Virus record (IMG/VR): IMGVR_UViG_2706795801_000001
Location: 32,001 to 96,000 of that record
Length of the DNA: 64,000 nucleotides
Direction: 5' to 3' (one strand)
DNA from: a virus
Lineage: Duplodnaviria; Caudoviricetes
Shown: piece by piece, positions 1 through 64,000 of the stretch
Layout of the letters: every line of letters begins with the position of its first letter
How positions within the stretch are numbered: position 1 is the stretch's first letter
Notes under the pieces: generated by a model
The model's input: only the letters and a program-made list of their open reading frames with translations
Database searches by the model: none
What the model was told of the DNA's origin: nothing
Position numbers and translations under genes: made by a program

Positions 1-407
1 TTACACTCTGGGCAACCATTTCCAACTAGAAAGTTCATTATAGCATTATCCCAAGTGTGTCCATCTAATACACACTGTAGTTTTATTCTTGTATTTCTGT
101 ATTTCCAATCCCCAATGAAAGATATAAACTTTATATCCCCTCTCTTTACACATTCCCTTTCTATCCTGACACGATATTGCTCCTTATTCCACCTAGGTCT
201 ACTTGAACAACCACAAGGTATTACTCCAAATTTTAAGTCCCCTTTTGTAGATTCAATTGGGTGCGGGAACAGTTCCGTGTCTTGCATACAAATACTACAA
301 CTTAGTAGGTATATTATTGATTTTCTTTTCACCTTTGGTACTACACCCACTACAGTAATTATCCCTCCTTTTGGGGTAGTAAATTCCTCTCCAATAAAAC
401 TATCCAT
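1..407 (-). CDS. Putative homing endonuclease-type protein with Cys zinc-ribbon repeats; runs off window start
   Basis: Not in ORF track. Manual translation from ATG at 407: MDSFIGEEFTTPKGG...CSIC...PCGCS...IKLQCVLDGHTW...GNGCPEC, with GGAGG upstream. Confidence 0.65.
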   Translation of the reverse strand, partial: MDSFIGEEFTTPKGGIITVVGVVPKVKRKSIIYLLSCSICMQDTELFPHPIESTKGDLKFGVIPCGCSSRPRWNKEQYRVRIERECVKRGDIKFISFIGDWKYRNTRIKLQCVLDGHTWDNAIMNFLVGNGCPEC

Positions 408-460
408 CTATAATACACCCTCCACCAGACCAATTAGCTATAATTTCCTTCCCCATAGTA

Positions 461-790
461 TTATTTAATCTCCTCTAATAATTTATCACTTTCATTTTTA
501 GCTTTATAATATACTTCGTCTGTTGTCGTAGATAGCATACCAAACCCCTCTACTGAATACCCTATTAACTGTGTTATCTGTTCGTAGTGGTGTTCTTTTA
601 TACCGTTTACCTGATAATATAAGCCTAATCCATTCAATCCATAGAGTCCTTCATATTCAAATCTATCGATCAACATAGATACTAGAGGGTTCTCGTAAAA
701 TCTATTGGTTCCGTGTTCGTCCATATATACTGTTTGTAATGGGTGTTTCATCATAACCCCCTTACACTTTCCTGCATCATAATTTGTCAT
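461..790 (-). CDS. Hypothetical phage protein
   Basis: 109-aa ORF in a leftward operon. Confidence 0.6.
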   Translation of the reverse strand: MTNYDAGKCKGVMMKHPLQTVYMDEHGTNRFYENPLVSMLIDRFEYEGLYGLNGLGLYYQVNGIKEHHYEQITQLIGYSVEGFGMLSTTTDEVYYKAKNESDKLLEEIK

Positions 791-820
791 TCTACTACAC
801 TTCTCTGCACATTGATACTG

Positions 821-1348
821 TTATTTATTTAATAACTCTCTTGCACGAGTAGATTGTCCTATTAGAGCGTCCCATTCGCGTTCTAACGAGTTTTTAGCAT
901 TCGCCATACGTGATAGTGTCTTTAGGCAATGGAAGCCAGCACCAGTCTTATCAGCGGTGTTAATACCCCATAATTCATTCACAACATAAGGGTCTACCTT
1001 CACCTTCACTTCTCCAGCAGCAATCTCCTCTGGTGTGAGTTTAACTGTGAGATAGTGGTCATAGTGTTTGTCTGTCCAGTTGGAATACTCACTTACTGCA
1101 TCAGAAGGTATTATGGTCAATGTCATATCTAAATCTCTATGAGTAATATTACCTTCCTCAACAAATTCCCAGCCTATACCTTCACCTGCATCTAAATACC
1201 AGTTATGAATGCCACCCTCAGCATCTTTCCATTGAGTGATAGCTCCTTCTCCATTCCTATAGTAAACCAATACACCTTTGTCTGAAATACCCCAACGGCT
1301 GGCATCAATATACCTAATCCTAGTAACACCTTCAACCAATTCTCTCAT
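821..1348 (-). CDS. Hypothetical phage protein
   Basis: 175-aa ORF with GGAG RBS; start overlaps upstream stop. Confidence 0.65.
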   Translation of the reverse strand: MRELVEGVTRIRYIDASRWGISDKGVLVYYRNGEGAITQWKDAEGGIHNWYLDAGEGIGWEFVEEGNITHRDLDMTLTIIPSDAVSEYSNWTDKHYDHYLTVKLTPEEIAAGEVKVKVDPYVVNELWGINTADKTGAGFHCLKTLSRMANAKNSLEREWDALIGQSTRARELLNK

Positions 1349-1638
1349 TATTTCTCCCCTTTACCGAGTCTTTCTTGTAAACGTTGTAAAACCATTGGAT
1401 ACACCTCCAACTCTGGAAAGCTCACCATTGGTGCTTGTTGTAACTTCCACTGTAATGCTTGAGCCAGAGTATATAGTGTTTCGTCACGTTCTTCAATACA
1501 TCTTTGTATAAAAATATCAATAAGTTCCACTGTGATGTCTGGGTTATGTTGCTGTTGTCCACCCATCTGAGATTGCATCATACGCATCATATCTTCGTGT
1601 GTCAATTTATTTTTCTCCTTTTGGTATTGAACTGTCAT
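1348..1638 (-). CDS. Hypothetical protein
   Basis: 96-aa ORF coupled to neighbours; true start may be internal. Confidence 0.55.
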   Translation of the reverse strand: MTVQYQKEKNKLTHEDMMRMMQSQMGGQQQHNPDITVELIDIFIQRCIEERDETLYTLAQALQWKLQQAPMVSFPELEVYPMVLQRLQERLGKGEK

Positions 1639-1927
1639 GTCCTCTTAAAAATGCTAAATCATATTCACAAAGACCTTTCATATCTTCATCTACAATATCT
1701 GACTGGTTTAGAATTTCCAATGCCATATTTGGTTGGTCGTACATCTCAATTAATCTGGCTAAAGCCCAAATTACACCTTCATTGAATTCTTTGTTATCAT
1801 TTTTCTGCGCCCATTTCATACCAAATCTAAAACAATCAGACAATTGGCTAGGTGTCCCCACAGCTAAACCATGATTAACAAGTCCAACTCTCTCGAGTTC
1901 CGTTAGTTCAATTTTATGCATACTCAT
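1607..1927 (-). CDS. Hypothetical protein
   Basis: 106-aa ORF with AGGAGG RBS downstream of a TTGACA promoter. Confidence 0.65.
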   Translation of the reverse strand: MSMHKIELTELERVGLVNHGLAVGTPSQLSDCFRFGMKWAQKNDNKEFNEGVIWALARLIEMYDQPNMALEILNQSDIVDEDMKGLCEYDLAFLRGHDSSIPKGEK

Positions 1928-1956
1928 CTTAACCTCCTATCATTTCAACTACCCTA

Positions 1957-2100
1957 ACTTTACCACACTAAAACACAGTGTCAACAACTATTTTTAATGT
2001 TACCTGTTAGAGAGTGTATATTAGGTTTCATACCCTACAGCGTGTAAGGTATGTTTATTTACAGATAATAGTTGACACCCAATAAAGTAGTCGTTAGTAT
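1957..2100. promoter_or_regulatory. Divergent sigma70-type promoters
   Basis: Minus strand TTGACA (1979-1984) with TAAAGT-like -10; plus strand TTGACA 2072-2077 N17 TAGTAT 2095-2100. Confidence 0.6.
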
Positions 2101-2127
2101 GTTGGAAGTTACCTACAATAGGAGGAT

Positions 2128-2646
2128 TTGCAAATGTTTATGTGGTTGAAAAACTGGTGTTATGGTTATAAGGTGTGTAAAAAGTATGGGTTGAAATTCA
2201 CCCCTAGGTTTTCCTCTAAGGTTAGTGGGGGTCTCCACTGGAACAACAAGAAGAAGTGTTTTGATAAGATTAATGCATCAATATTTAATTGTATGTTTCA
2301 TGAAATATTGCTGCACGAGGTAGGACACTTCATGGACTATAAGCTTACAGGTTTTACTCATAATAAAGCCCCCGCGATATTTATTCAACGTACAAAGCAC
2401 TGGAATTACAAAGATAGAACCTATATCTTCCGTGAAGCGAAGGCAAGTAGATACGCTTTACGTTTACTACGATCATCTGGAAAAATTAGCGAAGGCAGTT
2501 ACAAAATGTTAACAGGTAAAGAGTCTTTTGGTTCTTACATAAAAAATATATGGGTTGGTGGTACCGATGACGGACTGAAGAACAAGATAGCTTTGGCTGA
2601 TATAGACTATAAGTTATGTAAATATATTAGGGAGGGTGTTAAATGA
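2128..2646 (+). CDS. Putative zinc metallopeptidase-like protein (HExxH)
   Basis: ILLHEVGHF motif followed by ExxA; AGGAGG RBS. Confidence 0.55.
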   Translation: MQMFMWLKNWCYGYKVCKKYGLKFTPRFSSKVSGGLHWNNKKKCFDKINASIFNCMFHEILLHEVGHFMDYKLTGFTHNKAPAIFIQRTKHWNYKDRTYIFREAKASRYALRLLRSSGKISEGSYKMLTGKESFGSYIKNIWVGGTDDGLKNKIALADIDYKLCKYIREGVK

Positions 2647-2831
2647 AGAAACAATCAGAGTGGATGAGAGGTTTATTGGCTGCTGAAGATATGGTGTTGT
2701 TACATGGTACTGATTACACTAGAGGTGTTATGAGAGACTTAATACTATTAGACTATGATGACCTCCTTGTAGAGTTTCACCGAGGTATGTATGATTACTT
2801 GGATAATTATAAGGAGAGAAATAATGCTTAA
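2643..2831 (+). CDS. Hypothetical protein
   Basis: 62-aa ORF, GGAGGG RBS, ATGA coupling. Confidence 0.6.
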   Translation: MKKQSEWMRGLLAAEDMVLLHGTDYTRGVMRDLILLDYDDLLVEFHRGMYDYLDNYKERNNA

Positions 2832-2967
2832 ATATAAAGTAGGTGATTTAATCCAAGCTGCTGATTGGAATATCATTGAACAAATTATCAAAGATGAGTT
2901 GACAGCATACAATTATGACGTTACTATCTACGTTTTAAGTGAAGATGATATTCCGAAGGAGGGGTGA
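2824..2967 (+). CDS. Small hypothetical protein (MLKYKVGDLIQAADW...)
   Basis: Manual ORF with AAGGAG RBS bridging to the helicase start. Confidence 0.5.
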   Translation: MLKYKVGDLIQAADWNIIEQIIKDELTAYNYDVTIYVLSEDDIPKEG

Positions 2968-4391
2968 GATTGAAGAAGATACAAGACTACTATGGTATGT
3001 TACCTTTTCCGTTGACTGACGGACAGAAGTATAGTCTGGAGGAGTTCACTACTGGGACAGGACATTATGCGCTTGGAGGTGTCCAAGGGGCTGGAAAATC
3101 CACCGTAATGGCTCTACTAAGTAAATTCTATGGGGATGAAGTAATCTTCTGTGCATCTTCTGGCACTGCATCTAAACAAATGCCTGATGGTATTGGTAGC
3201 GGTACTGCACATTCTATACTGAGCCTATTTACCGAAGTATCTAGACCCGAGATGATGAGTAAAGTTAATAAGACTACCACAGCATTATTTGCTAAGAGTG
3301 ATTTGATCAAGGTGGTGGTTGTTGATGAAGCTTTTGCTATGGATAGTGATAAACTGTACACAATGTTACATCGTATCAAAAGATTCAACAAAAGGACAAG
3401 TAATCGCGGAGAACGGGACATTAGACTACTACTAGTTGGCGATTGGTGCCAAAGATTACCTATACTTTCAAACGAGGAAAAGCTAACAGTTAATGAGAAA
3501 CATGGACATTGGTTAATGTTTAAATCTAATCCTTGGAAAGAAGCTGATATTAAAGTTTTGATGTTGACTGAGGTCAAACGACAAGATGATAAAGTGTTTA
3601 AAGCTTGTCTTGATGTGATACGTTATGGTATTGAACATCGATATGAGGGAGCATTGAAGTGGTTGAATCAAAGGTATTCTAAGGAATATGATGATAGTTT
3701 ACTCTTGTTAGCCCCTACTAATAAAACTGTCACTGCAGCTAATAATTTATCTCTGCAGCGTAACCCCAACCCTAAAGGTTTATACACTGCAACAATCACT
3801 GGTAGGTATAACCTCAATGACTCACCCCTAGAAAAGGAAGTGATGTTGGCAGTAGGTAGTCCTGTGATTTCTGTAATAAATCATGAAGATGGTGACTATT
3901 GTAACGGAAGTTACGGTCATGTTACAGAAATGCAGTCCGATGGATGTTGGGTGCGTTTTGTTGGAGACCAAGAAGACACTTTTGTAGGGATGGTGACATT
4001 ACGGGAAGAGGAATCTTATATTAAGAAAGATGTCCTGCAAGAAGATGGTACATATGCGGATGAGCAAGGGAAAACTCTAGTGGGGACATGTACTGGTTTA
4101 TGTCTTAAGATTGCAGCGGCATATACTATAGCAAGGGCACAAGGTCGCACATTTAATTGTAAGGTTAATATTGATGTGGGGAATACAAGCTTATATACCA
4201 ATAAAGCCCTAGGGGATTTTGGGACTAGTGATGTGCTAGTTGCATGTTCCCGTGTAACCGATGTGAAAAACCTTACTCTAGTCCGTAAGATCGAACCAAA
4301 ACATATTAAGGTGTGTCGTGAGAGTATTGCTTTCTGGCATGAGAGTTTAGCTAAACAAGAGGAGAAATTAAAATGTCAGAATTATCTTTAG
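2964..4391 (+). CDS. SF1B (PIF1/Dda/RecD-like) DNA helicase
   Basis: Walker A GVQGAGKS, Walker B VVDEA, GDWCQRLP, EVKRQDD, YTIARAQGRT, VACSRV. Confidence 0.9.
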   Translation: MRLKKIQDYYGMLPFPLTDGQKYSLEEFTTGTGHYALGGVQGAGKSTVMALLSKFYGDEVIFCASSGTASKQMPDGIGSGTAHSILSLFTEVSRPEMMSKVNKTTTALFAKSDLIKVVVVDEAFAMDSDKLYTMLHRIKRFNKRTSNRGERDIRLLLVGDWCQRLPILSNEEKLTVNEKHGHWLMFKSNPWKEADIKVLMLTEVKRQDDKVFKACLDVIRYGIEHRYEGALKWLNQRYSKEYDDSLLLLAPTNKTVTAANNLSLQRNPNPKGLYTATITGRYNLNDSPLEKEVMLAVGSPVISVINHEDGDYCNGSYGHVTEMQSDGCWVRFVGDQEDTFVGMVTLREEESYIKKDVLQEDGTYADEQGKTLVGTCTGLCLKIAAAYTIARAQGRTFNCKVNIDVGNTSLYTNKALGDFGTSDVLVACSRVTDVKNLTLVRKIEPKHIKVCRESIAFWHESLAKQEEKLKCQNYL

Positions 4392-5095
4392 GTGATCGTA
4401 TGAAAGGTTATGAGAAAGTCCCACAACAGAAGTTAATGAGTAAAACTCCTGTAATTATGCGGCTTGACGGAAAAGCTTTCCATACTTATACTCGTGATTG
4501 CGATAAACCGTTTGATACAGATTTACACATTATCCGTCAAGGTGTATTGGAATATCTCTGTACCAATATACAGGGTTGTATCTTAGGTTACTCTCAAAGC
4601 GATGAGATTTCATTAGTACTTAAGGATTGGGATACTTATAATACATCAGCTTGGTTTGATAATAAGATTCAGAAATTATGTTCAGTTAGTGCTTCTATGG
4701 CTACAGCGGAGTGGAATTGTCTCTCATCTCAAGTAGATAGTGAGCGTGTAACAGGTTCAAATAAGTTTAATATACATGCTTTATTTGATACCAGATGTTT
4801 TAACCTACCAATCAACGAGGTTATTAATTATCTAATCTGGCGTCAACAGGATTGGGAACGTAACAGTGTCCAGATGTTAGGTCAGAGTCTATATTCTCAT
4901 AAGGAATTACAAGGAGTCTCTTGTAAGCAGATGATTACTAACATAGAAAATGACCACGGCATTGTGTGGGGAGAGTTACCTTCTTGGCAGAAACAAGGAG
5001 AAGTGTGGTTTAATGGTGAGGTTAAAACAGATTTTATTTTCAAAGAAAATAGATTGGAAGTTGATACACTGTTAAATATTACATCGAATATTTGA
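4373..5095 (+). CDS. thg1: tRNA-His guanylyltransferase Thg1-like 3'-5' polymerase
   Basis: RMKGYE, RLDGKAFHTYT, YSQSDEISL, FDTR, WRQQDWERNS motifs. Confidence 0.92.
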   Translation: MSELSLGDRMKGYEKVPQQKLMSKTPVIMRLDGKAFHTYTRDCDKPFDTDLHIIRQGVLEYLCTNIQGCILGYSQSDEISLVLKDWDTYNTSAWFDNKIQKLCSVSASMATAEWNCLSSQVDSERVTGSNKFNIHALFDTRCFNLPINEVINYLIWRQQDWERNSVQMLGQSLYSHKELQGVSCKQMITNIENDHGIVWGELPSWQKQGEVWFNGEVKTDFIFKENRLEVDTLLNITSNI

Positions 5096-5198
5096 TTTTA
5101 AGCCACCAAACGAGCGATTTAAGAGGTTTTAATAGTAAAATAGAATCAGTTTATATGTTTGGTATTATAATTGATTGTAGAGAGATTAAGGAGGTTTT

Positions 5199-5405
5199 AT
5201 GAAATGTTTTGAGATGACACATTTATACTTTGTGGATAGTCTAGAAGTGTTCAATGAAGACACTGTACCAGATTGGTTATCCAGTGTAAAAACTATCAAA
5301 GGTTCCACAATGGACTCTAGGTGGTTTTATACTGAAGAAGTATTAACCCTCCCTGTTGGTGGTGTTGTTAATACAGATTTTCGTAGTATCAAAAGAATAG
5401 TTTAA
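5199..5405 (+). CDS. Hypothetical protein
   Basis: 68-aa ORF with GGAGG RBS. Confidence 0.6.
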   Translation: MKCFEMTHLYFVDSLEVFNEDTVPDWLSSVKTIKGSTMDSRWFYTEEVLTLPVGGVVNTDFRSIKRIV

Positions 5406-5415
5406 GGAGGTTTAA

Positions 5416-5817
5416 ATGAGACAAACAGAATTTAGAGGTTGGTGCGACAGAGATGATGAATGGCGATATGGTTATTATGTGACAGACGGTAAGGTTCACG
5501 AAATAATGACTCATATTGAAGATTGTGTTATGTATGCCAGTCAGGTGGACATTGAGTCTATAGGTCAATTCACCGCAGTATTAGATAAAGATGGAACAAA
5601 AATATTTGAGGGGGATAAAGTAGAGTCTTATCACTTCACGGATACTAAAGGAAAACATCACTTTATAAACCACATTGTTACTTGGTCAGATAAATTCAAT
5701 GGTTGGTTTATGCAGGGGGAGTACGATACAACTGGAGAGGATGGTTCTATACAGTTGTGGGTTTACATGAGAACTAATAGACATTCAGCTAAGGTAGTTG
5801 GTAACATACATCAATAG
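5416..5817 (+). CDS. YopX-family protein
   Basis: FRGW...GQFTAVLDKDGTKIFEGDKV...VVGNIHQ. Confidence 0.85.
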   Translation: MRQTEFRGWCDRDDEWRYGYYVTDGKVHEIMTHIEDCVMYASQVDIESIGQFTAVLDKDGTKIFEGDKVESYHFTDTKGKHHFINHIVTWSDKFNGWFMQGEYDTTGEDGSIQLWVYMRTNRHSAKVVGNIHQ

Positions 5818-6552
5818 GAGAGTTTATGTTTATTAGTAGTGAATTGGTAAAGAATTGTACTATCACACTAAGAAAACTTGTTTGCTGATTTTATTGGTGA
5901 TGACACTAACAAATAAGTCATCACAGTAAATATGTGTTGCAAACACTTAGATGTAACTTAATATTTGGTGAGCCTGATTGAGCGATCTAGCGATTGATGT
6001 ATCACCACAATGTTTATAGTTCATCTTATATAACAAGGTTAATACTACAATACAAACAAGTTCAAAACTTACGAAGTAATTAGGAAGATTGAGTGGAACG
6101 ATAAGCTGAGTAAGTTTTGTATATCACCATAACATTATTGTTAATAAGAGTAAAAAGATTAAAACCTTTTAGATCTTTAGAAGATAATTATTTGGTTAGA
6201 AGCGTCAGAGCTTACTGCAGGATGTTAACCAGCATTTAATTTTGATATAGGTTTAATATTGTATTGGTAGAGGGTACTATGGTTAACATATTAAATAAGT
6301 GTAGACATTACATGTCTGGTACTATATAGTGTATTCCTATCGGAATGTAGGTTAATGTTAAGATTCACTAGACCAACCTATCTACACTTCGTTTGATACA
6401 TATGGTGTTCATCTAGTGTGGCTGAAAATAAAGCTTCCTATATTAGTTCTATAAGAGGAAAGATTTTTTACTTTGTGTGTAGTAGTTACCATGATGCAAA
6501 TTTATAAGTTATTGTTTATAAACATATTCAGCGCCTGAAGTAGAGGTTCAAA

Positions 6553-6609
6553 ATGACACCTTCTTAAATAAAGATTTACCTTGCATGGTGGTGTCATATG
6601 AGCTATACT
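6553..6609 (+). promoter_or_regulatory. Promoter with inverted-repeat operator
   Basis: TTGCAT(6581)-N17-TATACT(6604); ATGACACC 6553-6560 / GGTGTCAT 6590-6597 inverted repeat. Confidence 0.5.
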
Positions 6610-6640
6610 AAGGTATGTTTGTAATTAAATAAGGGTTCAT

Positions 6641-7351
6641 ATGGTACAATTTATAGTAGAACTGCCAGATAAACGTATTGAGTTAGATGAAAGTAAAAGG
6701 CAGCGCATTATCGAGGAAGGTAACGCCGATATTAGTCAGAGGTTAAAATTAGCCCTTTATGTACAGAAAAGTATCCAAAAAAGGCTTGATGCTGGGCTTA
6801 AGACTAATAAGATTAATGCTGATGAAATTAGAAGGGTAATTGAACACTGGTATGCCAATGGCAGGGGAGTGTTAACTAAATCATTTAAGAAGGTATATGA
6901 TGAATCACCTCCGTCTAAAACTAAAGAGGTGGATTGGGTTACTGATATTGGAGGTAAGACTTATTTTAATAAAGAGTTTAGGATTGCGGTTGATAGTATT
7001 AAACTGAAAGATTTCGTTAAACTAAGAGAGAGTAAACTCTTTACTTATGGAACTAATAATACACCACTAACTACGAGGATTAGACAAATGGAAATAGCTG
7101 CCATATATGAAGAATTGTTAGAAGATAAAGATAAGGCTTTGGAAAGTAAGGATGTTGAATTGTTAAAGAAGGATGATGAGATATCTATGCTACGAGCAGA
7201 GTTAGAAGTTGCTAACTCCCTCAAACGTGATTGGGATACCATAGCTTTATCTTATAGAGAAAAAGGTTTTACACAAAAACAGATTGCAGAGCTTGTAGGT
7301 AAAAGTCTATCTACAATTAAAAGACTGTTTGCAGAGAATAGGGTAAATTGA
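6641..7351 (+). CDS. Coiled-coil protein with C-terminal helix-turn-helix
   Basis: GFTQKQIAELVGKSLSTIKR HTH preceded by a coiled coil. Confidence 0.75.
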   Translation: MVQFIVELPDKRIELDESKRQRIIEEGNADISQRLKLALYVQKSIQKRLDAGLKTNKINADEIRRVIEHWYANGRGVLTKSFKKVYDESPPSKTKEVDWVTDIGGKTYFNKEFRIAVDSIKLKDFVKLRESKLFTYGTNNTPLTTRIRQMEIAAIYEELLEDKDKALESKDVELLKKDDEISMLRAELEVANSLKRDWDTIALSYREKGFTQKQIAELVGKSLSTIKRLFAENRVN

Positions 7352-7615
7352 ATAGCGAGTTATGTTAACTTCAAGGGTAGTGGTTATATTATAAAAGAAT
7401 CTAAATCTAGCTACATGGAGATTACGGACAAGTTTATTGATTTGTTACCATTAAGTATGAAAGATGCATATATTAAAATGGCAGATACTCTATCTATATC
7501 AGATAAGTGCCTAAATCAATTAAAAAGTCCAATGGGTGCTGCTTGGGAGGATGTCCTTGGTAGTAGGGATAATGTTAATATACGCAAGGAGAAATAATTA
7601 TGGGAGGTGCGACAA

Positions 7616-7774
7616 ATGAATAACCCAACAATAGAACTAATTCTAATGTTCCTATGGTTGATGGGTATTGTGGTTGCCAAAGGTTTTTGGTCTACACTAC
7701 TTGCTATAATTTTCCCCTTGTGGGGTTTGTATCTTTCGGTAGAACATTTTGTGATATGGATGGGTTTATTATGA
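7616..7774 (+). CDS. Small membrane protein
   Basis: Manual ORF MNNPTIELILMFLWLMGIVVAKGFWSTLLAIIFPLW..., GGAGG RBS. Confidence 0.55.
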   Translation: MNNPTIELILMFLWLMGIVVAKGFWSTLLAIIFPLWGLYLSVEHFVIWMGLL

Positions 7775-8004
7775 CATTGATTAAAAGTTTCAAACAAATG
7801 GTTGACAGAGTAGTTGAATTGAATTATATTGCAACCACCAACACAGACGTTTGGGTTATATGTCCTAATTGTGATGGAGAAGGTGAGACTTCTACAGGTA
7901 CTGGGCATCCTTATAATAACCCAGTTAAATCTGTATGTAGTAATTGTATAGATGGTAAGGTGAAAGTTAATATTAAAATAACTCGTGTGTCACCTGATAA
8001 TTAG
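7771..8004 (+). CDS. Small DnaJ-type zinc-finger protein
   Basis: CPNCDGEG...CSNCIDGK; likely start at ATG 7771 within track ORF 7654..8004. Confidence 0.55.
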   Translation: MTLIKSFKQMVDRVVELNYIATTNTDVWVICPNCDGEGETSTGTGHPYNNPVKSVCSNCIDGKVKVNIKITRVSPDN

Positions 8005-8013
8005 GGGAATGTA

Positions 8014-8397
8014 ATGTACATTAAGAAAGGTAAACCCTATTTTGGTCGTAAAGATACATGGAGTATGGATGGTGTATTAGCCCCTATCATCGCAGCAGGT
8101 ATTACCAAATTCAAAGATGATTGGTGTAGTAAGTCTCCGATGGCAGGACTTAATGGAATACTCACAACAGAATGTATTGACACGGGTATGGTTAGCTACA
8201 TTGATGACTATGCTTACTCACCAGACGACTGGCGCAAGATGGAACAGGTGTATGTTTACATGTTGGATGAGATGATCTACGCCTTCGGTTCAGAAGAGCC
8301 AGATTGGATTGACATACAAGAATTACTTGATTACCATAAACGGTGTGACCAAGGGCGTATGTGGTTTGCAAAATATTATCATTCATTGTGGATTTAG
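8014..8397 (+). CDS. Hypothetical phage protein
   Basis: 127-aa ORF with RBS. Confidence 0.65.
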   Translation: MYIKKGKPYFGRKDTWSMDGVLAPIIAAGITKFKDDWCSKSPMAGLNGILTTECIDTGMVSYIDDYAYSPDDWRKMEQVYVYMLDEMIYAFGSEEPDWIDIQELLDYHKRCDQGRMWFAKYYHSLWI

Positions 8398-8502
8398 TTT
8401 GTAACATACATTTAAACGCTCTCAGAAGCTCGTAGTGGAACGTTGATTATTAATCTACATCAATTGTTGTGTTAGGAGTTTTAAATCGGCATACAGAGGC
8501 GT

Positions 8503-8730
8503 ATGAGTTATAAGGTTGAGGAGAACAAAATGAAAATTGATTTATGTGATGGTAAGTACACGTACATTTTAGATGAAGTTACTGGTGTGCAAGAAGTGCT
8601 ACGTTATGGAGAACCTTGGCGTAAGGATGATTTAATTGGTGACAATTTAGTTCTTTCTATGGCACAGCGTATTGTGGAATTGGAAGAGGAACTTTACAAG
8701 GAGAAGGAGACTACCCATGAATTTATTTAA
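8503..8730 (+). CDS. Hypothetical protein
   Basis: 75-aa ORF; internal start with GAGGAG RBS. Confidence 0.6.
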   Translation: MSYKVEENKMKIDLCDGKYTYILDEVTGVQEVLRYGEPWRKDDLIGDNLVLSMAQRIVELEEELYKEKETTHEFI

Positions 8731-8992
8731 GTCGTTAGATAAACCAAAAGTGCAGTTACGTATATTCCTGATTGTATCCTTTACCTTGATATTCTTGGTA
8801 CTATCTTATATGCCTACTGTACAATATTTGAGTGCATCCTTGAGTCTAGACACCAGTAGTTATTGCGGCAATTACGCCAAAGTGTGGTTGCATAAAATAC
8901 ACTTATACAATAACTACGCTGTATTTAAATGCGATTATGATTCTGAAGAATTGATGATTAATTTGTTGACAAGAGAAGTAAGTGAGTGGTAA
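8717..8992 (+). CDS. Small membrane-anchored protein
   Basis: MNLFKS start with AAGGAG RBS; one hydrophobic segment. Confidence 0.55.
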   Translation: MNLFKSLDKPKVQLRIFLIVSFTLIFLVLSYMPTVQYLSASLSLDTSSYCGNYAKVWLHKIHLYNNYAVFKCDYDSEELMINLLTREVSEW

Positions 8993-9378
8993 TAGTACCT
9001 CACTGAAGCAAATGATTGATGAATTACATCAGGAGGTGTAATATGTTTAAATTACTAAAGGTTTGGTGGTATTATTCAGTTCTTAGTAAAGTACTGCTGG
9101 ATGAAAATGGCAACCCATATGATAGAAAAGGTATGAAACACTTACGTGTTTAAATGAAAATTGTAAGCGTTGCTTACGAGAGGAGACAGATACAAGCTCC
9201 TCTATAATCCCTACGGAGTAGGAAATGTAATCCTTAATTTATTAAGTTGTTTCTGTTAATTACGTAGATAATCTAACGAATGTTTCATTCGTTTCGGTTT
9301 TATGTATCTGATATGAAAAATCCATTTTATCTGGCTAAACTCAGAGACAGCTTGAGTAGATTTAAATAAGGGGGTTAG

Positions 9379-9633
9379 ATGAAACATCAACAATACATTG
9401 CATGTAAACGTGATGGTACTTTTGAATTTAGAAATGGTGAGCCTGTATTAAAACAAGAAGGTGATATTGCAATATTTAATTGTGAAGATAGTTTGGATTT
9501 ATCACAAATTAGTATGTTATCCGATTACTTTTATAACAACCCATTTAAAACGGGTACGTTTTCTAATCCAGCAGTTTCGTTAGAAGAATCTAGAATTCGG
9601 ACGAAAGATAAAATTAACAAAATAAAAGTTTGA
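9379..9633 (+). CDS. Hypothetical protein
   Basis: 84-aa ORF with AAGGGG RBS. Confidence 0.55.
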   Translation: MKHQQYIACKRDGTFEFRNGEPVLKQEGDIAIFNCEDSLDLSQISMLSDYFYNNPFKTGTFSNPAVSLEESRIRTKDKINKIKV

Positions 9634-9658
9634 CACACTTAGATGTTCAAGGTATTAT
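9630..9658 (+). promoter_or_regulatory. Sigma70 promoter of the RNA operon
   Basis: TTGACA-N17-TATTAT. Confidence 0.75.
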
Positions 9659-9671
9659 GTACTTATAGAAA

Positions 9672-9890
9672 CAAACGGGAGTTAAACGAAGATGTTCGTG
9701 GTTGCCGAGTCATGATTGCACTGGAGACACCTTTAACAATGTGATAATCGGGGCTAGGTTGCGGTGCGTTGGGCCAATCTATGGACGCCATCGTAAGCTG
9801 TTATTTCATTCGATAATAAGGATGGTGATAATATCTCGCAGCATGAAGCGATAGACATGCAAGCAAAGTTAACGCTATGCGCCAAATGCG
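9672..9890 (+). ncRNA. Candidate structured RNA, first element of the RNA operon
   Basis: GC-enriched, no RBS-led ORF, local helices such as CGCCATC/GATGGTG and GCATG/CATGC. Confidence 0.4.
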
Positions 9891-9908
9891 TTTAAATATT
9901 ATTTTTAT

Positions 9909-10032
9909 GCTAACTTTGGTTTAACGGTATAACGAAGCCGCTGAAAAAGATAAGATAACCCAAAGGCCACGGGTCGTATTCTTTAGTAGGTTAGAGGCTT
10001 AGGCGTCAAGTTCGACTCTTGGCAGGTTAGCA
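9909..10032 (+). ncRNA. tRNA-like RNA with enlarged anticodon arm
   Basis: Acceptor GCTAACTT/AGGTTAGC, D-like GTTTAACGGTATAAC, AAGCC/GGCTT stem enclosing ~56 nt, T arm TCAAG-TTCGACT-CTTGG. Confidence 0.65.
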
Positions 10033-10048
10033 TAAAAATAATATTTAA

Positions 10049-10124
10049 GCGTAATTAGCTCAGATGGTAGAGCGCTATCCTTCCAAGTTAGTGGTCATCG
10101 GTTCGAATCCGATATTACGCTCCA
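10049..10124 (+). tRNA. tRNA-Gly(UCC)
   Basis: Cloverleaf GCGTAAT/ATTACGC, anticodon loop CTTCCAA, TTCGAAT T-loop, encoded CCA. Confidence 0.95.
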
Positions 10125-10191
10125 AATGTCCAGTTGCAGGATTCTGGCACACGGTAATAACAACCGTATAATCAACACCTGCTTTAATTAA

Positions 10192-10268
10192 ATCTCGTTA
10201 GCTCAGTTGGATAGAGCAACAGCCTTCTAAGCTGTGGGTCGAAAGTTCGAATCTTTCACGGGATACCA
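10192..10268 (+). tRNA. tRNA-Arg(UCU)
   Basis: Cloverleaf ATCTCGT/ACGGGAT, ACAGC-CTTCTAA-GCTGT, encoded CCA. Confidence 0.95.
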
Positions 10269-10269
10269 A

Positions 10270-11960
10270 CTACTACACGTTAGTACTAGACAACACCATT
10301 GAGATATAGTATAGTTTGTGAGAAGGTTGTTTTGTCTTAGGGACCTATGATTGTAAGACCCAAGTGATACCTGCGTACAGGATGACAATCCGAATGACTG
10401 ACGTAAACAGTCTATATTTTAAAGTGTTTGGTAAGTTGATAGTGCGGCTCAATTTTAAATGGTATGAGGTGGCAGCATATCAGTCAAACACTTTAAAATG
10501 TAATTACATTGAAGTTATTATCATAGCTTCAATCAATTGTTACATTAAAAGGAGGATAAGCCACCTCCTTTCTGAGATACCATAAGAAATTGCGACTATG
10601 GTTAGAAGTTTAAATGGCAAACAATGTTGGTTGGCGCAGATTACGTCAGTTGCGGCAAAAGGCTTCGTTTACTGGAGTCGTTTAAAAGGTGGGCGAATAC
10701 AACACCTAACCAACAACACTTCTGATGTGTCTAAACTCAAGACGTATAGTAAATAAAAAGCTCTGCAAACCAGTAACGGAACTGGGAGAAGAAAGAAACA
10801 AAACGGTACGGAGTTATGTGGTTCTCCAGCAATACTATACACACTCCTCTGAAGAGTTTAATCTCAAGACAATACTCCTGCCCCGTCCTCGTAAGAGTTG
10901 GAGTTCTTTCCTGTAACAAGGTTGTAGCCAGAGTGCACATAAAAGTTATAATTCGGATTTAAGGTTGTTAGTCATCCTTAAGTAAATTATTGTAAAACTA
11001 ACAAATTCTACTGTATACTTGCCAATGGTTTAAGGTAGTCTTATAGCGGAAACGCACTTCATTGGCGCGATAATGTTTGTTAGTATTTATATACATCCCT
11101 CATTAACATGAGTTCTAGTTGTAATTACACAAGGCAGACTGCTAACGTCCCACATACAAAAGAGAGTACCACTCAAGTGTGGGTATTTGGTTGTTAGCCA
11201 GTCCGTGACTGGGTGATAAAACGACCGCTGGTATTGTAATTTAAGTTGTGGGTAACGTGATACCTTATGACCACACCCATGTTACAATGATGGTAATGTC
11301 GTTCATGAAAGTCATATTCCCTACCGAACCCAGATACTGGTTCAACACCTTGCCATTAATATATGGTTTCTGTGCAACGCAGACTAAGTAGGTTAATTTC
11401 GGGTCTGTTGTACAAGGTAACGCATATGCGTTAAATAGAAAGTTCCAATGGTTACGACCTTGGTAACGGCAAAGTCCTTTCCTATGCACCAATCAACGAT
11501 GTCATAGTCAGAGGCAAACACTAGGACATAACCCTGCCTAGTATAAAACGGTTTTGGGTGTAATAATATGTAAGCGACCACATGACTTTATCGTGGGGAC
11601 GGCTGGTATTCTGGTAAGATGATCCAAGACTCCATTATAATGGTAAACTTAAAGAACGCAAATGTGATGCTTTAGGCTAAAGCGTGGTGAGTGGGAGTAA
11701 CATCCAATTTAAGCAATGAGCCTTCAGGTAGCTCCTGAAATGTCCACGGATTCACATATATAGCTTGCACATGACCACTGATTCAAGCCAGTGCATAAGC
11801 AACTCCTGTCATTCGTGGCACTCGGTTGGGAGTATAATCTGGACTGGGAGACTAATAAAACCTTGTATTGTTCAAGGTCAGAAGTAAGACACTGTGAATG
11901 TCTAGGTAGACGTACTGACACATTGAGTCCCACCAAGTATTGGGTATCTACTCATACAGA
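10270..11960 (+). ncRNA. Large ornate non-coding RNA(s), GOLLD/ROOL-like candidate
   Basis: ~1.7 kb without an RBS-led ORF, after tRNAs and before a terminator; many long-range helices, GNRA-capped hairpins and pseudoknots. Confidence 0.6.
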
Positions 11961-11962
11961 TT

Positions 11963-11997
11963 AACACCCTTTCAGAAATGACTGGGTGTTTTCTTTT
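11963..11997 (+). terminator. Intrinsic terminator of the RNA operon
   Basis: AACACCC...GGGTGTT followed by T-tract. Confidence 0.75.
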
Positions 11998-12073
11998 ACC
12001 TGAAATTTGATCAGGGTTATCAGTACATGATAATATGATCTTATGAAACACACTATTAACAAGGAATAACAAA

Positions 12074-12265
12074 TTGCAATGTAGTTGCGGGAATACAATA
12101 CACAGACCGTCCTATACCTCTAAATCTAAATATGATTATATTTGTAATGAATGTAAAGGTTACGAAGTAGAAGACTATGATATACCTCCATCGGGGGAAG
12201 ATTTACTAAATATTAATTTAGAAAACTATAATAGATATGAATTAAGTGGTGATGGAAATGACTAA
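12074..12265 (+). CDS. Small Cys-containing protein
   Basis: CSCG...CNEC, AAGGA RBS, TTG start. Confidence 0.5.
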   Translation: MQCSCGNTIHRPSYTSKSKYDYICNECKGYEVEDYDIPPSGEDLLNINLENYNRYELSGDGND

Positions 12266-12611
12266 TAAGAATAAAGGTGGTAGACCTACATCAAGTCAAG
12301 TAGCTGAAAGAGAATGGGGTGCGCTGATTACAGACATGAAAGCTATGTCCCCTAAACTTATGAAGAAAGCTATGAAGAAGTACTCCGACATACTGGACTC
12401 TGAGAAGGCATCTGAATCTGCAACGCTACGAGCCTGCTCTGGAGCCTTCGATATAGTTAAATATTTGAATGACCTAGAAAAACGTGTGGCTGATATGGAT
12501 GCTGAAGAAGAAGCTACTGCAGAAGGTTTATTAGCTGCAGTGGTTGCTGAAGAAAAGAAGCCTATGATTAGTCTAGTGGCATTCGAACCACCAGAAAAGA
12601 AAGTGATGTAG
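12258..12611 (+). CDS. Possible terminase small subunit
   Basis: N-terminal GGRPTS, helical 117-aa protein upstream of terL; function is inferred. Confidence 0.45.
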   Translation: MTNKNKGGRPTSSQVAEREWGALITDMKAMSPKLMKKAMKKYSDILDSEKASESATLRACSGAFDIVKYLNDLEKRVADMDAEEEATAEGLLAAVVAEEKKPMISLVAFEPPEKKVM

Positions 12612-12658
12612 GTTATATTAAGTTTGACTGTATGTTCATGTTACTGTTATAATTACGT

Positions 12659-12825
12659 ATAGGTTGTGTGGCGGGGTTAAGTTCCTCCTCCTTACTTCAT
12701 CTGGCTACACTTCCTATATCCCTCCTAAAATGAGAGTAGTATATAACAGCTACCAGATATCTACAACCACACTTCCTCCTTCCCCCGCCTCATCAAATAC
12801 GTATGAGTGCGGGGTTTTTCTTTTT
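12659..12825 (+). ncRNA. Candidate sRNA with three anti-Shine-Dalgarno CCUCCU motifs
   Basis: Own promoter TTGACT(12624)/TGnTATAAT(12645-12653), 5' hairpin, terminator CCCCGC/GCGGGG + T-tract (12783-12825). Confidence 0.7.
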
Positions 12826-12844
12826 ATAAAATTTAAAATTAGTG

Positions 12845-12873
12845 TTGACACGATAGGTGTGAGGTAATATAGT
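12845..12873 (+). promoter_or_regulatory. Sigma70 promoter
   Basis: TTGACA-N17-TATAGT. Confidence 0.65.
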
Positions 12874-12907
12874 GAGTGTATTATTAATTGAAGAAGGGAG
12901 GTTTATA

Positions 12908-13270
12908 ATGTTTACTAAATTAAAATTGTGGTGGAGACTTGAGACTGGTAAGGATTTGCTTGAACAATTACAGAAAGGGTATGAGGAGCAGGTTATTATT
13001 ATCAGCGCCCTAGAGGATCAACTGGCCTCTTTAACTAGAACAGTTAAACTGCACACTAGGGTAGATGCAGATGTGAGTAGTACTAAGTATGATAAGTCTG
13101 TTATCATATGTTCTGGTAGATGGAAGAACCATTCGTACTCCGAGGTGTTTGAAGTCGAGGGTGGATTACTAAAAGATACTGTGGATATTCTTCGTGATAA
13201 GGAGAAAACGCACTCACGAGGTTATTACGATCTACCTTATGGTACTAATAGATTCTTTGGAGGTTTATAA
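12908..13270 (+). CDS. Hypothetical protein
   Basis: Track ORF 12872..13270; ATG at 12908 has a GGAGG RBS. Confidence 0.6.
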   Translation: MFTKLKLWWRLETGKDLLEQLQKGYEEQVIIISALEDQLASLTRTVKLHTRVDADVSSTKYDKSVIICSGRWKNHSYSEVFEVEGGLLKDTVDILRDKEKTHSRGYYDLPYGTNRFFGGL

Positions 13271-13272
13271 TT

Positions 13273-13530
13273 ATGGTTATCGCAATAGGTTTTGTATGTT
13301 TAATTGGTTGGGTATTAGGTGCATGGGTTCCTTGGTGGGTCGTAGCGGCTATGTGGTGTGGCTATGGTATCAATTTGTGTCTAGGTAAACAAAGTGGCTT
13401 AGATGGCGTTATAGACTTCCACTGTGGTATTATACTAATCACTGCAACAGTGTCAGGGTTCATCTTAGGTGATGTGACATTTGCAATGATTTGGGACTGG
13501 TTGGTGATGGTATTTACTGGAGGGATGTGA
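13273..13530 (+). CDS. Small membrane protein
   Basis: Hydrophobic 85-aa ORF, GGAGG RBS. Confidence 0.6.
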   Translation: MVIAIGFVCLIGWVLGAWVPWWVVAAMWCGYGINLCLGKQSGLDGVIDFHCGIILITATVSGFILGDVTFAMIWDWLVMVFTGGM

Positions 13531-13698
13531 TAGTGGAAATTAAATTATATGAAGATTTGAAATTCTGTTGGAGAGTTGGTTATAAACTCAACCAGATTAA
13601 AGACTATTGTAATACCCCACTTTCTATAGAAGAACTTCAAGTTGAATTTAAGAAAATGTGGGAGAATGAATTGCAAAATAGATTAACTAGTACTAAAT

Positions 13699-14049
13699 GT
13701 GAGGTGGCACATGATAATTAAGTGCTACTACGATAAAACACTAAAAATGTCAGCAGGTAAACTTGCGGCACAAGTAGGTCATGTAGTTGCCAACATGGTT
13801 ACTAATTTAGCACCATCAAAAATCATAGTACTAGAGGCTAGCCATAATAAATTTATTGGGCTGTGTAAGGATTCCGAGTATGTACAGCATGACGTAGGAT
13901 TAACTGAAGTAGTAGAAGGTACACCCACTGTATGCGGATACACTTACAACAACCTAGGTAATACTATCCATACAGATGGAGGTTTTGGTTGTGTGGAGGA
14001 CTTCCAAAGTGAATACATGAGCGTTTTTAATGTTAAGGAGGACTTATGA
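13699..14049 (+). CDS. Peptidyl-tRNA hydrolase Pth2-like protein
   Basis: LKMSAGKLAAQVGH, KIIVL, DVGLTEVVEGTPTVCG match PTH2 motifs. Confidence 0.85.
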   Translation: MRWHMIIKCYYDKTLKMSAGKLAAQVGHVVANMVTNLAPSKIIVLEASHNKFIGLCKDSEYVQHDVGLTEVVEGTPTVCGYTYNNLGNTIHTDGGFGCVEDFQSEYMSVFNVKEDL

Positions 14050-14537
14050 CAACTAAAATTATATTCTTGGATATAGATGGTGTGTTGAACAATGGTATAG
14101 ATTCTGACACACATTATGATGCTTCTTATGGAGAGTATTTCCTATATAGTCTTAAGTGTGTGGCGAGGCTTAACCGACTAATATCCGCAACAGGTGCCAG
14201 TATTGTAGTCTCAAGTACATGGCGTTTAGGTTTAACATTAAAGGAGATAAGAGTCTTATTGAATAATATGGGTATATTTGCCCCAGTTGTAGGAGTAACT
14301 GATGATCTTAGTAGATACCCATGTTGTAGGGGTAATGAAATATATAAGTGGATAGAAGATAATGAAGAATTATTAAAGTATGATTATTACTATAATTATA
14401 AATCCTACATTATCCTTGACGATGATACTGACATGCTACTATGGCAGAAAAATAACTTTGTCAATACCGATGGTCAAGTAGGACTTACTGCCGAAGATGT
14501 AAAGAAGGCTATTGAAATACTAAATAAGGAGAAATAA
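14046..14537 (+). CDS. HAD-superfamily phosphatase (Swiss-Army-knife RNA repair type)
   Basis: FLDIDGVLN, VVSSTWR, RGNEI, YIILDD. Confidence 0.85.
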   Translation: MTTKIIFLDIDGVLNNGIDSDTHYDASYGEYFLYSLKCVARLNRLISATGASIVVSSTWRLGLTLKEIRVLLNNMGIFAPVVGVTDDLSRYPCCRGNEIYKWIEDNEELLKYDYYYNYKSYIILDDDTDMLLWQKNNFVNTDGQVGLTAEDVKKAIEILNKEK

Positions 14538-14894
14538 ATGAATAATAATTTTACAAATGGTTGTGTAGAACAAGCCACAATGGATTGCTATGCAAAATTA
14601 CATGGTGTCAATCTAATACATTCTTATTCAATGCATATTGATGAACACACAGAAGAAGAATGTGTAATGTTCGGGTTCAACTTACATGGTGATGAATACC
14701 ATGCGATTGTAGACCCTCAGACGATGCTGACGACACTTTATATTGAATTTGATATGAAGGTTGGGGATGGAAAGGTTGAATCAACCACAGACTTCTACGG
14801 ACACGCAGAGTTGGATGATTTGCTGGTAATGTTAAAGAAAGTACCAACCGTGATGGATGTGTTGGTGGATTATGGTGATGGGAGGTTACATTAG
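14538..14894 (+). CDS. Hypothetical protein
   Basis: 118-aa ORF with AAGGAG RBS. Confidence 0.6.
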   Translation: MNNNFTNGCVEQATMDCYAKLHGVNLIHSYSMHIDEHTEEECVMFGFNLHGDEYHAIVDPQTMLTTLYIEFDMKVGDGKVESTTDFYGHAELDDLLVMLKKVPTVMDVLVDYGDGRLH

Positions 14895-14951
14895 AGTGAG
14901 AAGTATGAATAAGAAACAAGCTAGGTATTTAGAGAAGATGGAGTTGTTTGT

Positions 14952-17541
14952 ATGAGTGAAAAAACTTTATTTTCTCCAGCATCCCCTAAACAGGCGTTGA
15001 TGTTAAAGAGGGCAAGTGATACACAGATAGTTGTGATCGGTGGCGCTGCAGGTTCTGGAAAGTCCCATATTCTTAACCACTTACCCCTTCTTGTAGTTGA
15101 CGACCCTAGGACAAACTGTATTATGTACCGTAGGACTAACCCTCAACTAGAAGGTGGTTTGTGGCCTAACGGACGTAAGATTTGGGCAGAAATGCCAGAT
15201 TGGGTACCAAAAGAATATAAACCCAAGAATATCAGGGAGAAGGTTAAAGAAGTTATCCTTTATAACGGAGCTAAGATTAAATACAATCAGGCAGAAAATA
15301 CCTCTAGAGCTAAGGATGACGCCCAAGGACAGGAATTTACCTTAGTTTGTATTGACGAAGCAACACAACATGACTGGGAATTTATAGAATACTTAATGTC
15401 TCGTTTACGGTCGCCATCTAAGCATTTCTCAAGAATGGTGATGAGTTGTAACCCCGACCCAGATCATAAACTAAGGCAAATTATTGACTGGTACTTGGAT
15501 GAAGAAGGATACCCCGATCCAGATAAGGATGGAGTACAGAGGTATTTTATTACCCTTGATGGGGAGTTCCAATGGGGGAATACCAAAGCTGAATTAGGGG
15601 AGAGGTTCGATATACCCGAAAAAGACTGGGAAAGTAAAATATTATCCTTCGCGTTTGTCAGCGGGACTATTTACGATAACCCCCCCATGATGGTTTTGAA
15701 TCCACAGTACCTAGCTTTTCTTGAAGGCTTAAATGATATTGATAAAGCTCAACTGTTACACGGTTATCTAGTAGCCGCTTCATTCGTAATGGAATGTCGA
15801 TAATTTTGTTAATTGCTGGGAAATCTTTACACCTATTAGTTGCTATAGAATAAAGTATATAATTTGGCTATAGGTTTAGATAATCAGCACCTAAGGTATT
15901 ACCACCCAGAATAAAGTAAGGAAAATTATGAAAAATCTTAAAAGTTTAAATGCATCAAATTACTGTTTAACCCCTTGTGGTAAACTCTATTCCTTAAGAG
16001 TCAATAGTTTCATGGATGGTTGGGTAGTTGGTGGTTACCTGAAATACTCAATAACCTTCGATGATAGTTCTCATAAAGAAATGTTTGCTCACAGACTTGT
16101 GGCAATTGCTTATCTGGGAGGAGAAGATTCAAATAGGATTTTTGTGAACCATATAGACGGTAACACACTAAATAACCATAAAGATAATCTAGAGTGGGTA
16201 ACTCCGTCTGAGAACAACTTTCACGCTTATGAGACAAACCTTTCTGTTGGAAAAAAACATCACGTAGAAGGTCTAGAGTATCTTAAAGGTATATACAATG
16301 AAAGTTGTGATTATAAGAACCTCACAGAAGAGGATGTGCATCAAATATGTAAGCTCCTTGTTGCAGGCTATAGGGACGTGGATATAAGTCGTATGACTAA
16401 CTTACCCAGAAGGACAATAAACCACATACGTCATAAGGATCTTACCTTGTTTCCAAAGATTGTAGAACAATACTCGTTCTCTTTCACAAAAGAAGATCGG
16501 ATGTCACCAGAACAGGTAGTTCAAATATGTGAGATGTTACAGTGTGGGTGGAAAGTTATGGAATTATCTAGACATTTAGGGTTAAACAGGAAAAAAGTAG
16601 GTAATATTAAGAGTAGGAAGACCTTCCTTGATATATCTAAAGCATATAATTGGTAATACAAAGATCAACGACTAACCCTGACGGGTGTACGCTGTAAGCT
16701 TAAAGCAGTGGAAATACAAAACACCTAAGTAAATTTATATTTAGGTGAAGATATAGTCTAGACTGTATGGTGACATATAGAAGTTCATAAGAGAACTGAG
16801 TGTGATTTGCGAACTCACTTGAATAATACGAACTGGAATGCACGTGCTAAGGGGGCCAACTATCTACTTTCTGGATGGTTTCAAGAGGTTGATAGGATAC
16901 CTTCTGGTGGTGTAATGGCAAGAGGTTATGATTTAGCTGCCACTGAAAGGAGTCAAGTCAATAAACACCCTGATGCCACTACATCATGTAAAATGTTGAA
17001 ACATGAGGGGTATTACTACATTATTGGTAATTATCACGAAAGTTTTTATGATGATGTTGAAGATGTCTACGGGAGGGTATGTAAAAGGGTTGGTGATAGA
17101 GATAATGTAATGTTGTCTCAGGCGAAACTAGATGGAGATGAATGTACCATTGTTCTTCCCGTAGATCCAGCTTCTGCTGGTAAACAGGTGTATTTAGAGA
17201 TGTCTAAGTTTTTTACTGGTAATGGGTTTAGAGTTAAGAAAGACCCAGTAGCTGGTAATAAATCAAAACTTACTAGGTTCTTACCTTTTGCCACTGCAGC
17301 AGAGAATGGTTTAGTTAAGATAGTAAGGAACACTTTTGACGACAAAACTTATTTATGGATAATGAAAGAATTGGAAGCCTTTAACGGGGAAAGGTCAACT
17401 TCTACAAAAAAAGATGATTTTCCAGACTGTATTTCTACAGTTTTCAACTACTTATGTACCGCAAGGTCTAACAAAGCCTTCACCTTACCTACAATTGATT
17501 CTCCTTCTCTCCTATCTCACCATAAGTCGAGAATTAAATAA
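14952..17541 (+). CDS. terL: Terminase large subunit, spliced (exons 14952-15764 and 16831-17541; ~507 aa)
   Basis: GGAAGSGKS, IDEATQ, SCNPD in exon 1; splice restores LLHG|NWNAR; GYDLAAT and KKDDFPD nuclease motifs in exon 2. Confidence 0.93.
15765..16830 (+). mobile_element. Group I intron (IA-type) in terL with HNH ORF in P6
   Basis: P1 CGGT/GCCG with U-G pair; AATTGCTGGGAA, AATCAGCA, CAACGACTA, AAGATATAGTC core; omega-G 16830; in-frame ligation. Confidence 0.92.
15928..16656 (+). CDS. Intron-encoded HNH homing endonuclease with C-terminal HTH repeats
   Basis: AHRLVA...VNHIDGNTLNNHKDNLEWVTPSEN. Confidence 0.92.
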   Translation: MKNLKSLNASNYCLTPCGKLYSLRVNSFMDGWVVGGYLKYSITFDDSSHKEMFAHRLVAIAYLGGEDSNRIFVNHIDGNTLNNHKDNLEWVTPSENNFHAYETNLSVGKKHHVEGLEYLKGIYNESCDYKNLTEEDVHQICKLLVAGYRDVDISRMTNLPRRTINHIRHKDLTLFPKIVEQYSFSFTKEDRMSPEQVVQICEMLQCGWKVMELSRHLGLNRKKVGNIKSRKTFLDISKAYNW

Positions 17542-17565
17542 TCCCATGCAATGTGGGTGACATAG

Positions 17566-17597
17566 ACCCTCTACAGTGATGTAGAGGGTTTTTCTTT
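17566..17597 (+). terminator. Intrinsic terminator after terL
   Basis: ACCCTCTACA-GTGA-TGTAGAGGGT + T-tract. Confidence 0.85.
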
Positions 17598-17671
17598 ACC
17601 TGTAATTTAGTTGTTGACGTGACCTGTTTCTTGTGTAATACTCTCTGCACATTAATAAATAAGGAGAGGTA

Positions 17672-18985
17672 ATGATTAAATATTATTTGGTCGGTGGTGC
17701 AGTACGTGATATGTTTATGGGAGTATTATGTAATGACTATGATTTTGTTGTAGTCGGTGCATCACCTACTGATTTTTCTAATTGGAAGTCTGTTGGTAAA
17801 GATTTCCCTGTATTCCTTGAACCTACGCATGGTTGGGAGATCGCCCTCGCCAGAATCGAACGTAAAGTTGGTGTTGGCTACACTGGGTTTGAAACCGATT
17901 GGAATGGAGTTACCCTAGAGCAAGACTTGTCCCGCAGAGACCTCACAATCAACGCTATGGCGATTGAAGTAGATTTTGCTGCAAGTGTGTTAATTGGAGG
18001 GCCAGTCACTGTAGGGGGCGTTATAGACCCATTCAATGGGTTGTCTGATATCAAGGCTAAAGTGTTGAGACATACCAGTTCCGCTTTCATTGAAGATTCT
18101 GTAAGAGTTCTTAGGGTAGCTAGATTTCTGGCTAAGTTTGATAAGTACTGGGTAGATAGTGTTAATCACTGGAAATGCTCCCCAGAATTATATAAACTAC
18201 TTGAGTCTATAGATGTCAATGACCTAACACCAGAACGTGTATGGTTAGAGATGTCTAAAGCATTCTCTGAGGATAACCCTTCAGCCTTTTTTGATAATAT
18301 GTCCGACTGGAATAATCTATTCCCTATGTGGGAAGATATGTGGAAAACCCCACAGAAAGAAGATCATCATCCAGAGGGTTGTGTAGGTATACATACTGGT
18401 ATGGTTATGGATTATGCAGCTAAAACTTGGAGTGATCCTGAGATTGTATTTGCTGGTTTATGTCATGATTTTGGAAAACCTACTTGCTGGGATAAGTACG
18501 GTAATGCACATGGTCATGAAGTGGAAGGACTATCTTACATAAATGACTTCTGTGATAAGTGGAAAGTTCCTAACAGTTATCGTGAGTTGGCCTTGATTAC
18601 CTGTGAATATCATACCAAGGTACATGGTTGTATGTCTCGTGGCACTAATGGTTGGATGAAACCTAAATCCATCATGAAGTTGTTTGAAGCTACAGGTGCA
18701 TTAAAGAAACCTAGTAGGTTTATTAATATGCTGAAATCTTGTGAGGCTGATGCTAAGGGTAGAGGTGCTGGTGCGGAACAACTTGCAGAGTTTGAATCTA
18801 AACCTTACCTACAACGTAGTTACCTTGAAGATTGTTTATCTGAAGTACTTAACTACAACAGTAAACCTTTATCTGAGAAAATGCTTGCAGAAGGTAAAAC
18901 TGGTGTTATAATTGGTCAGACAATTAGACAGGAGAAGATTAAGTTGATCCGTGAAGTCCAGAACCAATGGAAGGAGAAAGTATGA
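17672..18985 (+). CDS. cca: CCA-adding tRNA nucleotidyltransferase with HD domain
   Basis: VGGAVRD, DYDFVV, DLSRRDLTINAMA, EDSVRVLRVARF, HHPE, LCHDFGK. Confidence 0.95.
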   Translation: MIKYYLVGGAVRDMFMGVLCNDYDFVVVGASPTDFSNWKSVGKDFPVFLEPTHGWEIALARIERKVGVGYTGFETDWNGVTLEQDLSRRDLTINAMAIEVDFAASVLIGGPVTVGGVIDPFNGLSDIKAKVLRHTSSAFIEDSVRVLRVARFLAKFDKYWVDSVNHWKCSPELYKLLESIDVNDLTPERVWLEMSKAFSEDNPSAFFDNMSDWNNLFPMWEDMWKTPQKEDHHPEGCVGIHTGMVMDYAAKTWSDPEIVFAGLCHDFGKPTCWDKYGNAHGHEVEGLSYINDFCDKWKVPNSYRELALITCEYHTKVHGCMSRGTNGWMKPKSIMKLFEATGALKKPSRFINMLKSCEADAKGRGAGAEQLAEFESKPYLQRSYLEDCLSEVLNYNSKPLSEKMLAEGKTGVIIGQTIRQEKIKLIREVQNQWKEKV

Positions 18986-19560
18986 AATTAGATGAGTTCG
19001 TACACCACTTAGCCAGCAGAGCTGGCTCTCATTCATACTCCAAGTATGTTTGGGTAGATTATGTTAATCAAATAGTAACCTTCCCTTTGTGGACTGTTAC
19101 TGGACAATTAATAGGGTACCAACAATATAATTGGAACGCTGATAAGTTACGTAATAATGATTCTAAAGGAAAGTACTGGACTTACCGTAGAAAGGATATA
19201 CTTACTGCTTGGGGATTAGAATTTGTAGATTTATCATCCACGGAACCTTTACACTTAGTCGAGGGTATCTGGGATGCCATTAGTGTATTGAATACTGGTA
19301 GACGTTGTTTGGCGGTACTGTCTAACAACCCTCAGCAACTTAAACCTTGGTTATCTACTTTACCTTGCACCACAATTGCTTTGTGTGATGGTGATAAAGC
19401 TGGTGAAATGTTATCTAGAGTTTGTAATAAGAAGGTTATATTACCTGAAGGGGTTGACCCTAATGATATGGGTGAGTATAGTCTAAATGAATTTTTAAAT
19501 AAGGAGGAAACAAATGTTCACAAAGAATTGGAAAGATGCCTTACTACTCCTGATAGATGA
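18982..19560 (+). CDS. Compact Toprim-domain DNA primase
   Basis: GYQQY, LVEGIWDAIS, LCDGDKAG, GVDPND; likely ATG at 18982. Confidence 0.85.
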   Translation: MKLDEFVHHLASRAGSHSYSKYVWVDYVNQIVTFPLWTVTGQLIGYQQYNWNADKLRNNDSKGKYWTYRRKDILTAWGLEFVDLSSTEPLHLVEGIWDAISVLNTGRRCLAVLSNNPQQLKPWLSTLPCTTIALCDGDKAGEMLSRVCNKKVILPEGVDPNDMGEYSLNEFLNKEETNVHKELERCLTTPDR

Positions 19561-19843
19561 GGGTGTTGAAGTCACCTTGGAAAAACATCATGGTGTTATA
19601 GGAGTAAACCTTAACACTAGGACTAAGAGTGACTTGATAGTCGTAGAAAACGATCCTTCTCAGTACACCTGTGCTTCTGCAACAGGATATGGGAGGTATG
19701 ATAAGGAATGGGGTATTGATGTCACTAATAGCCCAGATCGTATTGTGAAGGATCTCTGCATCATAGTTAAAGAGTGTATGTGTGGTAGGGACTACGTTGA
19801 TATTAATTGGTGGTCACTTTTAAATAAAAATGATGGTATTTAG
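19514..19843 (+). CDS. Hypothetical protein
   Basis: 109-aa ORF, AGGAGG RBS. Confidence 0.65.
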   Translation: MFTKNWKDALLLLIDEGVEVTLEKHHGVIGVNLNTRTKSDLIVVENDPSQYTCASATGYGRYDKEWGIDVTNSPDRIVKDLCIIVKECMCGRDYVDINWWSLLNKNDGI

Positions 19844-19862
19844 ATGAGTATTAGGAGGTTTT

Positions 19863-19991
19863 ATGATTACAGTTTTTGCAAACAATAAACAAGTACCAGT
19901 CAGGATGGTGGAATTTAGTGATGGTGCCATTACATTCAAATTGGATGAGTTGCCAAAAAATAGAGGAAGTTGTCATGAGTTTAAAGTTTAA
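19863..19991 (+). pseudogene. Truncated ORF resembling the N-terminus of a ribose-phosphate pyrophosphokinase
   Basis: MITVFANNKQVPVRMVEFSDGAITFKLDELP (FxDG motif), AGGAGG RBS, cut off where the HNH gene begins. Confidence 0.45.
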
Positions 19992-20793
19992 GTTTGATTT
20001 AGGAAAAGAGGGTTGGTCTTTAATTGACACCCTCAAGGGTGGTTATAAGGAGCATAGAACTACCACTGGTAGGTGGAATAGTAACAAAGATATTAAGATA
20101 TGGGGAGATCTGGACGGTAATAAGGTGGCTGAACTAGACCTAACCCAAGGAAAAACAACTTTAATAGACTGTTGCGACTTGGATGTTGTATGTAAACACA
20201 ACTGGAGTGCCGCAAAAGACGGTGAGTGGGGTTACCGTGTGGTGGCATGGGATAGGGAGTTAAGTAAAAATATATTACTTCATAAATACCTCTTTGATAA
20301 TGGTAATAAAGTGGATGTAGTAGACCACATAAATGTTTGTTTTCCTAATAGTTACACGTTAGATAATAGGCGTTGTAATATAAGGAATACTCCAAACAAC
20401 ACCCACAATGTAAGAAAGTACAAAAGTAACACAACAGGATATCCTAATATTATATTTAACATCAGGTCACAGAAGTATAATGTACAGGTTACAGTGAAGC
20501 AGAAAAGGCCTTATTGCCCTTATTACCCTCAAGAGGAATTAGAAGCTGCCATATTATGTAGAGATACATTCAAAGTCCTCTTGCACAACCATAAAGGTCA
20601 CCTTGTAACAGAAGAAGACTATATCATATACTGTAAATATTTATTATCTGTATATGATGGTATGTCTGTTCCTGAGAGTAGACTTAAAAATGACGTGCTG
20701 GAACTATTCAGAAAAATAAAACTTAAAGATACTTTTGACCTAGAGAATAAAATAACTGAAATCCGTCAACGTGTGAAAGATAGTATTAAATAA
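19975..20793 (+). CDS. Free-standing HNH endonuclease with AP2-like domain
   Basis: LLHKYLF...VVDHIN...DNRRCNIR...SNTTGYPNI; likely start MSLKF at 19975 (GAGG RBS). Confidence 0.85.
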   Translation: MSLKFKFDLGKEGWSLIDTLKGGYKEHRTTTGRWNSNKDIKIWGDLDGNKVAELDLTQGKTTLIDCCDLDVVCKHNWSAAKDGEWGYRVVAWDRELSKNILLHKYLFDNGNKVDVVDHINVCFPNSYTLDNRRCNIRNTPNNTHNVRKYKSNTTGYPNIIFNIRSQKYNVQVTVKQKRPYCPYYPQEELEAAILCRDTFKVLLHNHKGHLVTEEDYIIYCKYLLSVYDGMSVPESRLKNDVLELFRKIKLKDTFDLENKITEIRQRVKDSIK

Positions 20794-20807
20794 TTAAATA
20801 TAAACAG

Positions 20808-20836
20808 TTGACATCCTAGTTTAACCCTGACATAAT
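20808..20836 (+). promoter_or_regulatory. Sigma70 promoter
   Basis: TTGACA-N17-CATAAT. Confidence 0.7.
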
Positions 20837-20870
20837 CTCCTTATCTTAAACGGTAAGGAGATTTTTATTT

Positions 20871-21086
20871 ATGAATAAGTTAATACAGGCATACTTGATC
20901 CACACCAACCACTACTTAGCTGGGGCAGAAGTGCAAACATACTACGCTAAAGTAACAGATGATAACCTTGTGTATAAGGTTAGTATAGAGAATGAGTGTT
21001 GTTTCCGTGGTTGTGAAATTATTTATATACAGAATGAGGAATTACTAACTTTTCTATTTGAACTTACATTGAAGCAAGGAGTCTAA
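20871..21086 (+). CDS. Hypothetical protein
   Basis: 71-aa ORF, AAGGAG RBS. Confidence 0.6.
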   Translation: MNKLIQAYLIHTNHYLAGAEVQTYYAKVTDDNLVYKVSIENECCFRGCEIIYIQNEELLTFLFELTLKQGV

Positions 21087-21233
21087 TATGAATGACAATT
21101 TTGTGGTGTGGTTCTTAGAGGAAGATGTATCGGCTAGACTAAAACAAGTTAACACTGAATTATCTAAAATCACTATACCACCACCAAAAGAAATAGAAGA
21201 TGTCCCACATGGTAAACTTAAGGAGAATAAATA

Positions 21234-21953
21234 ATGACGCAGTATAAAATTCAAATTGGTAGTTGGACTAAATTACCAAATAGTCAAGTTCAAGAAGATA
21301 CACGAGATATTATGGAGATGATGGGTAAGGTATGTGGTGTGAGCTTGGAAAAACATGTAACTAGTGTGGGTAACTTTTTGGAGTATGTAAGTGTGCGTAA
21401 CTCTTTCAAGGGTTTGTGTGCAGTTGTGCAAGGAGAGCCTCATGTTGTTACACATAACAGTAGGTGTAATATTAAACACACACAATCACTATTCATCCCA
21501 TATGAGGAGTTACAGAAAATGTTAAATGTACCACAGGTACAGGAGATGCCGAAGGTATCATCCCTACTAAACACAAAATTAGATTGTCGTAAACCAGATG
21601 GGACTGTAGATGAGGAATTGTCACGAGCATTCCAAGAGGCTTGTTTTGAGCAGGGGATTAAGTGGCTTGGTACAGATGATACCGTACAGTACCTTAGTTC
21701 CCCTTTCTTGTTTGTAGAACAGTACGGATGTTTAAGTCACACCACTTTACAATCAGAAAAGTTCTTCTATGAATTTGAAGATTGTAAACAAATCAACTTC
21801 AAATACTCCCGCACATTAACTTGGGAAGCTACTGAAGTTAAACCTCCTGAACCAGAACCAGTGGATGAAATGGTGAACATTTGTGGTGTGGAATATTCAG
21901 CGAAAGAACTTAACGCTGCATTGGAATTAATTAAAAAGTCACGTAAGGAGTAA
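21234..21953 (+). CDS. Hypothetical protein
   Basis: 239-aa ORF, AAGGAG RBS. Confidence 0.7.
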   Translation: MTQYKIQIGSWTKLPNSQVQEDTRDIMEMMGKVCGVSLEKHVTSVGNFLEYVSVRNSFKGLCAVVQGEPHVVTHNSRCNIKHTQSLFIPYEELQKMLNVPQVQEMPKVSSLLNTKLDCRKPDGTVDEELSRAFQEACFEQGIKWLGTDDTVQYLSSPFLFVEQYGCLSHTTLQSEKFFYEFEDCKQINFKYSRTLTWEATEVKPPEPEPVDEMVNICGVEYSAKELNAALELIKKSRKE

Positions 21954-22130
21954 TTATGACATATACATTTGTGTACCGTAAAGGTGGTGGTGTGGTAACA
22001 TCACAATTGAAACTTGAAGTTGGTGTTGATTTAGCTACCGCAATAGGTGAAAGTCAATCTGACACACTAAAAGAACTTGGTGCAGATAAGAATTCACCAT
22101 TGTTTGCCATTGTAAAATAAGGAGTAATAA

Positions 22131-22601
22131 ATGAAACCGTTATCAAAAAGTTCGTGGTTGTATCGTATTAATGATCAGTGGGGTAATACTGGTTTCATTA
22201 GACAGTCTCGTAACAATAGTATATCACTGTGTACACTGATTGCATCAACTGCACAAGCTTCGGTACTGTTACTTATATTCTGTGTATTAGCTTTGGTAGG
22301 TGTAATTGGCATAGTGTTAATTGGTCTGTCCTTACTGTCACCAATCATGCTATTGACAGGTTATATTCCTATTGGTATCGTTGTGTTGTACCCTATACTG
22401 ATTGCACTCCTAGTTATGGTAATTATGGTTGGCTTCATGTTGGCAGGGTTTGGAGAAATGGAGGTATTTCCAGATTACATGAAACCTAAACGATTATCAT
22501 CACCTAACATTAAACGTTACTCTATTAAAGATTCTTACGTGTACCAATACTTTAAAGCAATCAAAGATAAAGTTTGCCCTATTATTGATATTGTAGATTA
22601 A
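22131..22601 (+). CDS. Membrane protein
   Basis: Long hydrophobic core, AAGGAG RBS. Confidence 0.7.
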   Translation: MKPLSKSSWLYRINDQWGNTGFIRQSRNNSISLCTLIASTAQASVLLLIFCVLALVGVIGIVLIGLSLLSPIMLLTGYIPIGIVVLYPILIALLVMVIMVGFMLAGFGEMEVFPDYMKPKRLSSPNIKRYSIKDSYVYQYFKAIKDKVCPIIDIVD

Positions 22602-22618
22602 TTATTATAGGTAAGATA

Positions 22619-22646
22619 AAACCCCACAACAGAGTTGTGGGGTTTG
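22619..22646. terminator. Bidirectional terminator
   Basis: AAACCCCACAAC-AGA-GTTGTGGGGTTT between convergent genes. Confidence 0.8.
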
Positions 22647-22658
22647 TTGTTTAACTAT

Positions 22659-22742
22659 TTAAATTATGGGGGTTAGTTTCGATTCATCAGCATGTGATGT
22701 AAATGACACTAAAACTAATAACGCTGCTGCAATGAATTTCAT
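22659..22742 (-). pseudogene. Signal-peptide-only gene remnant
   Basis: MKFIAAALLVLVSFTSHA-DESKLTPII*, GGAG RBS. Confidence 0.4.
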
Positions 22743-22842
22743 TTTGTTAACTCCAATAAAAAAGCGACTATTTACTTATAGCCGCTTTTTTGGGTTTGTA
22801 AAGTTACCTGTTGCTATAACAGCCTATTGATGTTCTGCGCAC

Positions 22843-25140
22843 CTAAACTGAAGATGCTTTTATTATTGTTTTTACTCTCATGTCGCTGGTTGTAGTGTTA
22901 AAAATTCTAAGCGTAGCAAATGCGCCCGTCAAGCTTAAGTCAACTTCGCCAGAAGCACTAGCCCTAAAGCTGTAAACGTCAGCTTTGTTATTCTGTATCG
23001 CTGATCCTGCACTGTCGCTATATGTCGCAACTCTCCACCTTGACCCAACGTTGGCTACTCCGTCAAAACTAAAATCTGATTTTGAGTTTAAGCTCGTGAC
23101 TTTGTTGGCCACCACCGGAAATTGCTGGGCGGTTACATTTACATTGTTTGTTATATTCTCACATTCAATTTCAATACTGTACCCATCTACCCTTTGGTTG
23201 CCCCAAAACCAGTATGGTGAGTTTATAACGTTAACGGAGTCTTTTAGCGCCTTTATGTCGAACAAAAAGCCAGTAGGCGATCCGGTTTGGGATGTTATAT
23301 CATACACCCTAAACAAAGGCGATGAAGCGCCATATTTAACATCGAAAATATTACCACCAGTTGATAATGATTTAAAATTATAATTCTCTAAGTCTAAAGA
23401 AAGAAGCGATATAGACTTTCCGTTAAACCTACCATCACTTACATCTGCTGAAATTGAGTTGCATTTAAACTCTGTATTTCTGTTTTCTATACCTCTACCT
23501 GAGACAGATAAAAACCTAGTGTGATAGAATGAAGTCAATGTACTTGGGATTATGGGATCAATAACCTCATTGCCGTTAGATTTAGCGTCATAAAATGCAC
23601 CCCTCCACAAAATAGATTCAGACCCACCGAAGTTGTAAGAGTGGTTATCTACAACAGAACACCCCTGATTTTTAGATCCTGACCATCCGTTGACTCTTAT
23701 GTCGTTTGCATCTGCCCCTTTGATCTTATTGCCCTTAACTGTAACGAATGAAGGCGCTGCTACATGTATACCTGTCAGCTTACCGCTCATATTAACAATA
23801 GTACCACCGTTATCGTAAGAGCTTCTTGTAAACTCTATTATGTTACTGTGACAAGTGCCAAAGTAACCAAACGGAGAAGTCGAAGAAGTTGAGCCGTCAT
23901 CATTAATCCCCTTCAAGTTTATAGCGGCCTCGTCCGATCCGGCGTCAGTAAGTATATTGTCATGCACATCAAAAGAATACGCCTTTAGATAAATAGCCTC
24001 CGTGTCTAGCACGTTTCCTGTGCAATCAGTAATTATATTATCTGACACGATAACTTTAACACCGGATAACATTACAGCGTGGCATTCATAATTGTTACCA
24101 GTTGTAGAACTTCCTGTTGTGGTTCTGTTTACTACTGTGTTAACAGTGTTACCAATAAATTTATGATTTTTGCAAAGCAAGTATGACGATGAGCTATAAG
24201 CTATTCCGTCAAGATAAACCTTGTGCGCCGCAACTATACGACCTGCACCGATGATATTTTTGTATGTGTTTCCAGTAGACTCGCTTTCATCGCATAACCC
24301 GCGCCAATTTACTGGCATTGGACAATTCTCTACGTGGCTATTTTTTATAGATAGTTTTTTGCATGATATGGTCACATCAGGCATGAAATCATCTACGACG
24401 CTGCCCGCTATGATTATTGATCGGTTATTCGTAGCATTAACATTATCAATAACAATGCTACCTATATCAGAACCAGTTAACACCCTACAGAACGCAGTTG
24501 TGTAGTTAGTTTTATTTAGCTCTGTTCCATCATAAAAACCTTCGATTCCCACTCCAACAAGTGAAATATCGCCACCGCCGACACCAAACCCCAAGCCGTT
24601 AAAGCCTACTATTTTTGACTCTTTATCACTTGAAAATATTCTTAATCCACTATTGCAAATTGACGTAGAGGTTAACCTGATCGAGCCGTGCCCAGTGATA
24701 TCAGTAGTCAACCCAATTGCTTGCATTTTAGATATTGACTTACTGTTATCGCTATATTCGCTCCCTCCCCCGAAATTGTGAAGCGGGGACGATATATCAT
24801 ACTTACCTAACCTAACAAAACACCCAGTCCCAGTCCCAGCCCAATTTAGCAACGAAGCTAAATTAACTTGCGAACCATCCCAAGCGGCAATAGCTTCAGG
24901 GGCAATCACGGTGCCGCCATTGTGCAATGATTTATCTTTACTTGCATCATATACAAAGTTACCACCACCCACTAATGTATCAACATAGAATCCGTTTGTA
25001 GAAACTTTCATACCATCATAGAGTCCCAAGGACTCTAGTGATTTAATACCACTTACATTTTGATCAATTAAACCATTAATATTAGTTCTAATTGTTTCTG
25101 TAGTGTAGTTAACACCACATTCCATCTTTTCTAAAGACAT
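22843..25140 (-). CDS. Tailspike / beta-helix depolymerase-like receptor-binding protein 1
   Basis: GGGNFVYD...HNGGTVI head motif, beta-helix-like N/G/S/I repeats; N-terminus shared with 47043..49007; likely start MSLEKM at 25140. Confidence 0.8.
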   Translation of the reverse strand: MSLEKMECGVNYTTETIRTNINGLIDQNVSGIKSLESLGLYDGMKVSTNGFYVDTLVGGGNFVYDASKDKSLHNGGTVIAPEAIAAWDGSQVNLASLLNWAGTGTGCFVRLGKYDISSPLHNFGGGSEYSDNSKSISKMQAIGLTTDITGHGSIRLTSTSICNSGLRIFSSDKESKIVGFNGLGFGVGGGDISLVGVGIEGFYDGTELNKTNYTTAFCRVLTGSDIGSIVIDNVNATNNRSIIIAGSVVDDFMPDVTISCKKLSIKNSHVENCPMPVNWRGLCDESESTGNTYKNIIGAGRIVAAHKVYLDGIAYSSSSYLLCKNHKFIGNTVNTVVNRTTTGSSTTGNNYECHAVMLSGVKVIVSDNIITDCTGNVLDTEAIYLKAYSFDVHDNILTDAGSDEAAINLKGINDDGSTSSTSPFGYFGTCHSNIIEFTRSSYDNGGTIVNMSGKLTGIHVAAPSFVTVKGNKIKGADANDIRVNGWSGSKNQGCSVVDNHSYNFGGSESILWRGAFYDAKSNGNEVIDPIIPSTLTSFYHTRFLSVSGRGIENRNTEFKCNSISADVSDGRFNGKSISLLSLDLENYNFKSLSTGGNIFDVKYGASSPLFRVYDITSQTGSPTGFLFDIKALKDSVNVINSPYWFWGNQRVDGYSIEIECENITNNVNVTAQQFPVVANKVTSLNSKSDFSFDGVANVGSRWRVATYSDSAGSAIQNNKADVYSFRASASGEVDLSLTGAFATLRIFNTTTSDMRVKTIIKASSV

Positions 25141-25457
25141 TCTATCTAACCTCATTTATGTGTATTGACAGGTGCATGGTTGTATATAACGCACCCAATG
25201 TTGTTTTAATTATCACTGTAATATCCTCATGAAGTTATCCTATAACCCACAACCTTTATGTAATCACGCACTATATTTATACTTTATAATAACATATCTA
25301 GTGTTTATAAACAATGAATCCAATATCAAATGTTTGCTTGACTTTTCCAAAAGTGTTATAAGTACCCATAGTCAGCAACCTGCAATAATAGAAGGATATT
25401 ACATGGGGCGCGTTAAGAAAGAATCGGTAGATGGTGTGGAAGCGTCTTCACAACACC

Positions 25458-25759
25458 GTTTCTATTGCAGCGGATGATTTCTGATATAGCGGTGGTATGC
25501 TTTTGACATTAATCGTCTAGGAGGGGCACATGAGTGGTGTCAGGAGGTAGTTAACGGTCTTATGGGACACGGTTTTAATATAGTGGTTCATAACACAAAC
25601 ACTTCTGAACGAGAACTTAAACCTTACCTGAAGCTTGCAGAAGAACACAGTTATGAGGTAGTATCCCTTGTAGTTGAAAACCGTCACGGAAACCATGATA
25701 TGCATAATGCCCAGTTACGTCAAGAGGAACGCCTACTGGGGAGTTTGGTTCTTTTCTGA
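25458..25759 (+). pseudogene. Disrupted P-loop polynucleotide-kinase-like (AAA_33) gene
   Basis: VSIAADDF* then a frameshift into YAFDINRLGGAHEWCQ...IVVHNTN...VVENRHGN; Walker A region missing. Confidence 0.6.
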
Positions 25760-25883
25760 GGAATAACCTAAAACATTTAATTTATCACTTGACGGCACTT
25801 TGGATCTACCGTAAGATACCAGCTAATGAAGTCACCATGAACCCGCCTTGTGCGGGTTTTCTTTTACCTGTAATTCCTATCCA

Positions 25884-25973
25884 TACCACCTCTATTGCTT
25901 ACTGTCAAGGGATGTGATAGAATTAACTTACCACCTCTATTGCTTCCTATCAAGGAATGTGATAGAATTAACT
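25884..25973 (+). repeat. Tandem 45-bp duplication of an extended -10 promoter upstream of portal
   Basis: TACCACCTCTATTGCTT...TCAAGG.ATGTGATAGAATTAACT twice. Confidence 0.85.
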
Positions 25974-25988
25974 TAACAAACTAGACTA

Positions 25989-27545
25989 GTGTATAGGAGA
26001 GCTACCTTGAGCCACCGTAAAGGAAAAGGGAAGTCTAATCGCAACCAGCGAATGAAGACTATTCAAAAGGACACACGTAGTCAGCGTAGTGCCTCAAAGG
26101 GTATAGCATCCCCTGCTATTCACTCAGTTCAACGAATCGTACAATTACTCAAACCATATGAATTATCCAACACTAATCGTTTTGAAACCTACCAGCTAAT
26201 GATCGGTGATGAGGCTGTATGGAGTAGTGTTGAGTCTCGTATGACTTCTATTGAGGTAGCACAAGCTAACTTCAAATTAAAGTATGATAAGAACTCAGAA
26301 CGTTCAGTATTCCTTAAAGAGTTTATTGAACACAACTTACGTGGTATGGCTCGTACAATGAGAGCTGTAGGTCGTGAGTGTGGTGAGATGGTTTATAATG
26401 GTATTGCCCTACATGAACCTACTGCTAGTGTTGAGAAGTCAGGGGTGTATGCAGGACTATTCACACTAGACGATATCATTTATATTGATCCTTTAACTAT
26501 CGACACTATACGTCCTTATGAGACAGAAGAAGGTGGGCGTAAGTTAAAGTATTGGAGACAGAAGAAGTCTGCCTTTGTTGATACTAGCAATCGACTAACT
26601 TTAAGACAAGCCCAACAATTCAGTCAAACTGGTGCTGTTCGTATTGACTCTCGTAAGGTTGGTGTAAGTGCTTATGCAGCCTCTCAGTCACGTCCTATGG
26701 GTACTTCTGCACTAGATGCAGCATACGCTCCTTGGAAAGAAAAGAACCTCATACAAGAGTATCTACTGGTTGGTGTCCAGAAGGATCTAGCTGGTACCCC
26801 TGTACTACGTGTTCCAGTTGACTTATTTGAGAAAGCTAAAGAAGCAAGCTCAGATGCTGCTGCTACATTAGCTCAGCTACAAGAACATATGGCTAACCTA
26901 CACGCTGGTGATCAGACGTTCATGATCCTGCCATCAGATGCATTCAATGATGCGGGTTCTGGTGCATTACAGTATGACGTAGATTTCAAGGGTATTTCTG
27001 GGACGGGTAAGAACTTCGACTTAGTTGCTATTATAGAACAGAAGAAGAAAGCTATCTTCAATGTATTAGGTGCTTCACACTTGATTACAGGGGAAGAAGG
27101 TGGAGGAAGTTTTAACTTACATGAAGGTAAGGCTGACATCCAAGCACACTATGCTAATCGTGACAACATGATCATTGATGACATGGTTAACAAAACTATT
27201 ATCCCATTCATCCTAAACCTAAACGGATTCAAGGATGAGAAGATTTCAGATATTCCACAGTACCTGCATGGTGAAGTACAACCCGTCAGTATGGATGAGC
27301 ATGGCAAATACCTAAACCGAGTGATGAGAATTTTACCTGCCACTGCTGATGTTGGTAATGCTATTCTGGAGCGACTAGGTATTGATTACCGACTACCAGA
27401 TAACATAACCCCAGAAGAGTACAGGGCAATGTTGTTTACCTTTGCAGATGAATCTAAAGTGGGTTCTGGTGACAGTACTAGTGGTACTGGTGATAGTCAA
27501 GCAGGTGGTACAGCTTCTGATACAAACAGTGAAAATACAGCTTAA
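25989..27545 (+). CDS. Portal protein
   Basis: 518 aa, first gene of the head module, PMGTSALDAAY and KDLAGTPV motifs; true start possibly TTG ~26007. Confidence 0.85.
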   Translation: MYRRATLSHRKGKGKSNRNQRMKTIQKDTRSQRSASKGIASPAIHSVQRIVQLLKPYELSNTNRFETYQLMIGDEAVWSSVESRMTSIEVAQANFKLKYDKNSERSVFLKEFIEHNLRGMARTMRAVGRECGEMVYNGIALHEPTASVEKSGVYAGLFTLDDIIYIDPLTIDTIRPYETEEGGRKLKYWRQKKSAFVDTSNRLTLRQAQQFSQTGAVRIDSRKVGVSAYAASQSRPMGTSALDAAYAPWKEKNLIQEYLLVGVQKDLAGTPVLRVPVDLFEKAKEASSDAAATLAQLQEHMANLHAGDQTFMILPSDAFNDAGSGALQYDVDFKGISGTGKNFDLVAIIEQKKKAIFNVLGASHLITGEEGGGSFNLHEGKADIQAHYANRDNMIIDDMVNKTIIPFILNLNGFKDEKISDIPQYLHGEVQPVSMDEHGKYLNRVMRILPATADVGNAILERLGIDYRLPDNITPEEYRAMLFTFADESKVGSGDSTSGTGDSQAGGTASDTNSENTA

Positions 27546-27613
27546 TCATTAAATACTATATAATTGTTGCACCTTGTATAAAATTATGGTAGAATTAACA
27601 CAGAAGGATAGAT

Positions 27614-28168
27614 ATGGAAACAATTACTAAACACTTTACCATTGTTGGTGATAAAGCTGTTTCATCTCTCCCTCTGTTTCTTCACCAAGCTGGTTGGGTC
27701 ACATCAGATGACCCTCTAATCAAATCAGCTAATACTAAGACCTCAGAGTACCGTGTCTTTGCTCACACTTATGATTCTTTAAATTCATTATGCCTACGTA
27801 GCTTTTCTCTCAATGAGTTAGAAGCTGAGTTTGATTTGAATACTAAAGAGATACGTAGTGTAACATTACGTGATACTGCTGTCCACAAAAAGATTACCTT
27901 TAATAAGAAAGGAGCTATCCTAACTTATGCCAGAGGTCAAGATACTGTCGGACAAAACAGTGAAGTTAATTCACTCACTACAAAAGAACCTATCTCAAAG
28001 ATTACTATTAACAGTGATATATTCGCTGTCCCTTTCGATGTAAAGGAAGTATATGAGAGGGTTACAGGTTTGAGTGTTGATTTACTTACTGACGATGACT
28101 TAGAAGAAGAACAGAGAAACGCAAATTTATGGACTGATTTAATCGGCACTATTGAGGGGGGTAGCTAA
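27614..28168 (+). CDS. Hypothetical head-module protein
   Basis: Between portal and protease, RBS present. Confidence 0.65.
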   Translation: METITKHFTIVGDKAVSSLPLFLHQAGWVTSDDPLIKSANTKTSEYRVFAHTYDSLNSLCLRSFSLNELEAEFDLNTKEIRSVTLRDTAVHKKITFNKKGAILTYARGQDTVGQNSEVNSLTTKEPISKITINSDIFAVPFDVKEVYERVTGLSVDLLTDDDLEEEQRNANLWTDLIGTIEGGS

Positions 28169-28695
28169 TGAGTAGCTTTAAAGAAGCTCTTGTTAAGTTT
28201 TGCGGCTTTAACAACATGACGTTGAATGAAGATAAAGTCGATAAAGATTTAGAAAGTGTTGAGGTTAAGAAAGACTCGACATTAGAGATTAAGAAGTCAC
28301 ATGACCTCGTTAATCAAATCTCTGTAGAGGTTGTTGCTGAACCTTATGCACCAGACGCTCACGGGCATTGGTATAGTCAAGACACTGTACTTAAAGGTTT
28401 TGAGTCTGCTGATAAGGCTTGGAAAGAAAAACGTCTGCACATGAACCTATTTCACGCTCATGATGATACAGAGAATACCTGCATTGAGTTATTGAAACAT
28501 TACGTTGTTCCTTTTGACTGTGAAGTGAATGGTCAAAAAGTTAAAGAAGGTACTTGGTGCGCTGAAATTAAGTGGCATGACCAAGAACTTTGGAAGAAAC
28601 GTACTGAAGTATTAGATGACGGTTCTACTGAGATTGCAGGTTTAAGTTTAAAGGGTTGGGGAGTAATCAATGACCCTGTATCAACTGGAGAATAG
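28168..28695 (+). CDS. XkdF-like prohead serine protease
   Basis: EPYAPDAHG, NLFH, VKEGTW, AGLSLKG. Confidence 0.8.
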   Translation: MSSFKEALVKFCGFNNMTLNEDKVDKDLESVEVKKDSTLEIKKSHDLVNQISVEVVAEPYAPDAHGHWYSQDTVLKGFESADKAWKEKRLHMNLFHAHDDTENTCIELLKHYVVPFDCEVNGQKVKEGTWCAEIKWHDQELWKKRTEVLDDGSTEIAGLSLKGWGVINDPVSTGE

Positions 28696-29707
28696 CTTGG
28701 ATAATTTAGATAAACATTCAGAAATCACTGGACTTAATTTTGATGGAGAGAATCCTCATATTGCAGTGTGTCATAAGACACAGGGTTTCAGTGCTAATCT
28801 ACGACACAAAGAACTATTATTCAAAGGTACAGATACTAAGGTTTCTTCTGAGATTATGAAGACTTTAGAGGGTAAGGTACCAGAAGAAGTGTTGCAGAAA
28901 ATGTCTATGCAGAATAAGCGTAAAGACTTACAGGATGCAGTTGAGGCTGTTCTTAAAGAGTCTACGAACAAAGAATATATTTGGGTGTACGTTGAAGACT
29001 TTAGTGACGATATGGTGTTGTTTTGTTTTGATGACAAAGCTTACGCAGTATCTTACAACATGTCAGAAGACGGTGCTGTTGAATTCACATCAGAGCCAGT
29101 GGAAGTTAAACGCCGCGACCTGTATGTAGATGCCGAGACTGGTGAAGAGTTAATTAAAGCTCTTGATTGGTTGAAGAAAGAAGAAGTCCCTGAAGAAATT
29201 AATTCAGATGGGGAAGTTAACGGGGAAGGCTCACCTGAGTCCCAAACTACCCCAATTGAAAATGATGAGGAAATCATGTCAGAAGTTAAAACGGAAATTA
29301 CTCAGGATGACTTATTAAAGTCTACTGTAGTTCAAGACCTTATCCAGAAAGCTGTTACTGATGCACTTGCTGCTAAAGAAGCAGAACTTACTAAAGCTAA
29401 GGTTCTAAGCGATACAACTGAACTTGTTAAAGGTTTATCTTTTATTGCTGAAGATAGTGTTGAAGCTATTGTTAAGTCACTTGTTTCTCAAGATGAAGCT
29501 ATTTCAATCATCAAGGCTATGTCTGCTGCTCAAGATAAGATCGTTGAGTTAGAGAAAGCTGTTGAAGATGTTAAAGCTGAATTTGCATCACAAGACTCTG
29601 TAGAAGCGGAAGTAGAGAAGAAGACTGTTAAAGGTTCTCCTGCTGACCGTGAAGCACAATTACAAAAAGCTGTTGCCGCTGAACTTGCTGCAAAGAAAAA
29701 CAAATAA
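28670..29707 (+). CDS. Capsid scaffolding protein
   Basis: Acidic, coiled-coil C-terminal half; between protease and capsid genes. Confidence 0.75.
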   Translation: MTLYQLENSLDNLDKHSEITGLNFDGENPHIAVCHKTQGFSANLRHKELLFKGTDTKVSSEIMKTLEGKVPEEVLQKMSMQNKRKDLQDAVEAVLKESTNKEYIWVYVEDFSDDMVLFCFDDKAYAVSYNMSEDGAVEFTSEPVEVKRRDLYVDAETGEELIKALDWLKKEEVPEEINSDGEVNGEGSPESQTTPIENDEEIMSEVKTEITQDDLLKSTVVQDLIQKAVTDALAAKEAELTKAKVLSDTTELVKGLSFIAEDSVEAIVKSLVSQDEAISIIKAMSAAQDKIVELEKAVEDVKAEFASQDSVEAEVEKKTVKGSPADREAQLQKAVAAELAAKKNK

Positions 29708-29730
29708 ATTTAATTAGAGGATTATAATAA

Positions 29731-30105
29731 ATGGCTACTTCATACCGCCAACCAGTTGTTCTTAACACCCTATCTGCTGCGATGGGTGGCAACATGTCTT
29801 ACGAGTCTGTACGTGTTACAGTTACCGCTACTATGCAGGACGGTTCTATGCTACTTGCCAGTGGTGCAGAAGCTGCTGTTGCTGACGCTGCTAACGTTAC
29901 TGGCATCATTGATTTCCCTCAGTTTGAGGTAGGCGATTACGCCGCTGGTGACATTATCTTAGTTCCAGTTGTACGTCGTGACGCAGTAGTTAATTCGGGC
30001 GCACTACACTTCAGCGATGCTGCATATGGCACTGAGACACTTACTGCATTAGCTGCCGCTGGTGTACGTCTACAAGCTGTTACAACTAGCTTCACACGTA
30101 ACTAA
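29731..30105 (+). CDS. Head decoration protein
   Basis: 124-aa Ala-rich protein immediately before the MCP. Confidence 0.7.
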   Translation: MATSYRQPVVLNTLSAAMGGNMSYESVRVTVTATMQDGSMLLASGAEAAVADAANVTGIIDFPQFEVGDYAAGDIILVPVVRRDAVVNSGALHFSDAAYGTETLTALAAAGVRLQAVTTSFTRN

Positions 30106-30141
30106 GAACAAATAATAACAATTTAACGGAGAAACAATTTT

Positions 30142-31161
30142 ATGGCAACTCGTATGGGTGACTTCGGTGTAACTGATTACACTTCACTAATGGCACTAGC
30201 GCCACGTTCACAAAACTTCCTACAGGAACTAGGTTTGTTTGGTGACTTTAACACTGAATACTCTGATAGCCGTTACGGTGAGTTTGAGCGTGAAGAGAAA
30301 GGTATCACTGCAATGCATAACGTTGCTCGTGGTGCAGACCGTCAATTCGCTGGTTCTGAATCAGCTCGCAAGGAAATCCTCGAGATTCCTTATGCAACTC
30401 TAGATACTTCTGTTAAGCCTTCAGAAGTTGAAGCTTTCCGTGAATATGGTACTGAAGATGCACCTGCTTCTGTTAGCCAGTTGGTTAACCGTAAAGTAGC
30501 TCACATTCAGCGTTCACATGCACGTTATATCCGTAACGTAATGTACACTGCGCTAGTTAACAACCGTATCCACGCAGTCGATGCTGCAGGTAACCAAGTT
30601 ACTACACTTGCAAAGAACTTCTCAACTCTTTGGGGTGCTAACCGTCAAACTGGTACTATTGACCTCACTAATGCTGCTGCTGACCCATTTGATGTATTAG
30701 AAGAACAGCGTCAAGCAATCTCATTACTTGCTGGTGATGATTCAGACAGCTACCAAATGCTTTACATCTGTAACACTACTCAGTTCTCTCGTCTAACAGG
30801 TCACGCTCGTGTACGTGCTGCTTATGAGAACTACAGTTCAGATCAAGAGCCACTACGCCGCCGTTTAGGTGGAGACCGTATCAACAAATTCTTTACCCAT
30901 AAAGGTATTACTATTGTTGAAGACGTGTCTGGTCAAATTTCTAACACTGCAGGTTTCATGTTACCATTAGGTATCGAAGATATGTGGCAACTACGTTATG
31001 CTCCAGCACACACTCTTGACCATGTTAACCAAGTATCTGAAGGTTCTTACTTGTTTATGGTTGAAGGCTGGCGTCAAGTTGGTGTTGAGTCAGAAGTTGC
31101 AGTAGCAGCAGTACTGACCCGTCCTGAGCTAGTGGCTAACATCACTGCTACACTAGTGTAA
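30142..31161 (+). CDS. Major capsid protein
   Basis: 339 aa, strongly biased codons, ends TRPELVANIT, followed by a strong terminator. Confidence 0.9.
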   Translation: MATRMGDFGVTDYTSLMALAPRSQNFLQELGLFGDFNTEYSDSRYGEFEREEKGITAMHNVARGADRQFAGSESARKEILEIPYATLDTSVKPSEVEAFREYGTEDAPASVSQLVNRKVAHIQRSHARYIRNVMYTALVNNRIHAVDAAGNQVTTLAKNFSTLWGANRQTGTIDLTNAAADPFDVLEEQRQAISLLAGDDSDSYQMLYICNTTQFSRLTGHARVRAAYENYSSDQEPLRRRLGGDRINKFFTHKGITIVEDVSGQISNTAGFMLPLGIEDMWQLRYAPAHTLDHVNQVSEGSYLFMVEGWRQVGVESEVAVAAVLTRPELVANITATLV

Positions 31162-31179
31162 TATAGTTAGTTGTACTTT

Positions 31180-31207
31180 AAAGGAGACCTTTGTGGTCTC
31201 CTTTTTT
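31180..31207 (+). terminator. Terminator after MCP
   Basis: AAAGGAGACC-TTTGT-GGTCTCCTTT + T-tract. Confidence 0.85.
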
Positions 31208-31251
31208 ATTACCTGTAATATACCAAACAAACTTCAGTGTCAATACCAAAT

Positions 31252-31280
31252 TTGACACACACTTAAATCCATGCTACAAT
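31252..31280 (+). promoter_or_regulatory. Sigma70 promoter
   Basis: TTGACA-N17-TACAAT with TG extension. Confidence 0.7.
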
Positions 31281-31309
31281 TAGGGTATAGACATTAAAGG
31301 AGAGATACA

Positions 31310-31870
31310 ATGAAAGAACAATATAATCACATCTCAGGTTACTTCCCTTTCTGGGAGTACATGAAAAGCCAACACCACGATATCGATTTGAATAAGACCC
31401 TCGAACTTCCACGTACATGGTTTGCTACAATTGATGGAACTGTATACCAAACAGAAGGTTTCGTTGACTTACTACAGAAGTTGAATGAACTTTATGGTGA
31501 GGTGTATGCACCATTACTATCTACCTCAATGAAGAGTCAGTTCACTATCTTCTTTAAGCAGGAAGATGCTCCAGTACAAGAGTCTGCTTCGTTGATTCAA
31601 TTATCTTCTGAGAAAGTAGAGGAAGAAGTTAAGCAGGAGGTTCCTGAACAGCCTGTGGTTGAGAGTGTAGAAGAATCTGACGTAGTTGTTGCAAAGACTC
31701 GTGAAGACTTCCCTGAGATTGATTGGGTTCGTCTAGATAGCTTAAAGTCTAACAAGGATGATAAAGGTTACTTAGAAAAAGTAGCTATACCTTTCGGGAG
31801 TGACCTGAAGAAAAATAAATCTATTGGTGGGATGTTAGCTGACTTTGAAGCTCACCTCGGTATCAAATAA
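31310..31870 (+). CDS. Hypothetical protein
   Basis: 186-aa ORF with own promoter and RBS. Confidence 0.7.
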   Translation: MKEQYNHISGYFPFWEYMKSQHHDIDLNKTLELPRTWFATIDGTVYQTEGFVDLLQKLNELYGEVYAPLLSTSMKSQFTIFFKQEDAPVQESASLIQLSSEKVEEEVKQEVPEQPVVESVEESDVVVAKTREDFPEIDWVRLDSLKSNKDDKGYLEKVAIPFGSDLKKNKSIGGMLADFEAHLGIK

Positions 31871-31932
31871 TTTTAGTTAAAACTATATAAAGAAACCCTC
31901 ACGGATCAATATCTGCGAGGGTTTTATTTTGT

Positions 31933-32769
31933 CTAAATTTCAATAACACCCATCTTAACTAAGTCATTACCTGCATGTAGCATCTGTACCATCAAGAATG
32001 TGTATGGGTTTAAGTGGTAGTGTTTATACTCTTCCCAGTAATCTACGGCACCAATAAAGGAAGAAAATACATCTACAGTAACTAAATCGCTTTTCATATT
32101 ACCTAATGTCTCAATTGTCATCCAATCCTTGTAAGCGGGGACACTACCGTTATACTGAATCAAATAATACTTACCCTCCACCTCTACAGCAGAGATATAC
32201 TCAAACACTTCCGCACTACCTTTCTTACCAATCTGCATCTGAGCGTGGTGTGTCATCTTCACATCAGATGGTGGTGTGGTTTGTTTATTCGCACGAGCCT
32301 TTTGTAAGGCAGCTTTAACTTTATCTTCCGTAGACACTTCTTCAAAGTTCTCTCGGCAACTAGGTGTTAATTCAAAACCCTTCACATCACAGGATGCGTG
32401 TAATCCTCCGATATCAGGATATACACCCAAAACGGTAATGTACTCTCTCCCTTGCATACCTTCTAAAAATAGTGCACGTAGGTTCTCTGGGTGCTTGACT
32501 TTATATGACTTACCCTGTTCCCAACATGCAACTTCTACAACTTCCTCGAAGAATTGGATATCAGAAAAGAATAGTATATAACGCCCTTCATTTTTATATC
32601 CAATCACTACATAAGAATAATAATCATTTAGTTTATAAATATGTACACGTCCTTTATTTTTACTGATAGAGTGCTCAAAGATATCTTGGTTACCTTCATG
32701 ATCTGCCAAGAAACCCTCTTTATCCACAAGCTTGTATTTTTTACCTTCTTCCCATTTTAATTCTGACAT
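31933..32769 (-). CDS. Hypothetical protein with internally repeated W-E-x-G-K-x-Y-K module
   Basis: WEEGKKYKL / WEQGKSYKV repeats; GAGGAG RBS. Confidence 0.7.
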   Translation of the reverse strand: MSELKWEEGKKYKLVDKEGFLADHEGNQDIFEHSISKNKGRVHIYKLNDYYSYVVIGYKNEGRYILFFSDIQFFEEVVEVACWEQGKSYKVKHPENLRALFLEGMQGREYITVLGVYPDIGGLHASCDVKGFELTPSCRENFEEVSTEDKVKAALQKARANKQTTPPSDVKMTHHAQMQIGKKGSAEVFEYISAVEVEGKYYLIQYNGSVPAYKDWMTIETLGNMKSDLVTVDVFSSFIGAVDYWEEYKHYHLNPYTFLMVQMLHAGNDLVKMGVIEI

Positions 32770-32891
32770 AGTTATTCTCCTCTTGTGTTTTCAATGACAC
32801 CAATTTAACCTATTACTATTCCTCTGTCAACTACTAATTGTTTACTACACCAAATTGTGTTATACTTGTTTTATGATTTCAGGAGAATAAA

Positions 32892-33815
32892 ATGAACTAC
32901 TCTAAACCTATTATTACGAAACCCCTTAAGTGGGATGAGAATAGTATTATTGAATTAAATGGGCTAGGTGATAGTCTCTTTATCAACCTAATACAGAAAA
33001 TGGATACAACATTAAAGTTAGCACCGGCAACAACAAAGTTGCCTAATCGTATATCTCCTTGGGTATCTTTAGCTACTATAAATAAGAACGTAGTTGCTCA
33101 TGTTACAGAAGGGGAGTCTTTTGATATTACAGTTAACCTATCTAAGGCTCACACAACAGACATTACAGTAGACTTTACCATCACGCACGATGTATCACAA
33201 GTAGAACGTGATTGGAGGGTTTCCAAGGATTCTGACGAACACGAGGATGACTTTGATTATGTTGCTGAATACTTTGCACCCAGTGCAGATGCTGATTATG
33301 ATACTACTAATGGGACTATAACAATTTCTGCGGGAGACCTATCAGGCAGTACTACGGTAACTACTGTAGATGATACATTACTTCAAAGAGGTGCTGGTAG
33401 TTTCAAGGTAGGTTTGATTACTCTAAGTAATATCTCATCAGGTGATCACATGATCCATAACCAAGCTGAGGCAGCTTCGGTTTTGATTGAAGATTCTAGT
33501 ACTTACCCTATATGGACAGGAGATTTAGAATTGTGGGGTAAAGGGCATGATCTACAAGAATGGGAACCTATCTTAGATCCAGATACCTCTACAATAGCTG
33601 TATTTAATATGGGTTGTGAAGCTATAGATGATGGTTTGGGTGGGTTTACTTCAGGTGACCCCCTTATGAGGACAAAAATTATAGATGATATCCCCCTGAC
33701 AGAAATACAACTAAGACCTTCCTTAGATATTCCTTTAGATATCACAACTATAGAAGACCTTACTAATAAACTCCCCTTTTATAGGGCGGTAGTTAATATA
33801 GGCAGAAGGGTTTAG
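32892..33815 (+). CDS. Calx-beta / Ig-like domain virion protein
   Basis: VTEGESFDITVNLS...DITVDFT...DYDTTNGTITISAG...VTTVDD. Confidence 0.75.
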   Translation: MNYSKPIITKPLKWDENSIIELNGLGDSLFINLIQKMDTTLKLAPATTKLPNRISPWVSLATINKNVVAHVTEGESFDITVNLSKAHTTDITVDFTITHDVSQVERDWRVSKDSDEHEDDFDYVAEYFAPSADADYDTTNGTITISAGDLSGSTTVTTVDDTLLQRGAGSFKVGLITLSNISSGDHMIHNQAEAASVLIEDSSTYPIWTGDLELWGKGHDLQEWEPILDPDTSTIAVFNMGCEAIDDGLGGFTSGDPLMRTKIIDDIPLTEIQLRPSLDIPLDITTIEDLTNKLPFYRAVVNIGRRV

Positions 33816-33826
33816 GAGAATAAGAT

Positions 33827-35602
33827 ATGGTTATGAAAGTAAGAAATACCACCCTACGTGGCGGAGGTGGTGGGGGTAAGATCTCCGTATTCAATCAATC
33901 GGGTGGTGTAGAGTCCGCGGTAAGTTTAGGGGTGACTCAATTAATATGGGCAACACAAGATGGCTTAGGTTTTTCTGCTGTTGTAGATCCTGATGACCCC
34001 ACTCGTGTCATAATAGGAAACCCTCCTCAATTCCTAGACCCGATTGCTTGGTCTAGTGCTCAAAATACACCAGTAAGAGTCTCTGAAAGTGATCTGGCAG
34101 AAGCTGACACCTTCTTAACTAATGGGCAAGAGAACACCACCATGATGGGGTCTCTTAACAACCTTAACTACTCGTCTACACAAGGTAGGGGTTTTGGGGC
34201 AGATGCTAGAATAACAGTAAAAACTTACCACAATGGGGTTCTAGTAGATAATGTAACGTTCTCCGCTGAGAGTAACGGAACTCAGACAGATGGTAATGTG
34301 TCTGTTCAAATATCAGGTTACGCACCCGATGGGGATGGTACCGCAGATGCTGCCAGATTCTCTGTGTCTGTTAGTGGTGATGGCTTGATCGGTTCTACTA
34401 ACTCAGGAGTCTGTCGTGTAGAGATATCTTTCCTAGAACATAAGTGGGCAGAGTTACGAAATATAAACCAAGATGTATTTAGAGATAAGAACCCAGACAG
34501 TCCTAGTATTACTGGAGCACCTTCTATTGTAGAAGATCCTACTCCTGCAAATATTGTTACTAAGTTTTTATCGGGCTTACAGTACTACACACTTACATCT
34601 CCTTTTGTTATTTCTGTACCAGACATAGATAACCACAACAACGATTCATCTAGACCCAATGACAGTCTTGTAGTAGATAGTAGTGATTTCGGTATAACAC
34701 CGTACACATCTTCTCCTTGGACAGATGCCACTTCTTGGTTTGAGGTTACAAACTTAGATACAGTGCAAGGGATAGATTATGAAGAAACTAAGAATATTAA
34801 TGAGACAAACTTTAGGCATGTAGGTGAAGCTACTGTAGGGAACATAATAAGGGATAGCTGGAATCCTGCTGGATCTGTTGCGAGCAACACCTTAGATGTA
34901 TGTATTGACACTTTCTCTAATACCTCTACTGATAGTTTAGAGACTTTTAATAGTGAAGATAGACGACTAAAACACGACTACACAACTGCTTGGGACAGTA
35001 CCGTACACCTTCTAGATGGAGATGCTGCGGTCTTTGGTGGAAAACTAGTACATCCTGCTGATATGTTTACTATAAACCAGACTACAACAGAGGGCGCACT
35101 AGGTAGTATTACAGATTTCACCAGTAACCTACCTTTCATTGCCACACAACCAAACTATACAGGCTTTAATAGGTACTGTACCTACTTCCGAGAGTTTCCT
35201 ACACCTAATATAAACTCTTTCTCCACATTCACTGTAACAGTAGGGGTTAATGGTGATCTAAAAACATTACTGGAGAATGAAGACCTCAGGATCTACATTT
35301 GGAAGTTAGCCAGTACCGATGCAGGGAGTCCTAATATAATAATGCCTCCAAATTATAATATAAATAACCAAGATTTCTCTAAGAGAAATAGTATTTGGGT
35401 GCATGGGGCTAATGTTTATAACTTTGCAGAGTTCCGTGACGGATTAATACAAACAAACACTAATGCCACTTGTCGTTCTTCGATTACAGGTACTACTGCG
35501 AACTGTACTTTTGGCAGTTTTAATGTAGAAAATGGTATACTTATGAGAGTTGAATTTGAAAGAGGGGTTTGCGTAGAAGAAATAAGTGTTTCTTTCGCAT
35601 AA
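33827..35602 (+). CDS. Large beta-rich virion appendage protein
   Basis: 591 aa, S/T/N/G-rich, Gly linker, co-transcribed with the module. Confidence 0.65.
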   Translation: MVMKVRNTTLRGGGGGGKISVFNQSGGVESAVSLGVTQLIWATQDGLGFSAVVDPDDPTRVIIGNPPQFLDPIAWSSAQNTPVRVSESDLAEADTFLTNGQENTTMMGSLNNLNYSSTQGRGFGADARITVKTYHNGVLVDNVTFSAESNGTQTDGNVSVQISGYAPDGDGTADAARFSVSVSGDGLIGSTNSGVCRVEISFLEHKWAELRNINQDVFRDKNPDSPSITGAPSIVEDPTPANIVTKFLSGLQYYTLTSPFVISVPDIDNHNNDSSRPNDSLVVDSSDFGITPYTSSPWTDATSWFEVTNLDTVQGIDYEETKNINETNFRHVGEATVGNIIRDSWNPAGSVASNTLDVCIDTFSNTSTDSLETFNSEDRRLKHDYTTAWDSTVHLLDGDAAVFGGKLVHPADMFTINQTTTEGALGSITDFTSNLPFIATQPNYTGFNRYCTYFREFPTPNINSFSTFTVTVGVNGDLKTLLENEDLRIYIWKLASTDAGSPNIIMPPNYNINNQDFSKRNSIWVHGANVYNFAEFRDGLIQTNTNATCRSSITGTTANCTFGSFNVENGILMRVEFERGVCVEEISVSFA

Positions 35603-35611
35603 GGAGATTAA

Positions 35612-37573
35612 ATGGGCTTTAGTACTAATGAAATTTCAAAACTAAGTGCAAAGGTGTTGGCAGCGGGGGTTATCGACTCACTACCTACAGCTAATTGGTA
35701 TGAGAGTAGATTCCCTAACTCTTTCTTAGTAGATCCAGACAATATTTTAAATGATATAGGCGTTTTGCGGGATTTCCCTGCATCCAGTGCAGCAGCAGCA
35801 TTAGCGGCAGTTAGTGCTAACTCCACAACTATGCAGTCTTTGGGTTTTAACCCTGACGCATCTTTTGACCCGAATACTGCGGTTAGGTTAACCCCCGTAG
35901 CAGGTACAAACAGAGCTACTTATGTAGCTTATGCAACATTCAACGATCCTACCTCTAAGCAACTTAAGAACTGGATTCAACCTCAGTTAATACAACAACC
36001 ATCAGGAGCTGCATCTAACGGGTATTCTATTCGGGTATTTGTCGGAGGTGCTCCTACTGCAGGAGGTGTTGAACTTACAACTACGGTAGGTTTGGATATT
36101 GGTGGTGAAGTTGGTTGGTTCTTTAATTACGCTAACGGGTTACTACTATTCTCTACAGACGTAAGACCTCCTAGTGGGTTTGTAGGTTCAGATGAGATAT
36201 GGGTTTGTGGTTTTCGTTATGTAGGTGAAACTGGTGGAGGCGGAGAAACCATACCAGAATATACGGAAGTGTATTTAGGACAGGATATTAAAGCTGGGGA
36301 TAAGTTCTCCAATTACGGAGGAGTTATCGCTGTTAGGGACCACGTAGGTGTTTGGCCTATGGATATATTCTCGGGGGTGTGGAATAGGATCGGGGATGAC
36401 AGGACTTTTCGTTTTGAAGGTACAGACCAAGAGAAACTAACCAGACTGCTTCCATCTTATGAACAAGATAATAACCCTATAGCAATACCTGATACCGCTG
36501 CTATATACACACAAGGGGTACAGGCACCTGATGTGTTTATTACTGCAAACAAGGCAGAGCCTACTAATAACTCTGTATGGTCTACTGGGGATGACGTAAA
36601 TCAAATAGTACCTAGATACCGTATATATTGTTATGTAGGTAATAATGTACCTCTGAATGGGTTTGTTTATCAAAACGCAGGAGACACTCCTACAGGCGTT
36701 AAGGATATAGTGGTCTATGTTAGTGATGTAGAACCTTCACAGAGACATGCTGATTCTACTAACCTTACTGAAGTATTTGTAGGTACTATGAATGCCAGAG
36801 CCTCGAATGTAGACCAGAGAGATGTTATCAGTTTTGATCAAGATTATACTGGTTCTTGGGTAACGATAGATACATTCTCTAATCATGGCGATCCAGACTT
36901 TATTGGATTAAACTGGGTAGAGTTTTTCAGTGGTAATTACTACATATCTACAGTGATGCCTACAGTGGGAGCCTTCACAAAATACAACCCTGTATGGGGT
37001 GATAATCTAAACGAACAAGGTGTTGTAATACTTAATTCCGCTAATACGGGACATGGCGCTACAGAGTGGGCTTTCTCAGAGGCTAATAAATTCAACACAC
37101 TACACGACTCAGAGTACAACGTACTTACAGACAGTAATGGTGCACTGATAGTGTTTAATAGATCACCTAGGGATGTAGATACTTTAGTTTTTCCTATAGG
37201 TTACTCAAGACCAGCAGATGAAATTTCTGAAATAGAAAGGACGCAGTATTTAGGTAAGCATGTACGCCACACTAATATATACCCTCCGATTACAGGGTCT
37301 GATACATTGAGTTTTTACGAAGAGTTCTTCTTCGAGGTTGACGATGAAACCCCTTCTGAGGTAACTCTTACCATACATCCAAGGGGTCGTCCGACTTTAA
37401 CATCCCACACAATAACCTTAAGAGCTTACGGTAGTTCTAGATTAAATACCCCCAGTGATTTCGATATTATTACCTTTAATTCTTTGCCAGAAGGTAGTTA
37501 TAGGTTACACAGGGATATAGAAGAATTAAGATTAGGTCGAGGTACTACTTGGCTTTTAGAAATAATAATTTAA
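35612..37573 (+). CDS. Virion appendage protein with discoidin/F5-8-like carbohydrate-binding region
   Basis: GVKDIVVYVS...WVTIDTFSNHGDPDFIGLNWVEFF. Confidence 0.6.
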   Translation: MGFSTNEISKLSAKVLAAGVIDSLPTANWYESRFPNSFLVDPDNILNDIGVLRDFPASSAAAALAAVSANSTTMQSLGFNPDASFDPNTAVRLTPVAGTNRATYVAYATFNDPTSKQLKNWIQPQLIQQPSGAASNGYSIRVFVGGAPTAGGVELTTTVGLDIGGEVGWFFNYANGLLLFSTDVRPPSGFVGSDEIWVCGFRYVGETGGGGETIPEYTEVYLGQDIKAGDKFSNYGGVIAVRDHVGVWPMDIFSGVWNRIGDDRTFRFEGTDQEKLTRLLPSYEQDNNPIAIPDTAAIYTQGVQAPDVFITANKAEPTNNSVWSTGDDVNQIVPRYRIYCYVGNNVPLNGFVYQNAGDTPTGVKDIVVYVSDVEPSQRHADSTNLTEVFVGTMNARASNVDQRDVISFDQDYTGSWVTIDTFSNHGDPDFIGLNWVEFFSGNYYISTVMPTVGAFTKYNPVWGDNLNEQGVVILNSANTGHGATEWAFSEANKFNTLHDSEYNVLTDSNGALIVFNRSPRDVDTLVFPIGYSRPADEISEIERTQYLGKHVRHTNIYPPITGSDTLSFYEEFFFEVDDETPSEVTLTIHPRGRPTLTSHTITLRAYGSSRLNTPSDFDIITFNSLPEGSYRLHRDIEELRLGRGTTWLLEIII

Positions 37574-37585
37574 CGGAGTTATAAA

Positions 37586-39571
37586 ATGCCTTTATACACA
37601 CCATCACTACCTACCTTGCAAGGTAGTGTTAATGGACAAACAATATTTTTAATGGATGCTGCGGGTAATCTGCTACAGTCCCCAGCCAGTGCTTTCCGTG
37701 GTGCAGGTTTTTATACAGGAGACGCACTACCTACAGAAGTACATCCAGATAGCGGCAATAACGCATCCTTTATTGACGGAGATTTTTATGTATATACTCA
37801 AGGTAACTCTGGATTCCTTTATAAATGGGATCAGACACAAACCGCAGGTAACCGTTGGGTAGAGGTAGGCTCTTTAACTGGTACCCGAAGACATACAGCG
37901 ATAAGTTTGGGGGTAGATACTTTTGAAACCGCCACTACACTTATGAATGACCCAATTACTTTTGCCGCAGGTGATACATACTACAACTTTGCTAAAGATA
38001 AAACCTTTGGTCCTATGATTGCTGGTGTTGGTATTGATTTTAATGTAGAGAATAGAAACTACTTTACAAGTAGGGCACCAAGAGAATTAACACATACAGA
38101 TAATGACCCAGCTAAATTAGTACATACTTGGACTCCTGCAGCCATAACGGACATAGAAGACCTAGCATACTCTCCACAAAGAGGAGATACATATCACCAA
38201 GAAGTTGGTAATACAGATCATGGTGGTTATGTATACACATGGGATGAGGATGAGTTTCAAGCAAGAATCTTAGCTGGGGATACTTATGCACAAGCATTAT
38301 CATCAGGTTGGACTAATATAGCAAGAGAGTTCAAAAGAGCACCTAGATCATTCTCTGAGACAGGAGCACCCACGGTTGATGACGAAAAATACATTGACGG
38401 TGATACTTATTTTGATACAACCAACTTACTAATATACTCAGGTTACCAGACTGGTTTGGTGCAAGACAACCCACCACTGACACCTGCGGAAACAAACGGG
38501 CAGTTTCTTTTACGTGTATGGGGGAATCAGTTACCAACCTCTTTGGGTGCTTCTTCAATACAACACACAAACAACACGATAGCTTTAGATGTAACTTATG
38601 CCGCAGATGATTTAGTACTAGAGAATAGAGATAATACTCCTATACTATATGGTCCTTATGACCCACTACAAGCAACTATTCAAGCCGCCGCACCTTATAT
38701 TTCTGTGATGAGAGCACCAGTAACCCACCACGGCTTGACAACACCACCCACTAATGTGGTAGGTACTATCAGTGGGACTAGGGTTGCAACAGGGGATTAT
38801 TATATTCAGACGGAATCTGTTGTCCGTTTAACTGAAGGTAAGCAGACTATTTTTGGTCCTTGTACTGTAGATTACTCTGACCCTGCTTTACCGATAACTT
38901 GGGATGTTGGTGTTAATAACAACAGACCTTTGACCTTTTTTGATGGTATTGGATCTAATATAACCAATGATTCAGGTTTCTCAGCAGGAGATTTCCTTGA
39001 GGTAAATAGTGCCATAAAATATGGTCCTTATGTTTCAGGAGCAGCCACTGCTGCATTATCTTGGCCTTTTCATAGCTACACCAGACCTTATAGGGTTATA
39101 CAGTTACCAACCACAGAGAGTAATAACTACACCCCTGTAACGACATATGATACAGAGAATGGTAATGATGTTATTACGGGAGACTTCATCGAGTGGGAAG
39201 TTACAGGAACAACTACAGGTAAGCGGGTAAGGATAGGTCCTTGTAATTATGACCATGCCACAGGAGTTATAAACTGGGGTACTAATAGAGTAGATATGTC
39301 TCCTTCTATCATGCACAATGGCCCTGTATCTACAGGAACCCCTGCTAGAAATGATGCAGACTATTGTGAAGGGGATTATATACTTAATCCAGCAGGTGCT
39401 ATGTATGGTCCTTATAGTGAGAATGAAGCTACAGACACGTTGGCTTGGCCTTTATACAGGGATTTATCTATTAATCCTACCATTGTAGATACAGGGAATG
39501 TAGATGCTGGTACTGTTTGGAGATTAGTAGCCATCAATGGTGTTCTCAAGTTAGATGATGGCAACCCATAA
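37586..39571 (+). CDS. Fibre-like protein with repeated GDxY...YGP modules
   Basis: Recurrent GDFY/GDTY/GDYY and YGPY/FGP motifs. Confidence 0.7.
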   Translation: MPLYTPSLPTLQGSVNGQTIFLMDAAGNLLQSPASAFRGAGFYTGDALPTEVHPDSGNNASFIDGDFYVYTQGNSGFLYKWDQTQTAGNRWVEVGSLTGTRRHTAISLGVDTFETATTLMNDPITFAAGDTYYNFAKDKTFGPMIAGVGIDFNVENRNYFTSRAPRELTHTDNDPAKLVHTWTPAAITDIEDLAYSPQRGDTYHQEVGNTDHGGYVYTWDEDEFQARILAGDTYAQALSSGWTNIAREFKRAPRSFSETGAPTVDDEKYIDGDTYFDTTNLLIYSGYQTGLVQDNPPLTPAETNGQFLLRVWGNQLPTSLGASSIQHTNNTIALDVTYAADDLVLENRDNTPILYGPYDPLQATIQAAAPYISVMRAPVTHHGLTTPPTNVVGTISGTRVATGDYYIQTESVVRLTEGKQTIFGPCTVDYSDPALPITWDVGVNNNRPLTFFDGIGSNITNDSGFSAGDFLEVNSAIKYGPYVSGAATAALSWPFHSYTRPYRVIQLPTTESNNYTPVTTYDTENGNDVITGDFIEWEVTGTTTGKRVRIGPCNYDHATGVINWGTNRVDMSPSIMHNGPVSTGTPARNDADYCEGDYILNPAGAMYGPYSENEATDTLAWPLYRDLSINPTIVDTGNVDAGTVWRLVAINGVLKLDDGNP

Positions 39572-39581
39572 GGAATACATA

Positions 39582-40259
39582 ATGGCAATAAGAGATTTAG
39601 GAGTACCTGTAGGGTCTGTTATAGCCCTTACAGGTAGTGCAGTTATACCTCATAATTTTAGGGCGTTGGATGGGTCTATAGTATCTTCTGGAGGTAAGTC
39701 CTCTTTAGATGGAATTAGATTACCAGATTGGAATAGCACGGAGGTGCTTCCCGTAGGAGGTACTTCATCAAGAGGTACGGTTATTAGTAGGAGAACCCAA
39801 GCAGGCAAATTTTTGGATTGGGGCAACTTTACCAGTATGAGTATAGACACACCTGTAACTAGGTTCTTGATTGGAATAAATGGTACTATAGCGAATACTC
39901 CTAATGATAATCAGGACCTTTCAGATGCTAATTACTTCGTACAGCCTGTACCTTACTCTAATGGCTTTTGGAATTTTAGAGATAATGGTGCCTTCGCGGG
40001 TAATGATTATGTTATGGTAAACAGTCACTACACTAACGCTACAAAATCATATAACATGACACACACACACACGGCTAATATAAAGCATAATGGATACCAC
40101 GATTTCTTACTTAAGGATACTAGTAAACCTAATGCAATAGAGACTACTACAGATGTGTCATTCTTTGTAGAGGGTAATTCTGTTGCAAACACACCTAGCC
40201 TACCCCTAACTTACAACCTAAAGACTAATGTAGGTATTTGGGTCATGAGGATATACTAA
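39582..40259 (+). CDS. Tail-collar domain short fibre protein 1
   Basis: VPVGSVIAL...RLPDW; THTH; ends WVMRIY. Confidence 0.75.
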   Translation: MAIRDLGVPVGSVIALTGSAVIPHNFRALDGSIVSSGGKSSLDGIRLPDWNSTEVLPVGGTSSRGTVISRRTQAGKFLDWGNFTSMSIDTPVTRFLIGINGTIANTPNDNQDLSDANYFVQPVPYSNGFWNFRDNGAFAGNDYVMVNSHYTNATKSYNMTHTHTANIKHNGYHDFLLKDTSKPNAIETTTDVSFFVEGNSVANTPSLPLTYNLKTNVGIWVMRIY

Positions 40260-40260
40260 T

Positions 40261-40965
40261 ATGCAGATATACACAGGAGTCCCTATAGGGGGTACAATAG
40301 CTTGGTTAGGTCACTTAGCAGGCATAAGTATCCCAGATAACTTTATATACAACCATGAGATATTTGTTCCAAAGTCACGAGCTGATGCAGATTTTACTAG
40401 AATAGATTATAATGATTGGGAGAGGGAGGGTTACCTCTCTGGTACCTCGGCAAGTCTTGCAAGCAAATCTGGGATTAATAGTTTCAGTTTATCAATTACC
40501 CATCTGCCTAGGTTCAGAGAGGAATACACAGGAGAGCAAAAAATTAATTACAGTTTATCTTCACTGAATTCAAGAGTAGACTTAGGTGCAGGGCCTGAGA
40601 CAGCTAACTCCACTTTCAACTTTAATAAAGTTACTGACAATGACTGGGCTGATGGTACTTTATCTTCACAGAGGTTTTTCCCCGCTGCAGAAGGGTTCAG
40701 TCAAGATGGGGGCAATAAATTGACAGATACAGGTCACAGAAAGTTATACAACGAAGGTAATTATGATACGGATACCTTGAACCAACATACGCATGTGCAT
40801 GGCCCTAAGACTACAGCCTCACACACTCACGGAGTTACGTTGACTTCCGTATCACATAGGTTTATACCAAGAGGGGAGGATGTAGTAAATAGTAACCAAA
40901 CCCCTGTATCTTATCAAGTAAGGCCACCTGCCATTGGTGTGTTATGGATTACGAGGGTATATTAA
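40261..40965 (+). CDS. Tail-collar domain short fibre protein 2
   Basis: VPIGGTIAW; HTHVH, HTH; ends WITRVY. Confidence 0.75.
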   Translation: MQIYTGVPIGGTIAWLGHLAGISIPDNFIYNHEIFVPKSRADADFTRIDYNDWEREGYLSGTSASLASKSGINSFSLSITHLPRFREEYTGEQKINYSLSSLNSRVDLGAGPETANSTFNFNKVTDNDWADGTLSSQRFFPAAEGFSQDGGNKLTDTGHRKLYNEGNYDTDTLNQHTHVHGPKTTASHTHGVTLTSVSHRFIPRGEDVVNSNQTPVSYQVRPPAIGVLWITRVY

Positions 40966-40966
40966 T

Positions 40967-41683
40967 ATGGAAGGTGTAGATTTAAGTATACCAGTAGGGG
41001 GAGTTGTACCTTGGTTAGGTCAAATGATGGGTTTGACTGTTGCTGACCTGCCCGATAACTTCGTAGTGGTAGATGGTAGTATTATTAATAGGGGTGGTCT
41101 TAATCTTGCAGGAGACCTAAGTCCGTTCGAGGGAGTAAGATTACCTGATACAAACGGCAGGAGTCTGGTTAGTACAACAAATAATACCTTGATAGGTACG
41201 GAGTTAGGTGCTGACTCAGTAATAGTACCTGTATCCAAAGCTAATATACCTTCTAGTTTTAAGGTTAAGATGTCGTCAACTGGGATTGATGTGATGTCTA
41301 AGAGTCATGTTAATAATCTCGCACTAAGCTCTGTTCAGATGACAGTAGAAGTCAAAGATCCCCATGCGATAGGTGACGGTAATAGTGGTATGAGTGTACC
41401 TCAAGCCAACAAGATAGATGACTATGCCGCAGATAAACTACCAGTAGGTGCGACTTATCACTCACCTCATGTTTATGAAGGGAACACTATATGGGCAAGT
41501 CATCAATATTCTCATGATCATCATGTTAATACAACTCACCTGCATAGATTCAGGGTGTATAATTACGTGCAGTCCAATATTACAGTGCGTAACTCTGTAG
41601 GTGCGGGTACTGGGATAACTGTAGATACAAGTCATGATAATTTCAATACTGCCGAGGTTATTTACATAATGAGGATATATTAA
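40967..41683 (+). CDS. Tail-collar domain short fibre protein 3
   Basis: IPVGGVVPW...RLPDTNGR; HDHH, HLH; ends YIMRIY. Confidence 0.75.
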   Translation: MEGVDLSIPVGGVVPWLGQMMGLTVADLPDNFVVVDGSIINRGGLNLAGDLSPFEGVRLPDTNGRSLVSTTNNTLIGTELGADSVIVPVSKANIPSSFKVKMSSTGIDVMSKSHVNNLALSSVQMTVEVKDPHAIGDGNSGMSVPQANKIDDYAADKLPVGATYHSPHVYEGNTIWASHQYSHDHHVNTTHLHRFRVYNYVQSNITVRNSVGAGTGITVDTSHDNFNTAEVIYIMRIY

Positions 41684-41892
41684 TAAAGTGATCTCACCTG
41701 CCCCGTCCGATGTATTTCGGCAGACGCAAATGGGTGGTACCTCACTATTACATCTAAGACACCATCAGTCGCATTATCTATATTAAAACATACTTGTGTT
41801 GGTGGTGATCTTCAGTGTTGTAACTCTACCTCAACAACCTCATCAGCTTGGGTTATATTATTTTATAGATCTCTTATCTAATTAATGTTATA

Positions 41893-42474
41893 ATGACCTA
41901 CAATAAATCAGGAGATATTATGTCAACTATACCAGACCTTTTCAATACAGCTATAATAGATAATCAGACAGGTCGTCAATTCTCTGCTAAGTCCCTTGCT
42001 GAAACAGGGGATTGGCAATTCTTACAATTAGGTCATTATACTACAGGATCACCGTGGGTTGTTAATGAAGGTGTTACGGATAAACTTACTTTCCAAGAGG
42101 TAGACATAACTTACTCGGCAGGTAATGGTTTAGAAATAAACTACGACTATACTGCTCAGTTATTTCTACCCCGTCAGTTGGGAGACCTATTCCTAACGGA
42201 AATTCGATTCAAGGCTAAATGCTCTGCACAGAATGGGTATGCTGATTTATTGGTAACTTCCCCATCATTCCTATACAACCCTGTGACAGGCTCTACCTTT
42301 AGTGTACCTAAGGGGGCGGGTGTTGAACAATTCATCACTGTTAATGGGAGTATTTTTGTAGGAGATGAGGTGAGAACTAATGGTTTTGAAGTTAAGATCC
42401 AAGCTGGCTCAGGAAACTTCAGCATATATGATGTATCTATCTTAAGTTGCCGCCTTGGTGGAGACAAGTCTTAG
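41893..42474 (+). CDS. Hypothetical (likely virion) protein
   Basis: Preceded by TGTTATAAT; AGGAG RBS at internal ATG 41920. Confidence 0.6.
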   Translation: MTYNKSGDIMSTIPDLFNTAIIDNQTGRQFSAKSLAETGDWQFLQLGHYTTGSPWVVNEGVTDKLTFQEVDITYSAGNGLEINYDYTAQLFLPRQLGDLFLTEIRFKAKCSAQNGYADLLVTSPSFLYNPVTGSTFSVPKGAGVEQFITVNGSIFVGDEVRTNGFEVKIQAGSGNFSIYDVSILSCRLGGDKS

Positions 42475-42523
42475 AATAAACCCGCTTCCAGAGATGGTTG
42501 CGGGTTTTGTTTTACTTAGCGCT

Positions 42524-42745
42524 TTATATTTCGTCGCACAACTTCTCCCACCAGTTTATTCCTTGATGTGTCAGTCTCCAATAAAAAGCATCATCTAGTG
42601 TGATATCCCAACACCAATCAGTACCTCTGTATCTTTCGTGAGTATTCTTCAACAAGTTCAATGCGACACCATCCTCTAACACTTTTGTTACATCTTTGAA
42701 TAGAACTGTCTCTTTAATTTCTGCATCTGTTAGTGTAAGTTTCAT
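42524..42745 (-). CDS. Hypothetical protein
   Basis: 73 aa, AGGAG RBS. Confidence 0.6.
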   Translation of the reverse strand: MKLTLTDAEIKETVLFKDVTKVLEDGVALNLLKNTHERYRGTDWCWDITLDDAFYWRLTHQGINWWEKLCDEI

Positions 42746-42746
42746 A

Positions 42747-43112
42747 TTAAACTTCTCCTGTCATATAATTAACCCAAGCCTCATCTGACTTAAAGTGCCG
42801 AACACAACTGGAATCTAATCTATTACGTGGCAATGTATATTGGTCATTAAAAGGTTGACCACTACTCTTAGCAATTAAGTAAGCCTCCCCTCTATCATAA
42901 TATAAACCACATTCATCAATAAAACCTTGCCCTAGATCTTCTAACTCTTTCACCATCTTAACTTCACAACCAAAGGCTTTGAATGCACTGACCACCTCCT
43001 GCATATTGCGACCTCCGTGGCAGTTATCTACCAAGGTTACTTCTCTGGTAATACCCTCTGGGTTTGTTACTCGGTATACATTTGCTGCAGCTACAATAAT
43101 TTTCTTATGCAT
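42747..43112 (-). CDS. Hypothetical phage protein
   Basis: 121 aa, IVAAAN...QGFIDECG...REAY-like motif. Confidence 0.65.
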   Translation of the reverse strand: MHKKIIVAAANVYRVTNPEGITREVTLVDNCHGGRNMQEVVSAFKAFGCEVKMVKELEDLGQGFIDECGLYYDRGEAYLIAKSSGQPFNDQYTLPRNRLDSSCVRHFKSDEAWVNYMTGEV

Positions 43113-43172
43113 GTTTTCTCTCCTGCATCTTGACGATGTTTGTTCAGTAACTCAAATAACTCGAATGAGTTA

Positions 43173-43925
43173 TTAACCTTGATCCTTCATATCACGTAAA
43201 CCTAGTCGCTCTGCGAATTCAATAAGATAGTATGTGGTAGGTAATTCTACCTTGATCTCAGGTATCCAGAAAATACTACTAGGACTGACTTGAGTTCCTA
43301 AGTGTCGCCCTTTGTCAGTCAGCGTCCAACCTGCTCTATTTCCACCTACAAATCTCATTGTTTGGTACCCTTCGTCCTCTAACCAAATATTGATAGCTTG
43401 AACCACCTTACTACTCCCATTACCCATCAATTTTGATAAAGATAATGGGGTACTTTTCTTGATAATCAAATCTTCTTTACCTTCCAATAAAGAAATGTAA
43501 CCTGACTCCAATTTAGTTAGTGTATCTTTCTGTGCTTGCATCACCTGCATCAACATATTTCGTAGTTCTTCATTACTATTAACTGCGACTTGAGTATCGA
43601 TAGCTTCCTGTCTCGCAGCCTTACCTTGGTCAGTGAATGCAGCGAGTAGTATGTGGTTTGCCGCATTCATACTGAAGCTATAAACCATTGGTTTCTTTCT
43701 ACTTTCAGAAGTGACATCAATGTCACTTGTAAAATCCACACCCTCTACAAAAGCGTGCTTTTCTATCTGACGTTTTAGGTATCGGGTGATATCCTTTTGT
43801 TCTTTTGCAGCATAGCCACAAACCTCTAGTAGTTGTTTACCCTCTACGGTCATTGTATTGAAGTCTACTACCCCCTCAGTAATTAGGTGGTGGCTTGCTT
43901 GTTCTAGTGTTGTAATTGTTGTCAT
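43173..43925 (-). CDS. Antirepressor-like DNA-binding protein (AntA-like N-terminus, KilA-C-like C-terminus)
   Basis: FVEGVDF...YSFSMNAANH...GKAAR; INIWLEDEGYQ...WTLTDKG. Confidence 0.65.
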   Translation of the reverse strand: MTTITTLEQASHHLITEGVVDFNTMTVEGKQLLEVCGYAAKEQKDITRYLKRQIEKHAFVEGVDFTSDIDVTSESRKKPMVYSFSMNAANHILLAAFTDQGKAARQEAIDTQVAVNSNEELRNMLMQVMQAQKDTLTKLESGYISLLEGKEDLIIKKSTPLSLSKLMGNGSSKVVQAINIWLEDEGYQTMRFVGGNRAGWTLTDKGRHLGTQVSPSSIFWIPEIKVELPTTYYLIEFAERLGLRDMKDQG

Positions 43926-43946
43926 ATTAATTCTCCTTATTTAAAA

Positions 43947-44717
43947 TTATTTTTTAAACTGCTGCGCTGCAATACTAAGACGTAACTGAAGCTCTCTGTT
44001 CTCACGCTGAAGACGTTCAATGTCACTTTCCTTAGCAGCATTCACCTTTACTCCGTTTCGCCCTGTATCGAAGTCTTGCTTCATTTTAGGGGTAGCATTG
44101 GCAAAGTTCTGGTGATGTTCTGTCGAATCCATCTCAATAAAAGACATACATTCCATAATCTGCTGTGCTATTAAGTTATTCTTACGTTCAGCTTGGTAAC
44201 GAATAGCTTTGAAATTAAACTTAGGTGCTCTTGGGTCATTCATAGTCACATAGAAGTTACCACAGAATTGAAACTTATTATTCACAGCTTCATGTTTGAT
44301 CTTCATTAAGATAGCCTTCTGAGCATCCGTGCAATTACCTAAATTATCATCGAACAGTGTCATACCAACAGAAACGTTAACACCTACATTATTACTTGTG
44401 TAACCAAAAGGGTTTGATTCATTACGTGATCCGTATACAGAACCCATAACACCTACCCCCGATTCACAACTAATACCTAAGATACTTTGTGTTTGAGTCA
44501 TCTGCACATTCTGGACAGAGACGTTACTTTGTGAGCCTGCCATTGTACTGGTATTGTTCATAGTTGGAGAGAATGCGTTATCAACCCCCTGCTGTTGATT
44601 AAAGTCCCCTCCAAAACCGCCATTTCCACAATTGTGACAATCCTCTGCCTGTGATGTAGTAGATATAAGGGCTGCTGTTATAATAGTGGCAATTTTTAAC
44701 TTAGTTGTTGTTTTCAT
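43947..44717 (-). CDS. Exported protein with signal peptide
   Basis: MKTTTKLKIATIITAALISTTSQA signal; N/Q/G-rich region; C-terminal coiled coil. Confidence 0.7.
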   Translation of the reverse strand: MKTTTKLKIATIITAALISTTSQAEDCHNCGNGGFGGDFNQQQGVDNAFSPTMNNTSTMAGSQSNVSVQNVQMTQTQSILGISCESGVGVMGSVYGSRNESNPFGYTSNNVGVNVSVGMTLFDDNLGNCTDAQKAILMKIKHEAVNNKFQFCGNFYVTMNDPRAPKFNFKAIRYQAERKNNLIAQQIMECMSFIEMDSTEHHQNFANATPKMKQDFDTGRNGVKVNAAKESDIERLQRENRELQLRLSIAAQQFKK

Positions 44718-44847
44718 AATTCCTCCTGTTTATTAAGTGTGTTTATTAGAACATACTCTTAACCGAGTGTAAACACTTTTCTTCAGATAAATAAAAATAA
44801 AAAGGCTAGCAACCGAAGTTACTAGCCTTTAATATCAATTCAAATTT

Positions 44848-45423
44848 TTATCGAATGAACGATGTGAATGTGTCGCTGTGTGAAGTAGAAGAGTTAGTAC
44901 CAGAGTAAGACTGGTTTACATTAGTTGTAACAACTTCACGACCCCAAGAACCACCATTCTCTGCACCACCATTTGTTGATGTCTCCCAAGTCTTAGTATT
45001 CTCTACAATAGAACCTGTGGTTGTTGAATCAACTGAACCTGAACTACGAGAATCTGTATGGCTTCGACTCTGACCTGCTAGTAGGTTATCAGTACCGATA
45101 GTTGAGTCACAGAAACTTGTGTTTGCACTTTCAACACCTACTTGCTTGGTTACAGTAGTCAGGTCTGTACGAACCACCTTACTGAATTGATCAGTTACTG
45201 TGTTATCAACTCCACAACCTGTACAGTTGTTCATACTACCAGTTTGTGTATCCTTACCCCAAGACTTATTAACACCCTTAACATGAGTGATAGACTCATT
45301 ATTGTAACTACCGTTGCTGCTTGAATTACCAGTTGTGTAAGTCTGTGATAGAGTTACTGCTGCTACTGGTGCTGCTACGATTGTTGCTAGGGTTAGTGCT
45401 ACTGCTGCGATTGTCTTATTCAT
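44848..45423 (-). CDS. Exported Ser/Thr/Asn-rich protein
   Basis: MNKTIAAVALTLATIVAAPVAA signal; low-complexity beta-rich body; own terminator 44801-44830. Confidence 0.7.
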   Translation of the reverse strand: MNKTIAAVALTLATIVAAPVAAVTLSQTYTTGNSSSNGSYNNESITHVKGVNKSWGKDTQTGSMNNCTGCGVDNTVTDQFSKVVRTDLTTVTKQVGVESANTSFCDSTIGTDNLLAGQSRSHTDSRSSGSVDSTTTGSIVENTKTWETSTNGGAENGGSWGREVVTTNVNQSYSGTNSSTSHSDTFTSFIR

Positions 45424-45591
45424 AATAAATATTCTCCTAAATATGCGTACCGAAATTGATACTGATTAAAGTTAGGTAATTTCCTAACCCCTTTAATGTA
45501 TTGTTACCTAGTTTAACACTGTTGTAAAGCTTTATTATTATTTATTTTATAAATTAACCTCCTTTTCCAATAAACATACACCTTTTTCTTA

Positions 45592-45876
45592 TTATCTCAC
45601 TATCCATGACTTAGTACGTTCATCACGAAGTACTTCTACATAAGCTAATGTAAAGGTTTCATTCTCAGGTACACTCTTATCTCTTTTAAGGTAACGATCC
45701 TCGAAGTAACTTATATCTACACCTGTTAAATAACACACCTCCAGACCTCGCCTAACAGCCTCTACAGGGTGAATATACTTCTCTGCTAATACTTCAATCA
45801 TACGCCACGGAAACTTGTCTACCTCGTCCTCACGAAGCACACGAATATCTTTTGCATCATAGGTAGTTACTGTCAT
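45592..45876 (-). CDS. Small protein with GyrB/ParE-like N-terminal motif
   Basis: TYDAKDIRVL; GAGG RBS. Confidence 0.6.
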   Translation of the reverse strand: MTVTTYDAKDIRVLREDEVDKFPWRMIEVLAEKYIHPVEAVRRGLEVCYLTGVDISYFEDRYLKRDKSVPENETFTLAYVEVLRDERTKSWIVR

Positions 45877-45986
45877 TTATATCAACCTCATTTATTGAGT
45901 AACCCCTTTAGTTACTACTAAGGTTTATGCTATACTTAATTATTATCAATGTCAAACAATTTTTAAATTATCTAATGGAGGTTTAT

Positions 45987-46505
45987 GTGGCTTTAGACGT
46001 TAGTGAAATTTCTGAAGAAATCAGATTCTTGCTCGGAGGACTCAGTATTACTATTATGCCTGATGTTACTTTGAATAAGATCGTTCAGCGTAATATAGAA
46101 AAGTATGGTGCTGCAGACGAGAATTTATGTATCGTTACATATAAATCTCTACTGGATACTTTACAGTACTTAATCAATGCTCAGGCAGCAGGTTCTGCAG
46201 GATCAGGTGGCGGTTCTGTCCTTAGCATAGAAGAAGAAATAGGTAAGAGGCGTATTAAGAAAACGTTCTCAGATGGTTCTAATGGTACAGAGACTGGGTG
46301 GGAAGGGCTTTATGCTAAGTACGTATCTGACCCATCACTCGTGTGTCAATCCTTGGTACCAGAAGGTGGTTCAGGTTCAGGTTTAGTTATTATTGGTGGT
46401 ACATCACAAACCCAATATGACAAGGTTAATAGTAATCCTGACACACGTAATGGTTGGTCTGCTACTAGACTTTGTTGGGTATCTAGTAGAAGGAGTAAAT
46501 TTTAA
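45987..46505 (+). CDS. Head-tail adaptor / head completion protein
   Basis: Track ORF 45927..46505; GTG 45987 with GGAGG RBS; EEIGKRRIKK, VIIGG. Confidence 0.65.
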   Translation: MALDVSEISEEIRFLLGGLSITIMPDVTLNKIVQRNIEKYGAADENLCIVTYKSLLDTLQYLINAQAAGSAGSGGGSVLSIEEEIGKRRIKKTFSDGSNGTETGWEGLYAKYVSDPSLVCQSLVPEGGSGSGLVIIGGTSQTQYDKVNSNPDTRNGWSATRLCWVSSRRSKF

Positions 46506-46813
46506 TGTCAGGTTTTCTCACTGAATCTTTTATAAAACCCGTAGCTGTGGGTGTAACCATAGCTTTATTAATCGGGGTACTTTCTTTATACAATGATGTA
46601 CAAGCTAACACACAATCTAGGGTTAATGCTGAAGTTAATGATAAGCTTCTTGTCGAGATGAGTAGAAGTTTAGTCAGGATGGAACAAGACCTTAAGTATC
46701 TTAGAATTGATGTAGATCAAGTAAAAGATAGTCAGAAAAATTTAACAAGTCAAATATTAGAGGATCGTAATAGAGAATTGCGTCCTTGGGAATATCAATC
46801 TAAAAAAGAGTAA
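46505..46813 (+). CDS. Single-TM coiled-coil protein (holin-like or virion)
   Basis: N-terminal hydrophobic helix followed by coiled coil. Confidence 0.5.
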   Translation: MSGFLTESFIKPVAVGVTIALLIGVLSLYNDVQANTQSRVNAEVNDKLLVEMSRSLVRMEQDLKYLRIDVDQVKDSQKNLTSQILEDRNRELRPWEYQSKKE

Positions 46814-46819
46814 TTTATT

Positions 46820-46999
46820 ATGCCATATATTTCAGCAGTTCAATGTAATACAACATTTGCAACTAACTCCAATTCATCTAAATCTACATCGGGCGGTGGT
46901 GAACCTCCCGCTAATTTAAATTGGTTCACATCATTGGGTATCATCAGGTGCAATTTTATTGTCCCTTGTGATGAAGAAGTTATCCCTTGTCTTGCATAA
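46820..46999 (+). CDS. Small Cys-containing protein upstream of tailspike 2
   Basis: Manual 59-aa ORF MPYISAVQCNTT...IVPCDEEVIPCLA. Confidence 0.5.
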   Translation: MPYISAVQCNTTFATNSNSSKSTSGGGEPPANLNWFTSLGIIRCNFIVPCDEEVIPCLA

Positions 47000-47042
47000 G
47001 TAATATTATGAAGAACAATAATAAAATTAATAAGGTAATAAA

Positions 47043-49007
47043 ATGTCTTTAACTAAAATGGAATGTGGTGTTAACTACACAACAGAAGCACTAAGAGAAA
47101 ATGTTAATGGGTTGATTGATTATGCAAGTGGTGTACATGTCGAAGACATGACAGCACTTAGGCTGTTAGAACCTACTGAGTTTATAACTAATATAAACTT
47201 AGTAGGACATACGATCAGTGGTGTTGGTGGTGGTAACTTTTATTATGACACCACAGATACAACTAGCCCAGATAATAATGGAACTGTAATTGTTACTTTG
47301 GAAGGAAAAAGGTGGAAGCGTAGCGGGTTGGATTTTAGCCTCATTCCTGCCACTTGGTTTGGGTTATTTGACGGGGCTACAGAATCGGTATGCTCTGCCG
47401 CCGTTCAGGGTATTGTAGATTGGGTTGAAGCTAACCCCCATTACAACTCAGACAATTCAAAGGAAGGGTGGTGTACCACCATACAGTTCCCTGCTGGACG
47501 ATTTCCCTTGTCTGAGGTTAGAATTAAAAAGTTTAACTTTATAATCGAGGGTGTTGGGTCGGGTACTTATCTTATTAACGAAAACGCTACAGGAAGAATG
47601 CTGCATGTAGAAGAGGGCACATCTAATACTCTTGGTGGATTCATTATGCGAGACTTACACATAAGGAATGTGGTACTTAGAGAGGATGGTGCTGGGGAAA
47701 TTGTATACTTAAATCTTCCTGTTCGCGGAGGAATGTTCGATGTAACATTCACAAGCTCCGCGATTAATGTAGGTGGACGATCTAAACTTGGTGGGGATAT
47801 GCTTAAAACTGTATCACCTTTTGAATTTTTATGTGAAGGGGTTACATTCTGGGGTTGCGGTATTGGATGGGATATCATAAGCGGTCCTCAATCCGACACC
47901 TTTGATTGTCAAGGTGTAGTTTTTAACGAATGCACTATAGGAATGATAGGTTTCCGAGGGGCTGGAGGCTCAGGCAACAACAACTTCAAGTTCTCTGGGA
48001 AGTTTATTGCTCAACAAGGAGGTACTTATGTGTCTGGGGGAAAAGATGCTTTTGCTATAACTTCTGTTGTGTCTACATCTGGTAATTTACTTACTGTTAC
48101 TGACGCTACCAATATACTAAGCGGCAGGGCTGTTGTGGTCGGTGATGATAACACGGCTGAAGTTGCAATCATAAAGTCAATTAACGTTAATGAACTTACT
48201 CTAGATAGACCCATAACTAAATCTGGAGGTACGAGGGTATTATCTGGCAAAATAGGTGTTATTGTTATAGAGATGAGAAACCCTTCATTTGAGGGGGTGC
48301 AAATAGAAGGTTGTGACATTGGCGCTCTGTTACTAAAAGGTAGTAGGAACGTCACTTTTGACGGTTATTCTATAATAGGTACAGCAAAAGGAGTGTACGC
48401 ATCCTCAGTCTTTAGGCGGCTAAATATGCTTAATGGTTCTGGTGGAACTTCAGGTACTATGCGCAACGGAGTTGCTTATAAAATATTGACACTAGACGAT
48501 AACATCGAGTCTGACGCAAACAAAATATACATGAATAATATAGCTGGAGAAGGTAGTGGTTATTTTGATGACAATTTAACCTCTCTTATTGATAACGTTG
48601 GTGGATTTTTCCCTTTTATACAGATAGATTCTAGGTTGACAGGGGATACCCATATGGGAGATAACTCAGCAAGCGCGATTGAGCTTACTAATAAATCATA
48701 TTTAACATTCAACCGTACAACCACAGGTAAATTCAGCAGGGTTAGATGGAGAACTGCAGATATTGATCAATGGTTCTTGAATCATACTGGCTCTGGTGGG
48801 GACTTAGGGTTTAGGAAAAGCGGACTATCTGTGGACTCTATGACCTTACTTCAGTCTAGCGGTGACATTAGGTGTGGCAGCGGGGTGTGGAGTGACCCAC
48901 TCTTCAGAGTTGGATCTGTTAGATTCTGGGTTGAAGGTGTTAACGTTAGAGCTAAAGCCAGTGCACCTTCATCAGCAATTGATGGTGTAATAGTGGTTAC
49001 TTTGTAG
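47043..49007 (+). CDS. Tailspike / beta-helix receptor-binding protein 2
   Basis: GGGNFYYD...DNNGTVIVT...RWKR, WFG, TIQFPAGRF, beta-helix repeats. Confidence 0.82.
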   Translation: MSLTKMECGVNYTTEALRENVNGLIDYASGVHVEDMTALRLLEPTEFITNINLVGHTISGVGGGNFYYDTTDTTSPDNNGTVIVTLEGKRWKRSGLDFSLIPATWFGLFDGATESVCSAAVQGIVDWVEANPHYNSDNSKEGWCTTIQFPAGRFPLSEVRIKKFNFIIEGVGSGTYLINENATGRMLHVEEGTSNTLGGFIMRDLHIRNVVLREDGAGEIVYLNLPVRGGMFDVTFTSSAINVGGRSKLGGDMLKTVSPFEFLCEGVTFWGCGIGWDIISGPQSDTFDCQGVVFNECTIGMIGFRGAGGSGNNNFKFSGKFIAQQGGTYVSGGKDAFAITSVVSTSGNLLTVTDATNILSGRAVVVGDDNTAEVAIIKSINVNELTLDRPITKSGGTRVLSGKIGVIVIEMRNPSFEGVQIEGCDIGALLLKGSRNVTFDGYSIIGTAKGVYASSVFRRLNMLNGSGGTSGTMRNGVAYKILTLDDNIESDANKIYMNNIAGEGSGYFDDNLTSLIDNVGGFFPFIQIDSRLTGDTHMGDNSASAIELTNKSYLTFNRTTTGKFSRVRWRTADIDQWFLNHTGSGGDLGFRKSGLSVDSMTLLQSSGDIRCGSGVWSDPLFRVGSVRFWVEGVNVRAKASAPSSAIDGVIVVTL

Positions 49008-49082
49008 TAAACATATCACTAGGTTTTTAACATACCTAGTTTTAATTTATATGCATAAGTTGTGACATACCACCATTAAACA

Positions 49083-49111
49083 AAAACCCCACAACGCTGT
49101 TGTGGGGTTTT
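49083..49111. terminator. Terminator after tailspike 2
   Basis: AAAACCCCACAAC-GCT-GTTGTGGGGTTTT. Confidence 0.85.
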
Positions 49112-49504
49112 CTCCTTCCTCATCCTAAATTACCTTCCAACTATATATCACGTTTGCTATACCATATATCGTGGCTTGTTCGTGTGCCGTGTGCTAGTGA
49201 CTGTTGTGCCAAATACACTACCGCGATAAATAATGAAGGTAACGCCCACATCATAGAATACAATAAAAACCCTGTACCGTAATATAATAAAGTATCTAAC
49301 ATGTAAACTCCCCTCTAGTTAATTAAATCAATTCTAAGCCACCAAACTAGCGATTTAAGCGACTTTCTATACTTAGATACAAAAGTGTTGCTATTCTACA
49401 CTCAAGTAGTCTTAAATCGAGTCTGACGAGTTCTTATATAAACAAAAACCCCTGCACCGTTATCTGAGTTAGATTGTGGCACAAGGGTTTTATTCTGTCA
49501 ATAG

Positions 49505-49942
49505 TTATTTATCAGTCTTCAAACTTTTCACCACTTCATCTTTAGCCGTATCAGCAATCATGTCAGCTAATTCTGGTACTTCTTCACTCCACTTATCCAA
49601 TTGGCGCATTGCGGCTTTGTATGCAGCATTACCAAGTTGTTGTGTTTTATCATCAACCACTACTTGTTGGATTAAGTATGCACCAGCCATTTTAATTGCT
49701 GTCTCACGAGTTGGGAGGATTGCACTGGTAATCAATATAATCACCGATAATACTGTAACCGTTTTATATGGTAATTTTTTAACATAGACTAAAACCTTAT
49801 CAGCACCTCCGTCAATGGAGCATATACCTCCAACTAAAATAACTAGCCCTGCAATCACACCTATAGTAGTAAACCAAGCTTTTGTAAAGTCACCACTGTA
49901 AGTTAAATTCTCTACTGCATACACTAACCACATTAATTCCAT
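49505..49942 (-). CDS. Membrane protein
   Basis: Two hydrophobic segments, AGGAG RBS. Confidence 0.7.
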   Translation of the reverse strand: MELMWLVYAVENLTYSGDFTKAWFTTIGVIAGLVILVGGICSIDGGADKVLVYVKKLPYKTVTVLSVIILITSAILPTRETAIKMAGAYLIQQVVVDDKTQQLGNAAYKAAMRQLDKWSEEVPELADMIADTAKDEVVKSLKTDK

Positions 49943-49970
49943 ATTATTTCTCCTAGTTGTATTTGTTAAA

Positions 49971-50171
49971 TTATAATCGTCTTACAGTTAGTGCTGACAT
50001 CCAAGCATCATAGTACACATCTTTTATTTCTTCTAGAAATTGGCTTTCACCTATCATTTCTATCTCACCTGTTTTAAATATTTTAAAATCCTCACCTTCC
50101 TCCAATTCAATATCATGATAGGCTTCAACCATACCTGCGAAACTTTTAAAACATTCTGTATCATACTTCAT
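49971..50171 (-). CDS. Small acidic protein
   Basis: MKYDTECF start with GAGGAGG RBS. Confidence 0.55.
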   Translation of the reverse strand: MKYDTECFKSFAGMVEAYHDIELEEGEDFKIFKTGEIEMIGESQFLEEIKDVYYDAWMSALTVRRL

Positions 50172-50172
50172 A

Positions 50173-51864
50173 TTATTCCTCCTCAATTATACAATTCATT
50201 TCACTACCTTCACCAACTACTTCTATGAACGCTTTAGTCATTACATCAACAACAACTTGTTTATCATAATCCCTACATATCATAGCATCATGGATGGGTA
50301 TACATGGTATTTCTTGTTTGGTCAACACATCAAGACACTTCATAATAATACACGAATCCATATATTGCAACTTATTTCCAATACCAACACCCAAGTATTT
50401 AGCTATCATGTGATTGTGTGCGATAATTTCCGTGGCTATCTTATGTAAGTCTAATGGAGGTAAGCCAATATACTTCATTGTCCGTTCTCTACGTGTCCCT
50501 CGTTTTAGTTGATCTTTATGTAACTCCTCATAACATGACCCAACAGCTTTATTGACACTATCAGCATTAATCAAACATAGGAACAATTTCTTTACTATAT
50601 TCCTAACAGGGTTATATTTATCGCCATTCAGCCCATAATATTTAATGAACCTGTTTATCTTCTTCTGATTAACCTTAATACTTGGTAGTTTAGGGTATGG
50701 ATCATGTTCAGCCATAGGGATACCTTCCCAGTATAATAAGATAGCTGGATGGATAGCCTTGAAGTCTAATGATAGTGTCTCAGTATTATCCAACTTAATC
50801 TTAGCCCTAACACCTTTTGGTTTGCCTTGGACAGATCCGTCATCAAACAACCTACCACACACATCCCCGATTATGTTAAGTATCCGTTGTAACCATATCT
50901 CAGCTAGTTTGAAGTCATCTATGGTTTTATCTACCTTATTATTCATGAAGAAGTGGTAGTTGTTTAGTATATGTTCACCTTCTATAACGAGTTGTTTAAG
51001 GTTATCATCAAGCTTACTGAAATCTATCATATCAATAATAGTTTGCTTCTTAGTTGCACCTTTAGTTACACTGTTAACAATTACTACATTCTTTGGTGTA
51101 GTGGTAAAGGTTACTGAATTACTGTTGTATACATTTAATAGTGGGATTAGATCGGGGTTGATAACCATCATACTCATAGGTCTTTCACCATACATCGTAT
51201 TTCCTATATAATTCAGAATAAGACCTTTCTTGGTTAGCATTTCAACCAGACGTATTACTATGTCATAGGAGTAGTTCTTATTATTAACTTTGAATGTATT
51301 ACTGAAGCTTCTATCTCTAGTGTAAAGTAGACCTAAACACCCACTAGAAACACATCGGTTAAGATACAAGATAAACCATTCACATATACCAAGATACTTA
51401 TCAACATTAATCCTGTTCATACCACACTCAACTTTAGAGTATTCAACAAACATATTATATAAAAGAGTAATAGACTCACTAAATTCAACACCAACAGAAT
51501 TTATACTATAATCAGGTTTACACCTAACACTTCCATGATCATATATGTAGTTTAAAACATCAGAATTCACATACCATTCATATACATAACTAGATAAATT
51601 ACCCTCTAAACAACTATCCAAACCTAGCATCTTCATCCAATACACAATACTATTATCATTCATAATACATTCACCCCTGTATAGAGCTTTAAGGAATGTC
51701 TTTTTACTACCCTTAATAATACTAAGCAAAGGTAACTCCAACTCATTGATTTCTTTACTTTTAACACCACCACGGCTAGGTTTAATTTCGAAGATAAATC
51801 CAGACTTTTTAGTCGATTTTACCTTACTTTTTGTCCCCTTTTTGTCCCCTACTTTCTTCACCAT
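50173..51864 (-). CDS. Family-A (Pol I / T7-RNAP fold) polymerase-like protein
   Basis: GRLF, motif A LDFKAIHP, motif B RNIVKKLFLCLIN, LQYMDS, motif C PIHDAMI; no recognisable exonuclease motifs. Confidence 0.65.
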   Translation of the reverse strand: MVKKVGDKKGTKSKVKSTKKSGFIFEIKPSRGGVKSKEINELELPLLSIIKGSKKTFLKALYRGECIMNDNSIVYWMKMLGLDSCLEGNLSSYVYEWYVNSDVLNYIYDHGSVRCKPDYSINSVGVEFSESITLLYNMFVEYSKVECGMNRINVDKYLGICEWFILYLNRCVSSGCLGLLYTRDRSFSNTFKVNNKNYSYDIVIRLVEMLTKKGLILNYIGNTMYGERPMSMMVINPDLIPLLNVYNSNSVTFTTTPKNVVIVNSVTKGATKKQTIIDMIDFSKLDDNLKQLVIEGEHILNNYHFFMNNKVDKTIDDFKLAEIWLQRILNIIGDVCGRLFDDGSVQGKPKGVRAKIKLDNTETLSLDFKAIHPAILLYWEGIPMAEHDPYPKLPSIKVNQKKINRFIKYYGLNGDKYNPVRNIVKKLFLCLINADSVNKAVGSCYEELHKDQLKRGTRRERTMKYIGLPPLDLHKIATEIIAHNHMIAKYLGVGIGNKLQYMDSCIIMKCLDVLTKQEIPCIPIHDAMICRDYDKQVVVDVMTKAFIEVVGEGSEMNCIIEEE

Positions 51865-51997
51865 TTAACTTGCTCTCCGCACTGGTTAAATCACTCAACA
51901 ACATGTCAATAATATCTGATGGATTACCACCACCATTCCTTACTAACCCCATAACATAATCCATATTCTCTTTAGATAAGACTACCCTTAAAGACAT

Positions 51998-52225
51998 TTA
52001 TACATTCTCCTCATCGACATATTTCCACTCAATAAAGTCAACCTCAAACCCCAAGTTGCAGAGACCATCTTCCATCTTTTCAATAGAAACCCTTTTACCA
52101 TCATGCAGTAATATACTATTCAGTTGGCAATGGTTTAATTTAGATAATTTACATATTTCCTTTTGAGTCCATTTATTGGTTTCCATTATAGATTTATACA
52201 CTAAAACTAAATCTTGCTTTAACAT
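51998..52225 (-). CDS. XRE-like HTH protein
   Basis: WTQKEICKLSKLNHCQLNSIL...VSIEKM. Confidence 0.65.
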   Translation of the reverse strand: MLKQDLVLVYKSIMETNKWTQKEICKLSKLNHCQLNSILLHDGKRVSIEKMEDGLCNLGFEVDFIEWKYVDEENV

Positions 52226-52409
52226 TGTATACCTCCTTAAAATATTATAACATTCTACAATTGTAGAAGCAAGTTAAACTTTAATACCAGAATCCTATAC
52301 CAGTTTATAATTTAACACCACAGGGTTGAAAAGCAACCTTATGAGTAATACCAAGGATAATCACTACACATATACCAAAAACCTGTACCACTCAGATAAT
52401 TTAAGAACA

Positions 52410-52820
52410 TTAACCCTTCTTCCCCCAAACGTCATACTTATCCATACCCTTGTCTGACTCTTTCTTAACCACTGCCACATCAGGTTCTTTCAAACCATTA
52501 GCTACTAGATACTCATCAATAATAACTTGGTCATTGTTAGTCTTAACAGAGGATACATAGAAACCAGTCCCAATGATATCAAACATCCACCCAAAGCCAA
52601 ATAAACCAAATGTGAATAGGTATACAACACCAGCTATCATAAAGAATGTACGGTCACTACTCTTACGTGCCACAGCAGCAATATAAAACAGGTGACCACC
52701 ACACCATCCTAAGACTGCCCAAAGTATATAAGCTAATAGAGTATTAGGTGCAGCGTCTTTACATTGTTGACGGATATTCATTTGTACCATTGGATCTAAC
52801 TTAAGTAATTTTGTATTCAT
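52410..52820 (-). CDS. TM2-domain membrane protein
   Basis: AYILWAVLGWCGGHLFY...YLFTFGLFGFGWMFDI. Confidence 0.85.
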   Translation of the reverse strand: MNTKLLKLDPMVQMNIRQQCKDAAPNTLLAYILWAVLGWCGGHLFYIAAVARKSSDRTFFMIAGVVYLFTFGLFGFGWMFDIIGTGFYVSSVKTNNDQVIIDEYLVANGLKEPDVAVVKKESDKGMDKYDVWGKKG

Positions 52821-53008
52821 AATAATTCCCCTTATTTAACTAAAGTTTCAATTTTACCAACAACACCTGCTTTACGTAGGATGTGTCGGAGTTTACGTTT
52901 ATCATGTGATATCACTGTTTCCTCCCATCCCACATAATCAGCTTCATATTGATGAGAGTGACGTTGGTGATGGTAGTAGAGTTCATTTAGTTTAATCATT
53001 GTTTACTC

Positions 53009-53281
53009 CTATCGATTACCTTGTTTAAAGCTCCTGAGAGTTGATTTAAGCCACGTTACTAAAGAATAATCACCAGAATACCAAACTCGTTCTGTGTACT
53101 CACTGTGGCCTCCCCATTTACTTGTTACTGACATATGAGTTGTGATCCTCCCACAACATTTACATTTCCTGTTAGTCCTCATAACATGAGACTTTCGTTT
53201 ATGAACATTATCCACAATCTTGGTGATAACAGTGTCATGTAAACCTAAGAAACATTTTACCTTGTCAAGCTTTGTTACCAT
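53009..53281 (-). CDS. Hypothetical protein (CFLGLH...CKCCG)
   Basis: 90 aa, AAGGAG RBS. Confidence 0.6.
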   Translation of the reverse strand: MVTKLDKVKCFLGLHDTVITKIVDNVHKRKSHVMRTNRKCKCCGRITTHMSVTSKWGGHSEYTERVWYSGDYSLVTWLKSTLRSFKQGNR

Positions 53282-53500
53282 TACAACTCCTTGTTGCTAT
53301 TAAGTAGGTACAATTTATAGCACTAAGATAAATTTGTCAACTATTATTTAATTTAAATTTATACAATTAAACATAGACGTTAATTCATTAAGTAGATAAC
53401 ACTGACACTCAACTATGAGGGCTTTTTCTTGTGTACTACTATTTATTACCTCCACCACAACCTGCTATAATAGAGTACAATAGTAAAACTAGGTATTACA

Positions 53501-54016
53501 ATGCTCAAGGTTAAGTTAAAGAATAACCATATCCCGAATTTAATGAAAAGGTTTAAGTCTCTCCACAAGAAGAAATTTGAGGTGGGGTATTTCCCAGAGA
53601 ATGGAGTACATCCATCAGGTTTGACATTTACAGGGTTGTTTGCAATACAGAGTTTCGGATCAAGATCAGCGAATATACCAGCACGTCCTGTGTTAGATCA
53701 AGAGTTCATGACCTATACACCACTAAACACAAATGCATTACTTAAAAGCCAATTAAAATTATATTTCTCTGGTATCTCAAGTAAAACCCCAGTCATATCA
53801 TCTAACAAATTATTAGCTAATGTTGCAGGTGATTACGTACAGAAAGTCCGAGCAGGTTTTGGTGACACCACAAGGTTGACATCAAATGCACCCTCGACAC
53901 AGGAACAGAAGGCTGCTGACGGGGTTTCACCACCTAATAATCCCCTAGTTTGGACGGGAGTATTAAGAGATAACTTATCCTATTCTATCAATGGGCAGAG
54001 TATAGTTACACCATAA
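53501..54016 (+). CDS. Neck / tail-completion protein
   Basis: EVGYF, IPARPVL, NAPST, PLVWTGVLR; start of tail operon. Confidence 0.8.
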   Translation: MLKVKLKNNHIPNLMKRFKSLHKKKFEVGYFPENGVHPSGLTFTGLFAIQSFGSRSANIPARPVLDQEFMTYTPLNTNALLKSQLKLYFSGISSKTPVISSNKLLANVAGDYVQKVRAGFGDTTRLTSNAPSTQEQKAADGVSPPNNPLVWTGVLRDNLSYSINGQSIVTP

Positions 54017-54085
54017 TAGTAAAGTAGTTGAGTGACGAGTCAATATATGCTAATATAATTTATAACATAAACAAGAGGTATTCAG

Positions 54086-54478
54086 ATGTTCACATTAATT
54101 TCTGATGATGATATGTGGGTTCATACTGTAACAGGAAGTTATGTTGGTCGTCAATGGGTTGACGGAGTACCTGTAGCTACAAAGATTAGTGGTTTATGGG
54201 AACCTTACTACGGTGGGGAGGATGCAATAATCTTACCTAGTGGGGTTAAATCTGAAGACACTATCGTGATCCTAACAGAACATGAACTCCGTACACACAG
54301 TAATCAGAAGGGTTCAGAGCATAAAGCTGATATTATATCATTAGAAGATACTACAATTAATCCTAATGCACAACTCTATGTAATCCATAAAAAAGCTCCT
54401 TGGGTAGCCAATGCAAGCTTTACGTTAATACCCACTCACAATGAGTATCTTGCTGTAAGAAAAGAGAGAACAGTATGA
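54086..54478 (+). CDS. Head-closure / head-tail joining protein
   Basis: GSYVGRQWVDG, LPSG; position. Confidence 0.7.
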   Translation: MFTLISDDDMWVHTVTGSYVGRQWVDGVPVATKISGLWEPYYGGEDAIILPSGVKSEDTIVILTEHELRTHSNQKGSEHKADIISLEDTTINPNAQLYVIHKKAPWVANASFTLIPTHNEYLAVRKERTV

Positions 54479-55149
54479 GTTGGGAATTTAACCACAACAA
54501 AGTGATGTTTGTATTAGCTGAGATTATAGAAGGTATAGTAGGTGATAGTTTAGCTGACCTACCTAACAGTGGTGGAGTCAAGGCTGTATACTTAGCTAAC
54601 TATGGTGGTATTGAACCACCATTACCTCATGTGTTACTGACCTATCAAGGTAGTAATGACAATGATGGTTACAGTATGGCAGAAGGTTTTGTGGATGTCG
54701 AAGTTGATAATCCACTTGATCCTCCTAATAAAATCACTCTGACGACTACTTATGTTGACAGTGTTGTTAATTTTAACATCACACTAACAGCAGAAAGTTT
54801 ACCACCTGTATATAGTCCTACATTCGAGAGAGACAACGGTAATGCTTTTAGTATCCTACGGGATATCAGAAAGGGTTTATTACTTCCAAAAAACAGACGT
54901 AGGTTACATACTGAAGTTTTCACAGCAATAGAACTTATCAACACGATCAAATCTACACCAGACTTAGTAAGTACAGAATACCATGATATTGGTACTATGG
55001 TTATAAAACTAAGTTCAGTTGATAGATCAATTGATTATGACTGCTTTACATTTGACACTTTAGACTGGGTAGGTGAAATCAAGATAGATGAAACAGACCC
55101 AGATCCTATTATACTGACAGGTTCAGTAACCTTTCCACCATTACCATAA
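54475..55149 (+). CDS. Tail terminator / neck protein
   Basis: PPLPH motif; directly upstream of sheath. Confidence 0.65.
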   Translation: MSWEFNHNKVMFVLAEIIEGIVGDSLADLPNSGGVKAVYLANYGGIEPPLPHVLLTYQGSNDNDGYSMAEGFVDVEVDNPLDPPNKITLTTTYVDSVVNFNITLTAESLPPVYSPTFERDNGNAFSILRDIRKGLLLPKNRRRLHTEVFTAIELINTIKSTPDLVSTEYHDIGTMVIKLSSVDRSIDYDCFTFDTLDWVGEIKIDETDPDPIILTGSVTFPPLP

Positions 55150-55166
55150 TAACATAAGAGGCCACA

Positions 55167-56549
55167 ATGCCATACCAACCTTCGGTATCTAGTACTATTA
55201 CTAGAAATACTACTTCAGCAGAGGGTATCAGTTTATCATTTCCGATTTTCTGTGCACCTCATACATATTTTAAAGAACGTACACGTAGTTATGGTTCTTT
55301 TGATGAAGTGAGATCTGATTCTAGTATCCCATCTACCTCATCAACTTACAAGGCGTTACTAACAGCATTCAGCCAAAGTCCAGCACCTTCACGGGTTTAT
55401 GTTGGTCGTCAACAAGCTGATACAACTACAACAACTATTACAATCCCAACAGCTAACCGTTCTTATGGTTATACTATCGCTGCATATGATTCTACTACAG
55501 GTGAGGAGCAAGCACAAGCAGTTATTTCATTTACCTCAGTAGATGCAGTAGCAGCTAATATCAGTACAGGTCTTATTGCAGAAACAGAATTGTCAGCTGT
55601 AGACGCATACCTAACTGCAGTGTTAGCAACAGCTAAAATTGTTATTACACCTGTAGCTGGAACTACTTTAGTAATCACAGGTTATGTAGGTTTAACAGCA
55701 ACACACACAAGCACAGAGACTGCACCAGACCTCTTAGCAGCTATTCAAGACGCTGATAACGATTGGTACTGTATGACTGCTGAGAACCACACAGAGACGT
55801 TCCAACTAGCAATGGCTGCATCAATTGAAGCTACTGGTGGTGGTGACTTCCCTAAGATTTACTGGACATCAACAAGTAACGTTAACACTATTGCTCCTGT
55901 AGTTGACCCAGCAACAGATGTAATTGGTAAATTAAAAGCACTAGGTTATGACCGTACAATCTGTGATTGGAGTCATGTAGCTGATAGTGTTTACCCAGAG
56001 ATTGGTACATTCAGCGGTAACTCTGCATACCAAGCTGGTTCTACTACCTACAAGTTCTTACAGGTTAAAGGTATCCCTGCTGCTGCTAACGTAGTGACTG
56101 GTAACAAACTACCAACTTATATCCAAGGGTATATCAACGATCGTAACGGCGGTTGGATGGGTGAAGAACGTGGTGTTACATTCTATCACGAAGGTAAGAC
56201 TGTTGGTGGAGAGTGGATTGACATAATTTTAGGTGCAGATTGGCTCAACGACCAAATGGAAGTTGCCTTATTAAACCTACAATTAAACAACAAAGGTTCT
56301 AAGATTTCTTACGCTAAACCAGAAGCTGTTATTAGTGTTATCAACTCAGTATTAGACCTAGGTGTTCGTGTAGGCTTCTTAGATGGTTATGTTGGTGCAA
56401 CTATTCCTGATTATCTAACAGAAATTCCATTCGCAGATAAGGCCTCACGTATTCTACGTGATGTTAAATGGACTGGTTATATTGATGGTGCAGTACATAG
56501 CATCTTAGTAAACGGTAACTTAACTTACCAATCAGCCGAATTATCATAA
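55167..56549 (+). CDS. Contractile tail sheath protein (DUF3383-like)
   Basis: AFSQSPAPSRVYVGR, DNDWY, GEWIDIILGADWL, GAVH. Confidence 0.9.
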   Translation: MPYQPSVSSTITRNTTSAEGISLSFPIFCAPHTYFKERTRSYGSFDEVRSDSSIPSTSSTYKALLTAFSQSPAPSRVYVGRQQADTTTTTITIPTANRSYGYTIAAYDSTTGEEQAQAVISFTSVDAVAANISTGLIAETELSAVDAYLTAVLATAKIVITPVAGTTLVITGYVGLTATHTSTETAPDLLAAIQDADNDWYCMTAENHTETFQLAMAASIEATGGGDFPKIYWTSTSNVNTIAPVVDPATDVIGKLKALGYDRTICDWSHVADSVYPEIGTFSGNSAYQAGSTTYKFLQVKGIPAAANVVTGNKLPTYIQGYINDRNGGWMGEERGVTFYHEGKTVGGEWIDIILGADWLNDQMEVALLNLQLNNKGSKISYAKPEAVISVINSVLDLGVRVGFLDGYVGATIPDYLTEIPFADKASRILRDVKWTGYIDGAVHSILVNGNLTYQSAELS

Positions 56550-56565
56550 CAGGAATATATAGTAA

Positions 56566-57036
56566 ATGACTCTTTTATATGAAGCTGCAAGTATTGAAGC
56601 AGCATGGAACGGAATTACATTAGACAGTGGTCGTGTAGGTGATGGAGCATTCTTAGAGTTCACACCAGTTGGTGACTTGAGTGAAATCTCTTGGTCTAGT
56701 AATGGTGAAATGGGAATTTCTAAGTTAGCTCAACAAGGTGCAGTAATTACACTAACGTTGAAGCAAACAGCCCCATTGAACGCTGTATTAGCTCGTATCG
56801 TGAAAGAACAAACTAAGAAAGGTGTAGTTCCAATTATTGCACCATTCCGATGTGTAGATAAGTTTGCCAACTCTGCCCACTTTGTGGCTTTAAACGCAAC
56901 ACTAACTGCACAACCAACACAGTCTTTCGCTAATACAATGGGTGACAAGGTATGGACATGGACATGTGAAACCTACCTACAGACTGACAGTATCACTGAG
57001 ATCACAGAACAACTGCGAGCTTGGTTACAAATCTAA
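56566..57036 (+). CDS. Tail tube protein
   Basis: 156 aa after sheath, ITLTLKQTAP, WTW. Confidence 0.8.
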   Translation: MTLLYEAASIEAAWNGITLDSGRVGDGAFLEFTPVGDLSEISWSSNGEMGISKLAQQGAVITLTLKQTAPLNAVLARIVKEQTKKGVVPIIAPFRCVDKFANSAHFVALNATLTAQPTQSFANTMGDKVWTWTCETYLQTDSITEITEQLRAWLQI

Positions 57037-57115
57037 ACTTTAATTTTACACATAACTGTGGAGGCTATGGCTATGCTATTAGCCTCCATTTTTCTTTTAT
57101 AAGGGGAGAAAATAA

Positions 57116-57646
57116 ATGAGATACACAAGTACATTAATAAGCAAAACAATCAAAGGTGTTGATGGTGTTGAGCGTCTATACAAAGCACGTAAGATATCTG
57201 CAATTTGGGCAAGTAAGGAATGCTTCAAGTTAGCTAAGGTTTTAATACCTGCAGGTGGCGCAGCAGTAGACGCTGTTATGGATAAGAAAGAACGAGATGA
57301 CCTACTATTAGACCCAGTGAGTTCTACATTCGGATCGATGCTATCAATGTTTACTTCTCATGTAGAAGATGAACATTGGGATGACCTGAGTCGTAAGTTA
57401 TTAGGAAGCCTACAGTTAGGTGACAAAGAAATAACAGATTTAGATGACCACTTTGACAACTACCAAGGTGATTACTTTGAAGTATTAATCTGGTTGTTCA
57501 CGGAGAACTTTAAGGATTTTTTCTTCAGCAACGTTATGTTTCGTTCTTTGATAGACAAGATGTTGGCGTTGCTGAGTCCAGAAATGAAAAGTACAATCGA
57601 GAACTTAAAGAAAGATTTACTAAACGAAACCAATATGCAGTCTTAG
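57116..57646 (+). CDS. Tail assembly chaperone (G)
   Basis: Between tube and TMP; DDHF...ENFKDFF. Confidence 0.85.
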   Translation: MRYTSTLISKTIKGVDGVERLYKARKISAIWASKECFKLAKVLIPAGGAAVDAVMDKKERDDLLLDPVSSTFGSMLSMFTSHVEDEHWDDLSRKLLGSLQLGDKEITDLDDHFDNYQGDYFEVLIWLFTENFKDFFFSNVMFRSLIDKMLALLSPEMKSTIENLKKDLLNETNMQS

Positions 57647-57882
57647 ACTACGTAACGTCATCCTCAGATAGAAATGATATGGATGTAGAGGGTTGGTTCT
57701 TCAATGTAGCCAACTCTGAGTTTTGTTGTGATAGTTTAAGTTACATTAGAAATGAAATGACATTGGGTGAATTTTTAGAGTTAGACTTCCAGATTGCATA
57801 TTACAATGATCTTAAACGTGCAGTGGAACTAGACCAGAAAGTTCAAGAAGAGAAAGACAACATGAACAGAGGTAACAGGTAG
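57116..57882 (+). CDS. Tail assembly chaperone GT via -1 frameshift at T TTT TTC (57517-57523)
   Basis: -1 frame is open from the slippery site through track ORF 57679..57882. Confidence 0.8.
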
Positions 57883-57889
57883 AGGTCAT

Positions 57890-60800
57890 ATGTCAGAAGA
57901 AATCACCAAGTATGTAGTGGAGGCAGAATTTGATTCCGCTAAAGCTACAAAAAAGTTGGATGAGTTTAATAAGAAATTAACGTCTTATTCCAAAGCTCAG
58001 AACAACTTTAGAAAGAATAAAATGGGTATGCAGAGGGTTCTAGATAATACCAGAAAGCATAAGATGCTAACGGATGTTGTTAAGACGCCTCAGATAGCTA
58101 AATTGAAACCTCCAACATCACCAGTTAATAGATTAGAAACACTATCAGGTAAAGAGAAGGTACTACCTAACCTATATAAGTATAGTGAGGCTTCTTTAAA
58201 ACGACAAAGTGAATACTTAGATAAGATTAAAGATAAGAAGGTGAAACTATCTTATGTTAATAATCTAAATAAACAAGAGCGAAAGGTCAAGTTAGATAAC
58301 AAAATCCCCTCAAGACAGAAGGTAGCTGTTAGTGTCAAAACTAAAACCCCTACCAAACGTTTAGAGTCTAAGACTTCCAAAGTAAAACCTGTACCAACCT
58401 TAGACAGAAAAATAAGGATACTTAGTAAGGTAAAAGATAGTAGGGTTAACGAGAAAGACCAACCCAAACCTAGTAGATTACAAACACTAAAATCTAAAGA
58501 GAAACTATACCCAAACCTATATAAGTATAGTGAAGATTCTCTTAAGCGGCAAAGTGAATACCTAGCTAAGTTAAAAGATAAGAAGGTTAAATTAGATTTC
58601 ATCGACAATCTTGACAAGGTAAAGAAGAGATTAAAATCCTTAAATAGACAAAAGACTAGGGAAGTGCCTGATAAGATTAGTAAAGTAGTGGGTTCAGATA
58701 AGAAACCTTTACAGAAAATCAATACTATCAAGGAAAAGGTGGTCAAAGTAGGTAAATCCCCTAAACAGCCTATGCTAAATGCCCATCACAAGGAACGTGA
58801 GAAGTATTTAAATAAAGAGTACAAGAACAAGGTTAACAGGGAAAGGAGTTTAAAGTCTGCACACATCTTGGCTATCAAAGAAAACATTAAGTTTGATAGG
58901 AAAGCAGCAGAAGCTAAACGAAGCGAAGCAAGTAAACCAGATGGTATGGATACTCATCTTAAACAACGTGAGAAGTATTTAGATAAACAATACAAGAAAC
59001 AGTTAAGTCGAACTAAAGAGTTAAAAGCGGCACATGTAGCTGCTATTAAACAGAATATTAAGTTTGACAGACAACGGAAGATGGCTGCTGCTAAGGTTAA
59101 ACAACCTGCTATTATGAAACCTGCTGATGCTCATGTGAAAGCTAGAGAGGCTAGTATAGTTCAAGCTAATAGAAAGGAAACTCGTAGGAAGTCTAATCTA
59201 GGAGTCGCCAAAACATCATTTGATAGGTCTGACTTAAACCTAACTCAATATACTGACGCAAGACAACTTGCAGCACAAGCAGCACTGAGGGAGTCTATAG
59301 CGCAAGCTAAGACTGCTGATGAAGTCAAGATGATAGTTGCAACAGAACATAAACGCCTAAGAGTAATGAAGCAGAATGAGCGCTCTATGGGTAAGCAGAA
59401 CTACCTGATGCAACGTATGAACGCATCCAGTAAACAGTTTACAAGTAACATGTTCTCTGCATTCGCCATAGCTGGTGCTGGTGCTGGTATTACTAGAATA
59501 GGACAAGACTTCGAAGCAGTAAATAACACCATGTTGGCAGTAAGTACTAATACGCAAGAAGCAGGATCTAACTTTAAGTTTGTTAGAGATGAAGCTTATA
59601 GGTTAGGACTAGGACTTGCAAACAGTGGTAAGAACTTTGCTAAGATGTTATCTGCCAGAGGTAATATGAGCCTAGAGGATACAAAGAAAGCCTTCACAGG
59701 TATTTCAGAAATGTCTACATTGTTGGGGTTAAGTGCAGAAGAAAGTACAAGAGCTAAAGTTTGTGGCTCCTTTTAATAGTAATGTTAAATGTAAAATCTT
59801 TTTAATTGCTGGGACACCCACTTTATGGTGGACAATCAGCAGGGACGTTAACGTAAGTTAACACCTTCAGAGACTAACCCGTTAGGGTGTAGATTCTACT
59901 TAGAATCGAAAATAAGAAATCCTTTTAGGATTAAGATATAGTCCACAGACAAACGCTTTACAACAAATAAATCATTGTTTGGCTTCATAGAAATGTGATG
60001 AATAATTAAATTTATGAATTCGGTGGATCTCCTAAATGGAAGTAGGACAATACCGAGCGAAGCCTCGAAAGAGGAACGTGTAAAGACTAACTCGTAAGAG
60101 TGTAGGGGACGATACTATATCCTCGAAGCGTAAATAACCTGAACATTAAGTTGAAGGTTAAGATATAGTCTGAACTTCTATAGTAATATAGAGCGTATAA
60201 TACGGAGTAAGTCATTGATTTACTTAACAATTTTGGATGAGTAAAGGAGTTGTATCGGCTAAATCCTTGGCCTTTTAACTAGCGATAGTTATCAATAATT
60301 CATTTAATTGCTGGAACCTCTCATATGAGACAATCAGCAGGGAAGACTACTCGTAGTAACCTCCAACGACCAACCGTTATCGGTGTAGATTCTAAGTAGA
60401 GTCGAAACAGTGAAAACCTCTAAGGAGGTTATGATATGGTCTAGCCCTATAGTGATATAGGTTATATCTAAAGACTTTGATATAGTGACTCTTAACGTAA
60501 GTCATTGATTTAACTAGAGGAATTAAAGCTTCAAATGGGTAAACTTTGCCCAGTATAAAATTATTTAATTGCGAGAAGCCTTAATGCTTGTGACAGATGA
60601 TGTATTTATGGTATCATTGTTGCAGGTGAGATGGTAATTCGCAGGGAAGACCCACCACCTCAAAAGAGGAGTGTGTTGATATTATGAAAGCTATAGAAGA
60701 ATTTCCAAATTACTTTATTGATGAAAGCGGTAATGTGTTTAATAGTAGAGGGGTTCCAATTAAATCCCAATTAAATATAGATGGTTATAGGGTAGTAAAC

Positions 60801-62273
60801 TTATATTCAAACAAAAAATATTATCATAGACGATGTGCTAGGATGGTAGGTTTGACACATCTAAAAGACACATATGAAGAAGGTTATGTAATAAATCATA
60901 AAGATTTTGACAGAACCAACGACCAAATATCAAATCTTGAATGGATAACATCCCTAGAAAATAACTTGCATTCCATAGAAGGACAACCCCACCTACACAC
61001 AAGGGGATCTAAATATGACGAAGATTTTATAAGAGGTGTTTGCCAGATGATCCAAGATAATAAAAACAATAAGTATATCATGGAACAAACCAAGGTAACA
61101 AAAGATACACTATTACACTTACGTTGTGGTGCCACTTGGACTTGGATATCTAAAGATTATATATTGACTCCTTCAAAAAGAGAATGGTGAGTAACCTCCA
61201 GAGACTAACCCTAACGGGTGTAGGCACGAGTGTGTCGAAATGGTAATCACATTTATGTGAAGATATAGTCCGATACCCAATGAAAATTGGGATATAACTC
61301 TTAACGTAAGTTATTGAAAACATTAAAGGAAGTTTTGCCCAACGCCATACAAATTATGGCAAAATCCGCCCAAGACGCAGGTCTAACATTAGATGGTACT
61401 GTAAAATCTATGATGGACTTACAGCAAAAAGGTGGTTTAATATCTGAAAAGGTATTACCTCATTTTGCTAAAAATATGTCAGAGGCTGCTCGTGCTAACG
61501 GTGGTTTAGATAAGGCTTTATTATCTAACCGTGTTGCAATGAACAGGTTCATGTTCTCTATACAAGAAGCTGCTGATATTGTATTCAAGTCTGGATTCGC
61601 TTCTGGGCTGACAGAGTTGTTCAATACAATGGCTGAATCTATTGTAGACTTAAAACCCTTATGGGAATCTTTAGGCACAATAATGGGTTCATTGTTTAGG
61701 TTAATTGCAGACGGTGTTAAATATATTACTCCACCACTTATTTCTATGGGTAATGTACTAAAATCTATTACCTCAGCTTTAGGTGACAACTACTCTTGGT
61801 TACTATTGACCTCATCTGGTGCAATGGTACTATATAGAACCATAGATAAATTAGGTGGTCTTAAGTTCTTTGCAATGAGAACACTGCCAATGGTTGGTTT
61901 ATTAGTCATGGCGTTAGACGCAATCAAGCAAGTAGCTTTTTGGGCAGAAGAGTTAGACAATTTATTATTTTCTAGAAATAAGATAGGTGTATTATATGAT
62001 CCTAGGACTGGTGTGAATACAGACTCAGTTATAGATGAATTAATACCACTATTGACCTCTATCAGTTCAATAAAAAATCAAGTCAACGCTGTGTCTTCTG
62101 GTAATATGATGGGTGGTGCTAAAGGTTTAGAGGCATTATTTAATGCAAATAATAAACCTGTTACGGTGAAAGGTAACGTATATATTGGAGAGGAAAAGGT
62201 TGGTGACATAATGGCTAACAACTCTGCAATTAAAGATACTATCCAAGCTGAAATAAAGAAAATACAAAACTAA
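57890..62273 (+). CDS. Tape measure protein, spliced from 5 exons (57890-59755, 59949-59968, 60236-60260, 60517-60540, 61329-62273; ~959 aa)
   Basis: Ligation restores ...EESTRA|TNALQQM|MSKGVVSA|EELKLQMG|EVLPNAIQIMA..., the conserved tape-measure motif. Confidence 0.9.
59756..59948 (+). mobile_element. Group I intron TMP-I1 (193 nt, no ORF, no P9)
   Basis: P1 GAGCT/GGCTC, P10 GTTTGT/ACAAAC, AATTGCTGGGA, AATCAGCAGG, GAGACTA/TAGTCC, then ACAG. Confidence 0.85.
59969..60235 (+). mobile_element. Group I intron TMP-I2 (267 nt, no ORF)
   Basis: P1 CAAAT/GTTTG, P10 TCATT/GATGA, AATTCGGTGG, AATACCGAGC, AAGACTA/TAGTCT, omega-G. Confidence 0.88.
60261..60516 (+). mobile_element. Group I intron TMP-I3 (256 nt, no ORF, apparent omega-A)
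   Basis: P1 GGCT/GGCC, P10 TCCTT/GAGGA, AATTGCTGGAA, AATCAGCAGG, ACGACCA/TGGTCT. Confidence 0.82.
60541..61328 (+). mobile_element. Group I intron TMP-I4 (788 nt) with HNH ORF in P6
   Basis: P1 TGGGT/GCCCA, P10 AACTTT/GAAGTT, AATTGCGAGAA, AATTCGCAGG, GAGACTA/TAGTCC, omega-G 61328. Confidence 0.9.
60684..61190 (+). CDS. Intron-encoded HNH homing endonuclease
   Basis: YFIDESGNV, DGYRVVNL, VINHKDFDRTNDQISNLEWITSLEN. Confidence 0.9.
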   Translation: MKAIEEFPNYFIDESGNVFNSRGVPIKSQLNIDGYRVVNLYSNKKYYHRRCARMVGLTHLKDTYEEGYVINHKDFDRTNDQISNLEWITSLENNLHSIEGQPHLHTRGSKYDEDFIRGVCQMIQDNKNNKYIMEQTKVTKDTLLHLRCGATWTWISKDYILTPSKREW

Positions 62274-62284
62274 GGTATTATACT

Positions 62285-62845
62285 ATGGCTAATGAAAAAG
62301 ATTTAGTATTTCTGATATCAGAGGATGATACCTTATTAATACTGGATGTAACAAGAGAAACTACGTACCAGAGGTCTGGTGCAGCATCTTCTAATACCCT
62401 ACAAGATGGAGTGACGGTGAGTGATCACTATCACCCAGACCTTCCTACAGTAACTATATCTGGTAGCATACACACCATAAAGATTAGGGGTGGTACGCCA
62501 TCCCCAGTTGTATATGTTACCCAGATTAACAAGTTGATGGATTCACAGAAACCATTTACATTGTATGGGACTATTGACTCAACAATACCTAGTTTAGATA
62601 ATTGTGTGATATTAGATTTCTCATATGTAAAAACTGGGAAGGATTCCTTGGATGTGAATCTAGTGTTGAAGCAGATAGACTTTGGTATGAGAGCTACACT
62701 GGATTCACTCACACCCGTTAATGTGCCGTCTAAAGCTACAGGTTCTACCCTAGCGGAAAACACGGATAAGAAGACTGGAACCAAAACGTTAATTGATGGT
62801 ATTGAAGTTACTCAATTACTTAAATCTAGAACTACAACACCATAG
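62285..62845 (+). CDS. Baseplate / tail-tube initiator (Dit-like) protein
   Basis: LQDGVTVSDH...PTVTISG motif after TMP. Confidence 0.75.
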   Translation: MANEKDLVFLISEDDTLLILDVTRETTYQRSGAASSNTLQDGVTVSDHYHPDLPTVTISGSIHTIKIRGGTPSPVVYVTQINKLMDSQKPFTLYGTIDSTIPSLDNCVILDFSYVKTGKDSLDVNLVLKQIDFGMRATLDSLTPVNVPSKATGSTLAENTDKKTGTKTLIDGIEVTQLLKSRTTTP

Positions 62846-62857
62846 GAGTACATTAAA

Positions 62858-63223
62858 GTGGCAGAGGAGTTAAATATAGAAGGTGATCCTCTGGTAGTTG
62901 AAATCAAAGACTACCAGATTGAGGGTTTCAATTATAGATTACATAGTTGGTACAGTAACAGGTTAGGTTGGAATGTCTCTATATACGATACAGATAATGT
63001 AGCGATATTAACAGGGATAAACCTTATTAGTGAGTTTTCTAACCTCACATGGAAGTATAGTAGGAAAACTCACGATTTGTTTGAAGGGGATTTATTCCTG
63101 ATAAACAAACAGGATAACTATGACACACCATTAACCAGTGACAATTTTGGACAAGATAATGAGTGGGGTTTGTTTTACCTCACTAACAGTGACCAAGTTG
63201 ATTTAGGTATCAATAAACGTTAA
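62858..63223 (+). CDS. Baseplate protein
   Basis: WYSNRLGWNVSI...GINL...DNFG...LFY; position. Confidence 0.7.
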   Translation: MAEELNIEGDPLVVEIKDYQIEGFNYRLHSWYSNRLGWNVSIYDTDNVAILTGINLISEFSNLTWKYSRKTHDLFEGDLFLINKQDNYDTPLTSDNFGQDNEWGLFYLTNSDQVDLGINKR

Positions 63224-63233
63224 TACAAGGACA

Positions 63234-63265
63234 ACCCCATACAACCTCTGTATGGGGTTTTCTTA
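63234..63265 (+). terminator. Intrinsic terminator
   Basis: AACCCCATACA...TGTATGGGGTT + T-tract. Confidence 0.8.
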
Positions 63266-63331
63266 TTGATTGGATATAACATTTGTGATATAGTTAGTTA
63301 TGGTTCCAAAGTATCAAGGTGGTTAAAATTC

Positions 63332-64000
63332 ATGGCAATAGAAGCCTTTGGTAGGCAGATGAAAATCATCATCGGTGCGCCACAAAGAAACATAGAGGCA
63401 TACGTAATAGATGGTGTAGTTCCTTATGCTACTACTAAAGTGGATGCCACTACAATACCCGCAGGTGCAACAATCAACTTCTCTAATATTGATCCTCAAC
63501 CTAGACGTGGTTTTCATTTTAAGATAGAATCTACTAGGGGTGGTGTTGAAGGTGGGAGTGCTAATGAGACAACCACAATAGAGTTAGCCAACCTTAACCA
63601 AGATACATTAAACATACTCCATACTGAAAATAGTCAGATACAGGTATGGTTAGGTTATGAGTCAGATAAATCATTAGACTTGTACTACTCAGGTGACATA
63701 TATGATATACAACCTAAGCGTTCTGGTCAAGATATAATTTATTTAATCACAGCTAAAGATGGTTTTGTTGATAACAAGAATACAAGAGTCAGCCTACATT
63801 ACGATGAAGGGACGCCTGTTAGTGAGGTGTTGGCAGATTTAGTAACTAAGTTCCCATCTGGTTCGATTGGTACGTTAGCATTGGATAGGCTCACGACAAA
63901 GGTGGTTGAGGGAGGGTTAAGCTTCCAAGGTAACCTAGGTAAGAGTTTAGATGTATTGTGTAAATCACACGGCATTAACTATTTCAGGTTCAATGGTAAA
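63332..64000 (+). CDS. Baseplate hub-like protein, truncated by window end
   Basis: Manual open frame MAIEAFGRQMKIIIG...IELANLN...LGYE...YSGDI...AKDG. Confidence 0.75.
   Translation, partial: MAIEAFGRQMKIIIGAPQRNIEAYVIDGVVPYATTKVDATTIPAGATINFSNIDPQPRRGFHFKIESTRGGVEGGSANETTTIELANLNQDTLNILHTENSQIQVWLGYESDKSLDLYYSGDIYDIQPKRSGQDIIYLITAKDGFVDNKNTRVSLHYDEGTPVSEVLADLVTKFPSGSIGTLALDRLTTKVVEGGLSFQGNLGKSLDVLCKSHGINYFRFNGK

Follow-up and report, generated by a model that had tools for sequence, protein, structure and literature searches.

The 3'-terminal guanosine of group I introns (omega-G) is one of their very few near-invariant bases and, at the second splicing step, is what the guanosine site binds. 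In the engineered Tetrahymena intron, substitution of this G by A reportedly impairs exon ligation strongly unless the G264-C311 pair is also switched to A-U, a combination that is said to let the site take adenine during the second step. To our knowledge, the well-studied phage introns of the IA2 type all end in G. Among natural introns, Cbu.L1917 in the 23S rRNA of Coxiella burnetii is said to lie in tandem with a second intron, an exon of 34 nt standing between them. Cbu.L1917 is reported to be self-splicing although, in the words of the title under which it was published, it 'lacks the canonical omegaG' (Raghavan et al. 2007, J Bacteriol 189:6572; ref 29 of PMC11270868). In the hexacoral mitochondrial intron ND5-717, a terminal A replaces the universally conserved G, and transcriptomes show the exons joined correctly (PMC8146996, PMC6545197). 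Tape measure genes with group I introns have been described in prophages of the Bacillus cereus group and in Lactobacillus phage JCL1032 (PMC2504315), and tandem introns around micro-exons are known from Twort and Coxiella (PMC10136302). A first reading of the present DNA, made by a model from the sequence only and referred to below as the sequence-only reading, had named the coral mitochondrial ND5 introns as the precedent for a terminal A; this precedent is correct (PMC8146996, PMC6545197) but incomplete, since Cbu.L1917 has also been published.

The stretch of DNA that was analysed (the window, 64,000 nt) is part of a record of a complete virus genome of 133,824 bp with terminal repeats. 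The tape measure gene occupies positions 57890-62273 of the window on the + strand and consists of five exons and four group I introns, the junctions of which were derived from the P1 and P10 pairings plus the reading frame. The features of the gene are as follows.

57890..59755, + strand, exon 1, from the ORF and the junction derivation; C-terminal sequence ...STRA
59756..59948, + strand, group I intron 1, 193 nt, terminal G; Rfam RF00028, 58.2 bits
59949..59968, + strand, micro-exon 2, 20 nt; matches TNALQQM of an intron-less homologue
59969..60235, + strand, group I intron 2, 267 nt, terminal G; Rfam RF00028, 78.4 bits
60236..60260, + strand, micro-exon 3, 25 nt; ends in GCT, with T60260 as its last base
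60261..60516, + strand, group I intron 3, 256 nt, without an ORF, with P7.1/P7.2, terminal A
60505..60516, + strand, 3' tail of intron 3, with A60516 as the terminal (omega) base
60517..60540, + strand, micro-exon 4, 24 nt, encoding EELKLQMG; peptide identical in intron-less homologues
60541..61328, + strand, group I intron 4, 788 nt, terminal G, with an HNH ORF inside
61329..62273, + strand, exon 5, encoding the C-terminal 314 aa plus the stop codon

The spliced tape measure ORF was predicted to encode 959 aa with no internal stop, and homologues of the protein matched PF20155 (TMP_3). Introns 1, 2 and 4 have exact in-frame junctions, and the exons downstream of intron 3 are intact and conserved. 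Introns 1-3 were called by Rfam RF00028 at 58-78 bits (gathering score, 50), the core of intron 3 (P3-P8) being matched at 60250-60462 with 69.2 bits (E 1.8e-15); intron 4 was not called by this model at the gathering score. The ORF of intron 4 (60684-61190) encodes an HNH endonuclease (PF13392, HNH_3, E 1.3e-7). The flanks of the window showed 99.3% identity to a phage from Baltic Sea ice, Shewanella sp. phage 1/40, which was the sole match when the phage collection was searched for close relatives. The tape measure gene of phage 1/40 is without introns 3 and 4 and carries one different HNH intron 8 nt downstream. In its database record, this gene of phage 1/40 is deposited as two genes.

In the sequence at 60505-60540, a 12-nt intron tail ends in A60516 and is followed by the 24-nt exon. 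The terminal base of intron 3 is thus A60516, and the G that ends group I introns is absent. The sequence-only reading had placed the start of exon 4 at G60517 and the last intron base at A60516, and the same positions were obtained in our independent derivation of the junction. Among the joins of GCT, only that to G60517 (GCT|GAG) gives the open 959-aa protein, and it restores the invariant motif SAEEL. The same reading had held that use of G60517 as omega leads to a stop, and translation bore this out: the joined sequence becomes GCT AGG AAT TAA, and the product ends in ...VVSARN after 639 residues. In this alternative register, P10 is only 3 bp and P9.0 is absent. G60517 lies directly 3' of the terminal A and could compete with it as the splice base. 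G acceptors further upstream in the tail were considered and rejected, since stops occur in every frame through 60490-60516. Junctions shifted by one base in the 5' direction (cut after C60259, intron end at U60515) would be in frame and give Ala-Glu, and they were rejected because two non-canonical sites would be needed.

The position of the inserted segment was also fixed by comparison with uninterrupted genes. The junction peptide ATNALQQMMSKGVVSAEELKLQMGEVLPNAI is identical in the intron-less homologue encoded on an unrelated viral contig (L007), the SAEEL of the joined product agrees with the uninterrupted coding stretch in phage 1/40, and L037 and L039, two distant tape measure genes without introns, contain an uninterrupted 16-mer spanning the junction. 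T60260 is not the same base as A60516, nor A60261 the same as G60517, so that the insert is unambiguously 60261-60516 and cannot be moved either way. When 67 homologues were aligned, every one of the 62 uninterrupted sequences had E at the first Glu position of AEEL; K stands there in only two, and both are truncated ORFs that continue into an intron lying at the same site. At the DNA level, GCT, with U at position -1, is found in each of the six alleles that have an intron at this site, and A stands there in each of the five alleles without it; the U is therefore tied to the presence of the intron, as expected for a 5' splice site.

The elements of intron 3 by which its ends and its guanosine site were located are the following.

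60264..60272, + strand, internal guide sequence; 60267-60272 pairs with 60257-60262 (P1), and 60264-60268 pairs with 60517-60521 (P10)
60366..60372, + strand, 5' strand of P7; G60368 is in the G-binding G-C pair, C60367 is bulged
60437..60442, + strand, 3' strand of P7, followed by A60443 and G60444

In P1, T60260 pairs with G60269 as a U.G wobble, which is invariant in three homologues; such a wobble specifies the 5' splice site of group I introns (PMC10020454). P10, read from the sequence, pairs 60517-60521 with 60264-60268 over 5 bp, with G.U at position +1, and is contiguous with P1. This register, proposed in the sequence-only reading, was recovered here and is the same in introns 2 and 4. 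The layout of P7 was assigned by analogy with C262/A263/G264 of Tetrahymena (PMC10020454) and comprises A60366-U60442, the bulged C60367, G60368-C60441, an A-U pair, a C-G pair, C60371-G60438 and an A-U pair. Judging by the sequence and by the P7 extension of Tetrahymena, which stacks on the guanosine site (PMC10020454), A60443 and G60444 can pair with U60515 and C60514 as a P9.0, or P7 extension. This 2-bp P9.0 fits only when A60516 is the terminal base, which puts A60516 at the omega position. P9.0 was not evident in the G-ending relatives of intron 3.

A canonical terminal G would be retained if both junctions lay one base further 3', with the cut after A60261, G60517 as the terminal base and GCU AAG GAA (SAKEL) as the joined sequence. 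The shifted join is likewise open over 959 aa, A60261 and U60268 form a pair within the P1 extension, and a contiguous P10 of 4 bp (60518-60521 with 60264-60267) is allowed. This arrangement is very unlikely, however: the 5' cut would follow an A-U pair and not the U.G wobble (PMC10020454), the U at position -1 is present in 6/6 intron-bearing and in 0/5 intron-less alleles, the Lys produced is found in 0/62 uninterrupted homologues at that position, and P9.0 is lost. Moreover, G-ending homologues with the same P1 yield Glu by canonical junctions. With the junctions after T60260 and after A60516, the four independent markers, namely P1, P10, P9.0 and the DNA comparison, agree on the splice sites.

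Further copies of the intron were sought by motif and pattern scans. A pattern scan found IMG/VR UViG 3300033997_000035 (G001), a different virus of 128 kb, the tape measure exon 1 protein of which is 79% identical and in which introns are present at the same four sites and at a fifth. Its intron 3 is 84% identical to that of the window and differs at 41 aligned positions, with the last 24 bases and the exon start identical. Across intron 3, a metagenome contig of 1.2 kb (Ga0247725_1027706) is identical to G001. The 3' tail with the terminal A is identical in G001 and L018. Two intron lineages, 41 positions apart, thus retain the terminal A, a trait expected of natural introns without omega-G (ND5-717, Cbu.L1917). 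In viral contigs, a 16-nt P7 motif gave four chance matches and one true relative; a 20-nt motif gave one metagenome contig, that of 1.2 kb, which is nearly identical to G001; two motif scans of prokaryote genomes gave no match.

An error of sequencing or assembly, in which the true sequence has an extra G before GAGGAA, would make the intron end conventional, and the rarity of a terminal A is all that speaks for it. Against such an error, the same 24 intron bases and exon start occur in G001 and in Ga0247725_1027706, and we regard it as extremely improbable.

Three introns at this site are more distantly related (L023/L025, L020 and L029), and each has G as the base that precedes the GAG/GAA codon. 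L020 was located through a truncated ORF ending in VVSAK, and L029 was matched by nhmmer with E 1.6e-31. In L029 and L020, the terminal G stands 15 nt after a common ACGTAAG motif, which is the position of A60516; L023/L025 have an identical guide sequence and a terminal G, and the tail of L023 is one base shorter. The simplest history of the intron 3 terminus is a G-to-A substitution without a change in length. The other introns that could be delimited in these tape measure loci, about 20 as counted by hand and not by script, have a terminal G in every case.

Selection on the fold was assessed on a drawn structure of 71 pairs, covering P1-P9.2 with P7.1, P7.2 and the P3/P7 pseudoknot, in three sequences. 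Pairing was observed in 97.6% of cells across the three sequences, and 15 pairs were changed on both sides. The observed pairing and covariation were reached by 0 of 500 shuffles, and pairing fell to 31-45% with the partners displaced by one to three columns. The two A-ending copies keep every helix, and eight pair changes between them are fully compensatory (in P2, P5, P7.1, P7.2, P9 and P9.1, and two in P6a), which indicates that the ribozyme fold has been preserved since the A arose. Such preservation is hard to explain unless intron 3 still has to splice.

These data also bear on the possibility that intron 3 is crippled, with the A blocking ligation, most transcripts left unspliced or joined at G60517, and full-length protein rare or not made, either in a decaying element or in one the splicing of which depends wholly on a protein or on a neighbouring intron. 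The G-C binding pair is unchanged, the adjacent G60517 gives a stop, and a G-to-A change at the terminal position reportedly impairs the second step in the laboratory, all of which would fit a crippled intron. Set against this, the A has been retained over 16% divergence, alongside the eight fold-preserving compensatory changes, the coding sequence downstream has remained intact and conserved, and the exact in-frame junctions of the other three introns would serve no purpose in a protein truncated at intron 3; the tape measure gene is essential for a tailed phage. On balance, a crippled intron 3 appears unlikely.

The core was inspected for features that might accommodate adenine. The G-binding pair, which the sequence-only reading had described as intact, is indeed present as G60368-C60441. 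That reading had further pointed to a compensatory change of U-A to C-G in P7. The change is real (C60371-G60438, where other tape measure introns and L023 have U-A), but a link to the terminal A did not hold: L029 combines this C-G pair with a terminal G, so the pair is unrelated to the terminal A, and an adaptation to adenine was rejected as its explanation. Nor does the pair belong to any of the four base-triple layers of the guanosine site, as these layers are defined in PMC10020454. No feature of the core looks like an adaptation to adenine or explains how it would be accepted. P7.1 and P7.2 (60373-60384 and 60388-60403) are located between P7 and P3' with covarying pairs in each, and intron 3 thus has the P7.1/P7.2 that characterize the IA2-like phage introns.

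Taken together, the comparisons suggest that intron 3 is probably a working IA2-like phage group I intron with P7.1/P7.2 in which the 3'-terminal guanosine has been replaced by adenosine. Splicing at A60516, and the route by which it would occur, are predicted from the sequence. In the first step, an external guanosine would attack after U60260, the U of the U.G pair in P1. The freed 5' exon would then attack, as the second step, the bond between A60516 and G60517, joining GCU to GAG and restoring SAEEL. Adenine should sit poorly on the unchanged G60368-C60441 pair, and the 3' site is for this reason probably set mainly by the helices that bracket it, P9.0 on the 5' side, through the putative pairs C60514-G60444 and U60515-A60443, and the 5-bp P10 on the 3' side. 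Exon ligation would probably be slower than in the G-ending relatives, and some products may use G60517, leading to the stop and a truncated tape measure protein. The proposal of the sequence-only reading that the second step may be slow or assisted, with some mis-splicing at G60517, is therefore a reasonable one as a model. Only a few copies of the tape measure protein are needed per virion, so that a modest splicing yield could be tolerable.

It is also conceivable that the terminal A is used and not just tolerated, in that it would weaken the 3' splice site beside a competing G, a fixed ratio of the full-length protein (GCU|GAG) to the 639-aa product ending in ...VVSARN (GCU|AGG) being set by programmed alternative splicing at the level of the ribozyme. 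We consider this quite unlikely. If it were true, the logic would be comparable to that of the programmed frameshift of tail chaperones, and a factor of the phage or the host, or the temperature, could govern tail production, the phage being apparently derived from sea ice.

Intron 3, in the preferred reading as a working intron, shares different traits with each of the described systems. Like ND5-717, it is a natural group I intron with a terminal A, and the exons of ND5-717 are joined correctly in vivo. ND5-717, however, is mitochondrial, obligatory and vertically inherited, holds genes in P8 and is removed by back-splicing in some species, whereas intron 3 is small (256 nt), ORF-less and of the mobile type, lies in a gene for a phage virion protein and has G-ending sisters at its site. 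Cbu.L1917 resembles it in belonging to the bacterial domain, in being without omega-G and in its tandem arrangement across a short exon (34 nt, against 24-25 nt here), but lies in rRNA, so that its junction is free of the constraint of a reading frame. With the phage introns of the IA2 type (td, nrdB and sunY of T4, orf142 of Twort and the tape measure introns), intron 3 shares the P7.1/P7.2 core, the insertion in conserved codons of essential genes, the tandem arrangement with micro-exons and the HNH endonuclease in a neighbouring intron (PMC2504315, PMC10136302). The engineered Tetrahymena intron raises the same question, how the guanosine site can accommodate adenine when the exons are ligated; the switch of G264-C311 to A-U that was reportedly needed there has no counterpart in intron 3, where the corresponding pair is still G-C.

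Intron 3 thus adds a well-supported case to a class that is rare but already on record, and does not found a new one. For annotation it serves as a warning, since splice-site finders that require a terminal G would misplace its junction. It is an unusually testable case, being an ORF-less ribozyme of 256 nt in an essential gene in which the wrong junction gives a stop and so a clear phenotype; natural G-ending sisters exist at the same insertion site, and the two diverged A-ending copies reveal which other positions are fixed. Intron 3 could show how P9.0 and P10 can stand in for the recognition of guanine, and what loss of splicing efficiency a phage can afford in a low-copy structural gene.

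Introns of the tape measure gene were clustered in a hot spot of about 100 nt coding for the conserved motif RATNALQQMMSKGVVSAEELKLQMGEVLPNAIQ, at which at least seven distinct insertion sites were counted across the relatives compared, with a maximum of five introns per gene and shortest micro-exons of 7-8 nt (L025, L026, and L020, all sequences of relatives). The hot-spot region was located as follows:

window, 59740-61350
L001 (Shewanella sp. phage 1/40), 2860-4430
L027 (relative), 4850-6620
L025, 4845-6385
L026, 1529-3300
L020, 5180-6260

Another strong group I intron match (89.6 bits) was found at 1106-1402 of L020, the contig also bearing a G-ending homologue of intron 3; it lies between two called genes, and the tape measure gene starts about 2.6 kb downstream of it.

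Intron content differed between the window (60261-61328) and phage 1/40 (L001 3361-4428) despite 99.3% identity of the flanks: the window carries introns 3 and 4, and phage 1/40 carries instead one different HNH-bearing intron, inserted at a site 8 nt downstream of that of intron 3. Six synonymous differences were present within the intervening 24-27 exon bases, a pattern that would be expected of co-conversion during homing.

In the deposited record of phage 1/40 (NC_025470), the tape measure gene is given as two genes, L001 991-2877 and 4423-5373, labeled 'tail length tape measure protein' and 'hypothetical protein', and its introns are not annotated. For intron 4 of the window (60541-61328), no match to Rfam RF00028 passed the gathering score; the HNH ORF sits inside the core of this intron, and its P1, P10, P7, and terminal G were evident by sequence inspection. 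At the 3' end of intron 1 (window 59939-59948), the 3' strand of P7 is followed by just four bases, ACAG, and the intron therefore lacks a P9 domain; this P9-less form with a four-base tail is shared by phage 1/40, the IMG/VR genome G001, L025, and L026.

Introns 2, 3, and 4 each contain, in the 3' tail, a recurrent motif of roughly 16 nt (GTAAGTCATTGATTTA or a variant of it), which was also present in the phage 1/40-type intron:

window 60203-60225, 3' tail of intron 2
window 60493-60512, 3' tail of intron 3
window 61301-61320, 3' tail of intron 4
L001 3369-3390, 5' end of the 1/40-type intron

The intron 3 motif was 100% conserved between copies that are elsewhere 84% identical. Possible roles of the GTAAGTCATTGATTTA-type motif are protein binding or recognition by an endonuclease.
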